A program made the position numbers and the translations under genes. A stretch of DNA of 15,397 nucleotides from a candidate division WOR-3 bacterium (lineage in GTDB: Bacteria > Hydrothermota > Tepidihabitantia > SM23-42 > JAOAFX01). Positions 1-15,397 of the stretch are shown piece by piece. The number at the start of each line of letters is the position of its first letter. Within the stretch, counting starts at the first letter, position 1. Where the stretch lies: NCBI GenBank assembly GCA_039802265.1, contig JBDRWI010000054.1, positions 1 through 15,397 on the forward strand, in the 5' to 3' direction. The notes under the pieces were generated by a model. The model was given only the letters and a program-made list of their open reading frames with translations, did not search any database and was not told the origin of the DNA.

Positions 1-145
1 TTTGTACATCCAAGTCAACATCTTTTTCTTCAATCAACTCTAATTTAACCTTCGGCTCTCCTTGAGCCGTATCCTTTTCCTGGGCATAAAGCCAAACACT
101 TACTACAAACAAGGCAATGACTGTGGTCAAGATAAACTTACGCAT
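1..145 (-). CDS. Gene A1 (5' part only; runs off the left edge): secreted protein with the constant signal peptide of the A family
   Basis: ATG at 145 preceded by AAAGGAGG. Translates MRKFILTTVIALFVVSVWLYAQEKDTAQGEPKVKLELIEEKDVDLDVQ..., open to the window edge. Bases 1-127 match 5263-5389 (gene A3). Confidence 0.9.
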   Translation of the reverse strand, partial: MRKFILTTVIALFVVSVWLYAQEKDTAQGEPKVKLELIEEKDVDLDVQ

Positions 146-168
146 AAAGCCTCCTTTCACTCTCACCA

Positions 169-321
169 TCATCCTCTCCATTCAAGGAGGACAGAAATGA
201 GGGTTGTTTCCTTAATTGCCTTGAATTCTGATTTGCTAAAAAATAAACAAAAATTTGTTTTAATAAAGTTTGGGGGGGTATATTGCATAATCTTGAGGTT
301 TCTTAAAATCCTTAAATTCAT
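169..321 (-). CDS. Putative leaderless leader peptide (50 aa, MNLRILRNLKIMQYTPPNFIK...WRG) crossing a C7A3 tract
   Basis: ATG at 321 lies 8 nt after the -10 box. Its TGA (169-171) overlaps an ATG in frame with gene A1 (ATGA). Confidence 0.4.
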   Translation of the reverse strand: MNLRILRNLKIMQYTPPNFIKTNFCLFFSKSEFKAIKETTLISVLLEWRG

Positions 322-329
322 TATGATAA

Positions 330-357
330 ATTATATCCATAAATTCCCCTTTGTCAA
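330..357 (-). promoter_or_regulatory. Sigma70-type promoter, TTGACA-N16-TATAAT, for cassette 1
   Basis: Perfect -35 (352-357) and -10 (330-335) hexamers with an A/T-rich upstream segment. Confidence 0.8.
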
Positions 358-1493
358 GAAAAATTTTTGTGTAAATAAAAGCATCTGATACCTGATATTC
401 TGACCACCTTCACCTTCGGATTGAAGTTGTCAACCAAAACTGTATCAACGGCGATTGCTGAATCTCCGGAATGTGCCCAGACCTTGATTGTGGTGATGTA
501 ATAGCCATCAGGAAACCTTGCATCCTCTATTGAATCCGCATTTCCTGTGCCCGCAATATTTATCTTCGTTGGCCAGCAGTTTTCTTGAATGTTGGATAAA
601 CCGTAACCAGACTGGGGAAAACCACTACCACAATTTGTAACAATATACCAGTTGTTAAAATGTCTGGAAAGTGTATCCGCACCGGTATCCGCATAGGTAA
701 TATAATATTTCAACGAATCCGAAATCTTTATTGTATCCCGCATCTCAAACATCTTTCTAAAGGGAATGCTCCCACCGGTAGTTAAAGGTTCCACACCATA
801 ACCAATCGCATAGACACCACAACAAGGGTTCAATTCAACATCCGTATGTGCCTTTACAATAATATCAACCGAATCCCTTAAATAAGTTGTCTCGTAAGAA
901 TTAGTTATACTTTCTAATTTGTCTTTGACATAATAAATCTTCCAGGGATGGTGGGGCGTGCCCAAACGCTCATCAATATAAGAAACTTGAGAAGGTGAAG
1001 GGGAAAGGCTATCCAAAGGATTTAAATAACCCGTGAGTTCAGAATAGTCATTATTGCTGCGCTGAAAATGAAGATGGTCATTGTTAAAAGCTTGAAACCG
1101 CGCAACACACCCCAGACTATCACCGATATGAACGCTATCGCCTCTGCGAAGTGCAGTATCAGGATGAATATGTCCGTAATGCCAGGCCAAAGATTGGAGA
1201 GTATCCAGTGCGATGTTTATAAAACCACTATCACTCTCGGTTCCTAGGCGAATGAAAGACACTACACCATCTATAACCGCCCGAACAGTTGTACCCGAAT
1301 CTGCAGGAATATCCACACCACCGTGAAATCCCATGGTTGTATCAGGATGCACTTTGAATCCATTCCAATCGCCGTAGGTCTTGTTTATCGTATGAGATGC
1401 ATTTTGGGGTGCTATTGGCCAGGGTATACCATTTGTAAGGTTGATAAAGATTAAGCAGAGAATTATTAGAATTATAACTTTATTTTTCTTCAT
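354..1493 (-). CDS. Gene B1: secreted M23-family zinc metallopeptidase domain protein, apparently C-terminally truncated (379 aa)
   Basis: Likely start MKKNKVIILIILCL at 1493 after GGAGGTG, overlapping the A2 stop. Motifs HGGVD (1311-1325), YGH, HLHF (1068-1076) and NPL. The last codons read into the promoter repeat and the TGA stop lies inside TTGACA. Confidence 0.85.
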   Translation of the reverse strand: MKKNKVIILIILCLIFINLTNGIPWPIAPQNASHTINKTYGDWNGFKVHPDTTMGFHGGVDIPADSGTTVRAVIDGVVSFIRLGTESDSGFINIALDTLQSLAWHYGHIHPDTALRRGDSVHIGDSLGCVARFQAFNNDHLHFQRSNNDYSELTGYLNPLDSLSPSPSQVSYIDERLGTPHHPWKIYYVKDKLESITNSYETTYLRDSVDIIVKAHTDVELNPCCGVYAIGYGVEPLTTGGSIPFRKMFEMRDTIKISDSLKYYITYADTGADTLSRHFNNWYIVTNCGSGFPQSGYGLSNIQENCWPTKINIAGTGNADSIEDARFPDGYYITTIKVWAHSGDSAIAVDTVLVDNFNPKVKVVRISGIRCFYLHKNFS

Positions 1494-2874
1494 CTGACAC
1501 CTCCGAAGAGATTTTATAAATGAGCAACTCCGGCTCAGAACTCGGAAGAAAGAAGTAGCCCGACGGAGAGAGTCCAATTGCATTTTTTAACTCATGCGAA
1601 CCATCCCATATAATGTTACCCCGGACATCTAATAAATATGCTGGATGATGCTCTGCGACTTGCGAAATAAAAAATATTGCACGTCCACCTTTTGACACTA
1701 TTGGTTTTTTATAAGAATGACCACCAAGGACTTTTTGCCATAAGATCTCACCATTATCAGTTCGAACAAAATATGTAGTGTCTTTATGTGTCCTCAATAT
1801 AAGGTAGCGTCCGTCATACGAAAAAGCCGGATAGTATGCGGCATGGTTATACGTATTGACAAGAACACCTTTCTCATTAAGCAAGAAAATCCCCGATACA
1901 GATGCAGCTACATATTTATGATTGGGAGATACTCCAATGCATGGAATAGTGTGAGGCCAGTTACCACGCAATTCCGTCCCCCATAACTTATTACCGTTTC
2001 TGTCATAAGCGACAACCGCCATTACAGCAGTGTCATTTTGCCTAGTTTTTGTTAATGCACAAAACATCTCACCATCGGCTGACATATCGTGAGATCCTTG
2101 TGGACCCCAAAGACCACTAACTTTCTTTATCTCATTACCATGTTCATCGTAAAAAATCACTGAACTGAAAAAATGATAACCCGGAACTCCTACTGCCACC
2201 CGCCCATCATTAGATATGTACCTCGGAGGCTCCATATCTTCTCTTTCCCACAACACCTTTCCATCTTCGGTCTCCATCATAATGAATTTCTTATATTCTT
2301 TTTTCTTACTCATGGTAACTTCTTTTATCTTATCATTGAGACTGTCGCTAATCCTCAACCAATAGTGCATACTATCTCTGTATTCGGGTATTTTCTTCTC
2401 GGTCTCGCGCTCCCATTTTGTCTGCCATTGGGAATACCTCTTATATGCATCTAACCATTCGTCCCTCAACTTTTTAACTTCGTCAGCCGTCATTCCACCA
2501 TAATCCGTATGCGCCGCGTAGACAATCATATACTTTAGATTTTGTGAAGTTGTAATTGATTGTAAGTCGTCAGGTAGTTTTATCGCCTTACCATCATTTA
2601 TATATAAAACCTTTTCTCTTCTGGCAATCTCAATACGCAGACTATTCAAAAGCCAGTCTTTGTCTTCTTGAGGGATTTCTTTATCTTCCAGGATTTGTCT
2701 TATCTCCGGCGGAGGAAAACCCTCAGGACCAGCCATCAATTCACCCAATTCCTTTTTGTAAACTAACTCCAATTTTACCTTCGGCTCTCCTTGAGCCGTA
2801 TCCTTTTCCTGGGCATAAAGCCAAACACTTACTACAAACAAAGCAATGACTGTGGTCAAGATAAACTTACGCAT
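1480..2874 (-). CDS. Gene A2: secreted beta-propeller-like (PQQ/WD40-type) protein, 464 aa from MRKF
   Basis: AAAGGAGG RBS and Sec signal peptide ending LYA|Q. Repeated blade motifs DGKVLW, NGNKLW, NGEILW, RGNIIW, plus a charged helical insertion. An alternative in-frame ATG is at 2901. Confidence 0.85.
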   Translation of the reverse strand: MRKFILTTVIALFVVSVWLYAQEKDTAQGEPKVKLELVYKKELGELMAGPEGFPPPEIRQILEDKEIPQEDKDWLLNSLRIEIARREKVLYINDGKAIKLPDDLQSITTSQNLKYMIVYAAHTDYGGMTADEVKKLRDEWLDAYKRYSQWQTKWERETEKKIPEYRDSMHYWLRISDSLNDKIKEVTMSKKKEYKKFIMMETEDGKVLWEREDMEPPRYISNDGRVAVGVPGYHFFSSVIFYDEHGNEIKKVSGLWGPQGSHDMSADGEMFCALTKTRQNDTAVMAVVAYDRNGNKLWGTELRGNWPHTIPCIGVSPNHKYVAASVSGIFLLNEKGVLVNTYNHAAYYPAFSYDGRYLILRTHKDTTYFVRTDNGEILWQKVLGGHSYKKPIVSKGGRAIFFISQVAEHHPAYLLDVRGNIIWDGSHELKNAIGLSPSGYFFLPSSEPELLIYKISSEVSDEEK

Positions 2875-3052
2875 AAAGCCTCCTTTCACCCTCACTATCA
2901 TCCTCTCCCTTCAAGGGAGAGGGCAGGGGTGAGGGTTGTTTCCTTAATTGCCTTGAATTCTGATTTGCTAAAAGATAAACAAAAATTTGTTTTAATAGAG
3001 TTGGGGGGGTATATTGCATAATCTTGAGGTTTCTTAAAATCCTTAAATTCAT
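2867..3052 (-). CDS. Putative leader peptide, copy 2 (61 aa), crossing a C7A2 tract
   Basis: Same ATG position relative to the -10 box as in copies 1 and 3. The shorter tract shifts the frame, so the stop overlaps the A2 start (ATGCGTAA). Confidence 0.4.
   Translation of the reverse strand: MNLRILRNLKIMQYTPPTLLKQIFVYLLANQNSRQLRKQPSPLPSPLKGEDDSEGERRLYA
2888..2936. repeat. REP-like GC-rich hairpin immediately upstream of the gene A2 RBS
   Basis: Inner stem CCTCTCCCT/AGGGAGAGG (2902-2922) and outer stem ACCCTCAC/GTGAGGGT. Resembles the widespread CCCTCACCCCxxCCCTCTCCC-Nx-GGGAGAGGG palindrome. Confidence 0.8.
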
Positions 3053-3060
3053 TATGATAA

Positions 3061-3088
3061 ATTATATCCATAAATTGCCCTTTGTCAC
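3061..3088 (-). promoter_or_regulatory. Promoter copy 2, GTGACA-N16-TATAAT
   Basis: -10 at 3061-3066 and -35 at 3083-3088 with a T>G change relative to copy 1. Confidence 0.65.
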
Positions 3089-4125
3089 GCAAAAAATTTT
3101 GATATCTGCGGCAATCACCTTGACCCAATAATAGCCATCTTTAAATCTTGCCTCTTCTATTGAATCCGCATTCGCTGTCCAGGTCTTGTTTATTTTTGTT
3201 GGCCAACAATTTTCTTTTACATTACTTAATGCACCAACTATTACCTGAAAAGTATCCCGATTGGTCACAATGTATGGGTTAGCTTGCGCAGCAAGATAAT
3301 TCCAATTGGTTCTATACCCCTTAGCATAAACCAAATCCCGCTTTATCGTATCTGTTGCCTCATCACTCGCCAAGTTACCAAAATCCATTAACCAATAGCG
3401 GGGGATTACTATATTACCACGGATGTCACTAACTGCATAACTTATTGCCTCAATACCACTTTGATCATTTCCCTCCAGGACATTATGAGCCTTTACAATA
3501 ATATCCACAGAATCGTGAAGCCACACATAGTTAAGGGGACTCTTTTGCGATAAGTTATCTAAGGTATCGGGACTTCTGTCTTTACGGTAAGTAATAGTAT
3601 CAATAATTGGTGTTGATGTGGGAGGGGGAGTGAGATAATCAAGCGGATGTTCAATATTAACCAGTTCCCAGATTTTCATCAAATGAAGGTGGTCAGTTTT
3701 GCCACCAACAGAATCAGGCCAATCACAAACCTTACCGAGATAAAAATTAGTAGTCGGAATTACAGTCGCATTTGTTGAATCTTTTAATGCTGTCCTATAA
3801 GTAGTATCAATGGCATAAAGGTGGGCGTAACGCCAGTAATAATGGTATCAGAGACTGAGGTAGAAATATCTATCCTACCTGCGTTTAAGTTTAATGAATC
3901 TGCATTTGATGTGTAATCCCTAACAACCCCAATGATTACAGCCATGACTGTGTCCCCAACGGCGGCCGGTATATCAACGGCATTGTGAAAACCAGCCCAT
4001 CCAACATAATCACCCATAGTATAACTTATTGGAAGTGCTACATTTTGTGGCTCAAAAGGCCAAACTACTTGTCCAAGTAAAATACTACAGAAAGCTAAAT
4101 AAGGAATAAGAACCTGTCTTCCCAT
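3062..4125 (-). pseudogene. Gene B2: M23 peptidase domain protein, frameshifted and C-terminally truncated
   Basis: 5' frame has a signal peptide and FHNAVD (H-D codons 3973-3987). After a one-base shift at ~3835-3847 the frame reads YYWRYAHL...GKTDHLHLMKIW...HPLDYL and continues into ORF 3062-3682, ending ADSIEEARFKDGYYWVKVIAADI and then promoter-repeat sequence. Confidence 0.88.
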
Positions 4126-4126
4126 G

Positions 4127-5407
4127 TTAATCCTCCCTGCTTTTTATCTTAATCTTATAATATTTCTTTGGGTGATGCGCCACTACAATAATTTCATCAC
4201 TGGCGACGAAGTCTATATCAATTGTTGTTTCTCGTGTAAAAGTCGGCAATTCGGTTTTGGCAAGAAATCCGGTCTTTACATCAAAAAGAAAAACCCACCG
4301 TTTACCTCCACCAAAAGCAAAGGCGGCAATTAAACTATCATTTTTTGAGAAGACACACTTCACAATCTCAGGTAGTCCTTGTGTTTCCTCCCATTGCCAC
4401 TGCCAGATAATGCCTCCTTTGATACCGTCTAATAAATAAACGTAAGTCGGCCTCTTTTCTACTCTATCTTCCCACACAACAATGAAGTTGCCAGTGAGAG
4501 AATTACTCATAATAAATCCGCCACCCTTTTTGTCAACTATTGGCTCAAACTTTTGTAGTAGTCGTCCACTTTGATCTACAAAAATAACTCCTTCATAATA
4601 TGACTGACCGATTATTCGATCGGTAAACACAAAGCACGGTTTTCCAGGATCTGAAGGAATAAAATGCTTTCCCTCTGCAATATATTTCCACAATTCATTG
4701 CCATTTTTATCAAATGCATATATAACATCATTTTTGCTGATACCACCAGGGGTATCGCCTGGAGTCGTAACTATAAACATTTCACTGTTAGGCGTCCAGC
4801 CCGCTGACCAAGTATATGGATGCGGTAAGTCAAAAACTTTTCTTAAACTCCCATCTCTACCATCGTAAAAATACAGTTTCGTGGCTTTATAATAAGGAAG
4901 GTGTTCTGTGTCTTTAAAGACTACGATTCTTGAACCATCATTACTAATATTGACTTTAATTGTGTAAGGAGGAGATGGCGGTAGCCACAATATCCCTTTA
5001 TCATCTTTGCGATAAAGTTCCCAAATTTTTATGCCTAGTGAATCAAAAAATATAAATCTATCTGCATTGTCACCAAATTCACCATAAGGAAGGTAACGAA
5101 TACCGATAAATTTACCATTTGATGAAGAATACACATCACACCAAGGATATGCATGATCGGGCATCTGTATTTCTTGAAATATGTGCTTATTCTTTGAAAA
5201 GAAAATAACCGTTTTCTTATCTCCGATGACAAACGATTTCCCTTGCATCAGTGCAATTTCCATTTGTACATCCAAGTCAACATCTTTTTCTTCAATCAAC
5301 TCTAATTTAACCTTCGGCTCTCCTTGAGCCGTATCCTTTTCCTGGGCATAAAGCCAAACACTTACTACAAACAAGGCAATGACTGTGGTTAAAATAAATC
5401 TACGCAT
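4127..5407 (-). CDS. Gene A3: secreted beta-propeller-like (PQQ/WD40-type) protein, 426 aa from MRRF
   Basis: Same RBS and signal peptide as A1/A2. Blade motifs DSLGIKIW, DKNGNELWKY, DQSGRLL, GGIIWQW, FDVKTG. Stop lies 1 nt before the B2 ATG. Confidence 0.85.
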   Translation of the reverse strand: MRRFILTTVIALFVVSVWLYAQEKDTAQGEPKVKLELIEEKDVDLDVQMEIALMQGKSFVIGDKKTVIFFSKNKHIFQEIQMPDHAYPWCDVYSSSNGKFIGIRYLPYGEFGDNADRFIFFDSLGIKIWELYRKDDKGILWLPPSPPYTIKVNISNDGSRIVVFKDTEHLPYYKATKLYFYDGRDGSLRKVFDLPHPYTWSAGWTPNSEMFIVTTPGDTPGGISKNDVIYAFDKNGNELWKYIAEGKHFIPSDPGKPCFVFTDRIIGQSYYEGVIFVDQSGRLLQKFEPIVDKKGGGFIMSNSLTGNFIVVWEDRVEKRPTYVYLLDGIKGGIIWQWQWEETQGLPEIVKCVFSKNDSLIAAFAFGGGKRWVFLFDVKTGFLAKTELPTFTRETTIDIDFVASDEIIVVAHHPKKYYKIKIKSRED

Positions 5408-5430
5408 AAAGCCTCCTTCCACCCTCACCA

Positions 5431-5592
5431 TCATCCTCTCCCTCCAAGGGAGAGGGCAGGGGTGAGGGTTGTTTCCTTAATTGCCTTGAATTCTGATTTG
5501 CTAAAAGATAAACAAAAATTTGTTTTAATAAAGTTTTTTTTGGGGGGGGTATATTGCATAAACCTGAGGTCTCTTAAAATCCTTAAATTCAT
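5431..5592 (-). CDS. Putative leader peptide, copy 3 (53 aa, MNLRILRDLRFMQYTPPKKNFIK...GGRG)
   Basis: ATG 8 nt after the -10 box, crossing C8A8. TGA overlaps the ATG at 5434 that is in frame with A3. Confidence 0.4.
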   Translation of the reverse strand: MNLRILRDLRFMQYTPPKKNFIKTNFCLSFSKSEFKAIKETTLTPALSLGGRG

Positions 5593-5600
5593 TATGATAA

Positions 5601-5628
5601 ATTATATCCATAAATTGCCCTATGTCAC
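5601..5628 (-). promoter_or_regulatory. Promoter copy 3, GTGACA-N16-TATAAT
   Basis: -10 at 5601-5606 and -35 at 5623-5628. Confidence 0.65.
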
Positions 5629-5850
5629 GCAAAAAATTTTGATATCTGCGGCAATCACCTTGACCCAATAATAGCCATCTTTAAATCTTGCATCTTCTAT
5701 TGAATCCGCATCAACCGAATCCGGCTAACCAAGTTTCTGTTTGGTGTTCCAGTAGCGGTCAACTACCTGATTATTCACAATCCGGTTCGTAATCCAGTAA
5801 TAAAAAGGGCTTGCTGCTGTATAATTATGTCGGTCGTAAACAAGTAAAAC
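5620..5850 (-). pseudogene. Gene B3 remnant (3' anchor region of a third B allele)
   Basis: Manual translation: VLLVYDRHNYTAASPFYYWITNRIVNNQVVDRYWNTKQKLG*PDSVDADSIEDARFKDGYYWVKVIAADI. In-frame TAG at 5725-5727. No start, signal peptide or M23 domain upstream. The 5' boundary is approximate. Confidence 0.82.
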
Positions 5851-5887
5851 CGGTGCACAATTGCCAGCCCTAATTAGTCGCCCACGA

Positions 5888-6031
5888 TGTCATTGCAACC
5901 CCTTGCCAACTCTTCTTGGTCTCAGTAGAGAAAACAGGGGCGTGGCACTCTCATAATTTAGCCACTAGCAGTTGGCTATTAGCCAATAGCAAACATGAAA
6001 TTGCTTTGTCGCTTCACTCCTCGCAATGACA
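5888..6031. mobile_element. Degenerate MITE/REP-like palindromic element (TGTCATTGC...GCAATGACA type)
   Basis: 9-bp terminal inverted repeats. The right arm ATTGCTTTGTCGCTTCACTCCTCGCAATGACA resembles a common GTCATTGCGA-type palindromic repeat. Internal 7-mer run TAGCCAC TAGCAGT TGGCTAT TAGCCAA TAGCAAA. Confidence 0.65.
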
Positions 6032-6147
6032 AAAAGGAAAAACAGAGTGTTAAAATTTTTTATGCTCAAAAAATGGTATAAAACCGCTCTGGTACTGCAC
6101 TTGACCGGAGTTCATCAAAAGGAGTATGAATAATCCGGGCTAATCTC

Positions 6148-6175
6148 TTTACAATTTCTTTTTTTTCGTTATAAT
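6148..6175 (+). promoter_or_regulatory. Sigma70-type promoter, TTTACA-N16-TATAAT, giving a probably leaderless mRNA
   Basis: ATG at 6182 is 6 nt after the -10 box, with no Shine-Dalgarno. T8 run in the spacer (6159-6166). Confidence 0.7.
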
Positions 6176-6181
6176 AAAGCA

Positions 6182-6955
6182 ATGAATTTCATTACAATAT
6201 ATTTTAGTATTATATTTGCAGGAACTTATACTTCTCCGATTTGTAATCTAACCGCCACTAAAATAGATAGCATTCAGCAATCAGAAGACCGATCTTCGTG
6301 TCTTACACAAAGTGTAGTATTCTGTGCTTCAAATATACCGCCTATGTTTACATTGATTGATACGAATTCATATTGGTCTTTGACGATTGCCTCGGTATAT
6401 GGTTATTCATGGTTGCTCAGAAAATCACTAAGGAAATTTTCGGATAAAATTCCCCTGCCCCTTGGTTTGAAATTCGCAATATGGGGAGAAGGTTCAGGCA
6501 TGCTCTTAGAAAGTTTTGCAATAATGGATAATTTTAGACTTCCGGACAGCGAAAAGATACTTTTACACCCGGATACAAAGACTGACCTTTATCTCGCCTC
6601 GGGTTTCTACGCACCGTTTGTATGTACATGGTCTTTCCTTGCTAACAAATACGATTACACACCACGGGATATATTCATTATCTCCGGGCTTAGCGGTATT
6701 GTAATAGAGCAATCCGGTGCGATATTCAAATCTTTCAACCCTGTTGCCTGGGGATATGTCTTTTTGGTCTATGGCTCCTACCAGGCATTGCCAGGATTGC
6801 TCGTAGAAAACCAATTAAAACAAAAGCAGCGGATAAAATTATCCTGGCAGAAAAAATACTTGTATGGCTTTGGTGGTCAGGCGGTCTCTTTTGTTCTTGC
6901 AGGTGCTACGATCTACGCACTGGCAAAATTCGGCAATGTCCAGTTTGAAAAATGA
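6182..6955 (+). CDS. Hypothetical multi-pass membrane protein (257 aa)
   Basis: Only long + strand ORF. Hydrophobic N-terminus and several hydrophobic segments (e.g. IFIISGLSGIVIEQ, VAWGYVFLVYG, YGFGGQAVSFVLAGATIYALA). Confidence 0.8.
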   Translation: MNFITIYFSIIFAGTYTSPICNLTATKIDSIQQSEDRSSCLTQSVVFCASNIPPMFTLIDTNSYWSLTIASVYGYSWLLRKSLRKFSDKIPLPLGLKFAIWGEGSGMLLESFAIMDNFRLPDSEKILLHPDTKTDLYLASGFYAPFVCTWSFLANKYDYTPRDIFIISGLSGIVIEQSGAIFKSFNPVAWGYVFLVYGSYQALPGLLVENQLKQKQRIKLSWQKKYLYGFGGQAVSFVLAGATIYALAKFGNVQFEK

Positions 6956-7036
6956 TTCTTTCAAAATATTCTTCAATTGAACCGAAACTCAGGGTGTTTT
7001 GATGATTAAAATCACGCAAACGAACGACTGCTGCCG

Positions 7037-8740
7037 TCAGCGTGTGACAACCAGTTTACCAGTAGTCCTTTGATTATCAACATTGAGTATAACAACATAG
7101 ATGCCGCTTGTGAATTCACGAACACTGAGCACCATTCTGTGTTTACCACCTTCTTTGTATTTCTGATCAATGGTCTGAACCATCCTGCCATCCACGCTAT
7201 ATAACTGGATTGAAACATCGCCTGATTTTGGTGTGGTATATATAATCTCAGTCTGACCGCTCACCGGATTCGGGATAATCTCCAGACCAAATTTCTTCGG
7301 TATTTGAGTTATATTCTCTACAATACCGTGTGGATTCCAGGCATAGGCATAGAACAGAACCGGATTTTCGGTCATTATCCCAGGTGGGTAGTACTGCCAT
7401 GGACCCGCCTCCTTGTCATTTAAATAGAAAAGATATAATGTATCGAACCCGGAACCCGCATCATTGACCTCAGAGTTGAGGGTTTGATAACGGTCATCAT
7501 CACACTCACCAGGGGGTGCACCAGGGGTATGGGAATTTGTAATATTATGATGTTCTATCCAGGTCAGGCCATTATCTGTTGACCGTGCACCCCAGACATC
7601 AAGATTGGCTAAACCATTCTGGGCAATATCATTGGTATCAGCCTTACACCAGGTGCAATACAAATCGCCGGTCACACGATTAATTCCAATCTGGGGTTCA
7701 CTCACTGTCGGATGATTTGCACCGGGACCTGGTGAAATCTCGTACCAACCTGAGGCGACGATACTTACCTGACCGGTTGCCTGATTCCAGTGTCTGATCT
7801 GTGAACGCCAGCCACTACCAGCAGAACCCTGACCAATCGTGTCTATTACTGTAAAGACCACATGGAGATGGTTGTTGTTATCATATACTGCGTCACACCA
7901 GATATAACCTATTACTGAATCCGTTGGAAAATTCCAATACCACACAGTGTCGTAAGTCCAGGTTTCGCCGTTATCGGTTGTCTCCCAGTAATGGTAATCA
8001 AGATTAACATTATCATTACTTATGAGTACAACCTTGCCACCGGGACTCGTTACCCAGACCTGTCGGCCGCCTAAATCAAAATGTAATGTATCAAGAGGTA
8101 CTCCTCCAAGGTTATCTATCCAGTCTGCCTAGGTCTGTCCCTGGTCATCTGAATAGGTTACACAACCAACCCCGGCATTTAACTGAACGCCTGAGACCCA
8201 TATACGATTATGGACAGTATCAACACATACCTTGAGAAGGCTAATTTGGTCATTAGCGGGGATTATATGTGGAATGAACGAGCCTGTACCTTCAATAGTA
8301 TCAATATACAATATTGGGGTAACTACCCCTCCAATTGAACGTGTTAATGCACACACAGCCCTGCCATAGTCCAGGCAGTCAATATTAAGCGGCACACTCC
8401 CTGAACTGTCAATCTGTGTTGGACCGAGCCAGTAATTTGGCGGCCGAAAATAATTATAGCACGGCCTTCTGGTAGAGGGTCCTGAGGAAAGCATATGTGG
8501 GAAGCAAAAATGGAATGCACCTCTTGGAGTTGGCCAGAACATATGCTTATCGCCGGAACCATTATACAGCCAGTCTAGCCAAGTCGTTCCTACTACAGTA
8601 CCTGGTGATGTGCGTGAGCCATTATAATGTGGACCTGCCTTACCCTGCAAAACATAATCAGGTGGCGTTACTACACTGTTATTCTGCCAGGCATATATTG
8701 TGCCTGCGATGGCAATTATTATTAACACTAATCTCTTCAT
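7037..8740 (-). pseudogene. Secreted Asp-box/BNR (sialidase-like propeller) protein with C-terminal sorting domain, interrupted by one in-frame TAG (567 codons)
   Basis: ORFs 8129-8740 and 7037-7945 share a frame and the gap between them is open. TAG at 8129-8131 replaces the W of SDDQGQT[W]. Other Asp-boxes are TTDNGETW and STDNGLTW. CTD reads IIPNPV...LYSVDGRMV...SGIYVV...KLVVTR. RBS AGGAGG. Confidence 0.88.
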
Positions 8741-8794
8741 CTTTCCTCCTTTCTTTCCTTTGCATAATTCCTTATTTTAAATATTTAAAAAATT

Positions 8795-10600
8795 CTAATC
8801 TATCTTGATTACTTTCTGATAAATAATCTCCTTGCTTTTTTTCTCTTCATATTTTATAAAATATACTCCACTGGAAACCTTTTGACCAGAATCATCATCA
8901 CCCGACCAGACAATCTGGTTAAATGGTTGAATGGTTAAATGGTTAAATTGTTTAACCACCCGTCCCGTAACATCATAAACCATTAATAAAATTTCGGATT
9001 TCGGATTGCGAATTGCGGATTTGTTTGAAATTTGGGAATTGGGATTTGTTTGGGATTTGGGATTTGGAATTTGGAATTTAATCACGCAGTGATTTGTAAA
9101 TGGATTGGGATGGATTTCTAATTTCGGATTTCGGATTGTGGATTGCGAAATTGTGATTTCTTTGACGCCCTGTGTACGTCTGATACAAAAGACTGGGGAA
9201 TATGTGGAATCATATCGCCCATTACCCTTAACCACCAACCAGAGATAGTTTGCCATATTAGCCTGGGTATCAGGAACTACCCAAGCACACATCGTATCTG
9301 TTGGTAATCCTTCATAAATCAAATGGCAACCAAACTGATAATGTGCCCAATATAATCTCAATGAATCAAGGGCAATTGTCTCATCAAGTCTCCATCTTGG
9401 ATAGACGGTATCATTCGCCCAGAATGTATCATACTGAACCGGACAGAACCAGATGACATCCGGGGTCTTTTCATAGATTCGGGTATAATTATTACCTGAT
9501 ATTACAATCTCATTTAAGCCATTATTGTCAAGGTCGTTGGTAATTCTGATTGATGAACCTAAAGAATTTCCCGACAATGTCTGCCATACATAGAATGAAT
9601 CATTTCCTGCTGACTTGATAATATAGACATAACTCGCTGCCTCAAGGCAGATTTCAGGGATTGAATCGCCATCAATATCACCGGCATCAGAATAGCCACC
9701 GCCATAGTCCCAGTGTTGAGCATTAGGAAGATGGAAGGATTTGATGATTTGGTAGGTATTGTTTCCTGTTGCCTCAAAGATAAAACAATCAGTCCGGGCA
9801 TCCGGCACAACAAATCCCTTTACCACAAACTCTAACTTCCCATCACCATCGGCATCAGGAACGGTAAAGCAGTCACGAATATTATGGGTAAGTAAATATC
9901 CTTGAGAAACCTTTTTGTAACTATTATCACCAATGCATTCATAAATCCAATACCACTCATCGGCTCCAGCGGGCACAAATTCAATTTTGTTATCGCCGTC
10001 GAAATCTCCAAAAGCTATAGTTGCCGCAGGCGCCTCGCTGCCGGTTGTATCAGGATTAGTAGCAAAAATTAAATCATATTGATTATTACCTATAGATTCA
10101 TAAATTCCGAGATACCCATAAGGAGTAGTTCTATTTTTAACAATTTCAGGTATACCATCCTGATCAATATCATAGCCACAAATAGGTAAGACCAGAGGTG
10201 GTCCCACCGTATCTCTCCACACTTCCTGGGTGGGATAGGAAAAGGAATCAGGAGATTCAAAGATGGAAATACCCACCCACCAGCGTTTCGCTTCGCCACG
10301 CTGCGCAACAATATCATAAAGACCATCACCATCAAAATCGCCAATATCCCATAAATTAAGTGGGTGATTGGGATGCGGAAGCGAATCAACTTGCCAAGTG
10401 TTGGGTGGTATATATTTGTAGAAATAAAGTGTATATCCGCCACCAACATATGTAGCAAAGATGAGTTCATAATGCCCATCTCGGTCAACATCCCTGCTGC
10501 AAATTTTTCCTCCCGCTCCAAAATCCAATCCTTTTGGAATATACCATTTCTGCACGAAACCAGAAATTAAAAAGCCGAAAAATAAGAGCCATCCTCCCAT
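8795..10600 (-). CDS. FG-GAP/VCBS-repeat (Ca-binding propeller) protein with FlgD-like/T9SS type-A sorting CTD (601 aa)
   Basis: DxDxDG motifs (DVDRDG, GDFDGDG, DIDQDG, DADGDG, GDIDGD, DLDNNG). CTD HPNPF...VYDVTGR...WSGDDDSG...SGVYFI...KVIKID. GGAGG RBS. Confidence 0.92.
   Translation of the reverse strand: MGGWLLFFGFLISGFVQKWYIPKGLDFGAGGKICSRDVDRDGHYELIFATYVGGGYTLYFYKYIPPNTWQVDSLPHPNHPLNLWDIGDFDGDGLYDIVAQRGEAKRWWVGISIFESPDSFSYPTQEVWRDTVGPPLVLPICGYDIDQDGIPEIVKNRTTPYGYLGIYESIGNNQYDLIFATNPDTTGSEAPAATIAFGDFDGDNKIEFVPAGADEWYWIYECIGDNSYKKVSQGYLLTHNIRDCFTVPDADGDGKLEFVVKGFVVPDARTDCFIFEATGNNTYQIIKSFHLPNAQHWDYGGGYSDAGDIDGDSIPEICLEAASYVYIIKSAGNDSFYVWQTLSGNSLGSSIRITNDLDNNGLNEIVISGNNYTRIYEKTPDVIWFCPVQYDTFWANDTVYPRWRLDETIALDSLRLYWAHYQFGCHLIYEGLPTDTMCAWVVPDTQANMANYLWLVVKGNGRYDSTYSPVFCIRRTQGVKEITISQSTIRNPKLEIHPNPFTNHCVIKFQIPNPKSQTNPNSQISNKSAIRNPKSEILLMVYDVTGRVVKQFNHLTIQPFNQIVWSGDDDSGQKVSSGVYFIKYEEKKSKEIIYQKVIKID
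8917..8948. repeat. In-frame octamer tandem repeat (GGTTRAAT)x4
   Basis: GGTTAAAT GGTTGAAT GGTTAAAT GGTTAAAT, encoding FNHLTIQPFNQ. Confidence 0.9.
8991..9165. repeat. Two in-frame heptamer tandem-repeat blocks (ATTTSGG-like; 8991-9079 and ~9114-9165)
   Basis: Units ATTTCGG/ATTGCGA/ATTTGGG/ATTTGGA, encoding QIPNPKSQTNPNSQISNKSAIRNPKSEI and ISQSTIRNPKLEI. Confidence 0.9.
9341..9484. repeat. 144-bp exact direct repeat shared with 13420-13563
   Basis: Identical by base-by-base comparison. Encodes TRIYEKTPDVIWFCPVQYDTFWANDTVYPRWRLDETIALDSLRLYWAH. Confidence 0.92.
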
Positions 10601-10613
10601 CTCTCCTCCCTCA

Positions 10614-10639
10614 GAGGGGGCTCTTTATTGGGCCCCCTC
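10614..10639. promoter_or_regulatory. Intergenic GC-rich hairpin directly upstream of the RBS of 8795-10600
   Basis: GAGGGGGC/GCCCCCTC 8-bp stem with no U-tract on the - strand, so more likely a stabilising or processing hairpin than an intrinsic terminator. Confidence 0.55.
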
Positions 10640-10650
10640 AGTTTGTCCTG

Positions 10651-12909
10651 CTACTCCAGTTTTATGAGTTTGTGTGTGAATGTCTGTTTGGTATCAGAAA
10701 TATCAACTCTCAGGAAGTATACACCCGGCGCAACCTTTCTACCATATTCATCTCTGCCATTCCAGATGATTTTTTCAGATGGATTGTTGAATTGTTCTAT
10801 TAACCTTCCAGAAACATCGTAGATTTTTATTGCAAGTCTGAAGCCTTGCCCTACATCCTCGTTGGAACTTTGAGATTCAAGATTTGTTCGGAATTTAATA
10901 ATGCAGTGATTTGTGAAGGGATTGGGATAGACCTCAAGTCTCCCTGTCTCCAAATCTCCTTGTCTCCCTCTCTCTTCAATCCCCGGCAGTAATGAACTTG
11001 CATAGACCTGAATGCCGTTAGAACTATTTGAGACAAAGATGAGTGTATCAAGAACCTCAATACCTTGTGGGCTATAAGGTGTTGTGTAAAAACCTACCTC
11101 AAGTGGATTGTTTATGGCAGAAATATCAATAATCTTTATGTAGCCACAAGTCCATTCTGAGGATGAGAGCACCGCATAGCTACCTTTTACAGATAGTCCA
11201 TAAATTGTGCCATTTGTAGAATAAGATGAGATAAAGGTTGGATTTGATGGATTTACAATATTGAGAATTGTTAAACCATTACTGGTTCCTATAAATGCAA
11301 AGGTATCCTTTATTGCCAGTGAATAACTCGTCCCGCTATTGTAATAACCAATCTGATAAGGACTCAATGGGTTTGTGATATCATAGACCCAAAATCCAGG
11401 ATTGATATAACCAACTGTGTAGGCGTAATCCCCGTTTACAACAATTGCCCTTGCCTCACCTGTGGTATCTGTAGCAACCACATAAGGATTTGAGGTGTTA
11501 GCAATATTTACTACAGTCAGTCCACCACTACCACAGGCAATGAATGCGAAGGTATCTTTAATCGCAACATCACGGGCATAATATGTGCTACAGGCACTCA
11601 CCTGAGTAGGATTGGAGGGCACGGAAATATCAAGAATTCTGAGATAGTATCCATCAGCAACAAATAAATAGGGATATTGTAAGAAACCATTCCAGGAGAA
11701 AGAAACGGAGTTTTCAAAATGACCTATTTCTGATGGATTATGCAGGTCAGTGATATTAAGAATATAAACCCCTGAATATGCGTCAAAGAGATAGAGATAA
11801 GGATAATTGATCAGGGAATTAAAGGCATATCCTGGGGTATCAAAGAAACCGAGTTCGTAAGGGTTTGAGGGATTTAAAATACTGATTATCCGCAAACCTT
11901 TATCTCCATCCGCAACCAGAGCAAGGGTATCAAAGGAGAAACCGTCCTCTGCCGAACCAGGTGTATTGTAATTACCAACAAGAACTGGATTTAGCGGGTC
12001 CGTGACATTGATAATATTCAATCCGTTTCCGCGGGAAGCAAGATAGACAAGAGTATCTTTGACATAGATTCCCCAATTACTACTTGCTATTTGAGATTGA
12101 ACCACCACCACAGGATTTGATGGCGTAGCAATATTGACTATTGCAAAATTTGGTGTTGGGGAGTAGCAGTAACTACTGACATAGGCAAATGTGTCAAGAA
12201 TTGCAACATCTACTGGTGGAGACATAAAACTACAACCACCAATCTGAGTTGGATTTAGAGGGTCAGTGATGTCAATAACTGCGAGTTCTCCATACGAGAA
12301 ATGACACACATAGGCATAGTTCCCTGAAAGGGCAACATTGGTGCATTGTTGAAAGAGATAGCAACGAGCAACCTCATAAGGGTTTGTGGGATTGCTAATA
12401 TCTACAACGACAAGCCCTGAATCCTTGCTTACGACATAGGCATAAGGTGGGCACACGGCAAGCCCCCAGGCGCCATTGCCAAGGAAAGAACCGCCAAGAA
12501 TTTCACAACCACCTATTCTCAAAGGCACTGAAGGGTTGGAAACATCCCAGATTTCAAAGCCGTAAGTCCAATCCGAGAGATAGAGAAAATTGTTAAGATA
12601 TACCAATCCAAGGATTCCACCACCCCTTGTTTTAATCCGTGAGACCTCAATAGGATTTGAGGGGTCAGAAATATCAAGGATAAATACTCCACCGCCAGAG
12701 CCCAAATAACAAAGGTCCCGGAGCGAGTCGTAAGCAACTGCACAGGAATAGCCAAATGGCCAGTTGCCAACAAAATGAACATTCAAGGAATCAAACCGGG
12801 AATAAAGACTACCAGTTATTTGATAATCTCTATTCCAGTATTTTTCAGGCATATCTTCAAATGGAAAAAGATAAGCCTGTGCCCCTATTAAAAAGAATAT
12901 TACTAACAT
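10651..12909 (-). CDS. LVIVD-repeat beta-propeller protein with FlgD-like/T9SS type-A sorting CTD (752 aa)
   Basis: More than ten repeats of the form YAYV..G.L.(I/V)(I/V)D(I/V)SNPxNP..(V/I)G. Short signal peptide, AGGAGG RBS. CTD YPNPF...IYDVSGRLI...WNGRDEYG...PGVYFL...KLIKLE. Confidence 0.93.
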   Translation of the reverse strand: MLVIFFLIGAQAYLFPFEDMPEKYWNRDYQITGSLYSRFDSLNVHFVGNWPFGYSCAVAYDSLRDLCYLGSGGGVFILDISDPSNPIEVSRIKTRGGGILGLVYLNNFLYLSDWTYGFEIWDVSNPSVPLRIGGCEILGGSFLGNGAWGLAVCPPYAYVVSKDSGLVVVDISNPTNPYEVARCYLFQQCTNVALSGNYAYVCHFSYGELAVIDITDPLNPTQIGGCSFMSPPVDVAILDTFAYVSSYCYSPTPNFAIVNIATPSNPVVVVQSQIASSNWGIYVKDTLVYLASRGNGLNIINVTDPLNPVLVGNYNTPGSAEDGFSFDTLALVADGDKGLRIISILNPSNPYELGFFDTPGYAFNSLINYPYLYLFDAYSGVYILNITDLHNPSEIGHFENSVSFSWNGFLQYPYLFVADGYYLRILDISVPSNPTQVSACSTYYARDVAIKDTFAFIACGSGGLTVVNIANTSNPYVVATDTTGEARAIVVNGDYAYTVGYINPGFWVYDITNPLSPYQIGYYNSGTSYSLAIKDTFAFIGTSNGLTILNIVNPSNPTFISSYSTNGTIYGLSVKGSYAVLSSSEWTCGYIKIIDISAINNPLEVGFYTTPYSPQGIEVLDTLIFVSNSSNGIQVYASSLLPGIEERGRQGDLETGRLEVYPNPFTNHCIIKFRTNLESQSSNEDVGQGFRLAIKIYDVSGRLIEQFNNPSEKIIWNGRDEYGRKVAPGVYFLRVDISDTKQTFTHKLIKLE
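10832..10854 (-). repeat. GTAG-type REP-like palindrome embedded in frame in the CTD
   Basis: GTAG-G-GCAAGGC-TTCA-GACTTGC: a GTAG tetranucleotide followed by an imperfect hairpin. Encodes VGQGFRLA. Confidence 0.65.
10898..10980. repeat. 83-bp direct repeat (1 mismatch) shared with 13163-13245; contains a GGAGAYNN octamer run
   Basis: Encodes IEE(R/T)GRQGDLETGRLEVYPNPFTNHCII in two otherwise unrelated genes. Confidence 0.9.
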
Positions 12910-12921
12910 AATTGCCTCCTT

Positions 12922-14691
12922 TTACTCCAATTTTATTACTTTTTCTATTGCAAAAGATTTCTTCCCATCGGTGACTTGAACAAAATAGACGCCGGCAGGA
13001 AGTTTATGACCAGAATCATCATCGCCATCCCAGAGAATTGGTGATTGGTAATTGGTTAAATGGTTAAATTGCCTTACCAACTGTCCAGCGGAGTTGTAGA
13101 TTTTTATTGTAATTTGGGATTTGGAATTTGTTTGGTCATTGGGATTTGGGATTTGGAACTTGATAATGCAGTGATTTGTGAAGGGATTGGGATAGACCTC
13201 AAGTCTCCCTGTCTCCAAATCTCCTTGTCTCCCTGTCTCTTCAATTCCTGGTGCACGCCTGATATAGAAGACTGGCGAGTATGTAGAATCATAACGTCCA
13301 TTGCCTTCCACCACGAGCCAGAGCCTATTCCCCATATTGCTCTGGGTATCAGGAACTACCCACTGGCAGATTGTATCCTGAGGCAAACCCTGATAAATTA
13401 GATGACAACCCAAAATTGGATGTGCCCAATATAATCTCAATGAATCAAGGGCAATTGTCTCATCAAGTCTCCATCTTGGATAGACGGTATCATTCGCCCA
13501 GAATGTATCATACTGAACCGGACAGAACCAGATGACATCCGGGGTCTTTTCATAGATTCGGGTTTCATTATTACCCGAAATTACGATTTCATTCAGACCA
13601 TTACCATCAATGTCAAAGACCTTGATGTTCGAACCGGTTATATGACCGGGCAAGGTATCCCAAAAATAAAAAGAATTATTACCGTTAGATTTTATTACAT
13701 ACACTTTATCGCATCCCTCAAGAACAATTTCACAATTCCCATCTCCATCTATATCACCCACATCAGATAGTCCACCCCAATAATCGTAGGAATTGTAGTG
13801 AAAAGAAAAAGAGTCAATAATCTCATAAGAATTGTCACCGGTTGCCTCAAAAATTTTGGTCTGGATTGTATAAAATGGGTGAGTCAAAATGGTAAAACCT
13901 TTAAGCACGAATTCCATCTTCCCATCACCATCCGCATCCGGAACAGAAAAACAGTCAATTATGCCTTCTGTGTTGATACTATCAAGGTGGACTAATTCAT
14001 AAGTATTATTAGCCGGTGACTCATAGCACCAATAATAGGCGGTATCGGGTTTGCATAAACGGCGACAACCACCAAACACAAATTCTATCTTACCATCGCC
14101 ATCAAAATCACCAAAAGCGGGTAGTGAATGTGGTGCATCAATTGAGTCAATAGGGGTACTAAATACTTTGGAATACGAGTTGTCACCAGTGCATTCATAA
14201 ATATCAAAATTTGATGTATCACCAAACAATTTTATCATCTCCCACATTCCATCCCGGTCAATATCATAAGGGCAGACAAAGCCGCTCATCCCTCCACCCA
14301 TTACCGTGTCCCGCCAGACTTCCAGGGTGGGATAGGAAAAAGAATCAGGGGATTCGAAGATTTGTATCCCTATCATAGGAACACCAAAGTCACCACTTAA
14401 TATAAGGTCGAATAATCCATCAAGATCAAAATCGCCAATCGACCAGGCTATATTAGTCATTGTATCAACAATTAATTCAAGGTGGAAGGTGTCGCCTGGA
14501 TATAACTCATAGATTACAACTCTATCGCCATCATAGGGAATATGATATCCAAAAATCAAGTCAAGCCTTGAATCACGGTCGCTGTCACAAAGTAATATAT
14601 TACTCTCAACGCCATATCCGACTCCATTGTTCAGGAAATATTTCTGCTTAAAATGGAGAGAAATTAGAACAAAAATAATCAAGAGAGACAT
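12922..14691 (-). CDS. FG-GAP/VCBS-repeat protein with FlgD-like/T9SS type-A sorting CTD, paralog of 8795-10600
   Basis: Same DxDxDG repeat architecture and shared IFESPDSFSYPTxEVWRDTV. Likely start MSLLIIFVLISLHF at 14691; the ORF-track start at 14721 is a TTG inside a hairpin. Confidence 0.9.
   Translation of the reverse strand: MSLLIIFVLISLHFKQKYFLNNGVGYGVESNILLCDSDRDSRLDLIFGYHIPYDGDRVVIYELYPGDTFHLELIVDTMTNIAWSIGDFDLDGLFDLILSGDFGVPMIGIQIFESPDSFSYPTLEVWRDTVMGGGMSGFVCPYDIDRDGMWEMIKLFGDTSNFDIYECTGDNSYSKVFSTPIDSIDAPHSLPAFGDFDGDGKIEFVFGGCRRLCKPDTAYYWCYESPANNTYELVHLDSINTEGIIDCFSVPDADGDGKMEFVLKGFTILTHPFYTIQTKIFEATGDNSYEIIDSFSFHYNSYDYWGGLSDVGDIDGDGNCEIVLEGCDKVYVIKSNGNNSFYFWDTLPGHITGSNIKVFDIDGNGLNEIVISGNNETRIYEKTPDVIWFCPVQYDTFWANDTVYPRWRLDETIALDSLRLYWAHPILGCHLIYQGLPQDTICQWVVPDTQSNMGNRLWLVVEGNGRYDSTYSPVFYIRRAPGIEETGRQGDLETGRLEVYPNPFTNHCIIKFQIPNPNDQTNSKSQITIKIYNSAGQLVRQFNHLTNYQSPILWDGDDDSGHKLPAGVYFVQVTDGKKSFAIEKVIKLE
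13037..13158. repeat. In-frame heptamer/octamer repeat blocks in the CTD (13037-13070 and 13111-13158)
   Basis: ATTGGTG ATTGGTA ATTGGTT with GGTTAAAT x2, and ATTTGGG/ATTTGGA units. Encode FNHLTNYQSPI and QIPNPNDQTNSKSQI. Confidence 0.85.
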
Positions 14692-14702
14692 TGCAGTATA
14701 AA

Positions 14703-14732
14703 GTGGTGGAAGGTATAGCAACCTTCCACCAC
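14703..14732 (-). terminator. Perfect 12-bp inverted repeat after the 14742 gene: possible weak intrinsic terminator or stabilising hairpin
   Basis: GTGGTGGAAGGT-N6-ACCTTCCACCAC followed on the - strand only by TTTATA. Confidence 0.55.
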
Positions 14733-14741
14733 CAAAAGATA

Positions 14742-15397
14742 TTACCTAACCTTTAGAATTTTGTGAACAGTAGATTTACCGGTATCACAATCTCTGATTT
14801 GTAGGAAGTAGATACCCTGGGAAATAATTCGCCCATCATTGTCAGTTCCATCCCAGATGACTTTATCTGATTTCATATTGTCCCATTCTCTTACGAGCCT
14901 ACCCGAAATATCATAAACCTTGATACTCATCTTTCCATTCTGAGAATCGGTTAACCTGATATTCAATACTGCACTGAATGGGTTAGGATAGATAGAAACT
15001 GCGTTATCCTCTCTTGGTTTGGTTTGCTGTGCCATCGGACCAGATGCAAGTTCTGTTGTTTCTTCTTCATATTGATAAATATAGATTGGACCTGTAGTTG
15101 CAAAGTCGCCGGAAATCCGCTCAAAGACCACATCAATTGCGCCATCCTTATAGAATGCCGGTGGAATCCAGAATTCAAGGGTCTCGGGCTCGTAGGCATT
15201 GTATTTGATTAGGTGCTGGAGTTTGTTATCAATCTTTACCTTTTCTCGCCATTGACCGGAAGATTCATGATAGGTGATAACCTTTATCCTATAGCGATAA
15301 CCGGATTCAAGTGGAAATCTGTAGGTAATTGTCTGGTAGCCAATATCTACCGGAATCTGCCAGTTTGAGATAAAACTATCACGGGCAACAAGATAAG
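14742..15397 (-). CDS. 3' end of a larger secreted protein with FlgD-like/T9SS type-A sorting CTD (partial)
   Basis: Frame is open to the right edge (YLVARDSFISNWQIPVDIG...). CTD IYPNPF...VYDISGRLV...WDGTDNDG...QGIYFL...HKILKVR. Confidence 0.9.
   Translation of the reverse strand, partial: YLVARDSFISNWQIPVDIGYQTITYRFPLESGYRYRIKVITYHESSGQWREKVKIDNKLQHLIKYNAYEPETLEFWIPPAFYKDGAIDVVFERISGDFATTGPIYIYQYEEETTELASGPMAQQTKPREDNAVSIYPNPFSAVLNIRLTDSQNGKMSIKVYDISGRLVREWDNMKSDKVIWDGTDNDGRIISQGIYFLQIRDCDTGKSTVHKILKVR

Follow-up and report, generated by a model that had tools for sequence, protein, structure and literature searches.

Probable head swapping at a T9SS-linked M23 peptidase locus of candidate division WOR-3, with an upstream beta-propeller gene as putative inhibitor partner

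What kind of locus repeats, several times in tandem, a promoter, a variable beta-propeller gene (A) and an apparently truncated peptidase gene (B)? The question is raised by a contig from an uncultured hot-spring bacterium of candidate division WOR-3. The whole contig, 15,397 nucleotides long, is the window analysed here; there is no DNA to the left of base 1, and all the genes of the locus lie on the minus strand (Table 1). The explanation that we favour, with a probability of roughly 0.55, is a locus at which the heads of a T9SS-secreted peptidoglycan hydrolase are swapped, and in which A would be the cognate periplasmic inhibitor. The two parts of this reading differ in strength: the head-swapping architecture is very probable, and the role of A as a putative inhibitor or immunity protein is given slightly less than an even chance.

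Table 1. Positions of the genes, gene remnants and direct repeats of the locus in the window.
Feature	Position	Strand	Description
A1	2..145	-	A3-like start of a third A gene (48 codons), truncated where the contig ends
B2 alternative tail	354..407	-	17 codons and stop; in this contig only; marks the junction to repeat 1
B2 head	408..1493	-	signal peptide, M23 domain, beta-sandwich, conserved anchor; equals residues 1-362 of a 1739-aa T9SS protein
A2	1480..2874	-	464 aa; predicted secreted partner; conserved N-domain (about residues 31-180), then 7-bladed propeller
B3	3062..4125	-	M23 head with HxxxD and HxH; frameshift near 3835-3850; cut 21 codons after DGYY; orphan pseudogene
A3	4127..5407	-	426 aa from the RBS-proximal ATG; intact; signal peptide; beta-propeller-like
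Third B head remnant	5620..5862	-	about 75 residues, 3' end only; in-frame TAG, then truncated tail as in B3
Repeat copy 1	21-440	-	promoter 357..330 (12/12)
Repeat copy 2	2750-3171	-	promoter 3088..3061 (11/12); hairpin at about 2936..2889
Repeat copy 3	5283-5711	-	promoter 5628..5601 (11/12); B anchor and tail, 5' leader with palindromic element, RBS, A signal-peptide region

The frame of the locus is formed by three direct repeats, spaced 2729 and 2533 bp apart and 92-94% identical to one another (BLASTN). Every repeat has a sigma-70-like site, an AAAGGAGG-ATG start and the coding sequence for the first 37 residues of A, which are identical across all three; the end of the contig falls within copy 1. 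A preliminary description of this DNA had named three repeats at just this spacing, each supplying a promoter, an RBS and a near-identical A N-terminus of about 37 residues, and had placed the variable unit between two conserved anchors, and all of this is borne out. Rfam gave no matches for positions 1-6200 at E values up to 1.

Between these conserved flanks, A2 and A3 share only 27.6% identity, and the short A1 is 98% identical to A3 over 48 aa. The A proteins are 420-470 aa in length and carry a Sec signal peptide, with, by inspection, neither a sorting domain nor a lipobox, and no cysteine after the signal peptide. The predicted structure of A2 (pLDDT 86.8) has a WD40/BamB-like fold. A2 has 32 relatives at 37-70% identity, named WOR-3, and A3 has no close relative among 5.8 billion proteins, the best being 25-28% identical. 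A does not qualify as the BamB lipoprotein of the BAM complex: A2 scores 25.3 bits with PF13360 (BamB/PQQ_2), below the cut-off of 27.6, and A3 does not match at all; a lipobox is lacking; and the neighbour is always B, not BAM genes. NCBIfam had no match for A2 or A3, and PADLOC none for A2, A3 or the full-length B2 protein (P0185).

The B heads are recognizable M23 peptidases. PF01551 is matched by B2 at 43.3 bits and by P0185 at 40.6 bits (cut-off 28.7), and its zinc/catalytic residues H57, D61, H140 and H142 (B2 numbering) are either invariant or conserved to at least 90% among divergent heads. The model of B2 (pLDDT 87.2) shows a LytM fold that matches DipM, EnpA, LytM and lysostaphin; its alternative tail falls below a pLDDT of 50. 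The B2 start at 1493 overlaps the end of A2, and the B3 start at 4125 lies one base past the A3 stop, so that the tight coupling of the A-B pairs claimed earlier holds as an overlap and a one-base gap, but B3 is frameshifted. This frameshift is present without differences in the per-run contigs of three runs (X1, X2 and X3), and no slippery heptamer that would hint at programmed frameshifting is seen by eye at the site. The third-head remnant is 57% identical to the tail of B3 over 79 aa, and 84%, 80% and 75% identical to heads at three other loci (L034, L018 and L015).

It had also been claimed that all three B alleles stop shortly past the same motif by running into the next promoter repeat. 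This is correct for B3; the third allele is the remnant with its in-frame stop, and for B2, whose stop falls within the -35 hexamer of repeat 1, the claim is doubtful. In sister assemblies and per-run contigs, the identical B2 head runs in frame into the 1739-residue protein P0185, and the contigs of X1, X2 and X3 depart from the window at 407 and continue as stalk. Because the 379-aa form of B2 occurs on one contig only, its truncation is unreliable: positions 1-406 of the window are a variant or a chimeric join, and the arrangement of genes left of 407 is uncertain. The exact 42-base pattern of the B2 tail had no matches in the metagenome contigs, a set possibly without records of the same genome. 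Among the records listed for X1-X3, per-contig depth figures, when summed, put bin 208-414 much below its neighbours and the A3-B3 unit somewhat below A2-B2; these figures are not taken as evidence on copy number or on the junction at 407.

Could the whole tandem layout, then, be a chimera of strain variants created by assembly? A contig that ends inside a repeat, the departure of three runs at 407, a truncated B2 confined to this contig and further variants that branch at 111 and 5124 would all fit such an artefact. We consider it very improbable, because the doubt concerns bases 1-406 only: contigs of the three runs cover 407-2361, 3122-5339 and a segment of repeat copy 2 (2912-3151) without a single difference. 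B3 also keeps the same truncated tail whichever repeat comes next, and its design is shared by 11 further contigs, which come from other genomes and metagenomes.

The full-length relatives of B reveal what the heads are part of. These proteins, of 1158-1739 residues, combine an N-terminal M23 head with a conserved anchor, a lengthy stalk and a C-terminal T9SS sorting domain (Por_Secre_tail). The anchor, YWNTKQ..ADSIE.A.F.DGYY..VDNFNP[RK]VK, is found in all heads; heads of different types are about 25-30% identical, and the anchor is the best conserved stretch within the first 760 residues. P0185 combines a signal peptide with the sorting domain of type A cargo at residues 1660-1736 (PF18962, 43.4 bits against 27; TIGR04183, 35.6 against 23), as does the B protein of another genome (G020); the 379-aa B2 and B3, as they stand in the window, end before the stalk and lack that domain. 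Of the T9SS translocon, the host itself encodes SprA, the core component searched for (TIGR04189, above its cut-off on another contig, C29), and its genome has 149 sorting-domain matches. The idea that B joins a variable enzyme head at its N-terminus to a constant scaffold with a C-terminal sorting domain is thus supported by the full-length relatives. The prediction of a full-length B behind A1 finds no support in this contig, which ends within A1; the full-length protein found carries B2's own head. A complete B exists in relatives and sister assemblies, but the organism's own assembly holds no constant region: queries with P0185, with the B proteins of three genomes (G020, G023 and G008) and with six metagenome B proteins found no near-identical stalk there. 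The best match was a protein on contig C26 (43% over 845 aa), which we rejected as the missing B1, since it is a separate protein, with a head of its own in a different frame.

The same arrangement recurs in related genomes. In 7/7 other contigs that hold both forms, truncated B genes lie upstream and the long B comes last, and an A gene follows each of 17 assessable truncated elements. Among 26 heads with readable upstream DNA, 25 have the end of an A gene between -30 and +11 nt relative to where B starts. When A was searched for in 48 genomes of the order, the 15 strongest full-length matches, which span model positions 1-388 or more, all adjoined a B match, and A-only (immunity-only) islands were absent from these genomes; one locus (L030) has an A without B, after a long B. 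A profile scan of the genome contigs with the B alignment gave 4 loci, and across the phylum the distribution is patchy.

Tandem repeats of this kind might be nothing more than ordinary duplicates in decay, produced by unequal crossing-over, with dying upstream copies, anchors that are simply the most constrained parts and no cassette exchange. The frameshift of B3, the reduction of a further head to a remnant and an internal deletion in the head at another locus (L035) are consistent with decay, and the junctions vary between lineages (hmm positions of about 308-372, 413-420 and 492-495), as expected from independent duplications. On the contrary, the contrast between A2 and A3 and their flanking repeats is greater than duplication and drift alone would produce, and heads of other genomes match the remnant at 80-84% identity, which suggests that head types circulate between lineages. 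A sister allele with a clean replacement tract inside otherwise identical genes also speaks against decay, which we regard as improbable.

That sister allele is the B protein P0193, which differs from full-length B2 at 41 positions, all of them within residues 3-184, whereas residues 185-1739 are the same in both. The A protein presumed to adjoin it (P0003) agrees with A2 at all but 2 positions up to residue 181 and is about 50% identical beyond it, the placing of P0003 and P0193 on one contig being inferred from equally sized contigs only. Two sister alleles whose differences are confined to the stretch between A residue 182 and B residue 184 indicate, as far as sequence comparison can tell, that the propeller and the M23 domain have been exchanged together. 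This is one event, however, and its tract is contiguous DNA, so that the co-transfer of A and the M23 domain could be hitch-hiking. Between matched pairs, the identities of B and A are 85% and 29%, 79% and 40%, and 64% and 25%, respectively. Divergence of A so far above that of B suggests a relationship looser than strict cognate co-variation, and A may be exchanged independently of the head or have another role. The co-variation of A and B proposed in the preliminary description is therefore supported by the joint exchange in one allele pair and weakened by the matched pairs.

Taken as a whole, the locus would be the upstream part of a head-swapping system for a giant secreted peptidoglycan hydrolase. 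Each unit would comprise a sigma-70-type promoter, gene A, which encodes a probable Sec-exported beta-propeller, and, coupled to A by translation, the 5' portion of gene B, which encodes a signal peptide, the M23 catalytic domain and a beta-sandwich. The last head of the array alone would pass the anchor into the constant stalk of about 1300 residues with its T9SS C-terminal sorting domain, so that only this head would be exported to the cell surface or medium. The upstream units would be displaced heads, each severed just past the anchor where an old duplication or integration event joined it to the promoter of the next unit. Heads may be replaced or reshuffled by homologous recombination at the conserved flanks, namely the leader and N-domain of A on one side and the anchor and stalk of B on the other. 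Most probably, B2 is the head of the full-length gene that is expressed; A3-B3 would be a decaying orphan, and an older head would persist as a remnant only.

A variable segment between two conserved DNA anchors, with incomplete copies near one complete expressed copy, is familiar from antigenic variation with an expression site and silent cassettes (pilE/pilS, msp2 and VSG), the cassettes of which have no promoters and encode surface epitopes only. In contrast, each cassette in the present locus supplies the whole beginning of an operon, with both an enzyme head and a partner gene.

What would the partner do? Most likely, we infer, A is the cognate periplasmic inhibitor, or immunity protein, of its own head; it would shield the producer's murein while the folded enzyme awaits T9SS export in the periplasm, and would diversify jointly with the M23 domain. 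A complex prediction for the B2 head (residues 22-365) and A2 (residues 31-464), each with an alignment, scored 0.52, 0.00 and 0.01 across runs, against a mark of 0.32. In its modelled structure, A resembles no known inhibitor, the fold being a generic propeller. Furthermore, the orphan heads retain a start, a signal peptide and a promoter and would thus be made in the periplasm, which would be odd for a toxin.

The same architecture could operate without antagonism or immunity, B being an enzyme displayed at the surface for lysis or foraging, or else a variable surface protein, and A a chaperone or a subunit that assists export or targeting; the head would then be switched for substrate range or for escape from phages or grazers. 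The greater divergence of A would be expected if A faces the outside or an independent selective agent, and the fold of A is a generic binding fold. The stalk and sorting domain also occur under another enzyme head, on C26, and thus look like a general display scaffold, and only 16/271 genomes of the phylum have the locus. Nevertheless, we consider this alternative unlikely. With a Sec signal peptide and without a sorting domain or lipobox, A is periplasmic by default; the catalytic residues are conserved; and an active M23 enzyme that folds in the producer's periplasm needs restraint.

Among the known systems closest in design are the polymorphic toxins. As far as the available accounts of Rhs, CDI (CdiA-CT/CdiI) and MafB go, these systems also have a long secreted protein with a constant part and an enzymatic end that varies sharply at a conserved motif, a tightly linked partner gene, silent or displaced cassettes beside the expressed gene, and recombinational exchange. 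Against the same accounts, in our case it is the N-terminal end that varies, and the partner gene lies upstream; the orphans are found on the 5' side of the full gene, with their own promoter, start codon and signal peptide; and export uses Sec and T9SS for a predicted murein hydrolase that would act outside the cytoplasm. In the portion of their survey available to us, Zhang et al. (2012) describe polymorphic toxins as C-terminal, and beta-propellers were not found among the immunity proteins. The present locus shares with their definition a scaffold with sharply variable enzymatic domains exchanged by recombination, and departs from it in the C-terminal toxin with an immunity gene directly downstream: here, 25 of 26 heads have the partner gene upstream, and the variable domain is N-terminal.

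An upstream inhibitor gene for a T9SS enzyme has a precedent, by analogy, in the KLIKK peptidases of Tannerella forsythia, at least in the part of that literature available to us. Each KLIKK gene is directly preceded by the gene of a potempin, a specific inhibitor that protects the producer's envelope, and A likewise directly precedes its T9SS peptidase gene, co-transcription being suggested by the overlap. The described potempins are beta-barrel outer-membrane lipoproteins of 98-132 residues, whereas A is a far larger 7-bladed propeller that lacks a lipobox. The KLIKK enzymes are described as full-length members of different protease classes that target host proteins, not murein, and those accounts mention neither truncated orphans nor the replacement of heads on a single stalk. 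The M23 bacteriolysins (lysostaphin, zoocin A and enterolysin A) are, like B, secreted M23 endopeptidases, and theirs attack the cell walls of competitors (PMC9662197). According to the material available on them, their producers are Gram-positive, the proteins are small and without a head-swapping array, and immunity comes from FemABX-like modification of the producer's murein (Zif), not from a protein inhibitor.

We therefore suggest, tentatively, a mirror-image, T9SS-linked polymorphic effector system with N-terminal murein-hydrolase heads, upstream beta-propeller immunity, one stalk and displaced heads on the 5' side; the inverted orphan array appears to be undescribed. If this is right, the locus would represent the first polymorphic effector-immunity system of inverted polarity, with the first protein inhibitor of an M23 peptidase and the first beta-propeller immunity protein, and direct evidence for T9SS in interbacterial antagonism outside the Bacteroidota. 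The inversion itself would follow from the secretion signal: where it sits at the C-terminus, the N-terminus has to be the variable end. Polymorphic toxin loci are defined by a C-terminal toxin and downstream immunity, and automated searches built on that rule would miss an inverted system. A would also be a candidate for a new class of protein inhibitor of M23 murein hydrolases, enzymes of antibacterial interest, and the natural allele swap points to the candidate interacting parts, the A propeller and the M23 domain. The locus provides a concrete example, in an uncultured phylum, with a defined recombination anchor. It should also be mentioned that such arrays break metagenome assemblies and yield chimeric joins, so that truncated genes at contig ends need checking.

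We consider it very probable (roughly 0.9) that the array in the window has a head-swapping architecture. A repeat search of the window reproduced the three direct repeats of the preliminary description, with their spacings of 2729 and 2533 bases. By BLASTN, the repeats are mutually 92-94% identical over 338-414 bases. In a three-way alignment, each of them opens in the B codons for ADSIE(D/E)ARF, and next come the B stop, a promoter-like site, and ~185 bases of leader that include a G+C-rich palindrome; the sequence AAAGGAGG and an ATG follow, and the repeat ends after 37 identical first residues of A. The promoter-like site at 357..330 has a motif score of 12/12, and those at 3088..3061 and 5628..5601 score 11/12 each. 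The likely start of A is the RBS-proximal ATG, 9 codons inside the listed ORF. Outside their common N-terminus, the beta-propeller-like partners A2 and A3 are 27.6% identical, and the heads (variable N-terminal parts) of their M23 genes, B2 and B3, are 38-41% identical. The window is the complete contig of 15,397 bases and ends within repeat 1 and A1, which is a typical assembly break.

Features of the A-B array in the window
Feature	Coordinates	Strand
B gene remnant	5862..5620	minus
Repeat 3	5711..5283	minus
A3	5407..4127	minus
B3	4125..3062	minus
Repeat 2	3171..2750	minus
A2	2874..1480	minus
B2	1493..354	minus
Repeat 1	440..21	minus
A1, first 48 codons	145..2	minus

All genes of the array lie on the same strand. 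B2 is an M23 peptidase by profile match, and its predicted fold is also that of M23 (model pLDDT 87.2), the best matches being DipM, EnpA, LytU, LytM, and lysostaphin. In relatives, the homologous B gene is very long: the protein of genome G020, with 1583 residues, is 70% identical to B2 over residues 1-364; its M23 domain spans residues 55-147, and its T9SS sorting domain spans 1499-1580. In an alignment of 14 B elements, the head of ~330 residues is only ~25-30% identical between types, and the M23 zinc and catalytic residues are invariant among these variable heads. After the head come a strongly conserved anchor, YWNTKQ..ADSIE.A.F.DGYY..VDNFNP[RK]VK, and a conserved stalk, the long constant part before the sorting domain. 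Among B2-type proteins, conservation over the first 760 residues peaks at the anchor, where pairwise identity averages 73-76%; the other 30-residue windows lie at 37-62% in all but two cases (76% at 631, 62% at 661). The variable unit is indeed bracketed by conserved anchors, as had been proposed, with this motif at one end and the A N-terminus shared by the repeats at the other.

The stalk is patchily distributed, occurring in 16 of the 271 genomes of the phylum, with multiple copies in G023, G024, and the window's own genome. On another contig of the own genome (C26:26382-28964, minus strand), an open frame of 861 codons is 43% identical over 845 amino acids to the C-terminal half of full-length B2; its last 250 residues are very similar to full-length B2, and upstream lies a different enzyme-like head in another frame. 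The stalk and sorting domain seem to be a scaffold common to several cargo enzymes. The host has a T9SS, with SprA above the cut-off and 149 sorting-domain matches. In one metagenomic or related locus (L034:4435-5013), an ORF has the conserved A signal peptide fused directly to two segments, one carboxypeptidase-regulatory-like and one fn3-like, resembling the B stalk. It resembles what a deletion from the 5' anchor of a unit to the stalk would leave.

It had been claimed that all B alleles are cut at the next promoter repeat. This is true of the window as it reads; the head of B2, however, continues elsewhere. P0185, to which NCBI gives the name of a T9SS sorting-domain protein and which comes from a WOR-3 MAG, has 1739 residues; over residues 1-362 it matches B2 with 100% identity, and it then runs on as KETYPTNWYHW... 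into the stalk and sorting domain. This protein and two near-identical ones lie on contigs of 17,094, 21,986, and 22,214 bases, and the 379-residue form of B2 is found on the window's contig alone. Independently, Logan contigs (assembled sequences, not reads) of four hot-spring runs, all from one study that is possibly the window's own source, were placed on the window. Contigs of three of the four runs cover B2 down to base 407 and then diverge for 2794, 2794, and 1151 letters; the 30 letters adjoining 407 read ETYPTNWYHW in the B2 frame. To judge from these sequences, B2 is probably not truncated in nature. Because the long B2 forms and the run contigs leave the window at 407, bases 1-406 are an alternative path. 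It is a genuine minor arrangement, with repeat 1 and a further A after a truncated head, or else the result of chimeric joining at the conserved anchor. The stalk, as the continuation of a full-length B, was not found in the own assembly, which is 89% complete. The run contigs also branch at 111, into another A signal peptide, and, in all four runs, at 5124, with the window common from there upward and differing below. The variant at 5124 is an A with the first 94 codons of A3 and a different body, possibly the real A1. The population therefore holds more units than the window shows.

Among the three B alleles of the preliminary description, B2 stands as an M23 peptidase, B3 is not intact, and the third is only a remnant of ~75 residues with an in-frame TAG. 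B3 has a frameshift near 3835-3850, which separates its HxxxD motif from its HxH motif; since the contigs of three runs show 0 differences at this site, the break is not an error of the window's assembly. Heads in other genomes match the remnant with 75-84% identity over the corresponding part, and a third head type therefore once stood upstream.

By inspection, the A protein carries a Sec signal peptide (...LYA/QE); no cysteine follows this peptide, and the protein lacks a sorting domain, which makes it periplasmic by default. In the A2 model (pLDDT 86.8), the N-domain contains a long helical hairpin and precedes a WD40/BamB-type propeller with 7 blades. Conservation in the A2-type family is high at residues 31-120 (60-78%) and low in the propeller (30-45%). 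Among 5.8 billion proteins, A3 has no relative above 28% identity.

The search for A-B pairs in related genomes, suggested at the outset, showed the same arrangement there. With A and B profiles placed on 25 loci from relatives and metagenomes, the A gene lies directly before B, ending -30 to +11 bases from the B start, in 25 of the 26 heads with readable upstream DNA; the exception (L027) is a head without the first 87 profile positions. In 48 genomes of the order, the 15 strongest full-length A profile matches (model positions 1-388 or more) all adjoin a B match. Truncated B elements end just past the anchor in three clusters (profile positions ~308-372, 413-420, and 492-495). The arrays are polar: another A gene follows on the same strand after all 17 assessable truncated elements (in 16 cases within 600 bases and in the other at 1.5 kb; a further three, too close to the end of a contig, were left out), the long B is last in all seven other contigs with both forms (L014, L016, L017, L021, L027, L028, and L035), and no further A or B follows 13 of 14 long B genes. 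A lone A of 397 amino acids (L030:6823-8016) lies 563 bases past a long B; what follows it is not a B head but an unrelated ORF, and no other A in the loci examined lacks a B.

One clean exchange of propeller and M23 domain is preserved in nature. P0193, a B protein on the contig of 21,986 bases, differs from P0185 at 41 positions, all in residues 3-184 and none in residues 185-1739. P0003, an A protein on a contig of equal size and presumably on that very contig, is identical to A2 through residue 181 bar two positions and ~50% identical from 182 to the end. It follows that otherwise identical genes have had a tract of ~1.4 kb replaced, one that spans the propeller of A and the M23 domain of B. 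Another allele, P0005, is 79% identical to the imported part of A. Distant matched pairs show a gradient, with 17-40% identity in the A body, 55-67% in B residues 40-120, and ~75-100% in the rest of the head and the anchor; between L021 and L030, the first 40 residues of B are 95% identical, between two divergent stretches. Distances of A and of B heads correlate over 19 pairs (r = 0.63, reached by 0 of 2000 permutations), which hints only weakly at the expected A-B co-variation because neighbouring genes are co-inherited. The variant at 5124, with its common N-part and other propeller, is a mosaic of the same pattern as P0003 against A2.

Truncated heads may originate in the duplication or integration of a unit of which one end falls in B just past the anchor, an event that would create a junction with the next promoter. 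This junction is common to repeats 2 and 3; repeat 1 has a different one, and G023 has its own. Anchor-anchor recombination could put a stored head on the stalk. A may be the cognate periplasmic inhibitor of its head, needed because a T9SS substrate folds in the periplasm of the producer, close to the producer's own murein; we give this role as inhibitor in antagonism slightly under an even chance.

Rhs, CDI, and MafB loci follow the same logic, with an enzymatic end that varies on a constant scaffold, a linked partner, and a store of cassettes, but they are defined by C-terminal toxins, whereas the locus described here varies its N-terminal end. Zhang et al. (2012) state that immunity proteins had not been found to include propellers. 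The TANFOR toxins of Bacteroidetes are only hypothesised T9SS substrates, and carry C-terminal toxins. In Tannerella, a potempin gene directly precedes each T9SS KLIKK peptidase gene, a precedent for the A-B gene order, and the potempin is reported to inhibit this peptidase specifically and to protect the outer membrane; potempins, however, are small lipoprotein beta-barrels, and the accounts consulted describe no truncated orphans. M23 bacteriocins are already known. In full-text literature, with subscription journals outside the scope, we found no description of a T9SS in WOR-3, of T9SS cargo that is polymorphic at the N-terminus, or of orphan heads lying upstream.

It should be mentioned that the palindrome just 5' of the A RBS in each repeat (53-61 bases, G+C-rich; window ~2889-2936, minus strand, with counterparts in repeats 1 and 3) has a folding energy of -34.5 kcal/mol (z = -2.8) and recurs at 80-97% identity on 18 other contigs of the own genome. 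It is a dispersed REP-like element, which accounts for several loose ends of run contigs (2904, 2938, and 5471). A short element (~5995-6035, of the cattgcgagg..gcgacaaagcaat type) separates the array from the divergent gene at 6182 and is probably another dispersed repeat; contigs of all four runs branch on either side of this element and have loose ends at 6000 and 6030. Elsewhere in the window, two FG-GAP T9SS cargo genes on the minus strand (8795-10600 and 12922-14721) are paralogues whose DNA is 80-86% identical in places. A segment of 100 bases at 13152-13251, in one of these paralogues, is 94% identical to 10887-10986, within the sorting-domain coding region (10663-10932) of an unrelated third cargo gene with LVIVD repeats (10651-12909). 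This likeness points to recombination among the sorting-domain regions of different cargo genes.
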